Positions 1 through 64,000 of a DNA stretch of 64,000 nucleotides are shown piece by piece. The notes below the pieces were generated by a model. It saw only the letters and a program-made list of their open reading frames with translations, had not been told where the DNA came from and searched no databases. The translations under genes and the position numbers were made by a program. The DNA is from an uncultured Gemmatimonadales bacterium (GTDB taxonomy: Bacteria; Gemmatimonadota; Gemmatimonadetes; Gemmatimonadales; GWC2-71-9). The stretch spans positions 770,518 to 834,517 of the forward strand of contig CAVOMQ010000001.1 of assembly GCA_963697065.1 (NCBI GenBank). Direction: 5' to 3'. Numbering within the stretch: position 1 is the first letter of the stretch; the number at the start of each line of letters is the position of its first letter.

Positions 1-1
1 C

Positions 2-1531
2 GAAGCGGCCCAGGGCGGTGGAGGATCCGCTGCACGTGGCGGTGGCGTGTCGGCCATCGACGCGTCGTGGCAGGATGCCGGTGGCGCGTACGTGGCGTTC
101 AATCGCGGACTGGCGCGGAACGCCCCCGATTTCTACCGGACTCACGACTACGGCCGGACCTGGACCCGCATCGTCAACGGCTTGCCGGTCGATCAGGTCA
201 GCGGCAGCTACTCACGAGTGATCCGCGCCGACACCAGACGGGCGGGCCTGCTCTTTGCCGGCACCGAGAGCGGACTCTACGTGTCGTTCGACGACGGCGA
301 CGACTGGCAGCCCTTGATGGCCAATCTCCCGAACACCTCGTATCGCGACATCGCCATCAAGGACAACGATCTCGTCGCGGCGACGTACGGCCGGAGCATC
401 TGGATTCTCGACGACATTTCCGCGTTGCGGCAATTGACTCCGGAGATCGCCGCGGAGCCGGTGCACCTCTTCAAGCCCGGCGACGCCATCCGCGTCCGGC
501 GCAACATGAACACCGGCACGCCATTTCCACCCGAGATTCCCCACGGCGACAATCCTCCGCTCGGCGCGGTGATCTACTATCACCTTGCCGCGCCGGCACA
601 CCATGTGGCGCTCGACGTGCTCGACGCCGCGGGGCACGAAGTCCGGCACTACGCCAGCGATCCGATCCCACCGATTCCCGAACCGCCGCCGCCCGTTCCG
701 GCGCTCTGGATCTATCAGCCCCAGCCGCTTCCCACCACGCCGGGAATGCACCGTCTCGAGTGGGATGTCCGCTACGACGCGCCGCCGGCATTCATTCACT
801 ACATGGCGCACGTGACCGGGGCGGTGCCCGGTGACACCCACTGGGGTCCCGAAGGGCCGTTGGTCCTTCCCGGCTTCTACACGCTGCGTCTCACCGTCGA
901 CGGCGCGGTGTCGACGCAGACGGTCCGCGTCCGCAACGACCCCGGATCGACCGCCACGCCGGCCGACCTCGTCGCGCAGCACGATCTGCAGATGAAGTTG
1001 TACGACGGCGCCAGAGAAGCGTGGGACGGTTTCCAGCAGGTCGCCACGATGCGAGCCGCGATTGCCGCCGTCGTAGCCCGCCCGCCCCCCGCGGCGGTGG
1101 CGGCGGCGGCGGCCGAGCTCGATTCGACGCTGTTGCACATCGGCGGTACCGGCAGGCCCGCTCCGGCTGGACGCGGCGGGCGGGGCGGACGCGGTGCGGC
1201 GCCGGAGCCGGATTTCACCACCCTCAACGGCGTCGAGGCCGAAGAAGGTGCGGTGCTGGTGTCGCTCAACGGACAGCTCAAGGTCATGGACATGTCCGAC
1301 ATGCCACCCAATCCCTCCAAACTGAAGGCGTGGCGGATGGTCTGTTCCGACCTGCGATCGACGGTGCTGGCGTGGCGGGCGGTGAATGACAAGAACTTGC
1401 CGGCGTTCAACGCGCTCTTGTCGCAGAATGGCCTCGCGCCGATTCCGGCGGCCACGCCTGCGTTGGTGCCTCCGGCCTGCGTCGCGTCGGCGCCGTCGAC
1501 CGCCGGGAGAGGCCGCGGCGGCGCGAACTAG
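2..1531 (+). CDS. C-terminal part of a sortilin/VPS10-like BNR (Asp-box) repeat protein; 5' end is outside the window
   Basis: ORF 47..1531 stays open back to base 2. Asp-box-like motifs HDYGRTWTRI and SFDDGDDWQPL. GC-rich third codon positions. Confidence 0.8.
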   Translation, partial: EAAQGGGGSAARGGGVSAIDASWQDAGGAYVAFNRGLARNAPDFYRTHDYGRTWTRIVNGLPVDQVSGSYSRVIRADTRRAGLLFAGTESGLYVSFDDGDDWQPLMANLPNTSYRDIAIKDNDLVAATYGRSIWILDDISALRQLTPEIAAEPVHLFKPGDAIRVRRNMNTGTPFPPEIPHGDNPPLGAVIYYHLAAPAHHVALDVLDAAGHEVRHYASDPIPPIPEPPPPVPALWIYQPQPLPTTPGMHRLEWDVRYDAPPAFIHYMAHVTGAVPGDTHWGPEGPLVLPGFYTLRLTVDGAVSTQTVRVRNDPGSTATPADLVAQHDLQMKLYDGAREAWDGFQQVATMRAAIAAVVARPPPAAVAAAAAELDSTLLHIGGTGRPAPAGRGGRGGRGAAPEPDFTTLNGVEAEEGAVLVSLNGQLKVMDMSDMPPNPSKLKAWRMVCSDLRSTVLAWRAVNDKNLPAFNALLSQNGLAPIPAATPALVPPACVASAPSTAGRGRGGAN

Positions 1532-1570
1532 GCATCCCGGTCGGCGCGCGGTGGCCGCGCGCTGGCCGGA

Positions 1571-2653
1571 CTACGGCGTCGGCGTCACGTACGGCGTTCC
1601 GCCCACCAGTTTGCGGAGTTTCGCCACCTGGGCCGCCGCGTCGTCGCGCGAGGCATACGGGCCCACCTGGACGCGCGTCAGGCCGCGCGGTCCGGAGAGT
1701 TGATACGCCTTGTAACCCGCGTTCTTCAACTGCTTCAGCAACCGGTCGAGCGCGGTGCGATCGCTGATCGCCGCCACCTGCACCCGCCAGTGATCAGCCA
1801 CCGCCGCCGGCTTCGCTCCGGCGGGAGGCTTCCGCACCGGTACCGTCGCCGGCGGTGCGATCGGCTTGCCCGGCGGCGGCTGGTGCGCGGCGCCGGCGTC
1901 GGCCGGCGCACGGCGTGTCGTGTCGGCCCGGAGACGATGCGTCGTGTCGCCGCGCGCCGTGGTGTCGCGGCGCTGCGTCGTGTCCCGAGGCTGCGCGGCG
2001 TGTTGTGTCGTGTCGCGATGCGCCGTGTCACCCGCCGGCGGCTTGGCTCGCAGCGACTCGGGGACCTGCGGCACGACCTCCAGCCCCGGGCTGATCACGC
2101 AGCGCTGTTTGGCGAACGTGAGTTGATTGCGCAACTCGATGTCATCGCCCACCAGGTCGAGCCCCTTGCCCAGCCACGTACACGCCAGCTGCAGGTGCTG
2201 TCGCTCGAACGCCGCCCGCGCGCCCCACAGCGCCGCCGTCGCCAGAATCGGCGACGCCGGGTAATCGCTGAACAGCCGCGCCACCCGCTGTTCGACCGCG
2301 TCGAGATTGCCGGTGCCGTAATCGAGTTGTGCCAACCGCAGCAGCGCCTTGTCGGCCCAGCGCGAGTGGGGATAGTCGACGGTGATGCGCACATAGTCCT
2401 CGCGCGTCTCGTCACCGCTCCTGGCGACGATGGCGGCGGTGTACAACGCCTCCGGGTAGCTGCTGTCGGCCGGCGAGAGCCTGGCCAGGCGGGCCGCGAT
2501 CAGCGCGCGCGCGGAATCGGGATACCCCTCCTGGTCGAGCCGCACCACTTCCTGGAATTGGGGATTCGTGGGCTGCAGCGGCATCTGTGCCGCGAGCGGT
2601 GGCGCAAGCAGCGCCGCCGCGGCCAGCGGAACGAGCACGTGCCAACGCGTCAT
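1571..2653 (-). CDS. SPOR-domain protein with signal peptide and TPR-like N-terminal region
   Basis: ATG at 2653 gives MTRWHVLVPLAAAALLAPPLAAQ. C-terminus is SPOR-like (WRVQVAAISDRTALDRLLKQLKNAGYKAYQ...GPYASRDDAAAQVAKL). The upstream part of the 642-aa ORF overlaps holA and looks spurious. ATGA overlap with the holA stop. Confidence 0.85.
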   Translation of the reverse strand: MTRWHVLVPLAAAALLAPPLAAQMPLQPTNPQFQEVVRLDQEGYPDSARALIAARLARLSPADSSYPEALYTAAIVARSGDETREDYVRITVDYPHSRWADKALLRLAQLDYGTGNLDAVEQRVARLFSDYPASPILATAALWGARAAFERQHLQLACTWLGKGLDLVGDDIELRNQLTFAKQRCVISPGLEVVPQVPESLRAKPPAGDTAHRDTTQHAAQPRDTTQRRDTTARGDTTHRLRADTTRRAPADAGAAHQPPPGKPIAPPATVPVRKPPAGAKPAAVADHWRVQVAAISDRTALDRLLKQLKNAGYKAYQLSGPRGLTRVQVGPYASRDDAAAQVAKLRKLVGGTPYVTPTP

Positions 2654-3717
2654 GCCGCTCGCTCCAGCCGCGACGCCGCCAACGCCAGCACGAGATCGGT
2701 CACGATACCAGTCTCGTCGGAGACCCCGGTGTTCTTCAACGCCATGTCGGCGGCAAGCGCCGCTGCGATCGCCCCGCGGATTCGTCGCGCCGGCCAGTGA
2801 GCCGCCACCTCCGCCACCAGGTGCGCCGCCGGACCATAGCTCCCCACCGCCGGCCGGACCCGGAAGCAGAGATCGGTCACGGTCCGCGCCAGCGCCTCGC
2901 CGCGCAGCCGCTTCCGCTCCGCCATCGCCCGTGCCCAGCCGAGCAGCAGCAGGGAAGAGCCAAGCAGCGTCACCAGCCGCACGCCGGAAACACCGCTCGT
3001 CTCCAGCAGGCGCGGCAGCAGCGTGACGGCGCGACCCGTCTCGTCCCGCAGTACCGCGTCGCGCCAATCGTCGGGTGTCTCGCCGAAACGCACTCCGACC
3101 AGGGCCCCCACCGTGTCGCGGTCGATCGGCTCGGTGCCCGGGAGACCGGAGAGTTTCTGGATTTCGGCGTGCAGGCTTCCCAGGTCGCCGCCGGTGGCGC
3201 GGACCAGGTGTTCGCGGGCCGTCGGCTCCAGCGCAACGCCCGCCGCCGCAAGGCGATCGTCGAGCCAACGGTCGAGTGCGTCGCCAGTGGGGGCGTTGCA
3301 GTCGACGAGGACCGCGTGCCGCGCGAGGTCCGCGTCGGGATCGTCGTCGTTTCCCTGGACCATCACCAGCACCGTTTCGGGCGACGGATGTTCCAGGTAC
3401 GCCACCGCCGCGCCCTTCGCCTTTGTCTTCCGCTTCCACGCCTCGACGTCCCGCAATACCACCACCCGATGCTCGGCCATCATCGGCAGCGTCGCGCACG
3501 CGGCGGCCAGTCCTTCGGGGTCGACCTGCGCGGCCGACACGATGTCGAGATTGAAGTCGCGCAGGCCGGGGTCGAGCACGATGTCGACGATCGCCGCGAG
3601 GGCGTCGTCCTTGAGCAGCCCCTCGCTCCCGGCGAGGTAATACACCGGCGCCGGCGCCCCCTTGCCGAGGGCGGAACGCAAACGGACGGGATCGAGCCGC
3701 GCGGCCATGACGGGCAA
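2650..3717 (-). CDS. holA: DNA polymerase III delta subunit
   Basis: 355-aa ORF with holA-like layout (PVYYLAGSEGLLKDDAL..., MMAEHRVVVLRDVEAW, C-terminal helical domain). Sits between the NUDIX and SPOR genes on the same strand. Confidence 0.8.
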   Translation of the reverse strand: MPVMAARLDPVRLRSALGKGAPAPVYYLAGSEGLLKDDALAAIVDIVLDPGLRDFNLDIVSAAQVDPEGLAAACATLPMMAEHRVVVLRDVEAWKRKTKAKGAAVAYLEHPSPETVLVMVQGNDDDPDADLARHAVLVDCNAPTGDALDRWLDDRLAAAGVALEPTAREHLVRATGGDLGSLHAEIQKLSGLPGTEPIDRDTVGALVGVRFGETPDDWRDAVLRDETGRAVTLLPRLLETSGVSGVRLVTLLGSSLLLLGWARAMAERKRLRGEALARTVTDLCFRVRPAVGSYGPAAHLVAEVAAHWPARRIRGAIAAALAADMALKNTGVSDETGIVTDLVLALAASRLERAA

Positions 3718-3718
3718 T

Positions 3719-4273
3719 CTACGACGGTCGTCCCCCGCCGCGTATCACCGCCGCGACGTAGAGCAGCGCCACCAGCGTCTTCGCGTCCGTGATGTCCCCG
3801 TCCCGCACCATCGCCATCACCCGCGACCAGTGCAGCTCGTGGCGCTCCAGAACCTCGTCCGGCTCGAGCGCCGTCTCCCCAGGCTCGAGCCCCGTGGCCA
3901 GGTAGAGATGGATCTGCTCGTCGGTGAACCCGGGCGTGGTCCAGATCTTCGTGAGCGGCAGCAGCGTCCGGCAGCGATAGCCGGTTTCTTCGGTCAGCTC
4001 GCGCCGGGCGGTCGCCTCCGGCGCTTCGCCGGGATCACGCCGGCCCGCCGGAATCTCCCAGCAATAGCCGTCCGTGGCGTGGCGGAACTGCCGCAGCAGG
4101 ATCAGCCGCGGATCGTCGTCGCGCGGATCGTCGAGCAATGGCACCACGGCGGCCGCACCCGGGTGGCGCAGCATTTCGAGCGTGCCGACCACGCCGTTCG
4201 GATACCGGACGGTGTCGAGATCGAGCGAGACGATCCGACCGGAGTAAATGCGCTCGGATTCGAGAAGGGTCAC
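3719..4273 (-). CDS. NUDIX hydrolase (ADP-ribose pyrophosphatase-like)
   Basis: Complete Nudix box GRRDPGEAPEATARRELTEETGY fits GX5EX7REUXEEXGU. Confidence 0.9.
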   Translation of the reverse strand: MTLLESERIYSGRIVSLDLDTVRYPNGVVGTLEMLRHPGAAAVVPLLDDPRDDDPRLILLRQFRHATDGYCWEIPAGRRDPGEAPEATARRELTEETGYRCRTLLPLTKIWTTPGFTDEQIHLYLATGLEPGETALEPDEVLERHELHWSRVMAMVRDGDITDAKTLVALLYVAAVIRGGGRPS

Positions 4274-4344
4274 GGCGTCTGCGGTTGAGGTTCAGGGAAT
4301 AGTAGCGGCGAGAGCGCCCACGGCCTCCGGCCCGTGGTGCGCTG

Positions 4345-7011
4345 CTATTCCAGCACTCTCCGCACCTCGGTTCGCATCGCCCTTCTCGCCGGCAGATATC
4401 CCGCCGTGGTCCCGATCAGCACCAGCATCGCCGCCACGGTGGCGAGGACGACCGGATCGAGCGGACTGAGGTGGAACACCATCGTGGCCATGAGTCGCGA
4501 CAGCGGTACCGCGCCCGCCAGTCCCAGCGCCACACCGGCCGCCGCCATCGCCAGCGCCTGCGCCAGTACCGACCGGAGCAGCCGTTCCGGCGTGGCGCCG
4601 AGAGCCAACCGCACCCCGAACTCCTGGCTCCGCAACCGCACGCCGTACGACAGCACGCCGAAGACGCCCAGTGCGGCCAGCAGCAACGCCGTCGCCGCGA
4701 ACGCCAGCAACACCTTGAGCGTAAACGCCCGCTGCGACGTCCCCTGTCCGACCGCGTCTTCCAGCGGCATCGCCTGATCCATCACCAGCTGCGGGTCGAT
4801 CGCCGCGAGTGCACGCCGGATCGCGGTGGCGGCGACGCCGGACGGAAGCGACGTCGACACGGCTTCGAACAGTGCCCAGTTCCTGTCGCCCGAGAATTGA
4901 TCGTGCGAGTGATACACGTAGAACGCCGGCGTCCCGAGCGGATCGAGCGCGCCGTCCGCCACGACGCCGATCACCTGGCTGGTGTGGTCGCCGCTCCGGA
5001 GCCGCTGTCCCAGCGGTGAGACGCCGGGAAAGAGCCGCTTGGCGAAATTCTCGCCGATCACCACACGGTCGGCCGCCAACGGGGTGTCACCGTCGTCGAA
5101 CGTTCGCCCCGCCACGAGGTGAACGCCCGCGGCGGCGAAGTAACCCGGTGTCACGATCCGCTGTTCCGCTTCCGACTGGGCCTGTTGCGTTCCCACCAGC
5201 GGCCCCGTCAGCGCCCGCACTCCCCAGCTGTTGTAACTCCCCGTGGCGGGCAGCTTCGACGTGGCGCCCGCAGCGCGCACGCCCGGAATCGCCGTGATCG
5301 CGGCGTCGAATCGGCGATGGAACGTGCTCCGTGCCAGCGAGTCGTACCGCACGCTGGGGAGATGCACCTGGAACGTGAAGACGTGTTGCGGCGTGATGCC
5401 GAGCGGGAGACTCTGGAGCGCGCGAAAGGAGGCGACGAGCAATCCGGCGCCGCTCAGCAGCACGAACGCCAGTCCGATCTGCACCACCACCAGCGTGGCG
5501 CGGAGCCGCCCCTGACGGCGATCGCCTGTTGCCGTCCTGCCGTGCCGCCGGAGTACCTCGGCCGGCTCGGTCCGGCCGGCGCGCCACGCCGGCGCGAGTC
5601 CGAACAGGACGGCGCTCAAGGCCGTCACCATCACGGTGAACGCCAGCAATGGTACGCTCAGTCCGAGGTGGTCCAGGCGTGGCACCGACCCCGCGCCAAG
5701 TGCCACGATCGCGGCCATCAATCCACGCGCCGCGGGCAACGCCAGCACCGCACCCGCGGCCGCCAGCACCAGGCTTTCGGTCAGCAGCTGGCGCACCAGC
5801 CGGCCGCGCCTGGCACCGAGTGCGGTGCGCATCGCGAATTCGCGCGAGCGTTCCGAGCTCCGCACCAGCAGCAGATTGGCGACGTTGACGCACACCAGCA
5901 GCAGCACCAGTCCCACCGCACCGACGATGAGCGCCAACGATCCACGAGTGCCGCCGACGATGTCGTCCTTGAGCGGATAGAGCCGCGCCCGCATATGCTG
6001 TTCGCCGTTGCTGAACAGTTTCCCGAAGTCGATGCTCACCGCGTCCAGCTCCGCCTGGGCGCGCGCCAATGACACCCCCGGACCCAGCCGGCCGATCACC
6101 GAGAGATAGTGATTGTCGGCGTTGCTGATGTCGTTGCCCGGCGTCAGATCGAGCGGCACCCACGCGTCGACATCGCGGCCGGTCAGCGGATCGGCAAACC
6201 CGGCCGGCATGACACCGACGATGGTGTGCGGCACCCCGCTCATCACCAACGCCCGACCGATCACTCCCGGGTCGCCGCGAAAACGGCTACGCCACAGGCT
6301 GTTGCTGAGAATCACCACCGGACTCCCGGGCGCCTGGTCGCTGTTGGTGCCGATGTCCTCGTCGGGCGTGAATGGACGGCCCAGCATCGGTGGCGTGTGC
6401 AGCACGTCGAAATAGCCGGCGCTGACGATCTCGGTACGGATCCGCCGCACATCGTTCCCCTGGCCGATGTCGGCGCCGGTCCGGTCATAGAGATTGAGGG
6501 CCGCGAGACTCTGCAGCGACGACACCCGCTGCTGATACACCAGGAAGTGCACCGGTGTCACGACGTTCCGACCGGCGGGGTCGTCGTCGCTGTGCTGATA
6601 GAGGCGCACCAACTGTCCGGGATTCTGATACGGCAGCGGCCGCAGGATGACGGTGTCGAACGTGCTGAAGACGGCGGTGGTGGCCGCGATGCCGAGCGCA
6701 ATCGTCGCCACCGCGACCAGGGTGAAACCCGGCCGGGATCGCAGCGTCCGCAGCGCATAGCGCACGTCGCCGCCGAAATCGGTGGCGCCGCGGACGCCGC
6801 GCGCGTCGCGGACATCCTCCTTGATCCGCTCCACGCCGCCGAACGCCGCCGCGCTCCGGCGCCGTGCCTCCGCCGGATCGAGGCCTCCGCGCGTTCGCGC
6901 TGCGGCCTCCATGTCGACGTGAAACCGCAGCTCCTCGTCCAGCTCGCGCTCGTCGCGCCGGCGGAAGAGCAGCGCGCGCACCCGCTCCGACCAGTCGCTC
7001 CACACGCTCAT
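4345..7011 (-). CDS. ADOP-type duplicated MacB/FtsX-like ABC permease
   Basis: ATG at 7011 (MSVWSDWSERVRALLFRRRDERELDEELRFHVDMEAA), the typical ADOP N-terminus. Two FtsX-like 4-TM modules. ATGA overlap with the padR stop. The 1015-aa ORF extension is spurious. Confidence 0.9.
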   Translation of the reverse strand: MSVWSDWSERVRALLFRRRDERELDEELRFHVDMEAAARTRGGLDPAEARRRSAAAFGGVERIKEDVRDARGVRGATDFGGDVRYALRTLRSRPGFTLVAVATIALGIAATTAVFSTFDTVILRPLPYQNPGQLVRLYQHSDDDPAGRNVVTPVHFLVYQQRVSSLQSLAALNLYDRTGADIGQGNDVRRIRTEIVSAGYFDVLHTPPMLGRPFTPDEDIGTNSDQAPGSPVVILSNSLWRSRFRGDPGVIGRALVMSGVPHTIVGVMPAGFADPLTGRDVDAWVPLDLTPGNDISNADNHYLSVIGRLGPGVSLARAQAELDAVSIDFGKLFSNGEQHMRARLYPLKDDIVGGTRGSLALIVGAVGLVLLLVCVNVANLLLVRSSERSREFAMRTALGARRGRLVRQLLTESLVLAAAGAVLALPAARGLMAAIVALGAGSVPRLDHLGLSVPLLAFTVMVTALSAVLFGLAPAWRAGRTEPAEVLRRHGRTATGDRRQGRLRATLVVVQIGLAFVLLSGAGLLVASFRALQSLPLGITPQHVFTFQVHLPSVRYDSLARSTFHRRFDAAITAIPGVRAAGATSKLPATGSYNSWGVRALTGPLVGTQQAQSEAEQRIVTPGYFAAAGVHLVAGRTFDDGDTPLAADRVVIGENFAKRLFPGVSPLGQRLRSGDHTSQVIGVVADGALDPLGTPAFYVYHSHDQFSGDRNWALFEAVSTSLPSGVAATAIRRALAAIDPQLVMDQAMPLEDAVGQGTSQRAFTLKVLLAFAATALLLAALGVFGVLSYGVRLRSQEFGVRLALGATPERLLRSVLAQALAMAAAGVALGLAGAVPLSRLMATMVFHLSPLDPVVLATVAAMLVLIGTTAGYLPARRAMRTEVRRVLE

Positions 7012-7349
7012 GCGACACCTCCGGCCACATGATGGGCGTCCAGGACCCAGTTGATCGCGGTGCTCGCCCGGCGCCACTGGGCGCGGTCCTGCTCCAGCTG
7101 GCGATGCCCGGCGGCGGTGAGGGCGTAGTAGCGCGCCCGGCGCCCCGATTCGGTGGTGCGCCACGAGCTGGTCACCAGTCCGCGTCGCTTGAGGCGGATC
7201 AACGCGGGATAGAGCGATCCCTGCGGCACCAGGAAGACCTCGCGCGAGAGGCTCTGGATCCGCTGCGCAATGCCCCAGCCGTGCATCGGCTCGAGGGCGA
7301 GGGTCTTGAGCACCAGCAGGTCGAGGGTGCCTTGCAGTACGTCGGCCAT
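7008..7349 (-). CDS. PadR family transcriptional regulator
   Basis: LDLLVLKTLALEPMHGWGIAQRI...GSLYPALIRLKRRGLV winged-helix signature. Classic PadR-then-ADOP-permease pairing. Confidence 0.9.
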   Translation of the reverse strand: MADVLQGTLDLLVLKTLALEPMHGWGIAQRIQSLSREVFLVPQGSLYPALIRLKRRGLVTSSWRTTESGRRARYYALTAAGHRQLEQDRAQWRRASTAINWVLDAHHVAGGVA

Positions 7350-7400
7350 CGGTCGTCTCTCCTTCAGGACGTCTGAAGGTAAGACACCTCACCGGGCGAT

Positions 7401-7449
7401 GGGGTTGCAGGGGGAGGGCGGCCCGGGGCTCAGGGCTCAGCGCCCTGGG
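7401..7449 (+). repeat. G-tract cluster including GGGCTCA heptads (G-quadruplex-prone)
   Basis: GGGGTTGCAGGGGGAGGGCGGCCCGGGGCTCAGGGCTCAGCGCCCTGGG lies in the gap between the beta-CASP stop (7456) and the padR start (7349). Confidence 0.8.
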
Positions 7450-7455
7450 CGCCTT

Positions 7456-8844
7456 TCAGGCGATCTCGAACCGCTCTCCCTGCTTCGGCACGTGCACCTC
7501 CTTGACCCCTTCCTCGGTCAGGATCTGCGCCATTCCCTGCAGTGCGTCCGGTTCGCCGTGCACACAGAACGCCCTGGTGATCGGTCCGCCCAGGTCCTTC
7601 ACCCACCGCCGCAACTCGTCGCGGCCGGCGTGCGCCGAATAGCCGTCGACCGTCGTCACCTCGGCCTGCACATGATAGCTGTCGCCGAGGATGTGCACGT
7701 CCTTGACCCCGTCCTGCAGTTTCCGCCCCAGCGTGTGGACCGCCTGATAGCCGACCAGCATGATGCAGTTCTTCGGATCGGTGCAGTGATTGGCCAGGTG
7801 GTGCGTCACGCGGCCGTTCTCCGCCATGCCTGACGCGGAGATGATGATCGCCGGTCCCTTGAGCGTGTTGAGCTTCTTCGAATCCTCGACGTCGCGAACG
7901 TACGTCACCAGGTGGTAGTCGAACAGGTTGTCGCCGCTGTTCACCAGCGCCTCGTTGTGATCGTACAGTTCGGGGTGCATCCGGAAGACGGCCGTGGCGT
8001 CGACCGCCAGCGGCGAATCGATGTAGATCGGGATCTGCGGAATTGTGCCGGCACGTGCCAGCTCGTGCAGCCGGTACACCATTTCCTGCGTGCGCCCGAT
8101 GGCGAACGCCGGGATGATGATGATGCCCTGGCGCGCCGCCACGCGATTGACGATTTCGCCGAGATGTTTTTCGGCATCGGCCGACGTGTCGTGATTCCGG
8201 AGCGCGTAGGTGCTTTCCACGATCAGCGTGTCGATGGCGCCGGTGGGGCCGGTCGGATCACGGATGATCGCCTGTCCCCAGCGCCCGATGTCGCCCGAGA
8301 ACACCAGCCGGTGCGCCGGCTGGGTGAACTGCACCTCGACGTTGGCGCTGCCGAGGATGTGCCCGGCGTCGCGGTACGTCACGGTCAGATCGCCGACGCG
8401 GAACGGCCGCAGATAGGGATGACACTCCATCAGCGACTCCGCCTTCACGGCGTCGTCCACCGTGTACAGTGGTTCCGGCGGAATCGGTGTGCGGCCCTTG
8501 CGCCGCAGCCACTTGGCGTCCGATTCCTGGATGTGGGCCGAGTCGGCCAGCATCGGTGCGCAGAGATCGCGGGTGGCTGGCGTGGCGTAGATCGGACCGT
8601 CGTATTGCCGGCGCGCCAGCAACGGCAGCCGGCCGGAGTGATCGATGTGCGCATGGCTCAGGACGACGCCGTCGAGGCGCCGCGGATCGAAGCCGAACAC
8701 GGCGTTGAGCCGTGCCGCCTCGTCCCGGTCGCCCTGGAACATTCCGCAGTCGAGCAGCACCTGATGGCCCGACCATTCGAGCATGTGGCACGAACCGGTG
8801 ACCTGGCCCGCGGCACCCCAGAACGTGATGGCAATACCGCTCAC
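7456..8844 (-). CDS. MBL-fold beta-CASP hydrolase (RNase J/CPSF-like), catalytically intact
   Basis: GTG at 8844 (VSGIAITFWGAAGQVTGSC). Motifs HAHIDHSG, AGHILGSA, SGDIGR, ESTY, SAHAG and VHGE are all present. GTGA overlap with the DUF218 stop. Confidence 0.9.
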   Translation of the reverse strand: MSGIAITFWGAAGQVTGSCHMLEWSGHQVLLDCGMFQGDRDEAARLNAVFGFDPRRLDGVVLSHAHIDHSGRLPLLARRQYDGPIYATPATRDLCAPMLADSAHIQESDAKWLRRKGRTPIPPEPLYTVDDAVKAESLMECHPYLRPFRVGDLTVTYRDAGHILGSANVEVQFTQPAHRLVFSGDIGRWGQAIIRDPTGPTGAIDTLIVESTYALRNHDTSADAEKHLGEIVNRVAARQGIIIIPAFAIGRTQEMVYRLHELARAGTIPQIPIYIDSPLAVDATAVFRMHPELYDHNEALVNSGDNLFDYHLVTYVRDVEDSKKLNTLKGPAIIISASGMAENGRVTHHLANHCTDPKNCIMLVGYQAVHTLGRKLQDGVKDVHILGDSYHVQAEVTTVDGYSAHAGRDELRRWVKDLGGPITRAFCVHGEPDALQGMAQILTEEGVKEVHVPKQGERFEIA

Positions 8845-9437
8845 GAGAAGAAATCCTGGATGAGGACGATGGGAAGCTTGGCCGCTTCCTGGCAGAAGTA
8901 CCAGAGTTGCAGTCCGCGATTGGCGGAAATGGGCGACGTACGCGTGGGAGAAGTGAACGGGACCAGGCCAACGTGGCGGGCATCGAGGCGGAGGCGCGCC
9001 AGGTGGAACGGATCGCTCACCAGCACCACCCGCACCCGGCCCGTGCCCCGGAGATAGGCGGCCACCGCCTCGAGCGAAGCCGCCGTCGAACGGCCCACCG
9101 GTTGCACGGCGATGGAGTCCGCTGGCAGCCCGGCTGCCACCAGGTACCGCTGTCCCGCGGTCGCTTCGCTTACCCGGTCGCCGGGGGCCAGGCCGCCGGT
9201 GACGACGACGATCGGGGCATCGTGGCGGCGATAGAGTTCGGCGGCGTGATCGAGACGCGCCTTGAAGACCGGCGAGGGCCGACCGTTGTACTGCGCGGCA
9301 CCGAGGACGACGATCGCGTCGGCCGGGCGCGCCTGGTCGACCGACGCGGCCCGTACGACGGCCGCGAGCGACACCAGATAGCAGACGACGGCGACGGAGA
9401 GTGCACCCGCGACCCACCGCCCGGCGCGCCCCTTCAG
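8841..9437 (-). CDS. DUF218 (YdcF/SanA-like) membrane-anchored protein; start uncertain
   Basis: DUF218 core AIVVLGAAQYNGRPSPVFKARLDHAAELY...VVTGG...LVSDPFHLARL after one TM helix. No in-frame ATG, GTG or TTG precedes the TM helix. A CTG at 9437 forms a CTGA overlap with the upstream stop. Confidence 0.7.
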   Translation of the reverse strand: MKGRAGRWVAGALSVAVVCYLVSLAAVVRAASVDQARPADAIVVLGAAQYNGRPSPVFKARLDHAAELYRRHDAPIVVVTGGLAPGDRVSEATAGQRYLVAAGLPADSIAVQPVGRSTAASLEAVAAYLRGTGRVRVVLVSDPFHLARLRLDARHVGLVPFTSPTRTSPISANRGLQLWYFCQEAAKLPIVLIQDFFS

Positions 9438-10791
9438 AACGGGAACGACTCCCCCTGCCTCGGGACGATCACGTCGCGCACCCCTTCCTCTTGCAGGATC
9501 GTGACCATCATCGCCACCGCCAGGTCGTCGCCCTGCACCACGAAGGCGCGCTTGACCGGTCCGCCGAGCGTCCGGATCCACGCGCGCATCTCCTCGCCGT
9601 CGGCAAAGCCGGAGAAGGCCGTCAAGGACTCGATCGCGGCCCGGCACGTGACCGTCTCGCCGTCGCAGACAACACTCTCCGCGCCGTCCTGCAGCATCCG
9701 GCCCACCGATCCTTCCTCCTCGAACGAGAGGAAGATCACGGTGTGGCGCGGATCGCCGAGGTGGCGTTTGAGGTGCTGCACCGCGCGGCCGGTGCCACAG
9801 CTCTCGTGCGGCGCGATGATGACCGCCGGCCCGGTGAGCGCGTCGATTTCGGCGCGCGCCGCGGGCGTGCCGCCGTAGTGCAGCAGCGCGTCGTCGAACG
9901 CACCCCGCGGTTGGCGATACGCCGGTTCGGCCGCCACCAGCATCTCCGGATGCAGGCGCAACACCGTCGGCAGCGACACCGGCGTGGGGGTGTCCATCCA
10001 GATCGGCAAGTCGGGGATGGCCCCGCGGTGCGCCAGTTCCTGCACCGCTCGCACGAATTCGTGCACCGGGCCGATCGACGCCGCCGGCACGATCACCATC
10101 CCGCCGCGGGCCGCGGTGTCGCGAATGATCCGCGCCAGGTGGTCGCGCGCTGCCGCAAAACTGTCGTGCCGCAGGTGGGCGAACGGCGAGCCGAGAATCA
10201 GCGTGTCGACGTTGCCCGGGTCGGGCGCCGGATCGCGGAAGATCGACGATCCCGGCCGGCCCACGCTGCCGGAGTAGATGATCCGGTGCGAGCCGCCCTC
10301 GCCGGTGTGCATCTCGATCGACGCCGAGCCGAGGATGTGCCCGGCCTCGACGAAGTCGAAATCGAGATTGCGTCGCAGGGAGAGCTTGCGGCGGTACGGT
10401 TGGCCCCGAACATCGCCAGCGTCGCGAACACGTCCGGCAGGGCGAACAGTGCCTCGCGTCCCGGCCGGTCGCTTTCCAGCGCCGCTTCCGCCAGGAGGAC
10501 CGCGGCGCAATCCTGGGTGGCGGGCGTGGCGTAGATCGGGCCGCGAAAACCGTGACGCACCAGCTGTGGCGCCCGGCCTGCGGCGGCAAGGCCGCCGTGC
10601 GAGAGCAGCAGCGCGTCGACTTTCGACGGATCGAGCGGCAGTTCGCGGTTGCGCTCTTCCGATTGGGTGACGTCACCCTGGAAGAGGCCGGCGTCGAGCA
10701 GCACCCGTGCCCCGGCCGCTTCCAGCAGCATCATCGAACCGGTGGCCGTCGCCGCGCCGCCGAAGAAGGTGAGTGTCCGGGGAGCGCTCAT
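9434..10791 (-). pseudogene. Beta-CASP MBL-fold paralog with all catalytic motifs substituted and one frameshift (pseudoenzyme or pseudogene)
   Basis: The N-terminal part (frame of ORF 10198..11043, ATG 10791) and the C-terminal part (ORF 9434..10510) both align to the 7456..8844 paralog. The frames switch at the GGGG run 10403-10406. HAHIDH is HGGLAA, SGD is SGS, ESTY is GSPF, SAHAG is SGFAD, VHGE is VQGD. Confidence 0.7.
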
Positions 10792-11465
10792 TTCGTTCCG
10801 AAGAGGCGGTCCCCGGCATCGCCGAGGCCTGGGAGAATGTAGCCCTGCGCATTGAGGGCGCGGTCGCAAGCGGCCGCGTAGATCGGAATATCGGGGTGTT
10901 CCCGGCTGAACGCGTCCACCCCTTCCGGAGCCGCGACCAGGCAGAGCAACGCCAGGTCGCGCGCGCCAGCCTCTTTCAGCGCCGATGCCGCGGCAATCGC
11001 CGAACCCCCTGTTGCCAGCATCGGATCGAGCAGGAAATACCAATGGTCTTCGGCGGGCGTGGGCACCTTGAAGTAGTAGGAGACCGGCTGCAGCGTGTCG
11101 TGGTCGCGGTACAGCCCGATGTGACCCACGCGGGCGTTGGGAATCAGCTGGACGATGCCGTCGACCATCCCCAGTCCCGCCCGCAGGATCGGCACCAGCG
11201 CGATCTTCCGCGCGATCCGCTCGCCGGTCGTCTCCTCCAGCGGCGTCACCACCACCACCGGCTCGGTGGGGAGGGACCGGGTCACCTCGTACGTCATCAG
11301 GGCGGCGATTTCGCTCACCAGCTGCTTGAAATCGCGGCTCGACGTGGCGGCGTCGCGCAGCAGCGCAAGTTTATGCCGGATCAGCGGATGGTCGAGGACC
11401 GTCAGCCCCCGGCGCGGGGCGGTGGGCATGGCGGGAAAGGTCTCGCCCCTGCCGGTGGTTGGCAA
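10788..11465 (-). CDS. upp: Uracil phosphoribosyltransferase
   Basis: LTVLDHPLIRHKL..., ILRAGLGM, LLDPMLATGGS PRPP-binding motif, GYILPGLGDAGDRLFGTK C-terminus. The start may be the second ATG at 11429. Confidence 0.9.
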   Translation of the reverse strand: MPTTGRGETFPAMPTAPRRGLTVLDHPLIRHKLALLRDAATSSRDFKQLVSEIAALMTYEVTRSLPTEPVVVVTPLEETTGERIARKIALVPILRAGLGMVDGIVQLIPNARVGHIGLYRDHDTLQPVSYYFKVPTPAEDHWYFLLDPMLATGGSAIAAASALKEAGARDLALLCLVAAPEGVDAFSREHPDIPIYAAACDRALNAQGYILPGLGDAGDRLFGTK

Positions 11466-11530
11466 TGTCGGGCCTGGTAGAGAGATTAGGAACTCCTCCG
11501 TCCCAGACCCGGTCTCACCGGGAGGTGGTC

Positions 11531-12502
11531 ATGTCCAGAATCATGCTCTCCGCCACCCTGCTCGCCGCGGCCGTCGCCGTTCGCCCCGCCGGCGCGCAAG
11601 GCAATCCGTTCCAGGCCCGATACGACGCGCTGCCTGCCATCACCGTGACCTACTCCTATACCGGCGACATGTCCGGCAGCGGCAAGACCACCGCCGACAA
11701 CCGCCGTCTCGCGAGCTGGACCGCGGTCAGCGGCAAGTTCTTCGGCAAGTCCTCGAACGACACCACCTGGTCGCTGTCGACGCCGGATACCATCTGGAAC
11801 GCGGACCTCGACAAGAAGACCGGCACGGTGTCGGTCAACCCGCTCCCCGCCATGCACCAGGCGTACGACAACCTCGACGGCGATTCGAAGACACGCTTCC
11901 ACGCCAACGTCGCCGCGATGGCGCAATTCGTCACCCAGGCGCTCAAGGGCATCCCGCTCGGCGGCCAGCCGAAGGAAATGAAAACGATCGCCGGCGAATC
12001 GTGCGAGCTGACCAGCCTGGGGATGTTCTCCTTCTGTACCATGAAGACGGCGCCGATCGTGCTCTACAGCTCGGGGTCGATCCTCTGCGTCCACTACGAA
12101 GAGACGGCGACGACCGTCACTCACACTGCGGATGCATCGCTCTTCCAGGTGCCCGACCACATCAAATGGAGCCAGTTGCTCGACAAGGCCCGCGCCGATT
12201 CGATGGCGGGGGCGTGGGTCAAGTATCTGGCGTCGAAGGAACTGTCCGATTCGATCGCCAAGGCCAGGCAGGAATACGAGAAGAAGGCGGCCGGGAACGA
12301 TCAGGCGCAGGCCACCCCGACGCCGGGAGACACCGCGCAGCAGATCTCGCCGGAAGATCAGAAGAAGATGTGCGACGCGCTCAAGAACTATTCGCTGTCG
12401 ACGGCGCTGAACGACGCCTGGAAATCGTTCCTCAAGGAATCGGCGCAGAACGCCGGCCGCGCCGCCGCCGACCGCCTCTTCGGGCACATCATCCACCATT
12501 GA
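11531..12502 (+). CDS. Hypothetical secreted protein
   Basis: GGAGG 5 nt upstream of ATG 11531. Signal peptide MSRIMLSATLLAAAVAVRPAGAQG. GC3-rich frame. Confidence 0.75.
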   Translation: MSRIMLSATLLAAAVAVRPAGAQGNPFQARYDALPAITVTYSYTGDMSGSGKTTADNRRLASWTAVSGKFFGKSSNDTTWSLSTPDTIWNADLDKKTGTVSVNPLPAMHQAYDNLDGDSKTRFHANVAAMAQFVTQALKGIPLGGQPKEMKTIAGESCELTSLGMFSFCTMKTAPIVLYSSGSILCVHYEETATTVTHTADASLFQVPDHIKWSQLLDKARADSMAGAWVKYLASKELSDSIAKARQEYEKKAAGNDQAQATPTPGDTAQQISPEDQKKMCDALKNYSLSTALNDAWKSFLKESAQNAGRAAADRLFGHIIHH

Positions 12503-12509
12503 TGGCGCG

Positions 12510-13091
12510 ATGAACGTGGAGCGGAGCCTGACCATGCGACCGACAGCGTGGATGACGCTGCGTCTCGCGTTGCTCGCCGCGGGCGCGGCCATGGTCGGCG
12601 TGCGCGCGCCGGCGGACGCGCAGGCCGCCGTCCCCGACAGCGCCATCAGCTCCGCCGCGCTGGCCGCGCGCCAATGGCTGGCGCTGCTGGCCGACCACGA
12701 ATACCTCGCCAGTTGGGAACAGGCCAGCCCGTTCTTCCGCAACCAGATTGCCCGTGACGATTGGCGCGCCACCGCGGAGCGACTCGAGCGCCAGTTTGCC
12801 CGGAGCGACCAGCGGCGGCTGGCGTCGGCGCAGTGGTATCACGATCAGCCGCCGCTGCCGCCACGCGACTGGGTGGTGCTGCGGTGGGTCACCAGCCTGC
12901 GCGATCAGCGCCAGGTGTTCGAGACGATGTCGATGTTGCTGAACAGCGACGGCACCTGGCAGACCGCCAACTACCTCCTCTATCCCGACGTCGACGGCGA
13001 ACCGATCATCGCGCCCGAACACGACAACGCCGGGTTGCGTCCGGCCGGGCCGCCGCGTCCGTCGACGGTGGCATGGCCGGGGCACGGGTGA
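12510..13091 (+). CDS. DUF4019-like secreted protein
   Basis: Signal peptide, then a WLALLADHEYLASWEQASPFFRNQIARDDW... pattern typical of DUF4019. Confidence 0.7.
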   Translation: MNVERSLTMRPTAWMTLRLALLAAGAAMVGVRAPADAQAAVPDSAISSAALAARQWLALLADHEYLASWEQASPFFRNQIARDDWRATAERLERQFARSDQRRLASAQWYHDQPPLPPRDWVVLRWVTSLRDQRQVFETMSMLLNSDGTWQTANYLLYPDVDGEPIIAPEHDNAGLRPAGPPRPSTVAWPGHG

Positions 13092-13612
13092 CCGCGGGGC
13101 GCGCGGTACGTGCCGCCCTGGCGCTTACGGCCTGCGCGCCGCAAGCGAACAGCGCGGTGCTCACCGCGGCGCACCGCACCGCCATCATCGACAGTATTCG
13201 TCCGGTGATCGCGGCATGGACCGATTCGATGAATCATCGCGACGCATCAGGCGCGGCGCGCTACTATGCCGCCGATCCGGCGTTCCGCTGGATCGAGAAT
13301 GGCGAGGTCCGCTACACCTCGCCGGCGGAAGTCGTCACCGCGATGAACGGCGTCTTTCCGTCACTCCGTTCGTTCGACCTGCACCTCGTCGAGCCGACGA
13401 TCACGCCCCTCGCCCCCGGCGCCGCGTCGGTGACGGCGTCGTTCACCCAGACCATGACCGACACCGCTGGACATGTCACCGGCATTGCCGGCGCCGTCTC
13501 CTTCACCATGGTCCACGGCGACTCGGGCTGGCGGATTCTCGTCGGGCACGCCTCCGCACTGTCGGTGCCGCAATCCGGTTCGCCGGGCCCGCCACCGGCC
13601 CGCAACCCCTGA
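13073..13612 (+). CDS. NTF2-like (SnoaL/DUF4440) protein, probable lipoprotein
   Basis: ATG 13073 or GTG 13088. LALTAC lipobox-like. NTF2-fold-like core (IAAWTDSMNHRDASGAARYYAADPAF...GWRILVGHAS). Confidence 0.7.
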   Translation: MAGARVTAGRAVRAALALTACAPQANSAVLTAAHRTAIIDSIRPVIAAWTDSMNHRDASGAARYYAADPAFRWIENGEVRYTSPAEVVTAMNGVFPSLRSFDLHLVEPTITPLAPGAASVTASFTQTMTDTAGHVTGIAGAVSFTMVHGDSGWRILVGHASALSVPQSGSPGPPPARNP

Positions 13613-13700
13613 CCGCCACGTCCGGGGTGGCCGCGACCGCCATTCACCGCTAGGGTTCAGCTCGGATTGGTCTCTTCTGAACCCTCAACGCGAACGAGTC

Positions 13701-14291
13701 ATGCCACCGTCTCACAGCACCGCATCGGATGCGCTCGCCGACCTGCTCGACCCCCTCGCCCACCGGCTGTTCAAGGCGCGCACCGTCATCATCGCCGGTG
13801 AGATCAACCAGGAGCTCGCGGAGCATGTCACCGCCCAGTTGCTGGCGTTGGCAACCGAATCGGCCAAGGAGCCGATCACCATCTACATCAATTCGCAGGG
13901 CGGTCACATCGAAGCGGGCGACACCATCCACGACCTGGTGCGCTTCGTGGCGCCGCCGGTACGAATGGTGGGCACCGGTTGGGTGGCGAGCGCCGGCGCG
14001 CTGATCTACGTGGCCGTGCCGCGCGCGCTGCGCTTCTGCTTGCCGAACACGCGCTTCCTGCTGCACCAGCCGGCCGGCGGCATGGGCGGCACGGCATCCG
14101 ACATCGCCATCGAGGCCCGCGAGATCGTCCGTATCCGCGAGCGTCTCAACAAGATCTTTGCCCGCGAGACCGGCCAGTCCGTCGAGCGGATCGAAGACGA
14201 CACCACCCGCAACTTCTGGCTCGACGCAGCGGAAGCGCAGGAATACGGACTGGTGGGCAAGATCATTTCCAAGCAGGACGAGCTTGGCTGA
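13701..14291 (+). CDS. clpP: ATP-dependent Clp protease proteolytic subunit
   Basis: ClpP core YINSQGG, catalytic Ser in GWVASAGA, His in FLLHQP, Asp in FWLDAAEA. No clpX gene lies adjacent. Confidence 0.9.
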   Translation: MPPSHSTASDALADLLDPLAHRLFKARTVIIAGEINQELAEHVTAQLLALATESAKEPITIYINSQGGHIEAGDTIHDLVRFVAPPVRMVGTGWVASAGALIYVAVPRALRFCLPNTRFLLHQPAGGMGGTASDIAIEAREIVRIRERLNKIFARETGQSVERIEDDTTRNFWLDAAEAQEYGLVGKIISKQDELG

Positions 14292-15036
14292 TCGGTTCGC
14301 CGACCACTTCTCGGCGGTCGCGCCGAGCTACGCCGAGTTCCGCCCCACATATCCCGAGGCGCTGTTCGACTGGATTGCCGGCGCCGCGCCGGCGCGCCGC
14401 GCCGCGTGGGATTGTGGCTGTGGCAACGGGCAGGCCACGGTCCCGCTGGCCGCGCGGTTCGAGCGCGTGGCGGCCACTGACGCCAGCATCGGCCAGCTCC
14501 GGCAGGCGCCGCACACCGCCGGGGTTACCTGGCATTGCGCCACTGCGGAGGCGAGCGCGCTGGCGCCCGGCATCATCGACGCCGTGGTGATCGCGCAGGC
14601 GCTGCACTGGTTCGATCCCGGTCGATTCTGGGAAGAGGTCCGGCGGGTGGGCCGTCCGGGTGCGCTGGTGGTGGCGTGCACCTACGGACGGTACTTCACC
14701 GGCAACGCCCCGATCGACGCCGTCCTCCACCACCTCCACGACGACGTGATGGGTCCGTTCTGGCCGCTCAATCGCGGCTACGTCGATATCCGGTACGCCA
14801 CCATCCCGTTTCCGCTCGCCCGGGTCGCGGTGCCCGATTTCCCGATGCGCAAGGAGTGGTCCCTTGCCGACGTGCTGGGTTACATCCGCACGTGGTCCGC
14901 GACCCAGCGCTATTTCGCGGCCGGATGTCCCGACCCCTTTCCCGAGGCGATGGAAGTGCTTGGCCCGCGGTGGGGACCGGCGCGGCGCGCCGTGCACTGG
15001 CCACTCACCGTGCTGGCCGGGCGGCTCCCCGCCTGA
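14284..15036 (+). CDS. Class I SAM-dependent methyltransferase
   Basis: Motif I AWDCGCGNGQAT and DAVVIAQALHWF. Probable TTG start at 14284, overlapping the clpP 3' end by 8 nt. Confidence 0.85.
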   Translation: MADRFADHFSAVAPSYAEFRPTYPEALFDWIAGAAPARRAAWDCGCGNGQATVPLAARFERVAATDASIGQLRQAPHTAGVTWHCATAEASALAPGIIDAVVIAQALHWFDPGRFWEEVRRVGRPGALVVACTYGRYFTGNAPIDAVLHHLHDDVMGPFWPLNRGYVDIRYATIPFPLARVAVPDFPMRKEWSLADVLGYIRTWSATQRYFAAGCPDPFPEAMEVLGPRWGPARRAVHWPLTVLAGRLPA

Positions 15037-15103
15037 GACCGTCGCGGTGGCGAACTCCCCGCCGCGGTGCGATCGTTCCACCATCCTGAACGGAGACTGT
15101 GGC

Positions 15104-15691
15104 ATGCGCGTTCTGCCGATCGTGGCCCTGTTGGCTCTCCCTGCGGGCGGACTGGTGGCCCAGACCGGCGCCGCCGTGCCCCCCGAGGCGCAACAGATTG
15201 CACTGGCCGTGCTGCCGCTGCCGCAGCAATTCCGTGCCTCGGCCACGGTGCTCGGCTACCGCCAGCCGGGAAAGCTGGTGACGTTGCGCGGTGGCACCGG
15301 CGAGATGATATGCCTCGCCAGCGTGCCGGGGGACTCCGTCTTTCACGTCGCATGCTATCACCGGTCGCTCGAACCGTTCATGTTGCGCGGCCGGCAGCTG
15401 CGCGCCCATGGTCTGAAGGACCAACAGGTCGACTCGGCGCGCTTCGCCGAGGTCAAGGCGGGCACGCTGAAGATGCCGGCGCGAGGCGCCTTGTGGACCC
15501 TGACCGGTCCGATGCGCGCCGTCGATCTCTCGGCCGACACCGTCGGCAGCGCCGTCAGACGGCTCACCGTGGTGTATCTCCCATACGCCACCGCCGCGAC
15601 CACCGGGCTGCCCGACACGCCGGTTCCGGGAATGCCTTGGCTGATGGACCCCGGCACCGCCAAGGCCCATATCATGATCATCCCGAAGTAG
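15104..15691 (+). CDS. Hypothetical secreted protein
   Basis: ATG 15104 after GGAGA. Signal peptide MRVLPIVALLALPAGGLVAQ. Confidence 0.7.
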   Translation: MRVLPIVALLALPAGGLVAQTGAAVPPEAQQIALAVLPLPQQFRASATVLGYRQPGKLVTLRGGTGEMICLASVPGDSVFHVACYHRSLEPFMLRGRQLRAHGLKDQQVDSARFAEVKAGTLKMPARGALWTLTGPMRAVDLSADTVGSAVRRLTVVYLPYATAATTGLPDTPVPGMPWLMDPGTAKAHIMIIPK

Positions 15692-15710
15692 GCGCACCGG
15701 AGGCACTGCC

Positions 15711-16214
15711 ATGCTGATCGACGCCGTCAAGCGCAATCTGGTGCGCGATCTCGCCGGGTTCGCGTCCGAACTCGATGCTTACCCTGACGACGCCACGGTC
15801 TGGGCGCTGCCTCCCGGTGTCAGGAATTCCACCGGCACGCTCGTCGTGCACGCCTGCGGCAACCTGCGTCATTTCATCGGCGGCGTGCTCGGCAAGAGCG
15901 GCTACGTGCGTGACCGCGACGCCGAATTCGCCGTGCGTGATCTCTCGCGCCAGGAACTGGAGATGCTGCTGGCGGTGACCCGCGACGAAGTCTCGCGCGC
16001 ACTCGATTCCCTCGACCCCGGAGCGGTCGACGCCGACTTTCCGGTGCCGGTCGGCGGCGTCACCCTCCCCACGGGGCGCTTTCTCGTCCATCTCGCGGTG
16101 CATCTCGGCTACCACCTCGGGCAGGCCGACGTTCACCGCCGCGTGGTGACCGGCGAGGCCGTCGGGGTCGGCGCGGTCGGGCTCAAGCAGCTGGCCGATC
16201 CGGTGCTGCCGTAA
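15711..16214 (+). CDS. DinB family protein
   Basis: DinB-like His triad spacing (VHACGNLRHF ... HLAVHLGYHLGQ). Confidence 0.85.
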   Translation: MLIDAVKRNLVRDLAGFASELDAYPDDATVWALPPGVRNSTGTLVVHACGNLRHFIGGVLGKSGYVRDRDAEFAVRDLSRQELEMLLAVTRDEVSRALDSLDPGAVDADFPVPVGGVTLPTGRFLVHLAVHLGYHLGQADVHRRVVTGEAVGVGAVGLKQLADPVLP

Positions 16215-16271
16215 CGGTCGACGCAACAGATCGGCGCCCCGGGGCATCGAATCAACGGACCCATCCCGGGA

Positions 16272-16814
16272 GTGACGATGCATTGCTGGCGATTCGGTGG
16301 TTTCGCGGCATTCACGATGATGGTGACAGCGCTCCCGGTCGGGGCGCAGGTGCATCCCTGCAGCGACGGCGTCTTCCGGCAGTTCGACTTCTGGGTCGGC
16401 GAATGGACGGTGAGCAATTCGCAGGGCGCGGTGATTGCGCACAGCACCATTCAGCGGACGGCCAACGATTGCGCCATCACCGAACATTGGCGCCCGGTCA
16501 ACGGCCCCGACGGGGTCAGCATCAGCTGGTACGCGACCACCGATTCGATGTGGCACCAGCAGTGGGTGGGCGGCGGCGGCTGGATCGAACGGATGGCCGG
16601 CGGTTTTCGCGACGGCACGATGACGATGATCGCCACCGAATCGGCGATGCTCCCGGGATCGAGTGTCCCCGCGTCGGCCGCGCCGCAGGCGGGGAAGTAC
16701 CGCACCAACTGGGCGCTCCAACCCGACGGATCGGTCAAGCAGTGGGGTGAGGCGACCACCGACGGCGCGACATGGACGCCGGCATTCGTCGGGATCTACC
16801 GCAGAACGGGGTGA
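16272..16814 (+). CDS. Hypothetical secreted protein
   Basis: Signal peptide [27 protein letters not shown] motif. GC3-rich frame. Confidence 0.7.
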
Positions 16815-17239
16815 CGATCGTGGCCGACGAGATGGTGCGCCGCAACATCGCGTCAGGAGTGCGCTGGGAAGCGATCGTCGGCTACTCGCGCGCCGTGCGC
16901 GTGGGGCCATTCGTCTCCGTCACCGGTACCACCGCCACCGCTCCGGACGGCTCCATCGTCGGTCCCGGTGACATGTACGCGCAGACCCGGCAGGCACTGG
17001 CGAACATCGCCACCGCGCTCGAAAAGGCGGGCGCGACGTGGACCGACGTGGTGCGCACCCGCATCTTCGTGACCGACATTTCCCGCTGGGAAGACGTGGC
17101 GCGCGCGCACCGCGAGATCTTCGCCGACATCCGTCCCGCCACCACGATGATCGAGATCTCGCGCCTGATCGATCCGGCCATGCTGGTGGAGATCGAGGTC
17201 GATGCGATCGTGGGTGGAGCGCCGGCCGGTGTTTCCTGA
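16811..17239 (+). CDS. RidA/YjgF/Rid family protein
   Basis: [18 protein letters not shown]...[30 protein letters not shown]...EIEVDA. GTG 16811 forms a GTGA overlap with the upstream stop; ATG 16832 is the alternative. Confidence 0.85.
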
Positions 17240-17257
17240 GTTCCGGGCGCACCGCGG

Positions 17258-17287
17258 TTGCTCCCGCTGGTGATTCCCGGATATAAT
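17258..17287 (+). promoter_or_regulatory. Sigma70-type promoter for tRNA-Phe
   Basis: TTGCTC (17258-17263), 18-nt spacer, TATAAT (17282-17287), 12 nt before the mature tRNA 5' end. Confidence 0.6.
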
Positions 17288-17299
17288 GCCCGCCCTTGG

Positions 17300-17374
<75 letters not shown>

Positions 17375-17420
17375 GTCGAACCCGCACCATCGTACGGCGC
17401 CAGGTCCGCCCCCGCCGACC

Positions 17421-17966
17421 CTACCTGAACACCGATTCCAGCTCGATCCGGCACTCGTCGGCCAGCGCCGGGTGCCGCCACGTCAGCGCCGTCCGTTCGA
17501 CGGCCGGCAGCAGCGACTCCGGTGTCCACACTTCGACCTGGCGCGCGTCGATGTCCACCACCCAGTAGGTCGGGATCCGCTGCTCCTGGTACAGGCGGCG
17601 CTTCGTGAAGCGATCGGCACGCAGGCTCGACGGGCTCAGGATTTCGATCGCGAGGTACAGTTGCCCGATGTCGGCCCATTGTTTCGACACGAGGAAGCGG
17701 TCGAGATCGGCGACGAAGAGATCGGGTTGCACCAGCGTGTCGGGCCCGAACGAAATGTCAGCCGGCGAGGCGAGGGCCGCCTCGATCCCGCCGCCGGCCA
17801 GGTAATGGTGAAGGGGGACAAACAAGCGGCTCAGCACCAGCTGGTGCGCGCCGCGGGGAGCGGGCGTCACCAGCAGCTCCCCGTGGACCGTTTCGTACCG
17901 GTTGCCGTCGTCGGGCAAGGCGCGCACGTCGTCGGCCGTGAAGTATTTCGCGAGCGGCATGGCCAT
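17421..17966 (-). CDS. Uma2 (DUF820) restriction-endonuclease-fold protein
   Basis: MAMPLAKYFTADDVRALPDDGNRYETVHGELLVTPAP...QPDLFV...LAIEILSPSS...KRRLYQEQRIPTYWVVD (PD-(D/E)XK-like). It may actually start at the second ATG, 17960. Confidence 0.85.
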   Translation of the reverse strand: MAMPLAKYFTADDVRALPDDGNRYETVHGELLVTPAPRGAHQLVLSRLFVPLHHYLAGGGIEAALASPADISFGPDTLVQPDLFVADLDRFLVSKQWADIGQLYLAIEILSPSSLRADRFTKRRLYQEQRIPTYWVVDIDARQVEVWTPESLLPAVERTALTWRHPALADECRIELESVFR

Positions 17967-18152
17967 AGTATCGCCTCGGCTTGGGCGGGGTGACAAGCGA
18001 ACATGGCGCCATGCTACGCCGTGAAGCCGCGCCGCGGGCATCGAGATCATGCCACACGGGGCCATTTTCCGCGAGTCGCAGTCGGAAAGCCGAGAACGTC
18101 GCCCGCCCGCGATAGATTTCCCGCGACACCCTGCCCGCCGAGGGCCGCCCCG

Positions 18153-18641
18153 ATGCCGATTCGCAATCTCACGCCCGCCGACTGGCCCGCCGTTCGCCGC
18201 ATCTACGAAGAAGGCATCGCCACCGGCGAGGCGACCTTCGAAACCGAAGCCCCGTCATGGGAACGGTGGGATGCGTCACACCTGGCGGCCTGTCGGTTGG
18301 TGGCCACCGAGGGCGGCGCGGTGGTCGGCTGGGCCGCGCTTTCCCCGGTCTCCGACCGCTGCGTCTACGGCGGTGTGGCCGAAGTCAGCGTCTATGTCGG
18401 GGAATCGGCCCGCGGCCGTGGCATCGGGCGCGCTCTGCTCGACGCGCTGGTTACGGCGTCGGAAGCGGCGGGCATGTGGACGCTGCAGGCGGGCATCTTC
18501 CCCGGGAATGTCGCCAGTGTCACACTGCACGAGCGGTGTGGCTTTCGCGTCGTGGGCCGCCGCGAGCGGATCGGCCGTCAGCACGGCGTGTGGCGCGACA
18601 CCCTGATCCTCGAGCGGCGGAGCGCACGGGTAGGCCTTTGA
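18153..18641 (+). CDS. GNAT N-acetyltransferase (phosphinothricin/MSO acetyltransferase-like)
   Basis: IYEEGIATGEATFE...VGWAALSP...VAEVSVYV...RGRGIGRALLDAL...LHERCGFRVVG. Confidence 0.85.
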   Translation: MPIRNLTPADWPAVRRIYEEGIATGEATFETEAPSWERWDASHLAACRLVATEGGAVVGWAALSPVSDRCVYGGVAEVSVYVGESARGRGIGRALLDALVTASEAAGMWTLQAGIFPGNVASVTLHERCGFRVVGRRERIGRQHGVWRDTLILERRSARVGL

Positions 18642-18738
18642 CGTCCCGGCCGGATACCTTTGCCGCATGGGACCCGGCGATGCGCACGACGTAACACGGG
18701 GCGGGGCGGCGCGCGCGACACTCCGCGCGACGACGTTC

Positions 18739-19785
18739 ATGGGGCTCGTCGCGGTGTTCGCCTGCAGCCATTCCGCCCCGTTTGCGACCGGTGAATACGG
18801 CGCGGTGGGCCCCTACCGCGTCGTCAACGGCGAAGGACAGCTCACCACCGGCGGGGGCGGGACGCCATTCTATGCGCTCGATGGAGGTGCTATAGCGTTC
18901 GTGCGGTCCGATTCGACGGGACAGAACTGCTTCTTCGTGCTTCCTCCGGGCGGCGGCAGTGGTCTCTGGAATCGTTGCGGCGGCAACGAGGCGGTCGGAC
19001 CACGCGACAGTGACTTCCGGTACGCCGCGGAGGCGTTCGGGCCCGGCGGCAAGGCGCTGTACGCCGAGATCATCGGGCCGAGGAACTTCGGTGCCCCGCC
19101 CGTGCCGCCATGGCCATTCCCGACACTCTTTCACGGCACACTCTGGCTCGGCGATTCGTCGCGCTTGCCGAACGATGATCGCCTGCTCATGCCGCTCTAT
19201 CACGACTCGGCCGGGTACGCCAGGGTCCCACCGGACTCGATCAACTGGGTTACCAACGCCGAGTGGGCCGCCGCCGACACCTTCTTCGTCATCGCGCAGA
19301 ACCTCTCACCGGCCGATGTCGTCACCCCATTGGGCCTGGCCCGCGGCGTGATCACCGCGCAGGGGTTCGCGCTGCACAAGGTCCCCGGCACGACCACCGT
19401 GCGACTCTACGGACTGGCCGACGGCGGGCACACGGTGGTGTTCGCGGACACCGGATTGGTGTTGTGGAAGGTGTCGCCCGACGGTGGAGCGGTCGTACGA
19501 GCCGGAGAACTCCCGCCGGGTCCGTCGCGTGCGCTCATGGGTCTGTCATGCGCCGGCGACCGCTGCGTCGTGGTCAGTCACGAAACCGCGCCGAACGGGC
19601 GGGCGGTGATCACCACCGCCACACTCTGGTCGTTCGCCATCTCGTCCAGCGCGATCACGCCGCTGCGCACGTTCACGTCGGCGCCGCTGCCGGGGGCGGT
19701 GGCACTCTCGCCCGTCAACGACGATGTCGTCTTCCTGCAGGGCGGGCAACTCTATCTGCTGCCGGGCGGAGCAGCCGGACCGTGA
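18739..19785 (+). CDS. Hypothetical lipoprotein, beta-propeller-like; paralog of 56866..57915
   Basis: Lipobox VAVFAC. Colinear similarity to the 56866..57915 product (SAPF.TGEYGA.GPYR...GEGQLTTGG; VPPDSINWVTNA.W; VFADTGLVLWKVS; GLSCA; DVVF.QGGQ.YLLP). Confidence 0.75.
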   Translation: MGLVAVFACSHSAPFATGEYGAVGPYRVVNGEGQLTTGGGGTPFYALDGGAIAFVRSDSTGQNCFFVLPPGGGSGLWNRCGGNEAVGPRDSDFRYAAEAFGPGGKALYAEIIGPRNFGAPPVPPWPFPTLFHGTLWLGDSSRLPNDDRLLMPLYHDSAGYARVPPDSINWVTNAEWAAADTFFVIAQNLSPADVVTPLGLARGVITAQGFALHKVPGTTTVRLYGLADGGHTVVFADTGLVLWKVSPDGGAVVRAGELPPGPSRALMGLSCAGDRCVVVSHETAPNGRAVITTATLWSFAISSSAITPLRTFTSAPLPGAVALSPVNDDVVFLQGGQLYLLPGGAAGP

Positions 19786-19789
19786 ACGC

Positions 19790-21319
19790 CTAGCTCGCCA
19801 TGAGCTCCCGCCCGATCTCCCCCATCGCCGCAAACGTCGCATCGATATCGGCAATGGTGGTGCGATGCGAACAGATCGACAGCCGCTGCGTCACCCGGCC
19901 GCGAATCCGCGTCGTCATCGCGAACGCGATCTGCCGGCGCTGCAGCTCGTCGGCAATACGCTGATTGAGCTCGTCGAGCCGCGCGTCGTCTCCCCGCAAC
20001 GCGGCGGGCGCAAAGCGGAAGGAGTAGATGTAGAGCGCCGGTTCGGGCTGCACCACCTCGAAATCCGGTGACGCCGTCACCAGCCCATTCAGGTGCCGGG
20101 CACACGCGATCGTGCGGCGGAAGATCTCGCGATAGCCCTCGGCACCGTAGTACCGGAGCGACATCCAGATCTTCAACGCGCGCCACGTGCGCGACAACTG
20201 CGGCCCGTACTCGAAGAAATTCAAGCCGGCGTATTCGTTCGCCAGCGACGGCAGCAGGTAGGTGGCTTCCATCGTGTAGGTGCGATGCAGCGCGCCGGCG
20301 TCGCGCACCAGCAGACACGCCGCTTCGTACGGCACGCCCAGCCACTTGTGCGCGTCGAACGACACCGAATCGGCGCGTGCCATCCCCTGCATCGCCGGCC
20401 GCAGCTCCGGAAGCATGGCGCCGAGCGCGCCGCATGCTCCGTCGACGTGGAACCAGAGCGTGCGGCGCGCCGCCACGTCCGCCAGCGCGTCGAGATTGTC
20501 GATGGCGCCGACGTTGATCGATCCGCAGTGCCCCACGATCGCGAATGGCGTCATGCCGTCCGCCATGTCGGCGTCGAGCATCGTCTCCAGCGCCGCGACG
20601 TCGATCGTGAAATCGGGACGTGACGGCACGCGCCGCAACGCCATCTGTCCCAGGCCCAGGAGGTCCATGGCACGCACGAACGACACATGTGTCTCGTGGT
20701 CCGCCATGTAGACGGTCATCGTGCCGGGGCGGTGCGGGGACTGCAGCCCTTCCTGCTTGATGTCCCACGTCGCACGACTCACCAGCGCCGTGCGCAGCGC
20801 CGCCAGGTTCGCCATCGTGCCGCCGCTCAACAGCACGCCGCCGCAGTCGGCCGGGTAGCCGATCAGTTCCGCCAGCCAGCGGATGGTACGCCGCTCGATC
20901 TCCGTCGCCGCCGGTGAGGCCCGCCACCCGCCGAGATTGGCGTTGAGTGCCGCGGCCATCGCTTCGGCCAGCGCGCCGATCTGCGTCCCCGATCCGTTGA
21001 CGAACCCGAACCACCGTCCGGAACCCTGTAACGAGCTGTTGGGAACGATCTTCTCCGTCCAGTCGCGGAGGATGTCGGCCACCGGCTCCGCGGTCTCGGG
21101 CACCGGCGCATCGAAGAGCGCGGCGACGTCGGGCGGCCGCTGCGCCGGAAACGCGGGCCGATCGGGCAGCTGCGCGAAGAAATCGGCGAGCAGGTCGATG
21201 ACCTGATGGCCCAGTTCCTGGAATTCTGATGGCGGAAGATCGACGGCGGGCACGGGAGCTCCGGTTGGGGTTGAAATCCGCGCGGCGGGATAATGGCGTG
21301 AGGCGTGGCACGGCGCCAC
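19790..21319 (-). CDS. Group II PLP-dependent (aromatic amino acid/tyrosine-type) decarboxylase
   Basis: SGGTMANLAAL and the PLP-lysine motif SFDAHKW. Length is about 500 aa. GTG start at 21319. Confidence 0.9.
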   Translation of the reverse strand: MAPCHASRHYPAARISTPTGAPVPAVDLPPSEFQELGHQVIDLLADFFAQLPDRPAFPAQRPPDVAALFDAPVPETAEPVADILRDWTEKIVPNSSLQGSGRWFGFVNGSGTQIGALAEAMAAALNANLGGWRASPAATEIERRTIRWLAELIGYPADCGGVLLSGGTMANLAALRTALVSRATWDIKQEGLQSPHRPGTMTVYMADHETHVSFVRAMDLLGLGQMALRRVPSRPDFTIDVAALETMLDADMADGMTPFAIVGHCGSINVGAIDNLDALADVAARRTLWFHVDGACGALGAMLPELRPAMQGMARADSVSFDAHKWLGVPYEAACLLVRDAGALHRTYTMEATYLLPSLANEYAGLNFFEYGPQLSRTWRALKIWMSLRYYGAEGYREIFRRTIACARHLNGLVTASPDFEVVQPEPALYIYSFRFAPAALRGDDARLDELNQRIADELQRRQIAFAMTTRIRGRVTQRLSICSHRTTIADIDATFAAMGEIGRELMAS

Positions 21320-21343
21320 CGCGGGTTGATCGGCGAATGTCGT

Positions 21344-21360
21344 GGGTCATGGGTCATGGG
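21344..21360 (+). repeat. GGGTCAT heptad array (3 G-tracts at 7-nt phase)
   Basis: GTGGGTCATGGGTCATGGGTCGC in the divergent gap between the decarboxylase and the dehydratase. Two ATGs are embedded in the heptads. Confidence 0.8.
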
Positions 21361-22366
21361 TCGCTCCCTCGCCCCTCGGCCCTATTTTCCCCCTGTGTCC
21401 GTCAACGCCCCGTCGCTCGAATCCATCCGTGCCGCTCGCGATCGGATCGCCGGCATCGTCGTCCGCACTCCGCTGCTCGCGGTCGAATTGCCGCAACGCG
21501 ACGGGCCGGTGCACCTCAAGCTCGAGAACCTCCAACCCATCGGCTCGTTCAAGTTGCGCGGCGCCGCCAACGCGATGGCCGCCGCGGGCGCCGATGCATT
21601 GGCGGAGGGCGTGTACACCGCCAGCGCCGGCAACATGGCGCAGGGCGTGGCGTGGTGCGCCCGCGAGTTCGGCGTGCCGTGCGCGGTCGTTGTGCCGGAC
21701 CGGGCCCCGCAGACCAAACGCGCCGCCATCGAACGCCTCGGCGGACGGGTGATCCCGGTGCCGTTCGACCGCTGGTGGCAGACCCTGACCGACCGCTCAT
21801 ATCCCGGGCTCTCCGGCACGTTCGTGCATCCGTTCGCCGACACGCACGTGATGGCTGGCAACGGCACCATCGCACTCGAACTGCTCGAGGAACTGCCGGA
21901 GATCGACGTGGTGGTCATTCCGTTCGGCGGCGGCGGACTCTGCTGCGGCATCGCGGCGGCGATCGGGGCCTTGAGCCCGCACACCAGGATCTGCGCCGTC
22001 GAGGTCGACACCGCGGCCCCGCTCACCGCCGCACGGGCGGCGGGCCGCCCGGTGCGCATCACCCGGCAGGCGAGTTTCGTCGACGGCATCGGTGCTGCGG
22101 AAGTGTCGGCGGACATGTGGCCGTTGGCGGCGGAACTGATCGACGAGGTGACGGTGGTTTCTCCGGCGCAGATCGCCGGTGCCGTGCGCTTCCTGGCCGA
22201 GCGGGGTCACGTCGTCGCCGAGGGCGCCGGCGCGGCGCCACTCGCCGCCGTGATGAGCGGAAGCGTCGGCGGGCGCCACATCGTGTGCATTGTCAGTGGT
22301 GGCAATCTCGAACCTGATACGTTCGCCGCGATACTGCGCGGCGACCCACCGGAGGGACACGCATGA
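21356..22366 (+). CDS. PLP-dependent threonine/serine dehydratase (catabolic type, no ACT domain)
   Basis: PLP-lysine motif SFKLRGA, glycine loop GGGGL, TPLL. Start is ATG 21356 or GTG 21395. Confidence 0.85.
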   Translation: MGRSLAPRPYFPPVSVNAPSLESIRAARDRIAGIVVRTPLLAVELPQRDGPVHLKLENLQPIGSFKLRGAANAMAAAGADALAEGVYTASAGNMAQGVAWCAREFGVPCAVVVPDRAPQTKRAAIERLGGRVIPVPFDRWWQTLTDRSYPGLSGTFVHPFADTHVMAGNGTIALELLEELPEIDVVVIPFGGGGLCCGIAAAIGALSPHTRICAVEVDTAAPLTAARAAGRPVRITRQASFVDGIGAAEVSADMWPLAAELIDEVTVVSPAQIAGAVRFLAERGHVVAEGAGAAPLAAVMSGSVGGRHIVCIVSGGNLEPDTFAAILRGDPPEGHA

Positions 22367-22740
22367 CCCATGGCGAATATTTCCCCCTGAAGAACGGGCT
22401 CAACCTGCCGTTTTCCGAAGCGGTGCGGGTCGGATCGGTGCTCTATCTCTCGGGACAGATGGGGATCGGGGCCGACGGCAAGCTGGTCGCCGGCGGCATC
22501 GAGGCCGAAACGCGGCAGATCATGGAGAACATCAAGGACGTGCTCGCGCGACACGGATCCTCGCTCGACCGGGTCGTCAAGTGCACCGTCATGCTCGCCG
22601 ACATGAACGAGTGGGCGGCGATGAACGCGGTCTACGTGAAGTATTTCAGCGGTCATCTCCCCGCCCGCAGTGCCTTCGGCGCCAACGGGCTCGCTCTCGG
22701 CGGACGGGTGGAACTCGAATGCATCGCCACGGTCGACTGA
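22363..22740 (+). CDS. ridA: RidA family reactive-intermediate (enamine/imine) deaminase
   Basis: FSEAVRVGSVLYLSGQ...ETRQIMENIKDVL...VKCTVML...ARSAFG...VELECIA. ATGA overlap with the dehydratase stop. Confidence 0.9.
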   Translation: MTHGEYFPLKNGLNLPFSEAVRVGSVLYLSGQMGIGADGKLVAGGIEAETRQIMENIKDVLARHGSSLDRVVKCTVMLADMNEWAAMNAVYVKYFSGHLPARSAFGANGLALGGRVELECIATVD

Positions 22741-23096
22741 TCGCGCTGGCCGGCACAGTACTCGGCACGGCGTGCCGCCGCGGCGCGCCGCCCCGCGCCG
22801 ATTCCACCGCGGCCCCGACGCCGCCTCCGGCGCAGATTGCCGCCCTCTTCCATTGCGACGACGGCACCATGGTCGAGGCCGACTTCCGCAACGACACCAC
22901 GCCCGCCGTGGTGGTGCTCACCATCGGTGACGAACGCATCACGTTGCCCCGGCAGCGCAGCGCCGACGGCGCGCGGTACGCGGACTCGACCAACGAGTTC
23001 TGGAACACCGGTCACGACGCGTCGTTCAGCCGCAGCGGCAGCAAGACCACCTGTCACACCGGATTGCCGGCCGCCGCCGCGCGCGACACACCGTGA
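22719..23096 (+). CDS. MliC-family (C-type lysozyme inhibitor-like) lipoprotein
   Basis: LGTAC lipobox. FHCDDG...SADGARYAD...EFWNTGHDASFS...TTC pattern typical of MliC. Confidence 0.7.
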   Translation: MHRHGRLIALAGTVLGTACRRGAPPRADSTAAPTPPPAQIAALFHCDDGTMVEADFRNDTTPAVVVLTIGDERITLPRQRSADGARYADSTNEFWNTGHDASFSRSGSKTTCHTGLPAAAARDTP

Positions 23097-23770
23097 CCAT
23101 GCGGCGCGATCCCACCCGTCTCGGTGGCGGAACCCGGAAGCGCGCCGCGGCCGACCCGCACCGCGCCGCCGCGCACGAATTGGGGAAACGACACCAGCGC
23201 CTGGCCCAGCTCTGCCGGGCGGCGCACCCCGTGGAGCGCGTCATTCCCGACCATCGCCCGCTGTCACATCTGGTGGTGCGAACCATCGTCGCCCAGCTGG
23301 TGTCGACCGCCGCGGCGCGGTCCATCATGGCGCGGTTGCTCGACGCCCACGCCGACATCGACGGCGTCATCGCCTGGGCGATGCGCACCCCAGAAGACGA
23401 TCCGCCGCAACACAGCCTTTCGCGTGCCAAGCGGAAGGCGATCGCCCACTGGGGGCGGTTCGTGGCCGAACACGGTGACCCGCGGGAACGGTGGAGCACG
23501 CTTTCGGCGGACGCGCTCCTCGAGGAGATCATGGCCCTCCGCGGACTCGGCCGCTGGAGCGCCCAGATGATCGCCATCTTCGGCTTCGGCCACCCCGGCA
23601 TCTGGCCGGAGGGAGACGCCGGCGTGATGCGCGTCGCCCGGGTGGTGTTTCGCGGCATCCGTCCCGCCACCCGGAAGCGGCTCATCGCTGGATACGAGAC
23701 GCACGTCGCCCTCTGCTGCTGGTCGGTCCTCGACCACGGCCGCCTCGCCCAAGTCGCCGCCGCCGATTAG
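23093..23770 (+). CDS. HhH-GPD superfamily DNA glycosylase (AlkA-like)
   Basis: TIVAQLVSTAAARSIMARL..., LRGLGRWSAQMIAIFGFGHPGIWPEGDAGV (helix-hairpin-helix plus Gly/Pro loop plus catalytic Asp). GTGA overlap with the upstream stop. Confidence 0.8.
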   Translation: MTMRRDPTRLGGGTRKRAAADPHRAAAHELGKRHQRLAQLCRAAHPVERVIPDHRPLSHLVVRTIVAQLVSTAAARSIMARLLDAHADIDGVIAWAMRTPEDDPPQHSLSRAKRKAIAHWGRFVAEHGDPRERWSTLSADALLEEIMALRGLGRWSAQMIAIFGFGHPGIWPEGDAGVMRVARVVFRGIRPATRKRLIAGYETHVALCCWSVLDHGRLAQVAAAD

Positions 23771-23790
23771 TTTGGTTCAGTTCACGACCG

Positions 23791-23872
23791 CCCACGACCC
23801 ACGACCCTCGAACCTCGACCCTCGACCCTCGACCCTCGACCCACGACCCTCTACCCCCGACCCAATGACCCC
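23791..23872 (+). repeat. Twelve consecutive CCCNNNN heptads (CGACCCT/CGACCCA); G-rich on the minus strand
   Basis: C-tracts at 23791, 798, 805, (812), 819, 826, 833, 840, 847, 854, 861 and 869. The array runs into ATG 23865 of the small ORF. Confidence 0.9.
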
Positions 23873-23981
23873 GCGCGTCCTCCCCGAATACGGCTACATC
23901 GTCGCCCTCATCGCGGCGTTTCTTGGCACGTTCCTGATCGCTCACGCCATCGCCTGGGCCAGCGGCTACCAGGAGAAGTAA
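23865..23981 (+). CDS. Small (38 aa) single-TM membrane protein
   Basis: MTPRVLPEYGYIVALIAAFLGTFLIAHAIAWASGYQEK. About 90 percent G/C at third positions. TAA stop. The upstream part of ORF 23772..23981 is just the heptad DNA repeat. Confidence 0.5.
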   Translation: MTPRVLPEYGYIVALIAAFLGTFLIAHAIAWASGYQEK

Positions 23982-24116
23982 CCCCCGACCCCGCGACACC
24001 TTCCACTGCTCCCGGGCATCCTCGTCCGGGGGAGAAACGCTCGTCGGTTTTCATCCTGGCGAGTGGGCTGGCCGTATATTCTGTGAACCTGACCCTGACG
24101 GCGGCGAGCAAACTCG

Positions 24117-25961
24117 GTGACTGACAAGCTGTTGGACGATCTCAAGGACGCGCTCGGCGACGCCTATACCATCGAACGGGAGCTCACCGGCGGCGGCATG
24201 AGCCGCGTCTTCGTGGCCAAGGAGCACGCCCTCGGCCGCGAAGTCGTCATCAAGGTGCTTCCCCCCGACCTCGCCGCCGGGGTCAATCGCGACCGGTTCC
24301 GCCAGGAAGTCCAGCTCGCCGCCCGGCTGTCGCACCCGTACATCGTGCCGCTGCTTCATGCCGGCGAGCATGGCCAGCTGCTCTGGTTCACCATGCCGTA
24401 CATCGACGGCGAGTCGCTCAAGACCCGCATCGAACGCGACGGCCCGCTGCCGGTGAACGAGGTGGTCCGCCTGCTGCACGATGTCGTGGAGGCGCTGGCA
24501 TACGCCCACTCGCGTGGCGTGATCCATCGCGACATCAAACCCGGCAACATCCTCCTCGACGGCCGTCACGCCCTGGTCACTGATTTCGGCGTGGCCAAGG
24601 CGTTGACCGCGGCCCTCTCGTTCGGTCCCGGACACACCACGTCGGGCATGGCGATCGGCACGCCGGCCTACATGGCGCCGGAGCAGCTTGCCGCCGATCC
24701 CACGGCCGATCAGCGTGTCGACATCTACGCCGTGGGTCTGCTGGCGTACGAAATGATCACCGGCGCCAGTCCGTTCTCGTCGAAGTCGCCGACGGCCACC
24801 ATGACCGCGCAGCTGACGCGGGTTCCCGATCCGCTCCACCTGGCGCGTCCCGATGTGCCGCCGGCGCTCTCGGCGCTGATCCAGCATTGCCTCGCCAAGT
24901 CGCCCGACGACCGCCCGAAGGACGCCAAGGAAGTCCTCGACGACCTCGACAGGATTTCCGGCGCAATAGCCGCGGCGGAACACCACGAGGTCCATGGCCC
25001 GTCCGCTCGGCCGGCCTCGTGGATTCCGGTGGCGATCGCCACCGCCGGCGTGGTGTGCCTGGTGGTCGCGGGAATGTGGCTGTCGCAGCGCAACAAGGGA
25101 GCGGCCGCGGCGAAGCCGGAGACAGTGCTGATCCCGGCCGGTACCGACAGCGCCACGCAGTTGCCGCTCAAACTGCCGGTCAAGCCGACGTTGACGCACG
25201 CCGACTCGCTGCATATCGCCGAGGCGCTGCGCGACGAACTCGGCCAGCTCGAGTCGGCGGGCCCGACGGCGGTGCCGAAGACACCGCTCCCGCCCAACGT
25301 GACGTTCATCGAGCTCGACTCGGCGGTGCGGGCGCAGTATCGCGAACTGGCGCAGGCGCAGACCACGGTTTCGGTGACGACCGGCATGACCGGCGTGCGT
25401 CCGCCACCGCCGCCGCCGGGCGATACCGGATCGAATGCGGTGCGGAGCGTACTCGTGCTGGGATTGGTGCGAGGCGACGACTCGACGCTGCGTGCGCTCG
25501 AATCAGGCGTCGAAACGGAACTGATCGGTCGCCTCGAACGCGGCCGGCCGGGCGAGCCGCCGCGGTGGCATGTTCTCACGCGCGATTCGATCACGCATCC
25601 CGAAGCACCGGCGACGCGCCAGTTCATGAGCGCCGACGTCAACGTCTTCGTATCGCTCCGGCATAAGGGCCCTGACTCCACGTATCTCTCGATCACGCTG
25701 CGCAACGGAGCGCCCGGCTCGAACAACGGCTTCCGCGTGTTCGACAGCCCGGCCGTGCTGAACCCCACGTCGATCGATCCCTTCCGTCCCACGGTGCGCC
25801 AGGTCTCGCAGGTCCTGGAGTACATCCGGCGGCAGCCGCCGGGTTCGCCGTGGACGTTCGACGAGGGCCAGCGCGGCCGCTTCGGCCCGAGCGGCGGCAC
25901 GCCGCCCGGCGGCCCCAACATCCGTTTCGAATCCCCCGGCCGCCACCGCGATTCGCTGTAA
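24117..25961 (+). CDS. Hanks-type Ser/Thr protein kinase with TM helix and extracytoplasmic domain
   Basis: GGGMSRVF...VVIKVL, HRDIKPGNILL, DFGVAK, GTPAYMAPE. TM segment WIPVAIATAGVVCLVVAGMWL. Confidence 0.9.
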   Translation: MTDKLLDDLKDALGDAYTIERELTGGGMSRVFVAKEHALGREVVIKVLPPDLAAGVNRDRFRQEVQLAARLSHPYIVPLLHAGEHGQLLWFTMPYIDGESLKTRIERDGPLPVNEVVRLLHDVVEALAYAHSRGVIHRDIKPGNILLDGRHALVTDFGVAKALTAALSFGPGHTTSGMAIGTPAYMAPEQLAADPTADQRVDIYAVGLLAYEMITGASPFSSKSPTATMTAQLTRVPDPLHLARPDVPPALSALIQHCLAKSPDDRPKDAKEVLDDLDRISGAIAAAEHHEVHGPSARPASWIPVAIATAGVVCLVVAGMWLSQRNKGAAAAKPETVLIPAGTDSATQLPLKLPVKPTLTHADSLHIAEALRDELGQLESAGPTAVPKTPLPPNVTFIELDSAVRAQYRELAQAQTTVSVTTGMTGVRPPPPPPGDTGSNAVRSVLVLGLVRGDDSTLRALESGVETELIGRLERGRPGEPPRWHVLTRDSITHPEAPATRQFMSADVNVFVSLRHKGPDSTYLSITLRNGAPGSNNGFRVFDSPAVLNPTSIDPFRPTVRQVSQVLEYIRRQPPGSPWTFDEGQRGRFGPSGGTPPGGPNIRFESPGRHRDSL

Positions 25962-26008
25962 CAGGCGCGACCGCCCCGCGCCCTCTTTCGTCTGTCCGGT
26001 GTATGCGC

Positions 26009-26125
26009 GGGGCCGGCACAGGGTCTCGTAGCGACGCTCACTTTGCGCGCGGACGTTGGAGCCTGGCCGGTCACCGGGAGGCCGCCCCGCGCAAAGTGCG
26101 GAGCCAGAGACCCTGTGCCGGCCCC
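26009..26125. repeat. 117-bp two-tier perfect-stem palindrome (structured element)
   Basis: Outer arms GGGGCCGGCACAGGGTCTC (26009-26027) and GAGACCCTGTGCCGGCCCC (26107-26125) are 19/19 complementary. Inner arms CACTTTGCGCG (26039-26049) and CGCGCAAAGTG (26088-26098) are 11/11 complementary. Confidence 0.85.
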
Positions 26126-26164
26126 GTCGTCCACCGCTCTTGCGGGGTCCGCCCGGTCGGCCTA

Positions 26165-26197
26165 GTTTGACCGTCATGTTTAACCGGATGGTCAAAC
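26165..26197. promoter_or_regulatory. Putative TetR operator (inverted repeat abutting the tetR start codon)
   Basis: GTTTGACC-N17-GGTCAAAC, extendable to GTTTGACCGTC/GATGGTCAAAC with one mismatch. It ends 4 nt before ATG 26201, in a locally AT-richer patch. Confidence 0.6.
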
Positions 26198-26200
26198 CAC

Positions 26201-26872
26201 ATGGTTAAGGCCGCCCGCCGCCGCGCCACTGTCACGGCCCCGGTGCGACACGACGGCGACACCGAAGCGCGCATCCTCCGGGCCGCCCACGCCGTCTTCG
26301 TGCGCCGCGGCACCGCCGGCGCCCGGCTGCAGGAGATCGCCGACGAGGCCGGGGTCAACAAGGCCCTGCTGCACTACTACTTCCGCAGCAAGGACCGCCT
26401 TGCCGCGGCGGTGTTCCAGAGCGTCGCGAGCCAGCAACTGCCACGAGTGTTCGAGATCCTGGCGTCGGAACTCGACATCGAGGCCAAGGTCCGGGGCGTC
26501 GTCGGGTTGCTGCTCGACCGCCTGCTCGAAGCGCCGTACGCCCCGGGGTACATCCTCAGCGAACTGAGTCGTCACCCAGAACGCGTGCCTCAGTTCGTCC
26601 AGGCGGTCCTCGGTGTGGCGGCGGGCGGCGTGTTGCCGCGACTCCGCAAGACGCTCGGGCGCCAGATCGCCGAGCGCGCCAGGGCCGGCACGATGCGGGA
26701 CATCCCGGTGGAACAGTTCGTCGTCAACCTGCAATCGCTCTGCCTCTTTCCGTTCGTCGCCCGGCAGATGCTCTGCGCGGTGCTGCAGCTCGACGACGCC
26801 GGCTTTGCCCGCTTCATCGCCGAACGGAAACGCACCCTTCCCGACTTCATCCTCGAGGCGCTCAGACCGTGA
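26201..26872 (+). CDS. TetR/AcrR family transcriptional regulator
   Basis: N-terminal HTH RILRAAHAVFVRRGTAGARLQEIADEAGVNKALLHYYFRSKDRL. Confidence 0.9.
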   Translation: MVKAARRRATVTAPVRHDGDTEARILRAAHAVFVRRGTAGARLQEIADEAGVNKALLHYYFRSKDRLAAAVFQSVASQQLPRVFEILASELDIEAKVRGVVGLLLDRLLEAPYAPGYILSELSRHPERVPQFVQAVLGVAAGGVLPRLRKTLGRQIAERARAGTMRDIPVEQFVVNLQSLCLFPFVARQMLCAVLQLDDAGFARFIAERKRTLPDFILEALRP

Positions 26873-35926: not shown

Positions 35927-36036
35927 GCTGGTGCCAGGCCGGTGTTACGCCATAGGTTCATGTTCGATACCGCGGGGTGATCCGCCGCAGAGTAGTTGCC
36001 GTGTGGTCCGGTACAGCAATATCGCCTGGAGGTCAC

Positions 36037-36549
36037 ATGACGGACCCGGTCGCCGACAATTCGTTCCACCGGTACCAGCTGCATGCCGAAGGCGAGATCG
36101 GGCACCTTCGCGACCACGTGACGCGCATGGAGATCAACGGCCTCCGGACGGAAGACGTCTACGCCCTCAACCGCCGTCTCGAAGCGCTGGCCACGGACCT
36201 GGTTTCGATGCAGGCGGCGTTCGACGTGCAGGGTGCCGATCTCGCGGCACAGCAGGCGGCGCTCGACGCCCGGCCAGCGGATCTGGCGGAGAAGCAGGCG
36301 GCGCTCGACGCCCGTGACAGCGAGCTGGCGTCGCAGCGCGCGGCGTTCGACATCCAGGCCGGCGAATTCGCCACACGGCGCGCGGCGTTCGAGATGCAGG
36401 TCCGCGAATTCGCGGCAAAGCGGAGTGCGCTGGAAGCGCAGGCCGCCGATCTCGCCGCCAGGCAGGCGGCGGTCGACGTCCAGGCCGCCGATCTCGCGGC
36501 GCAACTGGCGGCGCTCGACACGCCCGCCGAACAGGGCGAGGTGTATTAG
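36037..36549 (+). CDS. Coiled-coil protein with 7.5 tandem 14-residue repeats
   Basis: GGAGG precedes ATG 36037. Repeats have the form xQAALDAxxxxLAx from aa 58 onward. Confidence 0.75.
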   Translation: MTDPVADNSFHRYQLHAEGEIGHLRDHVTRMEINGLRTEDVYALNRRLEALATDLVSMQAAFDVQGADLAAQQAALDARPADLAEKQAALDARDSELASQRAAFDIQAGEFATRRAAFEMQVREFAAKRSALEAQAADLAARQAAVDVQAADLAAQLAALDTPAEQGEVY

Positions 36550-36558
36550 GAGCCGCCC

Positions 36559-37713
36559 ATGCTCCGCTCGCTGCTGCTCTTTCCGATTTCACTTGCCGTT
36601 GCCGCGTCCGTGGCGGCCCAGGGCATCCCCCGATTCGAGCCGCTCGAACGCGGCGTGTGCGACAATTGCACCGTCACGCTCCAGCTTGTCGCGACCGTCG
36701 GTCACGCGAATGATGCCGAACTGATCGAGGACTACGGCACGCTGCACGCCGTCCCCGGGGGATTCGTCGTGCAGAACATCATGGCGAAGACCCCGCTCCT
36801 GCACTACGACAGCAGCGGACGCTACCTCGGCTTCCTCGGTCGGCTCGGCGGCGGTCCGGGGGAGTATCCCCTGTACATCCAGGCGATCATCTCCGGCCCC
36901 GGCGACTCGGTGACGATCATCGGTCCAGGGCATCTGGCGGTGATCTCGATCGCGACGGGTCGAGGGCGGAGCGGTCCGCTGCCGGTGGGAATTACAGGGT
37001 TCAGCGGCGCGGTACTGGCGAACCGATCGCTGATGCTCAACCTCAATGAGGAAGGGAAGCCCGCGTTCGCGCTGCTCGATCCCGCGGGACGCCTGTTGCG
37101 GGCGTTCGGCGACACCCAGCCGATGGTGATGCTGCCGCATCAGGATGGACGCACCATCCACGACGTCAATGCCACAGAGTACTTCGTCACGCCGTCGCGC
37201 GATGGCGGCGCCTGGATCGCGGCGCACTACTACCGGCACCAAGTGGAGCGCCTGTTACGGCAAGGAACCGTCGTCACATCGTCGACGCGCCGGCCGGCAT
37301 GGTTCCTGCCCTACGCCTACGCCGACATCGACGAAAAGCTCTATCGCCTCGGCGAGTCGCGCGCGCCGAGGCCCACCCAGGCGGTGGGAATGGGACTCGC
37401 CGCCGACGGCAACGTGATGGTGCTCTATCGCGCAGCGGACGCCAATTGGAAGCCCGATCCGAACGCTCCGCCGCCACCCAGACCCGGCATCGAGTATCCA
37501 GTCGACAATCGCGTTCCGACCGGAGGGATGGATCGCTACGTCGACGGCATCCTCGAGGTCTACGACGACGCAACCGGCCGCTTCGTCGGATCGTGGCGTT
37601 CGGACGTCACACCGACGTCGATCACGCCCGGCGGTCTGATCTGCATCCGCAACCAGGACGCCGACGGCATTATTTCGTACCGGGTCTATCGGGTGAAGGT
37701 CAACGGTAGATAG
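36559..37713 (+). CDS. Secreted beta-propeller (6-bladed/NHL-like) protein
   Basis: AGGAG precedes ATG 36559. Signal peptide MLRSLLLFPISLAVAASVAAQG. Repeated blade-like segments. Confidence 0.75.
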   Translation: MLRSLLLFPISLAVAASVAAQGIPRFEPLERGVCDNCTVTLQLVATVGHANDAELIEDYGTLHAVPGGFVVQNIMAKTPLLHYDSSGRYLGFLGRLGGGPGEYPLYIQAIISGPGDSVTIIGPGHLAVISIATGRGRSGPLPVGITGFSGAVLANRSLMLNLNEEGKPAFALLDPAGRLLRAFGDTQPMVMLPHQDGRTIHDVNATEYFVTPSRDGGAWIAAHYYRHQVERLLRQGTVVTSSTRRPAWFLPYAYADIDEKLYRLGESRAPRPTQAVGMGLAADGNVMVLYRAADANWKPDPNAPPPPRPGIEYPVDNRVPTGGMDRYVDGILEVYDDATGRFVGSWRSDVTPTSITPGGLICIRNQDADGIISYRVYRVKVNGR

Positions 37714-37860
37714 CTGCTCGGCCGCCGCCGATTGCCCGCGCGCAGGACCCTGCGTTATTCGGACCGCCTCGGCAGAAATTGGATGAAGGTGATCGGCCAC
37801 GGAGCGCAACATTGCCTGCGTGCACCGTGGTTGCCGTCCCTCGGCCGCCGAGGCCATACT

Positions 37861-38424
37861 GTGGCCATGCCCGTCCCGCAGTATTACACCGCTGAGATGG
37901 TCCGCGCCCTTCCCGACGACGGCAACCGGTACGAGACCGTCCACGGCGAGCTACTGGTGAACCCCGCCCCGCGCGCCACCCACCAGGAGATCGTCAAGCG
38001 ATTGCTCCTGGCGCTGGCAGACTACCTGGGACCGTCCCACCGCGGCGATCTGCTGATGTCACCGGCCGACATCTCGTTCGGACCCGACACGCTGGTCCAA
38101 CCCGACGTCTTCGTCGGCGACCTCGCCGAGGCGCAGCGCACCGGCAAGTGGAGCGATGTCGGCCGTCTCTACCTGGTCATCGAAGTCCTGTCGCCCGGCA
38201 CCGCGCCGGCCGACCGGTTCGTCAAGCGGCGACTCTATCAGCAGGAACGGATCCCGGAGTACTGGATCGTCGACGGTGACACTCAGCAGGTGGAGGTGTG
38301 GACGCCCTCGGATGTCGCGCCGCGCGTCGAGCGCGAGTGCCTGGTCTGGCGGCATCCGTTGCTCGCGGAAAAGTGTACCATCGACATTCCCGCCCTGTTC
38401 AGCCGGACGCTCGGCGGTCACTGA
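37861..38424 (+). CDS. Uma2 (DUF820) endonuclease-fold protein
   Basis: (V)AMPVPQYYTAEMVRALPDDGNRYETVHGELLVNPAP...QPDVFV...LVIEVLSPGT...KRRLYQQERIPEYWIVD. Start is GTG 37861 or ATG 37867. Confidence 0.85.
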   Translation: MAMPVPQYYTAEMVRALPDDGNRYETVHGELLVNPAPRATHQEIVKRLLLALADYLGPSHRGDLLMSPADISFGPDTLVQPDVFVGDLAEAQRTGKWSDVGRLYLVIEVLSPGTAPADRFVKRRLYQQERIPEYWIVDGDTQQVEVWTPSDVAPRVERECLVWRHPLLAEKCTIDIPALFSRTLGGH

Positions 38425-38552
38425 CCGCCCGACGCGCCGTGCCGCGCAATCCGGATGGGCTCAGCGGAAAAAGGATGACAGCGATCGCGCACTGCATGCC
38501 ACATTGGTCGCGTGCACCCGACTTGCCTATCCCCAGCCGCCGAGGCGAACGT

Positions 38553-39104
38553 ATGGCCATGCCGATCCCGCACCACTACACCGCCGAAATGGTCCGCGCC
38601 CTGCCCGATGACGGCAACCGGTACGAAACCGTTCACGGCGAGCTGTTGGTGAGCCCCGCCCCGCGCCCCACCCATCAGCAGATCGTCAAGCGCCTGCTGG
38701 TGGCGCTCGATGGATACCTCACGGCGAACGGTCGCAGCGACGTGCTGATGTCGCCCGCCGACATCTCGTTCGACGCCGACACGCTGGTCCAGCCTGACCT
38801 GTTCGTTGGCGATCTGTCGCGACTCATGCGCACCGGAAAGTGGGCGGACCTCACCACCCTTTACCTGGTCATCGAAGTCCTGTCGCCCGGCACGGCGCGG
38901 GCCGACCGGTTCGTCAAGCGCCGCCTGTATCAACACGAACGGATCCCGGAATACTGGATCGTCGACGGTGACAATCAGCAGGTGGAGGTGTGGACGCCCT
39001 CGGATGTGGCGCCGCGCGTCGAGCGCGATGGGCTGCTATGGCGACATCCATTGCTCGACGCGGCGTGCGAGATCGATCTCGTCACGTTGTTCGCGCGGGG
39101 GTGA
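38553..39104 (+). CDS. Uma2 (DUF820) endonuclease-fold protein (tandem paralog)
   Basis: MAMPIPHHYTAEMVRALPDDGNRYETVHGELLVSPAP... High identity to the 37861..38424 product, including about 110 bp of upstream DNA. Confidence 0.85.
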   Translation: MAMPIPHHYTAEMVRALPDDGNRYETVHGELLVSPAPRPTHQQIVKRLLVALDGYLTANGRSDVLMSPADISFDADTLVQPDLFVGDLSRLMRTGKWADLTTLYLVIEVLSPGTARADRFVKRRLYQHERIPEYWIVDGDNQQVEVWTPSDVAPRVERDGLLWRHPLLDAACEIDLVTLFARG

Positions 39105-39267
39105 GCGTCGGGAAATCGAGGTGCCGCCAGTCCGCCGCGCGGGAGGCCGCTCGCTCCAGTTCGCCGCGCAGGTAGTCGGACAGCGTCATGCCGGCGCGCG
39201 CCGCTCGCGTCTTGAGCAGCTGGTGCAGTCGTACCGGCACGTGGCGGATCTGGATCATCCTGGGCAT
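39082..39267 (-). CDS. Ribbon-helix-helix (FitA/Arc/CopG-like) antitoxin-like protein, orphan
   Basis: MPRMIQIRHVPVRLHQLLKTRAARAGMTLSDYLRGELERAAS matches the RHH beta-alpha-alpha pattern. No toxin ORF lies adjacent. 23-bp convergent overlap with the Uma2 3' end. Confidence 0.55.
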   Translation of the reverse strand: MPRMIQIRHVPVRLHQLLKTRAARAGMTLSDYLRGELERAASRAADWRHLDFPTLTPARTT

Positions 39268-39314
39268 GAGCGCACCATATGCTGCATGTGGAGCACGTGT
39301 CAAGCGGGTGAGTA

Positions 39315-40853
39315 TTGCGACGGCCACGGTGCGCGGGACCAGCGCCCTGGCTGCTCCCTTGTCCCGACTCCTCGCCCGCGCTAGCATCTTCTCGCCCTCC
39401 AGGGCGCGCCCCGTCCGAGGGCAGGGATCGTCCCACCTGGGCTCGATCGCAATCCACATCGACCTCTCTTCAGCCCACTGCAGCCGACGCCGGGGAGCCC
39501 ACGAAAGGGGGAATCATTTCACACACCGGGTCGCTCGACACCGATCCCTACCAGTCGCTGATCCTGGCCGTCAAGTCCAACGACGCGGCAGGAGCGCGTG
39601 CGCTGCTTGCCGCCCATCCGGAACTGCGGAAGCGCCTCGACAACGGCACCGACGAACTCGGCTTCGGCGCCACACCGCTCATCGGCGCGGTGCACCGGAA
39701 GAACCGTGACATGATCGACGCACTGCTCGACGCCGGCGCCGACATCAACGCGAAAAGCGACTGGTGGGCGGGCCCATACACCGTGCTCGACCATGCCGAC
39801 GAAGAGCTGCTGCCGTTCCTGCTCCAACGCGGCGCACGACTCGACGCCTGCTCGGCGGCCCGATTCGGATTGCTCGACCAGCTGGCGCGGATCGTCGCGG
39901 CCGACCCCGCCGCCGTGCACCTCCGCGGCGGCGACGGCAAGACCCCGCTCCACTGGGCAAAGGATGTCCCGACCGCGCGGTTCCTCGTCGAACACGGCGC
40001 CGAGGTCAACGCCCGCGACATCGACCACGAGTCGACGCCGGCGCAGTACCTGATCCGCGAACGCCAGGACGTGGTGCGCTACCTGATCTCCGTCGGCAGC
40101 GAGACCGATATCCTGATCGCGGCGGCCCTGGGCGACATGGCGATGGTACGGAGCATCCTCGACGCCGATCCGGACGCGATCGGGACCGCGGTGAACGAGC
40201 GGTGGTTTCCGATGAAGAATCCGCGGGCTGGCGGCACCACATATATATGGACACTGGGGCAGGGGCAGACGCCGCTCATGGTGGCGCGCGAGTTCGGACA
40301 CGACGACGTGCTGGCGCTGCTGATGGAGCGCAGCCCCGACGACATCAAGCTGGCCCAGGCCTGCCTCCTGGGCGACGAGCAGCTGTTCGAACAGTTTCTC
40401 ACCGGCCGGCGCGAGACGGGCGCGGCGCTCACCCCCGACCTGCAGCAGCAGATCGTGACCGCGGCGATGAACAACAACACCGACGCCGTGCGCCTGATGC
40501 TGCGCGCCGGGTGGCCGGCCGGCGCACGCGGCCCGCACGGCGGCACGCCGCTCCACTGGGCCGCCTGGCACGGCAATGCCGCAATGGCGCGCGAGATCCT
40601 CCGCTACGATCCGCTGGTCGATGCGCGTGACGATACGTACGACGGACCGCCGCTCGGCTGGGCCCTGCACGGCTCCGTCAACAGCTGGTTGCGCAAGAGC
40701 GGCAATCACGCGGCGGTGGTCACCATGCTGCTGAAGGCCGGTGCGAAGCATTGGGGGCTGGACGAGAAGATGTCAGGAAGCGACGCGGCACTCGAGGCGT
40801 ACCGGCAGGGGGTCAGGTCGCGCTCGATGTCGGACGGTGCGCGCGATAGTTGA
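39315..40853 (+). CDS. Ankyrin-repeat protein; start uncertain
   Basis: Several ANK-like units (GATPLIGAVHRKNRDMIDALLDAGADINA; GKTPLHWAKDVPTARFLVEHGAEVNA; GGTPLHWAAWHGNAAMAREIL). The only canonical in-frame start is TTG 39315, which adds about 66 low-complexity residues. Confidence 0.75.
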   Translation: MRRPRCAGPAPWLLPCPDSSPALASSRPPGRAPSEGRDRPTWARSQSTSTSLQPTAADAGEPTKGGIISHTGSLDTDPYQSLILAVKSNDAAGARALLAAHPELRKRLDNGTDELGFGATPLIGAVHRKNRDMIDALLDAGADINAKSDWWAGPYTVLDHADEELLPFLLQRGARLDACSAARFGLLDQLARIVAADPAAVHLRGGDGKTPLHWAKDVPTARFLVEHGAEVNARDIDHESTPAQYLIRERQDVVRYLISVGSETDILIAAALGDMAMVRSILDADPDAIGTAVNERWFPMKNPRAGGTTYIWTLGQGQTPLMVAREFGHDDVLALLMERSPDDIKLAQACLLGDEQLFEQFLTGRRETGAALTPDLQQQIVTAAMNNNTDAVRLMLRAGWPAGARGPHGGTPLHWAAWHGNAAMAREILRYDPLVDARDDTYDGPPLGWALHGSVNSWLRKSGNHAAVVTMLLKAGAKHWGLDEKMSGSDAALEAYRQGVRSRSMSDGARDS

Positions 40854-41058
40854 GCGCCACCGCCTCGACCAACAGCGCCACCTCCAGGAGATCGCCTCCG
40901 ATGCTCCGGGGCCAGAAATCGCCGGCGAGCATCGCCGCTCCGACCAGGATCATCGCGATGCCGGTCAGCCACAACCGGTCGCCGGCGCGGCGCAGCCTGA
41001 TCGAAGCATCAGTCAGCGCGATCAACGCGAGGATCAGGACCACGAGCTTCACCGGCAT
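40813..41058 (-). CDS. Small (81 aa) membrane protein
   Basis: GAGGAA 4 nt upstream of ATG 41058. MPVKLVVLILALIALTD... plus a second hydrophobic helix. 41-bp convergent overlap with the ankyrin gene. Confidence 0.55.
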   Translation of the reverse strand: MPVKLVVLILALIALTDASIRLRRAGDRLWLTGIAMILVGAAMLAGDFWPRSIGGDLLEVALLVEAVALNYRAHRPTSSAT

Positions 41059-41102
41059 CGGTTCCTCACGCTGTAGAGACATTGCTGCTCGCGGCAATCT
41101 GG

Positions 41103-41486
41103 TCAGCCGGAGGTGGCCTGTCCAGCATCCACCGACTCCGCGGTCGACATCACCGACCCGGCGGTCGCTGACACCAGCTCCGCGGCTGGCCGCAGCACGT
41201 CAGCGGTGACTGTCACGTTCCCCACGGGCCCGTTCACCGGTTCCGCGGCCTGTCGCACAAACCCAGCCGCCTTCCCCACCGACGCCGCTGCCTGACAGCG
41301 CGGCCGCGCGGCCGCCTGCACGACCCAGGCGGCCGCTCACCGCGCCTCGGCGGTCGCCTGAACCGGCCCCGCGGCCGTCGATACCGCCCTGGCTGTCGCC
41401 AGCAGCCAGCGCGCGGTCGCTGCCAGGGGTCGAGCGGCTGCCGCGAAGCGTCGCGCGGCGGTCATCACCCTCGTTGCGGACAACAT
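41103..41486 (-). other. Ala/Val-rich heptad-repeat ORF (about 20 heptads) interrupted by one in-frame TGA at 41337-41339
   Basis: Same frame on both sides of the TGA. Heptads xx(A/T)Axx(V/L): MLSATRV MTAARRF AAAARPL AATARWL LATARAV STAAGPV QATAEAR * AAAWVV QAAARPR CQAAASV GKAAGFV RQAAEPV ... The strand assignment is not certain. Confidence 0.3.
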
Positions 41487-41552
41487 CAGCGGCTCTGCGC
41501 ACGCCGACAGCGCCGTGTCGCACGCGGCCCCCGGCCCCGTGGACCCGCCGAT

Positions 41553-41592
41553 TGTCCTGATTTCAGGACACCACTGTCCCATACGAAGGACA
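41553..41592. promoter_or_regulatory. Two phased palindromes (candidate enhancer-binding-protein sites)
   Basis: TGTCCTGA-TT-TCAGGACA (41553-41570) and TGTCC-CATACGAA-GGACA (41575-41592). Centres are 22 bp apart, about 150-180 bp upstream of the sigma54-like promoter. Confidence 0.5.
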
Positions 41593-41733
41593 CCGGCACG
41601 ATCGGAAGTGTCCCGGGCAGGATTCCGGTGCTCGCGGACGGCGCGGAAGTGGTCCGGGCATCGCGCTGCCCTGCAACGAGTTGCACGCTGTGCACCGAGC
41701 CGAGCGGGTGCAAATCGTCACTTCCCCCATTTC

Positions 41734-41749
41734 TGGCACGCCGCTCGCA
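41734..41749 (+). promoter_or_regulatory. Sigma54 (-24/-12) promoter candidate
   Basis: TGGCACGCCGCTCGCA versus consensus TGGCACG-N4-TTGCW: 1 mismatch with correct GG/GC spacing. About 110 nt upstream of ATG 41860. Confidence 0.6.
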
Positions 41750-41859
41750 TCCCGTCCCGCTCGACCGTCCCGATTCCGGGCGGCGCTTCGACCCGTCACG
41801 GGAGCACCACTCATTCAAGCGGCCGCGCGCCGCAACCCCGAAAGGGGCAGGGAGGAACG

Positions 41860-42594
41860 ATGAAAGCGTCAACACGCAGGCGTATGTCGATGGCGATCCG
41901 CGCCCTCCACTTCTGTCAGGCGCAGCCATCCGACGACAGCGGCTACCAGTCGCTGGTGTCGTCACTGCAGACCCAGCTGGACCAGCTCGGTCCGCTGGTG
42001 TCGCAGCAGCAACAGGGCATTTCGGACGAACACAGCATCCGGATGCAGCGCGAAGGGCTGCGCGTCGGGATCACCCAGCGGCTCCGTCACCTGGCGCGGG
42101 TGGGCAGCCTGCTCCCCGACAGCACGGCGACGCCGGCGGCCGCGTTCCGGAGGGCGCCGTTCCGGATGCCATATCCGGAATTCACCCCGCTCGCCAAGTC
42201 GATGCTGGCTCTCGCCACCGCCAACAAGGATGCGCTCGTTCCGCTTGGCCTGGGCGCCACGTTCGTCGACGACCTCACCGCGTCGGTCGCCGCGCTCGAC
42301 GCCGCGACCGAGGCGGCAAACCTGGCCCGGGCAAAGCATGTCGGCGCCGGCGCCGAGCTCGACGTGGCGACGGAGAAGGCCGTCGAAACGGTGCGCATCA
42401 TCGACGGCTTCAACCGCAACCGGTTCAAGGACGACGCCGAACAGCTGGCGGCGTGGGAGAGCGCCATCAGCATCGGCACGCCGTCGCGCCATCCGGCGAC
42501 ACCGGTGCCGGTGCCCGGCCCGGAACCCATTCCGGCACCCGCCCCGCAACCGGTGACGGGCGCGAGTGACGCGCCGGTGGAAAAGGCCGCCTGA
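41860..42594 (+). CDS. Hypothetical helical protein with Pro-rich C-terminus
   Basis: GGGAGGA 5 nt upstream of ATG 41860. GC3-rich frame. The upstream part of ORF 41515..42594 covers the regulatory region and is not coding. Confidence 0.8.
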   Translation: MKASTRRRMSMAIRALHFCQAQPSDDSGYQSLVSSLQTQLDQLGPLVSQQQQGISDEHSIRMQREGLRVGITQRLRHLARVGSLLPDSTATPAAAFRRAPFRMPYPEFTPLAKSMLALATANKDALVPLGLGATFVDDLTASVAALDAATEAANLARAKHVGAGAELDVATEKAVETVRIIDGFNRNRFKDDAEQLAAWESAISIGTPSRHPATPVPVPGPEPIPAPAPQPVTGASDAPVEKAA

Positions 42595-42673
42595 CGCGGG
42601 AACCGCAGCGGGAGCGGATGCAGCCGGTCCGCTCCCGTTGTGGTGCCGCATCCATCGAAAGGAGGGTGACGTC

Positions 42674-43501
42674 ATGACGAGCAGTGCCACACCGCGCGGG
42701 CGCACGGCGATCTTCGCCCTGACTGCGCTGATGCTGATCGGATGCTGGGCGGTGGTGATGTACTTCGGGATGTTCCGCTGGACACTGGTCGACGCCGAGC
42801 GCGGACTCGGTGCCGTGGTCCTGACGGTGGCGACAGTGGCGGCGCTGCTCTGGTGCGCCAACGAGTGCGGACTGATTACGCTGTCGTCGACGGTGAGCAA
42901 GGGGGTGTGGACCGGATTCATTTCGGTGGTGCTGGTGGGTGCCGGCGACCGGATCGCCACGATGCTCAAGCCGCCGCCGGCGGTGCTGACCCCGGCCACC
43001 GGCCACGCGCCGCGCACCATGTTGCCGCCGGCGCCGGACAGCGTGTCGCGGAGCGCCATCGCGAAGGGGCAGGTGCCCACCAACGTCGTCCAATGTTACG
43101 CCACCGCGGTCGATTCGGTCTTTGCCAGGATCCTCGGCGACTTGCCGAACAGCCAGGACGAGAAGCAGTTCGCGCAGCAGCTCGCCACCAGCGGGCTCAG
43201 GCTGCGTGACGTGGTGCGCCAGGAGCTGATGAGCGACGAATACTACGACCGTTTCGTGGCCGACAGTGCGCCACGCACGGTGACGCTGCGGCTCTACCGC
43301 ACCATCCTGGGGCGCACTGATCCGCCGAGCGAGGCGGAGCTGCAGGGACACCTGGAGAAGTACGCCGTGTGGGACAAGCGGACGGCATTCAACGTCGACG
43401 CCGCGGAGTTCGTCGGGTCACGAGAGTACATGCAGAACGTCGGAGCGGGGGGAGTGCCGGGGATCGTCGTGATGCCGAGCGTGTGTGGGGATCGGCGGTA
43501 A
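42674..43501 (+). CDS. Membrane protein with C-terminal DUF4214-like domain
   Basis: AGGAGG precedes ATG 42674. 3-4 TM helices, then LYRTILGRTDPPSEAELQGHLEKY (DUF4214-like). Confidence 0.8.
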   Translation: MTSSATPRGRTAIFALTALMLIGCWAVVMYFGMFRWTLVDAERGLGAVVLTVATVAALLWCANECGLITLSSTVSKGVWTGFISVVLVGAGDRIATMLKPPPAVLTPATGHAPRTMLPPAPDSVSRSAIAKGQVPTNVVQCYATAVDSVFARILGDLPNSQDEKQFAQQLATSGLRLRDVVRQELMSDEYYDRFVADSAPRTVTLRLYRTILGRTDPPSEAELQGHLEKYAVWDKRTAFNVDAAEFVGSREYMQNVGAGGVPGIVVMPSVCGDRR

Positions 43502-43594
43502 CCGGGACCGCGTAACCTGCCCGCGTGGATCAGCTCACTTGCCGTTCCGCGTCCTGGATCTATCTATTTCGACTGACCCCGTCCGGAGAGTGTC

Positions 43595-44110
43595 ATGCCG
43601 TTCCTGCACATCGTCGCGGTTCTCACCCTGAGCCACCCGGCACCGGGCCGCGCAGCCGCACCGCGACCCGCCGCGATGCCCGATCCCGTCAATGCCTGCT
43701 CGCTCCTCACCGCGGCCGAAGTGAGTTCGGTCATCGGCATCAAGAGCCTCCCGGGTCAGAATCCGCCACCACCGTTCAAGGGGGGCGATTCCATTACCGC
43801 CATGTGCACGTTCGCCGCGACACCCGACGCCGGTATGGGCGATCCCAAGGTACTGATCACGGTGCTCTCGCCGAACGCCGCAACGTTCAACGACGCCATG
43901 ACCCTTCCCGGCGCCACCCGCACACCGGTTCCCGGAATCGGCGACAAGGCGGTGTTCGTGACGTTCAAGGCGCCCGGCGCGGTGCCGTATCTCGCTGTCC
44001 GCAAGGGCGATGGCGCGTTCGAAATCCGCGTCAGCGGCGCGAAATCGTCGCTGACGCAGAAGCAGGCCATGGAAACGGCGCTGGCGAAAATCGCGGTGGG
44101 TCGGTTGTGA
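43595..44110 (+). CDS. Hypothetical secreted protein (DUF3558-like pattern)
   Basis: GGAGAG precedes ATG 43595. DPVNACSLLTAAEVSSVIG motif. Confidence 0.7.
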   Translation: MPFLHIVAVLTLSHPAPGRAAAPRPAAMPDPVNACSLLTAAEVSSVIGIKSLPGQNPPPPFKGGDSITAMCTFAATPDAGMGDPKVLITVLSPNAATFNDAMTLPGATRTPVPGIGDKAVFVTFKAPGAVPYLAVRKGDGAFEIRVSGAKSSLTQKQAMETALAKIAVGRL

Positions 44111-44184
44111 CCGAAGCGTCTCGTCGCTGAGGTGACCCGCGGCTCCGCGCCGCTCGGCGGTAGCGCATGCCGAGCCACGCGTGC

Positions 44185-44209
44185 GGGGCCATGGGCCATG
44201 GGCTCAGGG
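44185..44209 (+). repeat. GGGNNNN heptad array (4 G-tracts, canonical G3N4 quadruplex motif)
   Basis: GGGGCCATGGGCCATGGGCTCAGGG between convergent genes (stops at 44110 and 44221). Confidence 0.85.
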
Positions 44210-44220
44210 CGCTTCTACAC

Positions 44221-45888
44221 TTACTGCGGTCCTCCCCGTGCCGCCGGTTCCGCCATCCGCAACGCCTCCGGCAGACTCGCCGCCAGGTCCTGCTGCCCCA
44301 CTTCATCGAGCAGTCCCGATTGCGCCATCGCCACCATCGGTTGGGCGTGCAGCCCGCTGAGGATGACGCGGATCCCCTCGGCGCGGGCCTGCCGGATGAC
44401 GGTGCGCAGCGCGTGGATGCCGGTGGCATCCATCGCCGGCACGTGACGCAACCGGATGATCAGCACCTTCGGCTTGCGCGCCACCGTTTCGATGGCGTTC
44501 CGGAATGTCTCGGCGGCGCCGAAGAAGAACGGGCCGTTCACCTCGTAGACCTGCACGTCGTCTGGAATCGCCGCCGGCGCGATGATCTCCATGTCGGCCT
44601 CTTCGGCGGCGTCGGGATCGGCGACCTCCCGCGTGATCGGCGTCACGTTGGTGACTTCCGCCATCCGCTTCATGAAGAGGAACGCGGCGAGCACCATCCC
44701 GACTTCGATGGCGGTGGTGAGGTCGATGAACACGGTGAGCAGGAAGGTCACCATCAGCACCGCCACGTCGCTGCGCGGCGAGCGCAGCAGGCTCCGGAAC
44801 GAGCGCCACTCGCTCATGTGGTACGACACCACCACCAGAATGCCGGCAAGCGCCGCCATCGGGATGAGCGCCGCCCAACGCCCGAAGAAGAGCGTGATCA
44901 GCAGCAGCGTCAGCGCGTGTGCCATTCCCGCCACCGGCGTGCGCCCGCCGTTCTTGACGTTGGTGGCGGTGCGCGCGATGGCGCCGGTGGCCGGAATGCC
45001 ACCGAAGAGCGGGCTGGCAATGTTGGCGACGCCCTGTGCCACCAATTCCATGTTCGAGCGGTGCCGCCCGCCGATCATCCCGTCGGCCACCACCGCCGAG
45101 AGCAGTGATTCTACCGAGCCGAGCAGCGCGATGGTGAACGCCGGGCCGATCAGCTGCGAGATGCGCGCAACGGTGATGTGCGGCAACGTCGGAGCGGGCA
45201 GCCCGGCGTGGATGGCGCCGAAGCGCGACCCGATGGTTTCCACCGGGAGATGGAAGATGCGAACGACGACGGCCGACGCGACCACCACCACGAACGGGCC
45301 CGGTACTCGCCGGCTGACCCACGGCCAGAGCCAGATCAGCACGATCGATCCCAGCGAGATCGCCAGCGCCCACGGATTGATCGACGTCAGGTGGGTGAAG
45401 AAGAGCTGCCACTTGGGAACGAACGCCGCCGGCACGTTGGCGACGTCGAGGCCGAGGAAGTCCTTCACCTGGCTGGAGAAGATCACCACCGCGATGCCGC
45501 TGGTGAATCCGATCACCACGGTGTGCGGAATGAACTTGATGGCGGCACCGAGGCGCGCCAGGCCGAAGCCGACAAGCAGCACGCCGGCCATCATCCCCGC
45601 CAGCTGCAGCCCGTCTACTCCGTACTGCTGCACGATGGCGTAGACGATGACGATGAATGCGCCGGTGGGACCGCCGATCTGGACCCGCGAGCCACCGAGG
45701 GCCGAGATCAGGAACCCGGCGATGATCGCGGTGTAGAGACCGCGCTCCGGGGTGACGCCGCTGGCCACCGCGAAGGCGATGGCGAGCGGGATGGCGACGA
45801 TGCCGACGATGACGCCGGCGGAGATGTCATTGAGGAATTGTTGGCGGGTATAACCGCGAAGGGTGCTGAGCAGTTTGGGGACGAGCAT
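44221..45888 (-). CDS. SulP family inorganic anion transporter with C-terminal STAS domain
   Basis: 555 aa. SulP N-terminal signature (GVIVGIVAIPLAIAFAVASG, GGSRVQIGGPTGAF). STAS-like C-terminus (VQVYEVNGPFFFGAAETF...LIIRLRHVPAMDATG). Confidence 0.95.
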   Translation of the reverse strand: MLVPKLLSTLRGYTRQQFLNDISAGVIVGIVAIPLAIAFAVASGVTPERGLYTAIIAGFLISALGGSRVQIGGPTGAFIVIVYAIVQQYGVDGLQLAGMMAGVLLVGFGLARLGAAIKFIPHTVVIGFTSGIAVVIFSSQVKDFLGLDVANVPAAFVPKWQLFFTHLTSINPWALAISLGSIVLIWLWPWVSRRVPGPFVVVVASAVVVRIFHLPVETIGSRFGAIHAGLPAPTLPHITVARISQLIGPAFTIALLGSVESLLSAVVADGMIGGRHRSNMELVAQGVANIASPLFGGIPATGAIARTATNVKNGGRTPVAGMAHALTLLLITLFFGRWAALIPMAALAGILVVVSYHMSEWRSFRSLLRSPRSDVAVLMVTFLLTVFIDLTTAIEVGMVLAAFLFMKRMAEVTNVTPITREVADPDAAEEADMEIIAPAAIPDDVQVYEVNGPFFFGAAETFRNAIETVARKPKVLIIRLRHVPAMDATGIHALRTVIRQARAEGIRVILSGLHAQPMVAMAQSGLLDEVGQQDLAASLPEALRMAEPAARGGPQ

Positions 45889-45981
45889 TCACGCGCCGGT
45901 TCGAGGCGGGGGAATAGTGCTCGCCGGCAGGCCCGCGGGCAATACCTGCCGAGCCGCGGCTTCAGCCGCGGGCCGTCCGCC

Positions 45982-48264
45982 TCACTGCCCGCACGACGGC
46001 ATCGTCGCCGGGCACTGTGCCGGCGTGATCTTGAACGTCGCCGCGCCGGTACTCGACAGCCAGTTGCTGCCGCCGGGGTACGTCGCGCTGGCATTCGCCG
46101 TCCCGATCGCGACGTTGTTGGTATACGTGATCGGCACCACCGGCAGATCGAGGCCGCCCGGGCCGGTCACTTTCGCGGTGCAGGCGTTGGTGATCGGCGA
46201 CCCGGTGTACTTCTCGTTGGAACACGTCACCACCGTGACGGTGGCGGCCTGCAGGATCTGGAACGTCGCCGCACCGGAGCTCGGCAGCCAGTTGCCGCCG
46301 CCGGCATATGCCGCACTCGCGCTGGCGGTGCCGGCCAAGACGTTGTTGCCATAGGTGATCGGCGCCACCGGCTGATCGAGCCCACCAGGACCGGTCACCA
46401 CGGCGTCGCAGACATTGGTGATCGCCGACCCGGTGTATGTCGCGTTGGCACAGTTGACGGTCGTGACGGTGGCAGCCGGCGTGATCTGGAACGTGGCCGA
46501 TCCGCTCACCGCACCGAGATCACCGCTGCCGGTATAGGTATACGACGCGGTCGCGGTGCCGACGCCGACATTGTCGGTGTACGTCGGCGTGGCGGTGAAG
46601 TTCAGTCCCGGTCCGGTGATGGTGGCCGTGCACGGCGTGAGCGGCGCGCCGGTGTATGGCTCCGATTCGGGGCAGCTCAACGCCACCGACGGTGTCGACT
46701 GGTCGATGGTGATCGTCGCTGTTGCCTTCGACTGCTGGTAGAGCGGGCTCCCCGCGTTGCACGTCGCGGTGAACGGGTACGTGCCGGCGCCTACCGGTGG
46801 CGATCCGTCCTTGGTGCCGTACGTCAGCGTGGGCGTGACACCATTCGAGCAGCTCCCGCTGCCGGGATGCGGCATGCCGTCAAACGGCACCGTGACATCG
46901 CTTGCCGACGCGGTGCTCGGCAGCGGGTCGCCGGTGGCGGTGAAGGTCACCCCCGACTCCTGGTTGCCGTTGCCGTCGACGAAGATCACGCCCTCCGGCG
47001 CATCGCCGCCGGGTGTCGGCATTGCGGTGACGACGTTGGTGCCGGCGTCTGGCCCGAGCGTCCAGCAGACGCCGGCCTTGCCGTCGGTGTCGGTGGCGTT
47101 GCTGGCGGCGCTGCCGAACGTGCCGCAGGCATTGTCGCCCAGCGTGTCAGGAGCAATGCTCCCGCCGCCCGCGGTGACGTTCCAGCTCAACGGCACGCCG
47201 ATGAAGGGCGTCCCCTGTGCCGTATGGATGGTGACGACGGGGCGGCAGAGCGGATTGAGCGGCTCTCCCGCCGTGGTGTCGGCGGAGAGGCAGTTGTCAC
47301 CCTGCGCCGCGAAGGCCTGGTTCGGCACCTTCGAACCGAGCTTGAACTCGGTGGCCGATCCGCCCACACCACCCGACGCGAAGAGGGCGTTGTCGACGGC
47401 GCCGAACGGCGAGAACTCCGTCGCCGAGCCGCCGACGCCGCCCGATCCGTACGCCAGGGTGCGCGCATAGAGCTTGGCCGGCAGCACGAGATCGGCCAAC
47501 GTCCGAAGCCACTTCGGCAGACGGCTGGAGGCGCTCGACGAGGGGCAGCCGAGGAAGCTCGGATCGGCCGGTGGCGTGATCTCGAAGCCGCTGCTGGCCT
47601 GGTGCCCGATCCGGAGCCGCTGGAAGACGTCGTCGGGAACCTGCAGCGACGCGGAGATGCACACCGCCACCACCACCGGCTTCATCAGCGGCGACGACGA
47701 CGAGATGGTGAGGAACGTCGGGTACTGATCGAGTTTGGTATCGAGCCCGGACGGGCCGTTCGGGTCGAGCTCGTTGATGGTGAGCATGGTCGGCACGTCG
47801 ACGGTGCCCGGTCCGAGCAACACGCCCGAGTTGCCCGAGCTGCTCATGACGACCTGGGTGTCGGCGGACGGCTGGACGAGATAGGTGTTCTGCGACAGCC
47901 CGGCGTAGCAGAGCACGCTGCCGATGAAGTTGTTGATCTCCGCGGGCTTGCCCGGGAGTGTCGCCTGCATCGCCTGCTGCTCGACCCACGTGACGATGCC
48001 CTTTGCCGCAGCCTGCGCGCCGGCGGAGTCACCCTGTGCGACGATCCCCTTGAGGGTGTCGAGTTTCGCGAGCAGCGGCTGCACGCCGGCGGAGCTGCCG
48101 CCGTACACCTGCCAGGCGAGACTGGTGAGCTTGAACAGGGTGGTGCACGAGCCGAGGCCGTTCACCTCGGTCGGCCCCGACGGGGTGCCCGTGGGCGCAT
48201 TGCCGTTGCACCCCGCCGAAATGATCATGGCGGCAACAACGACCCACACGGAACGCTGGCGCAT
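45982..48264 (-). CDS. Large surface lipoprotein with four C-terminal Ig-like/MBG-type repeats
   Basis: ATG 48264. Lipobox IISAGC. The C-terminal ~300 aa form four ~76-aa modules (...YTGSAITNVCDAVVTGPGGLDQPVAPITYGNNVLAGTASA...ATFQI). Confidence 0.85.
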   Translation of the reverse strand: MRQRSVWVVVAAMIISAGCNGNAPTGTPSGPTEVNGLGSCTTLFKLTSLAWQVYGGSSAGVQPLLAKLDTLKGIVAQGDSAGAQAAAKGIVTWVEQQAMQATLPGKPAEINNFIGSVLCYAGLSQNTYLVQPSADTQVVMSSSGNSGVLLGPGTVDVPTMLTINELDPNGPSGLDTKLDQYPTFLTISSSSPLMKPVVVAVCISASLQVPDDVFQRLRIGHQASSGFEITPPADPSFLGCPSSSASSRLPKWLRTLADLVLPAKLYARTLAYGSGGVGGSATEFSPFGAVDNALFASGGVGGSATEFKLGSKVPNQAFAAQGDNCLSADTTAGEPLNPLCRPVVTIHTAQGTPFIGVPLSWNVTAGGGSIAPDTLGDNACGTFGSAASNATDTDGKAGVCWTLGPDAGTNVVTAMPTPGGDAPEGVIFVDGNGNQESGVTFTATGDPLPSTASASDVTVPFDGMPHPGSGSCSNGVTPTLTYGTKDGSPPVGAGTYPFTATCNAGSPLYQQSKATATITIDQSTPSVALSCPESEPYTGAPLTPCTATITGPGLNFTATPTYTDNVGVGTATASYTYTGSGDLGAVSGSATFQITPAATVTTVNCANATYTGSAITNVCDAVVTGPGGLDQPVAPITYGNNVLAGTASASAAYAGGGNWLPSSGAATFQILQAATVTVVTCSNEKYTGSPITNACTAKVTGPGGLDLPVVPITYTNNVAIGTANASATYPGGSNWLSSTGAATFKITPAQCPATMPSCGQ

Positions 48265-48373
48265 CTTCACCCCTGACAGGAAACCGGCCCGAACAAGCCA
48301 TGGAACGTGCCGTTCGGAGGGCGGAAGCGCAAGCGGACGGGGGGCCGGGTGCGGCAAGCGGGTCCGATCGAGC

Positions 48374-48490
48374 CGGGGTCACGACGGGGGAGACCTCTTG
48401 CGCCGCAGGTCGCAGGCACCATCGTCGAGGGGCGGCGTTCCTCCAATGCGACCTGCGGCGCGGCGAGGTCCCCCCGTCGCGACCCCCGCG
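48374..48490 (+). repeat. Fifth copy of the 33-kb palindromic element
   Basis: GGGGTCACGACGGGGGAGACCTCTTGCGCCGCAGGTCGCAGGCACC...TTCCTCCAATGCGACCTGCGGCGCGGCGAGGTCCCCCCGTCGCGACCCC, between the kinase stop (48529) and the lipoprotein start (48264). Confidence 0.9.
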
Positions 48491-48528
48491 TCACCAACGT
48501 CACCCAAGTGGCTACGGTCTTGCCATCC

Positions 48529-51270
48529 TCACTGCTTGCCCGACCCCACCAGCTGCTGGAACGCCGGATAGTCCTGCAACGATCGGAACTCCCACCCCGG
48601 GTCCTGCCGGTACCCGGCCACCCGCTGAGGATTCACGGCAAAGTTGAGCTTGAGCAGGTCGACGGCCTGCTGTTTGTCGCCGAGCGTGGTGTAGGCGATG
48701 GCGCCGTAGAGGGCGAGATCGCGATTCGGGTCGATGCCGGGGTCGCCAAGGGAACGCTGCACCAGGTGGCGGGCGCTGTCGGCGAGCGCCGGAGTGGTCT
48801 TGCTGGCCCGCGCGATCACCGTGGCGACCAGCATGTCGGAGTTCAACGTCCACAGCTGCCGCTGCGGGGCCGGGGCCTCGGCGCTCACCGAGTCGGCCAG
48901 CAGCCAGGCGCGCGAGATATCAGGCGTGACGGCTGTGGTCGTGAGGAAGAGCAGGTTGCAGCGCGCCGCGCGATAGTCGGCGGGAAAGCGGCGATTGAAC
49001 ACCTGGCACCAACTGTTCACCTGATCGAAATTGCCCAGGTCATATGCTGCCAGGACGAGTCGCGTCAACACCAGTTCGGCGCCGGTCTGGAACTCGTCGG
49101 CCTGATAGGCGCGCTGGGCGGCGAGCAGGACGTCGGTGTTGGCCGAGGTCGGATAGTTGTTGTAGAGGTGCGAAAGCGACGCCCAGGCGCCGGCCTGCTG
49201 GGGGTTGGTCCGCGTGGCGTGTTCCAGGTCGTTCTTGGCGGCGGTGATCAGCGCCGCCTTCTTCGCCGGATCGGTCTCGAGGTTCTGCAGCCAGCTCCAG
49301 TACTCGAGGTCACCGCGCAGCTCGAGCGCGTCGGCGTTGTTCGGATCGATCTGGAGCGCCGTGTCGGCGTACGCGGTGCCGAGCGTGACCCACCGGCGCA
49401 TCTCCATCGGGTCGCGGGTGATGCGCGAACGGCGATAGGCGAGGAGGCCGCGCTGCGTCACCGGATCGGGCCACTTCCGGTCGAGCGACGCGGATGCGGC
49501 GAAGAGTGAATCGGCGGCGTGGTACCCGCGGGCGATGCCTGCCGAGTCGTTGTTGCCCACCGCCGTCTCCATCCCGCGACGCGCCTCCTGGCCACGTTGC
49601 AGAAGGAGCCAGGCGTCGTTGTTCGACGCGGCGGCGCGCTGCTGCTGCAGGGTGATCTGTTCACCAAGTTGCTGGCGGATGAGCCCGGCGACGCTGGTGG
49701 CGAGCGAATCGCGGATGGCGAGAATGTTATTGGCCGGCGCGGTGAAGCTCGCGGTCTTGAGGTCGACACCGCTGCCGTCCTCGAAGCGGATCCCGACGGT
49801 GATCCGGTCACCCGTCCTGCCGACCTGGCCGCGCACCAGATAGCCGGCGCTGAGCGCGCGCGCGATGCTGTCGTCGGGGAGGTTCGCGTCGCGGAAGCGG
49901 GCGGCGCCGGCGCTCGAAATCACCGTGAAACTCGACCCGCCGGAGAGCGACTGGATCAGCCCTTCGGTGAGACCGTCGGCGACCGGCGTCAACGAGTGAT
50001 CGCTACTCGCGTCGGTGAAGTAGAGCACCGCGAGGCGATGCGCTTCCGGGCCGGCGTTGACGAGTTGCCGCGCCCGCGCCGCAGCGGCGGCCGCCGTGCG
50101 CCAGCGCCAGACACCGATGCCGCCACCAATGAGCACCAGGGCCGCCACCGCGAGCACCCAGGGGCGCCGCCACAATGGCACCGGCGCCATGCCCTGCGCG
50201 GCGTACATCCCGGTGGGGGTGCGCCGCATGGTGGTGGTCGACATGCGCATCGCCCGCATCGTGGCGGTGGAGCCGGGTGTCATGCCGAGGAGTTCGACGA
50301 ACTTCGCCGCCGTCTGCGGCCGGTCGGCGGGGACCTTTCCCATCGCGGCGTAGATCGCCTCTTCGACTTCTTCCGGCACGGCGTTCCGCACGATCCGGAT
50401 GCTCGGCACCTGTTCCATGGCGTGGCGCGCCATGATCTGCATCGAGTTCTGGCCGGTGAACGGCGGCACGCCGGCGAGCATCTCGTAGAGCATGCAGCCG
50501 AGGCTGTAGATGTCGGCAGTGGGACCGACGGTGTCGCCGCTGGCCTGCTCGGGCGCCATGTAGTACGGCGTGCCCATCGACATGCCGGTCTGCGTCAGCT
50601 TGCGATCGCCGGTCTGCGACACTGCCCGCGCGATGCCGAAGTCGGCGACGAGCGCGTGGTTGCCGCTGAGCAGCACGTTCTCCGGCTTGATGTCGCGGTG
50701 GACGATCCCCTGTTCGTGCGCGTAGCCGAGCGCGTCGGCCACCTGCAGCGTGATCGCGATGGCGTCGTCGACGGGCAGCATCTTCTCGCGGTCGAGCTTG
50801 TCGCGCAGCGATTCGCCCTTGACGAACGGCATGACGTAGAAGAGCAGATCGGCCGCGGAGCCCGAATCGTAGAGGCCGAGGATGTTGGGGTGCTGCAGCT
50901 TGGCGGCGAGGCGGATCTCGCGCTCGAACCGTTCGGCGCCGACCGAGGCGGAGAGGTCGGGGTGCAGCACCTTGATGGCGACTTCGCGGTCGTGCTTGAG
51001 GTCCTTCGCGAGAAAGACCGTGGCCATGCCGCCGTGGCCGAGTTCGCGTTCGATCTGGTAGCGATCGCCGAGGGCACCGCGGAGCCGGGAAATGGTGTCG
51101 GAGGCGGCAGCGGGGTCGGCGACGGCGGACGACGGAGTGATCGATGGCGGTGTCGCGGCCGGCGCCGGGGTCGACGCCGGCATCTCGACGGTGAAGTTCC
51201 TCCCGCAGCGATGGCAGAAGATCGCGTCGGGGGGGGGCGGGGTCCCGCAGTTGGGGCAGGTTTCGGGCAT
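48529..51270 (-). CDS. Ser/Thr protein kinase with N-terminal zinc-ribbon and C-terminal TPR-like domain
   Basis: ATG 51270 (MPETCPNCGTPPPPDAIFCHRCG). GHGGMATVF...VAIKVL, HRDIKPENVLL, DFGIAR, GTPYYMAPE. One TM helix, then a long helical-repeat region. Confidence 0.9.
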   Translation of the reverse strand: MPETCPNCGTPPPPDAIFCHRCGRNFTVEMPASTPAPAATPPSITPSSAVADPAAASDTISRLRGALGDRYQIERELGHGGMATVFLAKDLKHDREVAIKVLHPDLSASVGAERFEREIRLAAKLQHPNILGLYDSGSAADLLFYVMPFVKGESLRDKLDREKMLPVDDAIAITLQVADALGYAHEQGIVHRDIKPENVLLSGNHALVADFGIARAVSQTGDRKLTQTGMSMGTPYYMAPEQASGDTVGPTADIYSLGCMLYEMLAGVPPFTGQNSMQIMARHAMEQVPSIRIVRNAVPEEVEEAIYAAMGKVPADRPQTAAKFVELLGMTPGSTATMRAMRMSTTTMRRTPTGMYAAQGMAPVPLWRRPWVLAVAALVLIGGGIGVWRWRTAAAAAARARQLVNAGPEAHRLAVLYFTDASSDHSLTPVADGLTEGLIQSLSGGSSFTVISSAGAARFRDANLPDDSIARALSAGYLVRGQVGRTGDRITVGIRFEDGSGVDLKTASFTAPANNILAIRDSLATSVAGLIRQQLGEQITLQQQRAAASNNDAWLLLQRGQEARRGMETAVGNNDSAGIARGYHAADSLFAASASLDRKWPDPVTQRGLLAYRRSRITRDPMEMRRWVTLGTAYADTALQIDPNNADALELRGDLEYWSWLQNLETDPAKKAALITAAKNDLEHATRTNPQQAGAWASLSHLYNNYPTSANTDVLLAAQRAYQADEFQTGAELVLTRLVLAAYDLGNFDQVNSWCQVFNRRFPADYRAARCNLLFLTTTAVTPDISRAWLLADSVSAEAPAPQRQLWTLNSDMLVATVIARASKTTPALADSARHLVQRSLGDPGIDPNRDLALYGAIAYTTLGDKQQAVDLLKLNFAVNPQRVAGYRQDPGWEFRSLQDYPAFQQLVGSGKQ

Positions 51271-51342
51271 CGGGTCAAACTTACGATACGGCGGATCGGC
51301 GCGCCGGGGGAGGGGCGAGTGAAGGCGGGCAAGGCAAGATCG

Positions 51343-51360
51343 CCCATGGCCCGTGGCCCC
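51343..51360 (-). repeat. GGGNNNN heptads on the minus strand (3 tracts)
   Basis: Plus strand CCCATGGCCCGTGGCCCC, 73-90 nt upstream of the minus-strand kinase start. Confidence 0.75.
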
Positions 51361-51455
51361 GCACACGGAACTCGGCGCGCGACGGCAGGGCAGTGCGGCA
51401 TCAGGGCTGGTCTTGCGGCGACCTCCGGCGGTAGCTGAGGCCGAGTCACTCCTGC

Positions 51456-51480
51456 GGGGCCATGGGCTCTGGGCTCTGGG
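51456..51480 (+). repeat. GGGNNNN heptad array (4 G-tracts)
   Basis: GGGGCCATGGGCTCTGGGCTCTGGG, 56-80 nt upstream of the plus-strand kinase start at 51536. Confidence 0.85.
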
Positions 51481-51535
51481 CACCTTTCGGACTCCGCGGT
51501 TCTCCAATCACCTCAATTGTGGCCATTATTAAGGC

Positions 51536-52534
51536 ATGTCAGCTCCCCCGCCCGATCCCGCGAACCTCACCGGCGCCGTTCTCGACGGCCGCTATGACGT
51601 GGGCAAGCGCGTCGGTGCCGGCGGGTCGGCATTCGTATACGAGGCCCGCGACACCACGAACGATCACCAGGTCGCCATCAAGGTGCTGCTTCCCGATCTT
51701 CTCCAGGACGCGGTGGCGATGGAGCGACTGCGCCGTGAAGCGTCGATGGGCGCGCAGCTGGAGCATCCCAACCTCTGCCACATCATCCGGATCGGGAAGG
51801 CGGTGGGGTTCGAGTTCGTCGTGATGCCGTTCGTCGCCGGCGAACTGCTCTGCGACCGGGTGTTCAAGACCGGGCCGCTGTCGCTGGCGTCGGCGGCGAC
51901 GTTCGTGGCGGACATGGCGGACGGGCTCGACTTCGCGCATCGGAAGGGCATCATCCACCGCGACCTCAAGCCCGAAAACGTGATGATCGTGCGCGATGCC
52001 GACGGGGGCGAGCGCGCCGTGGTGATGGATTTCGGCCTCGCGATCGTGCGCGACATGGGCGCCGATTCGGCGCGGCTCACCCGCACCGGTCTCGTGGTGG
52101 GGACGCCGGAGTTCATGTCACCCGAACAGATGTGCGCGATGCCGGTCGATGCCCGGAGTGACGTCTACTCGCTGGCGTTCATGACCTACGAATTGCTCAC
52201 CGGGCAGCTGCCGTTCGAGTACAAGTCGCAGCACGAGCTGATGCTGGCGCGGCTCCGCGGGCTGGCGATTCCGATCCGTCAGCGCCGGCCCGATCTCGAG
52301 TTGTCCGAGGCGGTGGAGCAGGTGCTGGCGAAGGCGTTGCGGAAGGAACCGGCGGAGCGGTACCAGACGATGCCGGAATTTGCGGACGCGTTCGGACGCG
52401 CGGCGCGGGGGGAGGAGGTGGCAGTCGAGTTACCGCCGCCACCGCCGCCGAAGCAGCAGGCCGCGCCGGCCAAGCCGCCGGAGCCGGGTCCCGAGCCGAA
52501 GAAGCGGGGGTTGTTCGGGTTGTTCGGGAAGTAG
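51536..52534 (+). CDS. Soluble Ser/Thr protein kinase with Pro-rich tail
   Basis: GAGGSAFVY...VAIKVL, HRDLKPENVMI, DFGLA, GTPEFMSPE. No TM segment. Confidence 0.9.
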   Translation: MSAPPPDPANLTGAVLDGRYDVGKRVGAGGSAFVYEARDTTNDHQVAIKVLLPDLLQDAVAMERLRREASMGAQLEHPNLCHIIRIGKAVGFEFVVMPFVAGELLCDRVFKTGPLSLASAATFVADMADGLDFAHRKGIIHRDLKPENVMIVRDADGGERAVVMDFGLAIVRDMGADSARLTRTGLVVGTPEFMSPEQMCAMPVDARSDVYSLAFMTYELLTGQLPFEYKSQHELMLARLRGLAIPIRQRRPDLELSEAVEQVLAKALRKEPAERYQTMPEFADAFGRAARGEEVAVELPPPPPPKQQAAPAKPPEPGPEPKKRGLFGLFGK

Positions 52535-52550
52535 CGCCGGGAGTCGGCCG

Positions 52551-52802
52551 CTATGCGCCCTCCTTCACCTCGTAGATCTCGTCCGCGACCATACCGTGCG
52601 CATGTTTGTGCACGATGTTCGCCGCGTCCTTGTTGGGGGCCTCGACGAGGCAGAAGATCTTGCCCTGCTTCTCGTCGACCCAGTACCGCTGATACTTGAC
52701 CCCGTGCTTTCCCTGCAGCTCGAGGTCCTTGCGATGCGCTTCCTCGACGTCCTTCGCTGAGACCGGTCCGTCGAGATTATGAACGTCGAGATAGAGCGGC
52801 AT
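52551..52802 (-). CDS. DUF4242 (SCO4226-like) small protein
   Basis: AAGGAGAA precedes ATG 52802. MPLYLDVHNLDGPVSAKDVEEAHRKDLELQGKHGVKYQRYWVDEKQGKIFCLVEAP is the typical DUF4242 pattern. Confidence 0.8.
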   Translation of the reverse strand: MPLYLDVHNLDGPVSAKDVEEAHRKDLELQGKHGVKYQRYWVDEKQGKIFCLVEAPNKDAANIVHKHAHGMVADEIYEVKEGA

Positions 52803-52933
52803 GGTGTTCTCCTTGTCGAACGCGGATGGGCGTGCGGGCGCCTTCATTCGTGGTCCATCGGAACCGAAGAGCAATCGATGCTACGGCCGATCCCGGAAAT
52901 CCGCAACGGCCGCTTTCCCGGCAATACTTGTCC

Positions 52934-53917
52934 CTATTGGCGGCCGATCTCCGGATAGACCAGCGTCCATTCCTTGATGCCCGCGAAGAGCAGGTCGTCG
53001 GCGCGCTGGACCGCCGCGTCGGACGCCTCCTGCGTCCTGGGGGCGACCGATTCGCTCACCCGGCTTTCGATGATCACCGCTTCACGCGTCGGATGCTGGA
53101 CCAGCAAGTAACAGGTGACCGTTGCCGTGGCGGTGCCGATCACGTGCCGCGAGAGGCACTCGGCGTCGCCCGACTCATGATGGTCGTAGATGTGCGACCC
53201 GACGAATTCTCCCGGCTGCGTCCGGAAGTTCTTCGAGTCATAGACCGCCTCGACATCGTGCGCCGCCTCGGCCGAGGCGCGATCGCGATAGGCGACGAAC
53301 GTGATCGTGGCCGGGTTGATCGGCCCGGCGACGTCCACTTCGATCAGGCCGACGACGCCATCGGCCTTCTGTTGCACGTCGAGGTCGACGGTGAAATCGT
53401 GCGCCAGCTTGAGCGGCGGCGCCAGGAAGGTGGAGTCGAAGCGTTCGTGCGAGAGGAAGTCGTAGATCCTGGGCCCGGTGTAGATCGCCGGCCCGCCGGT
53501 TGCGACGGTCCCGCCACCGGAGCCGGTGTCGGGGGGTTGCGATGAGCCGGAGTCATGCCCCGACGGGATCGCCGCCGGCCGCACCCGCGTCCACACCGCG
53601 CTCCCCAGTTTCCCGGCGGCACTCAGCGAATCGCCCCGGATGAGATATGTCCCGTCGTCGACCCACGACATCGTCGTCGCCTTGAGCGAATACTTGCCGT
53701 GGCGCGCTTCGAACGCGCCACTGTGGGCGGGAACGTTTCCGGGACCCTCGGCGTGGAAATCGTAGCTGCCGTCGGCGTGGATTGCCCAGACCCATCGGGC
53801 CACGCCGTCCGCATTGGGCACATTGAGTTCCCAGGTGCCGACCAGGTCGGGGTCGACCTTCGACTGGGCACACGACGGCGAAACGAGCAGCAACAGCAGC
53901 GGAACCGCGTAACGCAC
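52934..53917 (-). CDS. Hypothetical secreted two-domain protein
   Basis: GGAGAA precedes GTG 53917. Signal peptide MRYAVPLLLLLVSPSCAQ. Gly/Ser linker between two domains. Confidence 0.75.
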   Translation of the reverse strand: MRYAVPLLLLLVSPSCAQSKVDPDLVGTWELNVPNADGVARWVWAIHADGSYDFHAEGPGNVPAHSGAFEARHGKYSLKATTMSWVDDGTYLIRGDSLSAAGKLGSAVWTRVRPAAIPSGHDSGSSQPPDTGSGGGTVATGGPAIYTGPRIYDFLSHERFDSTFLAPPLKLAHDFTVDLDVQQKADGVVGLIEVDVAGPINPATITFVAYRDRASAEAAHDVEAVYDSKNFRTQPGEFVGSHIYDHHESGDAECLSRHVIGTATATVTCYLLVQHPTREAVIIESRVSESVAPRTQEASDAAVQRADDLLFAGIKEWTLVYPEIGRQ

Positions 53918-54057
53918 GGGGGATTCTCCGGTACAGGCCGGTCGGGTGATGGCTGCGGCGAGATCCGGGAATCTCCGCCGGGATCAGCCCGCGCGCAACG
54001 CCGTCGGAGCGCCCGCTTCGCTCCCGCGCCCCGATCTGCACCCCGAGTTCCGCCTGC

Positions 54058-54096
54058 GGGGCTCCGGGCTCCGGGCCCTGGGCTCTGGCCTCCGGG
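54058..54096 (+). repeat. GGGNNNN heptad array (6 positions at 7-nt phase)
   Basis: GGGGCTCCGGGCTCCGGGCCCTGGGCTCTGGCCTCCGGG in the divergent gap between 53917 and 54252. Confidence 0.85.
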
Positions 54097-54251
54097 CCGT
54101 TCTTTTCGTTGACGCCTTCCGCCGCAGATCCTATGTTCTCCCAGTCCCTCGCCCCGTTTCTTCGAGGACCGTGCGAGTGCCGCCGCCTGCGCCCATCCGG
54201 TCAATCCCGGACAGGGCGTGTGGCTGTCGACGCCATATCAAGGAGAAGAAC

Positions 54252-55799
54252 ATGTCGATCCGTTCGCTGTTGTTCGGCTTTGCTGCTTCGACCCTCATGG
54301 TTGCGCCCGCCGCGGCGCAACGCGGCGCAACACCGGGTGGCCGGGGCGGCGGCGGCGGCGGCGCGGACACCAGCGGCATTGTCGCGGTCGAGAACATCTC
54401 GACCACGCAGCACACCGTCACGATCGACGGGAAGCAGATCGCGTACACCGCGCGCGCCGGCACGCTGGTGCTCCGCGACGACGACGGCAAGCCCAAGGCG
54501 AGCGTCTTCTTCATCTCCTACACCAAGAACGGCGAAGATTCCACCAAGCGCCCGGTGACGTTCTTCTTCAACGGCGGACCGGGTTCGGCGTCGATCTGGC
54601 TGAGCATGGGCATCATGTCGCCGATGCATCCGGAGATGGGGCCGAACGGCTCCGAGCCGGCGCCGCCATACAACCTGGTGGCGAACGAGTACTCGCCACT
54701 CGACGTGACCGATCTGGTGCAGATCGACGCGATGAACACCGGGTATTCCCGACCGGCGAGGGGTCACGAAGCCACCGAGTTCACCGGTGCCAGCAACGAC
54801 ATCGCGATGTTCGGCGAGTTCATCCGCGACTACCTCGACAAGTACCAGCGCTGGCAATCGCCGAAGTATCTCTTCGGCGAGAGCTACGGGACGTTCCGGT
54901 CGGCGGGGCTCGCGTCGGAACTGCAGAGCAACGAGGGGATCGAGCTCAACGGCATCATGCTGCTCGGCACGGTGCTCGACTTCCAGTACATCTCGCCGTC
55001 GTCGACCAATGACATCGGCTACGCGGCGTTCCTGCCGACCTTTGCCACCACGGCGTGGTACCACAAGAAGCTCTCGCCGGATATGGAGAAGGAATCGGTC
55101 GACCAGATCGCCCAGGCGGCGCGGACCTACGCCTTCGGCGATTACCTGACGGCACTCGCGAAGGGCAACACGCTCACCGACGCCGAACGGAACGCGGTGG
55201 CGCAGAAGGTGGCGTCGATGACCGGTGTATCAGCGCAGTTCGTGCTCAACTCGAACCTGCGCATCTCGGACGGCATCTTCCGCACCGAGCTGCTTCGCGA
55301 CGAGCGCGAGATGGTGGGGCGGTACGACAGCCGGCTGATCGGCATCAACGGCACGCCGGCCAGCCAGCGCCAGGACTACGATCCGTCGGACGAGGCGCCG
55401 ACGGGGGCGTTCATGTCGGCGTTCATGCGTTACCTGCAGGTCGACCTGGGCTACTCCAGCCCGCTGCAGTATTTCATGGGCGGCCACACCGGGCGGTGGG
55501 AGTACCCGCAGGGACAGTTCCCGAGCGAGGTCGAGTCCCTGCGGCTGGCCATGGCGAAGAATCCCTATCTGCACGTGATGGTGGGCGCCGGGTACTACGA
55601 CATGGCGACCCCGTTCGCCAACGCCGAGTATGACTTCTCACACCTGGGCTTCGACAAGACGTACCGCGACCGGGTGCAGTTCGACTACTTCCAGAGCGGC
55701 CACATGGCCTACCTGAACCAGACGTCGGCCAAGGAACTCCAGGGCGACATCGAGAAGTTCATCGCGTCGACGGTGCACGAGACGGATTCGTCGAAATAG
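54252..55799 (+). CDS. Peptidase S10 (serine carboxypeptidase) family protein, secreted
   Basis: AGGAGAAG precedes ATG 54252. Signal peptide. FFFNGGPGSAS and catalytic-Ser motif GESYG. Confidence 0.9.
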   Translation: MSIRSLLFGFAASTLMVAPAAAQRGATPGGRGGGGGGADTSGIVAVENISTTQHTVTIDGKQIAYTARAGTLVLRDDDGKPKASVFFISYTKNGEDSTKRPVTFFFNGGPGSASIWLSMGIMSPMHPEMGPNGSEPAPPYNLVANEYSPLDVTDLVQIDAMNTGYSRPARGHEATEFTGASNDIAMFGEFIRDYLDKYQRWQSPKYLFGESYGTFRSAGLASELQSNEGIELNGIMLLGTVLDFQYISPSSTNDIGYAAFLPTFATTAWYHKKLSPDMEKESVDQIAQAARTYAFGDYLTALAKGNTLTDAERNAVAQKVASMTGVSAQFVLNSNLRISDGIFRTELLRDEREMVGRYDSRLIGINGTPASQRQDYDPSDEAPTGAFMSAFMRYLQVDLGYSSPLQYFMGGHTGRWEYPQGQFPSEVESLRLAMAKNPYLHVMVGAGYYDMATPFANAEYDFSHLGFDKTYRDRVQFDYFQSGHMAYLNQTSAKELQGDIEKFIASTVHETDSSK

Positions 55800-56817
55800 G
55801 GCGAAGGAGTCGCGTTTCGCCGAAGTCCGCGATCCAGAGACGATCCGCCGGAAGCCCGAGTTTGTTCCATCGGGCTTCTGTGCGTTTCGTGGGTTCGTCC
55901 ATCGGCTCGTCGGTGAGGCGGAAGGTGCCCCAGTGGATGGCGAGCATCAGCGGGGCGGGCGCGGCGGGGTGGGCCGCCGTGACATCGCCGTAGAGCTGCA
56001 CCGCTTCTTCGGGGTCGGCGTGGACGACGTGCATGAACCAGCGCGGATCGTACGCACCGATCGGGATCATGGCGAGGTCGAAGGGGCCGAGCCGGGCGCC
56101 GATGGCTGCGAATTCGGGGTGATACGCGGTGTCGCCGGCGAAGAAGGCCCGCTTTCCGCCGACTTCGAACGCAAAGCCGCACCAGAGGGTGTGGTTGCGA
56201 TCGCCGATACGGCGCGCGCTGAAGTGGCGCGCTGGTGTGGCGGTGATGTTGACGTCGCCGATCCGGGTATCCTGCCACCAGTCGAGTTCCACGATGTGCC
56301 GCACGCCCCACGGGCGGATGTACTTCCCCAGCTCCGACGGAACGACCCATGTCGCATCCGGATGCGCGCGCGCGATGCGCTTGACGGACGCCTTGTCGAG
56401 GTGGTCGTAGTGGCTGTGCGACAACGCCACGATGTCGAGCGGCGGGAGCGAGTCGATCGACAGCGCCGGCGGCATGACGCGGCGTGGTCCCATCCACTGC
56501 ACCGGGAACGCGCGTTCGCTGAACATCGGATCGGTGAGGATGTTGCGGCCGTGCATCTGCAGCAGGACGGTGGCGTGGCCGATCCAGGTGGCGGCGAATT
56601 CGTCGGCGCTGCGGCGAGGGTAGATGATGACGGGCGTGGCGGTGGGGAAGCTGCCGCGTGACGGCGTCGGCGCGAAGACCTGGCCGCGCCGTTCGCGCCG
56701 CCAGCGGAGGACATCGCGCCAGCCGCGCGGATCGCTGTCGGGCCACGGATTGGTGAAGCGGCCGTCAGGGGTGCGGTGGGCTTCGGGTGGCGATGGTTCG
56801 GTGATCGGTTCTGGCAG
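55759..56817 (-). CDS. MBL-fold metallo-hydrolase (NAPE-PLD-like); conserved N-terminus lacks a canonical start codon
   Basis: SHSHYDHLD zinc motif. The first ATG (56556) falls inside the conserved ATWIGHATVLLQMHGRNILTDP strand. The frame stays open to 56865 and encodes the family motif DGRFTNPWP. The only start-like codon there is CTG 56817. Confidence 0.75.
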   Translation of the reverse strand: MPEPITEPSPPEAHRTPDGRFTNPWPDSDPRGWRDVLRWRRERRGQVFAPTPSRGSFPTATPVIIYPRRSADEFAATWIGHATVLLQMHGRNILTDPMFSERAFPVQWMGPRRVMPPALSIDSLPPLDIVALSHSHYDHLDKASVKRIARAHPDATWVVPSELGKYIRPWGVRHIVELDWWQDTRIGDVNITATPARHFSARRIGDRNHTLWCGFAFEVGGKRAFFAGDTAYHPEFAAIGARLGPFDLAMIPIGAYDPRWFMHVVHADPEEAVQLYGDVTAAHPAAPAPLMLAIHWGTFRLTDEPMDEPTKRTEARWNKLGLPADRLWIADFGETRLLRPISTNPSRAPSTR

Positions 56818-56865
56818 CGGACCGTTCCGGGAGCGGGAGGGATGACTTCGAACGCCGAAGTCTAC

Positions 56866-57915
56866 TCAGATGCTGTCGTGCGGCAGGAGGTACACCTGGC
56901 CCCCCTGTTGGAAGACCACGTCGCCATTGGCGGAAGAGAGTGAGAGGTTGCCCGGGACGGGCAGCAACAGCGGAGAGAAGACGCGAACCTCGGTGACGTT
57001 CCCCGACGCGGGATCGAAATCCCAGAGGGTCGCGGTGCGAAGGATGTTGCCATTGCGCTCGACAGAATCCTCCTGGGTGAGGACGACGCACCCGGTTGCG
57101 GCACAGGAGAGACCGCGAAGCGACCGGGAATTGCCCGGCGGGATGCTGCCTGCCGAAGTGACCGGGCCGCCGGCGGTCGACACCTTCCAGAGGACGAGCC
57201 CGGTATCGGCGAAGACCAATTCGGTGCCTTGAGCAGTTGGCGAGTAGAGCCGCACCGAAGCGGTTCCCGGCACGACAGTAAGTGTGAAGGTGCTCGAACC
57301 TACGACGCCGCGGGCAATGCCGAACGATGTCAGCGCATCGGCCGGGCTGAGATTGCCGGCGACCACGAACAGTGTCGAATCGTCGCCCCACTTGGCATTC
57401 GTGACCCAGTTGATCGAATCGGGCGGGACGACGGCGTGTCCGATCGAGTCGCGGTAGAGCTGCATGATCGGTCGCGCGCCCGACGAGTCAACCAGCCAGA
57501 GCATGGCGTTATACTCTGTGGGAAAGGGCCACGGGCTGTTCGGGTTCACCGGACCGACAGCTCGCGAGTACAACACCTGGTTGGTGGAAGAGAGGGCTTC
57601 TGTCGCTACGATCACCGTGTTGCGAGGCTGTGGGGGCGGAGGATTGGCGACTGGTGGTATGTGGTAGCTCCAGACCGCGCTGCCGCCTTCTGGCGGGAGC
57701 CGGTAGGTCCAGTACCCCTCGGCGACTCCTATTCCCCGGCCGTCCGGCGTGAAATCCAGCAGCGTCGCGCCGCCTGTCGTGAGTTGCCCCTCGCCCTGCG
57801 CCGTCCGATATGGCCCAGTCGCGCCGTACTCGCCGGTCACGAACGGCGCCGAGTGGCACGCGGCGACAGTGGCAACTGTCGCAAGCAGACCTCGTCGCAC
57901 CGTGTCCGACCGCAC
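56866..57915 (-). CDS. Hypothetical lipoprotein, beta-propeller-like; paralog of 18739..19785
   Basis: Lipobox VAAC. Colinear similarity to the 18739..19785 product. Confidence 0.8.
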   Translation of the reverse strand: MRSDTVRRGLLATVATVAACHSAPFVTGEYGATGPYRTAQGEGQLTTGGATLLDFTPDGRGIGVAEGYWTYRLPPEGGSAVWSYHIPPVANPPPPQPRNTVIVATEALSSTNQVLYSRAVGPVNPNSPWPFPTEYNAMLWLVDSSGARPIMQLYRDSIGHAVVPPDSINWVTNAKWGDDSTLFVVAGNLSPADALTSFGIARGVVGSSTFTLTVVPGTASVRLYSPTAQGTELVFADTGLVLWKVSTAGGPVTSAGSIPPGNSRSLRGLSCAATGCVVLTQEDSVERNGNILRTATLWDFDPASGNVTEVRVFSPLLLPVPGNLSLSSANGDVVFQQGGQVYLLPHDSI

Positions 57916-57932
57916 TGCCTCGGCCTCGACCG

Positions 57933-58340
57933 CTACTGCGTGACGCGGTTGAGCTTCACCGAATCGACGCCGGGACCGAGTCCGCCCACCGTTCCGACGA
58001 TGTGATCATCGGTCAGCGTCCCGGAGACGGTGAGCACGGAATAGATCGGGCCGGTCATGGTAAGCGAGACGTTCGGCGCGGCGTACGTTCCGCCGACTGT
58101 CTCGGGGGAGATGCCGCCACTGGGCGGCACGTTACTCAGCTGACCGCTGCCGCTGACGGTGCCGTAAGTCTCGGTGAGCGTGACCGACATGGTGATGTCG
58201 CCAGCGGTGCCGGTCCATGTGCCGGCGATGCCCGTGGCCTGGTTGCCGTTGGTCGGCGTGCCGCCGCTGGAGCAGGCGGCGGCCAGAATAGCGGCGACGG
58301 CCAACAACAGCTCTTTGGGCAATGAAATGTGCGATGACAT
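57933..58340 (-). CDS. Small lipoprotein
   Basis: Lipobox ILAAAC. Gly/Thr-rich beta-type sequence. GGAGG-like site upstream. Confidence 0.7.
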   Translation of the reverse strand: MSSHISLPKELLLAVAAILAAACSSGGTPTNGNQATGIAGTWTGTAGDITMSVTLTETYGTVSGSGQLSNVPPSGGISPETVGGTYAAPNVSLTMTGPIYSVLTVSGTLTDDHIVGTVGGLGPGVDSVKLNRVTQ

Positions 58341-58374
58341 GGTGAACCTCCGTTCAATACTGCTGACGATAGGA

Positions 58375-59169
58375 CTAATACCGTGTGCTCACACTCCGCG
58401 CCAGAATGATGTCGATGCCGAGGGTGATCGAGGGAAAGATTTTGAGCACCGATTTGCTCGGCGGCGCGATGCCTTGCAGCGCGCTCGGTCCCGTCACCTC
58501 TGACAACAGGACGCCGGTCTCCCGGGCCTCGAGTCGCCATTGCATCCAGCCGTTGGCGTTCGTCGACGCGCCGACCCCGATGTCGAACGTCGGGCGGGTG
58601 TCGCTCCACGCATTGTCCGGGTAGATCGCGATGGTCGACGCAAAGGTGCCGACGCTGTACGCCCGCGTGCTGTTCGACAGCAGCGTGATGCCACCCATCA
58701 ACCTGAGGTAGGGCTGGAGCATCTGCCGCGCGCGAATCCGATAGATGATACCGGCGTCGAGCGAGGTGGCGGAGCTTGCCATGACCGTGGATCGGTAACA
58801 CGCCGTGTCGGCGGAGCGGCAGGTATCGTCGAACCCCATGCCGACCGACGCAAATTCGGCGGTCAGGCCGAGGTGCTCGCCGGTGAAGCGCACGGCCTGC
58901 GCCGTGAAGAGGAAGCTCGACTTGATGCGGCGGCCGAGCATGAGATGCTCGAGCGGCGACAGAGATCCGGTGGAATCGGTACCCGGAGCTTGATAGGGCT
59001 GATCGGCGACGTGCCACAGGTCGCTCCCCGTGATCCATCCGCCCGAGATGCCGATGACAAAGCGGGTCTCGTCCGACGGGCCCTGTGCCGAAAGGGCCCC
59101 GGTCCCCAGAGCGACGACCGCGGCCAGGACGGAAGCGATTCTCCAGCGGACTGCGGATGGCGGGATCAT
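58375..59169 (-). CDS. Outer-membrane beta-barrel protein
   Basis: Signal peptide, alternating hydrophobic beta-strand pattern, C-terminal aromatic residue (..SVSTRY). Confidence 0.7.
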   Translation of the reverse strand: MIPPSAVRWRIASVLAAVVALGTGALSAQGPSDETRFVIGISGGWITGSDLWHVADQPYQAPGTDSTGSLSPLEHLMLGRRIKSSFLFTAQAVRFTGEHLGLTAEFASVGMGFDDTCRSADTACYRSTVMASSATSLDAGIIYRIRARQMLQPYLRLMGGITLLSNSTRAYSVGTFASTIAIYPDNAWSDTRPTFDIGVGASTNANGWMQWRLEARETGVLLSEVTGPSALQGIAPPSKSVLKIFPSITLGIDIILARSVSTRY

Positions 59170-59242
59170 GACCTACCTTTACGGTGGTCGAGGGCTGAGA
59201 GGCCAAGTGTACACACGGTTCGGGAATCCGCCAGGATGGGCC

Positions 59243-61342
59243 ATGATGATGTTGCTCGCGGCAGCTCCATCTCGCTGGGCGGCCGCACAGGTGCCTCAAC
59301 GGCGCCAGGAACTGCTGGCCTTCCGGGACTCGCTGGCCACCGTGCACGACGTGACCGCACTGCGCGCGTTAGAGCGGGCGCAGGTCCGGCTGGCCCACAC
59401 CAACCGTAACGATACCACGCTCCATCTCCGGCTCGGGTTCATCGGTCTCCGCCTCGGCGACCTGAGGCGCAATTCCGACGACTATCGTGACGCCGTCGGC
59501 GAGTTCCAGTGGGCCGCTCGGCTCGACTCGACGCAGGCGCTGGCGTGGTACGGCCTCGGGATGGCGGAATTCGACCGCGCGCTGACCGTGCCGCCGGCGA
59601 TCCGCAATATGGAAGCCGGCTTCCTGCACGATCCGATCGGGCAGGCTGCGGCCGATCTGGCGCGGAGCGACGTGGCGCCGACGCCGTACCCGGACGGTGT
59701 CGCCGAAGTGGTGGCGAGGGCGCAGCGGCTGGAGGAACAGCCGTGGATGCAATTCGCGCTGGCGGCGGTGCGGGACGCCGCGGGGACGCCGGGCGCCGCG
59801 ACGCACGACGGCGTGCTGGCCCGCGCGCGCATCGAGCGGTCCGACGGCATCGCCGATTCGGCGTTGGCGGTCATCGCGACATATCTCAAGCGACATCCCG
59901 ACGACCCGACGGTGCTGCTGGAAGAGGCCCGGATCCGCTTCATCGGCGGTCGCACCGACGGCGACGTTCCGTGGTATCGCGGCCTCGAACTGGCCGATCC
60001 AGCGACCTTGGTGCTCTACCGCGGCGACCTCGGCGCGGTGGCGAACGACACCGTTCGCGAGGCACTTGCGGCGAATGACGGGACCGCACGGGTCAAAGCG
60101 ATAGCGCGCTTCTGGCGAACCCGCGACGAGCTCAGTCCCGACGGCGCGGAGCGCCTGCGCGACCACTATCGCCGCTTGAACACGGCACACAACGAGCACC
60201 CGCTCGCCAATCGCGACACCGTGATCGACGCCCTCGCCGCGGTCGACGTGGAGGGCCGCGTCGTGGTCCGGCATGGCGAACCCGACGCGACCGGTCATAT
60301 CAGCCTCAAGGATCTGCCGCCCAACAAGGCGTGGTGGTACTTCCTGCCCGGTGGCGATTCGTTGCTGTTCGTCTTCGCGAAGGGCGAGAATAGAGAGCCG
60401 GAGCGCCTGCTGCCTGGTATTCACTCCTTCGCCGAGAACGTGATAGGCGATCGCACTTTTCACGGACTCGGCGACAGCGCCCGGAAGGCAAACGCAAGGA
60501 TGAACGACGTGCTGGCGACGCGCGGCGCCGAGTCGCCGGATACATGGAGCTTCGGATACGAACTGGCGTTGCCGGCCGCGATCGCTCTCGTTGCGATCGG
60601 GTCAGATTCGACAGGTCCCGAATTGCAGATCGCCTGGTCGGTTCCCGGGAACGGGGTCGTTCCGGAACGCGCGATCGACGATTTCGTCTACCGGCTGCGG
60701 CTCCGCGCCGTGCTGCTCGATTCGGCGAGCGATGTGGCGGGAGCGGTGGATACCACCGTGCTGATCGCCCGCGATCATTGGCTTCCGGACGACAGTCTGC
60801 TGGTCGGCCGTGCCACACTCGAGGCTCCGGCGGGCCATTACACCATCCGCGGCGGCCTGGAATCCGACGGCGTGGGCGTCGTGACGCCGCGGGAGACGGT
60901 TGTGCTGGCGCCGCTCGCCTCACCGGAGATGTCGATGTCGGATATCGCGCTGGGGCGGCGCGGTGTGCCGATCGATTGGCCGCTGGCGCCGGGCGACACG
61001 GCCTGGGTTGATCCGTCGGGTGCGTTCCCGCGCAGCGAGCCGATGGAGATGACGGTGCAGGCGTCAGGCGTCCCGGACGACGCCGATTACGCCGTTCAGC
61101 TAGCCGTCCTCAAGGTTCCGGATTCGGCGACGGCGGTGCGGGGACAGGACGAAGCCGCCTTGGTCACCGGCTCGACGATGCGAATCGACTTCAAGGAGCA
61201 CCACGGTCACGGCATTGCGACGATCGAGCGCTCGTTGTCGCTGGGATCGCTTGCGCCGGGGTGGTACGTGCTCCAGGTACGTGTCGCCGTTCAGAACGGT
61301 GAGTCCCGCACGCACGGGAAGGCCTTCCGCGTGGTGAAGTAA
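59243..61342 (+). CDS. Secreted protein with TPR-like N-terminus and degenerate GWxTD-like domain
   Basis: Signal peptide MMMLLAAAPSRWAAAQ. RFWRTRDELSPDGAERLRDHYRRLNTAH...EGRVVVRHGEPD resembles the GWxTD domain core, but the GWxTD motif itself is absent. Confidence 0.7.
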   Translation: MMMLLAAAPSRWAAAQVPQRRQELLAFRDSLATVHDVTALRALERAQVRLAHTNRNDTTLHLRLGFIGLRLGDLRRNSDDYRDAVGEFQWAARLDSTQALAWYGLGMAEFDRALTVPPAIRNMEAGFLHDPIGQAAADLARSDVAPTPYPDGVAEVVARAQRLEEQPWMQFALAAVRDAAGTPGAATHDGVLARARIERSDGIADSALAVIATYLKRHPDDPTVLLEEARIRFIGGRTDGDVPWYRGLELADPATLVLYRGDLGAVANDTVREALAANDGTARVKAIARFWRTRDELSPDGAERLRDHYRRLNTAHNEHPLANRDTVIDALAAVDVEGRVVVRHGEPDATGHISLKDLPPNKAWWYFLPGGDSLLFVFAKGENREPERLLPGIHSFAENVIGDRTFHGLGDSARKANARMNDVLATRGAESPDTWSFGYELALPAAIALVAIGSDSTGPELQIAWSVPGNGVVPERAIDDFVYRLRLRAVLLDSASDVAGAVDTTVLIARDHWLPDDSLLVGRATLEAPAGHYTIRGGLESDGVGVVTPRETVVLAPLASPEMSMSDIALGRRGVPIDWPLAPGDTAWVDPSGAFPRSEPMEMTVQASGVPDDADYAVQLAVLKVPDSATAVRGQDEAALVTGSTMRIDFKEHHGHGIATIERSLSLGSLAPGWYVLQVRVAVQNGESRTHGKAFRVVK

Positions 61343-61345
61343 GCG

Positions 61346-61726
61346 CTACGTCCTGAAGCCGAGCGCGCCTGCCACGTGGCGTTGGCGTTCGTCCAGCGTC
61401 AGAAAGGTGATGTCTTCCGGGTTCTCGGCGATGTAGAGTGCGGTGGCCAGATGCCAGCAATCTGCGCCGCGAACATACCCGGTCGTCAGGACGCGACTGA
61501 TCTCGGGGCTGAGCGGCCGGTGGGGAGTGACCCACGTCAACCGTCGAAGAATCGGGGAGTCCGCCTCCAGTCCGTTGCGCCGCAGCACCGAACGCAATTC
61601 GGCCTCGAGCAGGTTGGATGCGAGCAGTTCATCGTAATGGGCGATCCGCCGTCGAACCGCCTGACCCTGTGGCTCACGGAGGATGACGGCGATCAGGCAG
61701 GAGGTATCAACAAAGCCCAGCGTCAC
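61346..61726 (-). CDS. vapC: PIN-domain toxin (VapC family)
   Basis: Acidic PIN residues in FVDTS, LLEAE, GADCWHLA and LTLDERQ. GTG start directly follows the antitoxin stop. Confidence 0.9.
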   Translation of the reverse strand: MTLGFVDTSCLIAVILREPQGQAVRRRIAHYDELLASNLLEAELRSVLRRNGLEADSPILRRLTWVTPHRPLSPEISRVLTTGYVRGADCWHLATALYIAENPEDITFLTLDERQRHVAGALGFRT

Positions 61727-62011
61727 TCAATCACGGTCCTCGAGGAACCGCTTCAACGCGCCGGGACGACGGGCGACCGGCTTGAGTGCTTCGGCAAGTG
61801 ACGGTGCGTCCTTTGCTGGGCGCAGGACCACCCCCTCCGCTTCGAGGCGATCAAGACGTGCATCAAGCGTCTCGTCTTTCGGCTCGATCGGCCGCAACTC
61901 CGCGGCCGGTTTGCCGTGGACCGTGATCACCACGTGCCCGCCTTCGCGCACCCGTCGTACCAGGGCCGAGAGACGCGCCTTGGCTTCGTAGAGGGAGTAG
62001 GTGTTGCGCAT
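61727..62011 (-). CDS. Phd/YefM family type II antitoxin
   Basis: MRNTYSLYEAKARLSALVRRVREGGHVVITVHGKPAAELRPI is the canonical Phd/YefM N-terminus. Confidence 0.9.
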   Translation of the reverse strand: MRNTYSLYEAKARLSALVRRVREGGHVVITVHGKPAAELRPIEPKDETLDARLDRLEAEGVVLRPAKDAPSLAEALKPVARRPGALKRFLEDRD

Positions 62012-62103
62012 GACGGGAAGCTAGCGAATCTGGTCAGACTGGTCAATTTCGACGACCGGCGGTCGCGACCGGCGGGCACCACGCCCGCCGGCCGCCCGCC
62101 CCG

Positions 62104-62517
62104 CTACTTCCAGCAGGCGATGATCAGCGAAATCGCCACCAACTTGACCAGCCAGTCGCCGGCGTCGATCACCGCGGCCTTCCAGGGCTGATTCTCCCAG
62201 AGCGACATCCCCCAGAAGATCATCACCGGGAAGGTGACCCAGAGAAAGATCCCGAAGTGGGCCGCCGACATCCACGTCTTCGGATAGTACTCGCCGACAA
62301 TGTGCGCCATGAAGAACGCGAGGAGCAGGCACCGGATCAGTTCGGCGAGCATCTTCCCCATCGGCATCTTGCCACCGGCCATCGACGCCGGATCGATGCC
62401 ACGGGCCCGCATCCACGGCTTCACGAACAGCAGCGGACTGTACCACAGCCACCCCAGCACGAACGCCGCCAGTCCGGCGACGAGCACCGCCACGAAGTTC
62501 ACATGGACGTGCAGCAC
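62104..62517 (-). CDS. DUF1761 family membrane protein
   Basis: Four TM helices. LGWLWYSPLLF motif typical of DUF1761. Confidence 0.8.
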   Translation of the reverse strand: MLHVHVNFVAVLVAGLAAFVLGWLWYSPLLFVKPWMRARGIDPASMAGGKMPMGKMLAELIRCLLLAFFMAHIVGEYYPKTWMSAAHFGIFLWVTFPVMIFWGMSLWENQPWKAAVIDAGDWLVKLVAISLIIACWK

Positions 62518-62792
62518 GTTGCACCTCTCTCCTGATCAGGCAGGAATCTGGTCCCGGGGGATGGGCGGGGACGGCGGTTCGCGGGCCGGCCCGCTCGAGG
62601 GATCGGGGCAATGAGATACCGCCGGATTGCCGGGTCCGCCAGAGCGGGGGTCCCGCCGCAACACGAATGCCCGGGTCGCCAAGCCGCGTAACGCGGTACC
62701 TCGGCGAGTCCCGAAGAGCCGCGTGGCGGGTGGGGTTGCGCTACCGTGGCCCGCATGCCCGGTTGCATCTCTCTCTCGAGGAGGCCCACATT

Positions 62793-63347
62793 ATGGGTAT
62801 GGCAGCCACGCACGAGATGTCCGTCGCCGAATTCCTGGCGTTGCCGGAAGACGGGCGCCGCCACGAACTCCTCGACGGCGAGCACGTCGTGAGCCCGACG
62901 CCGCGGTGGGTGCATCAACGTGCCGTGCTGGCGCTCTACGAGTTGCTCACGCCCATGCTGCGGGGTCGCGACGACGTCGAGATGTTCTGTGTCCCCGGCG
63001 ACCTGCAACTGAACCCGCGCAGCGTGGTCGAGCCCGACCTGTTCATCCTTCCCAGCGGGCCCGGTCCCCGACTGCAGGATTGGTCGCAAGCGCCGGTCCC
63101 GATCGTCGTTGCGGAGGTGGTCTCGCCGAGCACCTCGGCCCGCGACCGCGGCATCAAGCGTCGACTCTACATCGAGGCCGGCGTGGAGGAATACTGGATC
63201 GTCGATCTCGATGGTCGCGTATTCGAACGGTGGCGGCGTGGCAATGCGTTACCCGAGGTGGTCGACAGCGAGTTCCGGTTCGCGGTCGGGAAGGGTATCA
63301 GCGGTGTGTTTGATCTGCAGCGGTACTTCGCGGACGTCCTGCGATAG
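62793..63347 (+). CDS. Uma2 (DUF820) endonuclease-fold protein (divergent fourth copy)
   Basis: GAGGAGG precedes ATG 62793. SVAEFLALPEDGRRHELLDGEHVVSPTP...EPDLFI...VVAEVVSPST...KRRLYIEAGVEEYWIVD. Confidence 0.85.
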   Translation: MGMAATHEMSVAEFLALPEDGRRHELLDGEHVVSPTPRWVHQRAVLALYELLTPMLRGRDDVEMFCVPGDLQLNPRSVVEPDLFILPSGPGPRLQDWSQAPVPIVVAEVVSPSTSARDRGIKRRLYIEAGVEEYWIVDLDGRVFERWRRGNALPEVVDSEFRFAVGKGISGVFDLQRYFADVLR

Positions 63348-63361
63348 CCGAGTGCTCGCAT

Positions 63362-64000: not shown

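Follow-up and report, generated by a model that had tools for sequence, protein, structure and literature searches.

A family of palindromic intergenic repeats is present in a 64,000-nucleotide stretch of Gemmatimonadales DNA (the window) and in related genomes. These elements probably form a genus-restricted and undescribed group resembling REPINs, MITEs and ERIC sequences, in which the founders of new subfamilies need matching arms and resident copies drift, amplify and vanish. The reading is supported by the multi-copy state of the elements, their restriction to one lineage, the covariation of their arms, their position 3' of genes and their instability. Palindromic intergenic repeats have been much studied in Proteobacteria. 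A literature search found no description of repeats of this sort in Gemmatimonadota, and as far as that search showed they are new for this common, mostly uncultured soil phylum.

The initial annotation proposed that one element, c5 (Table 1), joins four copies of a repeat at 33.2-33.9 kb as the fifth, and it does. With filters off, a covariance model recovers five full copies in the whole window and no more, and the 16-mer TTCCTCCAATGCGACC occurs five times (with up to three mismatches) compared with 0.53 occurrences expected in the window. Every string that had been quoted for c5 was found at its coordinates. The inner arms pair at all 15 positions, the outer arms (GGGGAGACCTC at 48387-48397 and GAGGTCCCCCC at 48465-48475) are 91% complementary with one bulged A, and pairing continues outward over 19 nt at 89% (48372-48390 with 48471-48489). 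This makes c5 a hairpin-forming repeat of 115-130 nt with a near-perfect 115-nt hairpin. Folded as RNA, its predicted stability is -96.2 kcal/mol on the plus strand and -95.8 kcal/mol on the minus strand (z about -9), compared with about -61 +/- 3.8 kcal/mol for shuffled versions, none of which (0 of 200) matches the native sequence. Under DNA parameters the two strands come out at -51 and -53 (z -6.7 and -7.6). The core enclosed by the arms is asymmetric and therefore gives the element a defined orientation.

Table 1. Coordinates of the elements, their parts and the flanking genes in the window
Feature	Position	Strand	Remarks
Distant wider-family member	25998..26132	-	arms GGGGCCGGCACAGGGTCTCTGGC; unrelated core; predicted fold -99 to -102 kcal/mol
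ABC-2 permease gene	31957..33120	+	387 aa; upstream of 33-kb cluster
208-bp tandem array carrying c1-c3	33191..33737	+	2.6 units, 95% matches
c1, subfamily A	33193..33321	+	covariance model 120.2 bits
c2, subfamily A	33401..33529	+	covariance model 122.5 bits
c3, subfamily A	33609..33737	+	covariance model 130.2 bits
c4, subfamily B	33755..33887	-	covariance model 111.4 bits; inverted; outer left end degenerate
LPG-synthase-type membrane protein gene	34184..35926	+	downstream of 33-kb cluster
Lipoprotein gene	45982..48264	-	760 aa; signal MRQRSVWVVVAAMIISAGC; ATG at 48264
c5, whole element, subfamily B	48367..48497	+	covariance model 123.9 bits, E 1.4e-23
c5, palindrome proper	48372-48489		imperfect; encloses 32-nt asymmetric core
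c5, left arm, outer part	48372..48399	+	GCCGGGGTCACGACGGGGGAGACCTC + TT (T.G wobble site 48398-48399)
GTCAC direct repeat, left	48378..48382	+	inside conserved left arm; MAG sequence retained to about here
c5, inner 5' arm	48400..48414	+	GCGCCGCAGGTCGCA; 15 nt, 100% complementary to partner
c5, asymmetric core	48415..48446	+	GGCACC, variable ~17 nt, TTCCTCCAA; complement GGAGGAA
c5, inner 3' arm	48447..48461	+	TGCGACCTGCGGCGC
c5, right arm, outer part	48462..48489	+	GGC (wobble partners and bulged C), then GAGGTCCCCCCGTCGCGACCCCCGC
GTCAC direct repeat, right	48499..48503	+	
Ser/Thr protein kinase gene with zinc ribbon	48529..51507	-	stop codon 48529, ~30 nt from c5

The location of c5 between the kinase and lipoprotein genes, both on the minus strand, was also described correctly, apart from the gap being 264 nt instead of 265. 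A block that lies between c5 and the lipoprotein gene is conserved in all three relatives and is presumed to be the lipoprotein promoter and 5' leader. The lipoprotein gene contains 228-nt tandem repeats (46019-46474), and its homologues span 610 to 1065 aa, which suggests that the number of domain repeats varies. A 56-nt motif (CGGCGGTAGC...GGGGCCATGGGC...) occurs three times in the window (44155-44210, 51426-51481 and 54042-54097), one copy being at the 5' end of the kinase gene. At 42557-43501 this Gemmatimonadales DNA also encodes a phycobilisome-linker (PBS_linker_poly) domain protein, and the relatives conserve it.

The stems of c5 had been contrasted with those of the 33-kb copies, on the grounds that both strands of each stem had changed together. 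The paired changes are real but they are not peculiar to c5. The fourth copy, c4, lies on the minus strand and already shows the "fifth-copy" arms, and its identity to c5 is 90-94%. The contrast is therefore between subfamily A (c1-c3) and subfamily B (c4 and c5) and represents one divergence. Two inner-stem pairs and one outer-stem pair differ on both sides between A and B (G-C to C-G, C-G to A-T and C-G to G-C), as does one more pair in a small apical helix. The remaining differences are one-sided and mend mismatches that A has. The shoulders beside the stems were thought to be invariant, but c1 has one substitution in each (GGTCGCAGGTACC and TTCCTCCATTGCGACC).

Pairing between the arms is preserved to a degree that chance does not explain. 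RNAalifold predicts 40 pairs from a MAFFT alignment of nine copies, and seven of these are changed on both sides. When ten copies (five in the window and five from two related genomes) are placed on the model, 10 of the 40 stem pairs show two-sided changes (26 cells) and 93.3% of cells pair, compared with 87.5 +/- 0.9 in shuffles; the covariation values are reached by 0-2 of 500 shuffles and sliding the partner column abolishes the signal, although all of these ten-copy figures overstate independence because the alignment was fitted to the structure and there are only three subfamilies. The outcome depends on which copies are compared. Between subfamilies, nearly all differences keep the structure. 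For example, c5 and c3 differ by five double-sided changes, two harmless one-sided changes, one repair and no breaks, and the comparison of c3 with L004, a divergent copy discussed below, gives seven double-sided changes, six harmless one-sided changes and four broken pairs. Within a subfamily or between orthologues, in contrast, the differences are mostly uncompensated breaks. Four pairs are broken and none compensated between c5 and c4, c4 and its orthologue L002c each have three pairs broken in that copy alone, and TGCGACC has become TGCTCCC in both B copies of the related metagenome-assembled genome (MAG), which opens the innermost stem. Unpaired stem differences had been named in advance as the observation that would count against selection on the hairpin. 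Differences between subfamilies almost all keep the pairing, whereas those within subfamilies are mostly breaks.

Since recent changes are mostly uncompensated, the resident copies are not uniformly held as hairpins. One exception is c5 and its orthologue L019, which are both hairpins (-96 and -95 kcal/mol). Pairing in these two has been kept via the exchange of an A-T for a G-C pair, the deletion of a single base on both sides and a register shift, and the spacer beside them has diverged until it can no longer be aligned. Such a pattern is easier to reconcile with maintenance at the locus, whether through function or through arm-to-arm repair, than with free decay. What then of the original conclusion that there is selection on the hairpin and not mere recent duplication? 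It holds to the extent that pairing is preserved beyond chance and that there is no simple duplication pattern. It is weakened by the small number of independent events and it fails for the recent changes. It also does not identify an RNA, because two inverted sites for one protein, or templated repair from arm to arm, would covary likewise. One lesson for genome scans is that covarying arms of a DNA palindrome do not, on their own, constitute evidence for a structured RNA. Another is that compensation between subfamilies, set against decay within them, separates the need for a hairpin to found a lineage from the need for a hairpin at every locus.

Weaker matches to the covariance model led to additional palindromes (window 25998-26132, L004 3613-3744 and elements in two more relatives, L024 and L026). 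The 14 elements of this wider family have similar arms, and cores that are unrelated between subfamilies. The inverted arms are about 30-45 nt long with the consensus GGGG-T-CACGAC-GGGG..CCTCTTGCG, which in the 14-element alignment reads GGGG(T)CACGAC(R)GGG..CCTC-T(T/G)GCG. Arm sequence is conserved over at least five subfamilies, 22 arm columns have two or more types of Watson-Crick pair, and the predicted folds range from -68 to -102 kcal/mol. The core blocks GGTCGCAGGCACC and TTCCTCCAATGCGACC hardly differ among subfamilies A, B and C, whereas the stems vary, as do the ~17 nt between the blocks. However, the arms align across the wider family while this "invariant" core is wholly replaced, so it is the arms and not the core that are conserved over the wide range. 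There are six elements at three loci in the 64 kb of the window and 14 in 201,660 nt of DNA from the clade. An nhmmer search of the same 201,660 nt with an arm profile found no further full copies, only solo arm remnants by the ABC-2 stop codon and extra tandem half-arms in L024. The distant element at 26 kb (25998-26132) is missing from the orthologous gap in L024. Close to it is a palindrome of another kind (TTTGACCGTCATGTTTAACCGGATGGTCAAA, 26165-26215), just upstream of a TetR-family gene (26201-26872). This one is probably a TetR operator because it is conserved in L024 and the rest of the gap is not.

The two arms are not simple mirror images. The same combination of a bulge and wobbles occurs in 12 of the 14 elements, with CTC-TKGC in the left arm and CTCGYMGC in the complement of the right arm. 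This places two T.G wobbles beside a bulged C (in the 3' arm) on what can be called the forward strand of these asymmetric elements. A conserved site of this kind points to some strand-specific recognition, and it speaks against the arms being simply homogenised. The latter point matters because compensation might not reflect structural selection at all. Template-switching at quasipalindromes, or gene conversion from arm to arm, could mimic it, and two reports document template-switch mutations that perfect imperfect inverted repeats as hotspots in E. coli (PMC7202029, PMC6357072). The differences between c5 and subfamily A are partly one-sided and mismatch-removing, and the signal is symmetric between strands, both of which suit this explanation. 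However, homogenisation should erase differences between the arms, yet the left/right asymmetry lasts and several copies keep long-standing mismatches. The explanation also does not account for the multi-copy state or for the conservation of arms between loci, and it is judged to be quite unlikely.

Which strand or molecule folds is less easily read. Of the five copies that were folded both ways, four are equally stable on the two strands. Only L004 is clearly one-sided, with seven G.U pairs compared with two A.C mismatches, and predicted stabilities of -84.9 kcal/mol on the strand that is sense to the upstream gene and -67.0 kcal/mol on the other. G.U outnumbers A.C in the narrow family (39 versus 11 cells, or 20 versus 11 without the two conserved T.G pairs) and across wider-family arms (32 versus 21 in a hand tally), but these counts are not decisive because the copies are related. 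RNA, single-stranded DNA and paired protein sites are indistinguishable from the present data, and the bulge and wobble do not separate single-stranded DNA from RNA. Three other ideas about the element were discarded. A small open reading frame starting from GGAGGAA on the complement has the wrong spacing and an ATG that is not conserved in c4. A tRNA-like or T-arm origin of GGTCGCAGG was ruled out on inspection. Ends of the Tn3 type, with GGGG tips and a 5-bp duplication, were a third candidate, but a TAAG-type inner motif is missing and so is any duplication.

Every element is found some 30-80 nt on the 3' side of a stop codon. They occur in either orientation, between co-directional or convergent genes and sometimes in tandem or inverted clusters. 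Promoter and terminator scans found no promoter-like site or U-tract terminator by any copy, and there is no T-run after the c5 hairpin on either strand. One way to view this position is that each hairpin is a cis-acting RNA selected at its own locus, which stops 3' exonucleases or read-through in the 3' UTR as a terminator (meaning one independent of a U-tract), a stabiliser or an insulator. Compensation would then be the product of selection at the RNA level. The placement of every copy just 3' of a stop codon agrees with this, as does that of c5 between the kinase stop and the presumed lipoprotein promoter block. So do the ~-95 kcal/mol that c5 and L019 keep through compensated and re-registered pairs beside their unalignable spacer, and the stronger fold of L004 on the sense strand. 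What does not fit is that copies lie in both orientations to transcription, that four of five fold alike on both strands, and that a relative without the element at the kinase locus has nothing in its place. In addition, resident copies at the 33-kb locus have uncompensated breaks, the arms are conserved in sequence beyond what pairing requires, and there is no U-tract. Selection of an RNA hairpin at each locus is therefore rather unlikely as the main explanation. Nevertheless, such a role is compatible with the repeat-family explanation and not exclusive of it.

A different RNA-based proposal is a family of trans-acting sRNA genes with an apical CCUCC loop (UUCCUCCAAUG) that pairs with Shine-Dalgarno sequences of target mRNAs. 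This draws on the loop, which resembles an anti-Shine-Dalgarno sequence, and on the core blocks being near-invariant in A, B and C while the stems vary. However, neither a promoter-like site nor a terminator adjoins any copy, the core is altered in L019 (TTCCACCACTG) and in L002a (GGCATC), and the cores of the wider family are entirely different. The element has also been deleted in a close relative, and a near-perfect stem of at least 40 bp is atypical of bacterial sRNAs. Together these observations make an sRNA family very improbable.

The narrow family appears to be restricted to close relatives. A core-anchored pattern was used to scan one genome per GTDB species and gave four matches, two of which were rejected as chance. 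The real matches were in only one genome, the uncultured Gemmatimonadales MAG MFD05502.bin.2.102 (contig CAVWJI010000004.1), where the pattern matched only two loci, so the narrow family is low-copy. One of its loci (L002) is 88.8% identical to the window at 28.4-33.2 kb over 4.8 kb, and homologues of the neighbouring proteins bear the names Gemmatimonadaceae or Gemmatimonadota. This MAG has four copies. Three are at the orthologous ABC-2 locus (B-, A+, B-), and the fourth is the divergent copy at L004, which represents subfamily C and lies at a locus other than ABC-2. A soil contig from JGI (L019), with a lipoprotein 80% identical to that of the window, has one copy that is orthologous to c5. 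No element was found in 53 kb of the kinase-lipoprotein locus from three sources where the lipoprotein is only about 50% identical (L021-L023). Another contig, the short-read L020 from Logan (ERR11523645), encodes a 100% identical lipoprotein and comes from the same species. It ends inside the element (1-45), and hairpin repeats of this kind thus break assemblies.

Searches further afield found nothing of the kind. A loop-anchored pattern matched 12 loci in public metagenome contigs, all of them by chance and including a recurrent gut-phage-like sequence. Viral contigs searched with an arm pattern, and plasmids searched with BLAST, had nothing relevant. No Rfam 15 family reached its gathering score for any copy, the window's one match being a tRNA, and permissive thresholds gave only generic long-hairpin miRNA models far under their cut-offs.

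Wider-family elements lie just 3' of the ABC-2 permease gene in all four related genomes, but the locus is rearranged in every genome compared. The window has three tandem A units and one B, with c3 and c4 forming a conserved A(+)/B(-) pair. In the MAG the order is B, a small gene, A and B, with a single unit where the window has the 208-bp array. L024 has tandem half-arms, and L026 has a single element of another subfamily. In L026 there is a GGGATGA run right after the ABC-2 stop codon (2825-2860), and an intergenic gap of the window (23791-23863) contains about ten tandem heptamers (CCCTCGA / CCCACGA) that read on the minus strand as GGGTCGA repeats, a G3N4 motif of the G-quadruplex type. 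On the other side of the cluster, a small open reading frame (35977-36549, plus strand) between the LPG-synthase gene and the next gene contains eight tandem 42-nt (14-residue) repeats at 36178-36519. The MAG has a 170-aa gene at this position and L024 has none.

A 124-aa gene for a small secreted or membrane protein is intact at this locus in two relatives (L002 5200-5574; L026 3359-3652) and has been lost in the window. The array spacer (33322-33400, and likewise in each 208-bp unit) keeps a ribosome-binding site and the first codons of the lost gene, with its ATG changed to CTG, and this remnant is identical to L002 at 24 of 29 nt. Since the gene is intact in two relatives, it was lost through deletion between copies of the element. 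The bracketing of this gene by two inverted copies in a relative, and its absence from the window, might also suggest that the elements are folded-strand recombination sites (an integron attC or the site of another recombinase) with small genes as cassettes. The imperfect palindrome, conserved extrahelical base and variable centre would be appropriate for that. However, there are no RYYYAAC / GTTRRRY boxes (the ends are GGGGTCACGAC ... GTCGTGACCCC), orientations are mixed, no integrase was found among the genes scanned in the window or called in syntenic loci, and L026 has the small gene without bracketing copies. A recombination site is thus hardly credible.

A second loss concerns c5. The orthologous site in the MAG (L017) is a 156-nt gap that lacks the 116-120 nt between two GTCAC repeats but retains CCGGGG(GTCGC), the first ~11 nt of the left arm. 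These retained bases belong to an arm that is common to unrelated loci, and so L017 is a deletion and not a site that was never occupied. Slippage between the GTCAC repeats across the hairpin could have produced it. No target-site duplication or never-occupied counterpart was found for any copy. A Pfam scan of the window genes, together with the genes called in syntenic loci, found no transposase, RAYT or integrase. These negatives count against the repeat-family explanation, as do the low copy number of the narrow family and the missing GTAG head. Three paralogous putative endonucleases of the Uma2 family (PF05685) are encoded in the window (37752-39057 and 17421-18254). Two of them form a tandem pair with a period of 692 nt, the third is inverted at a distance of about 20 kb, and the MAG has a PIN-domain gene nearby. 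Gene loss, tandem amplification and assembly breaks all have hotspots at the repeat elements.

How might such a family work? The favoured repeat-family explanation can be put as follows. In each non-coding element, two inverted arms surround a subfamily-specific, asymmetric core. Copying or retention of the founder of a new subfamily may have depended on an intact hairpin or on two matching ends, and this proposed need would account for the compensated differences between subfamilies. Resident copies would later drift, gain uncompensated mismatches or be deleted. The form that is recognised is perhaps a folded single strand, either DNA during replication or transposition or RNA in the 3' UTR. 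By analogy with REP/BIME and ERIC sequences, the stable hairpin, once transcribed, is probably a barrier or insulator at the 3' end, between neighbouring genes, and such a role is plausible and does not conflict with the repeat-family explanation. In a bolder proposal, Gemmatimonadota would have a new strand-specific system, either a replicator or an RNA-protein one, of which the conserved asymmetry is the mark. Together with the near-invariant core blocks, the asymmetry, in which the two wobbles and the bulged base keep a constant distance from the tip, could mean that one specific folded strand is recognised by a dedicated protein. The partner might be a transposase or recombinase acting on single strands, of the HUH/Y1 type or another, that has gone unrecognised in this phylum. 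This idea is unlikely. If true, it would amount to a new REPIN-like replicator system outside Proteobacteria and Cyanobacteria or, alternatively, to structured 3'-UTR RNAs of a new class that have a protein partner.

Comparison with known systems places the elements near several of them. Like attC sites they are folded imperfect palindromes 3' of open reading frames, in which the centre varies and a bulged base is conserved, but they are without an R-box consensus, a uniform orientation and a neighbouring intI. Intrinsic terminators combine a GC-rich hairpin with a U-tract after it, and no U-tract accompanies any copy. As in MITEs, the terminal inverted repeats are conserved among copies. However, there is no target-site duplication at the copy ends, and the "empty" site L017 retains arm sequence. 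Membership of the MITEs therefore fails on target-site duplication. ERIC/IRU sequences in enterobacteria and Correia-type MITEs in Neisseria are imperfect palindromes as well, some 100-150 bp long and situated in intergenic DNA that is transcribed. They occur in both orientations, their RNA hairpins can alter the stability or processing of flanking mRNA, and their presence varies between relatives. The Gemmatimonadales elements are likewise imperfect palindromes found in both orientations with variable presence among relatives, but they belong to another phylum and do not resemble any of these in sequence. Correia elements are known for a TA target duplication and for IHF and promoter features, whereas a target duplication could not be defined for the Gemmatimonadales repeats. 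BIME clusters in E. coli consist of alternating REP types. The alternation of opposed subfamilies (A+ / B-), the 208-bp tandem array and the variation in unit number between close relatives are reminiscent of these clusters, although the Gemmatimonadales units are 4-5 times longer than REPs and binding proteins are known for none of them.

REPINs, which are hairpin-forming doublets of REP sequences mobilised by RAYT transposases, have conserved ends, a less conserved spacer and frequent compensatory changes, and their asymmetric excision leaves behind about 6 bp from one end (Bertels & Rainey 2011, PMC3116915). Similarly, the elements described here have two conserved inverted ends around a variable spacer, would form a hairpin of ~100 nt in single-stranded DNA or mRNA, and are extragenic and clustered with common compensatory changes. 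Even the L017 remnant resembles an asymmetric excision product. On the other hand, inspection of the arms revealed neither a GTAG/GTGG head nor a conserved internal palindrome, and pairing inside one arm (5 bp, GACCT/AGGTC) occurs in subfamily B alone. There is also no sequence similarity, no RAYT among the genes scanned in the 64-kb window, and the narrow family is low-copy. Membership of the REP-RAYT system is thus not established: the REP head and self-palindrome are missing, whereas the architecture, the compensatory changes and the excision-like remnant all fit.
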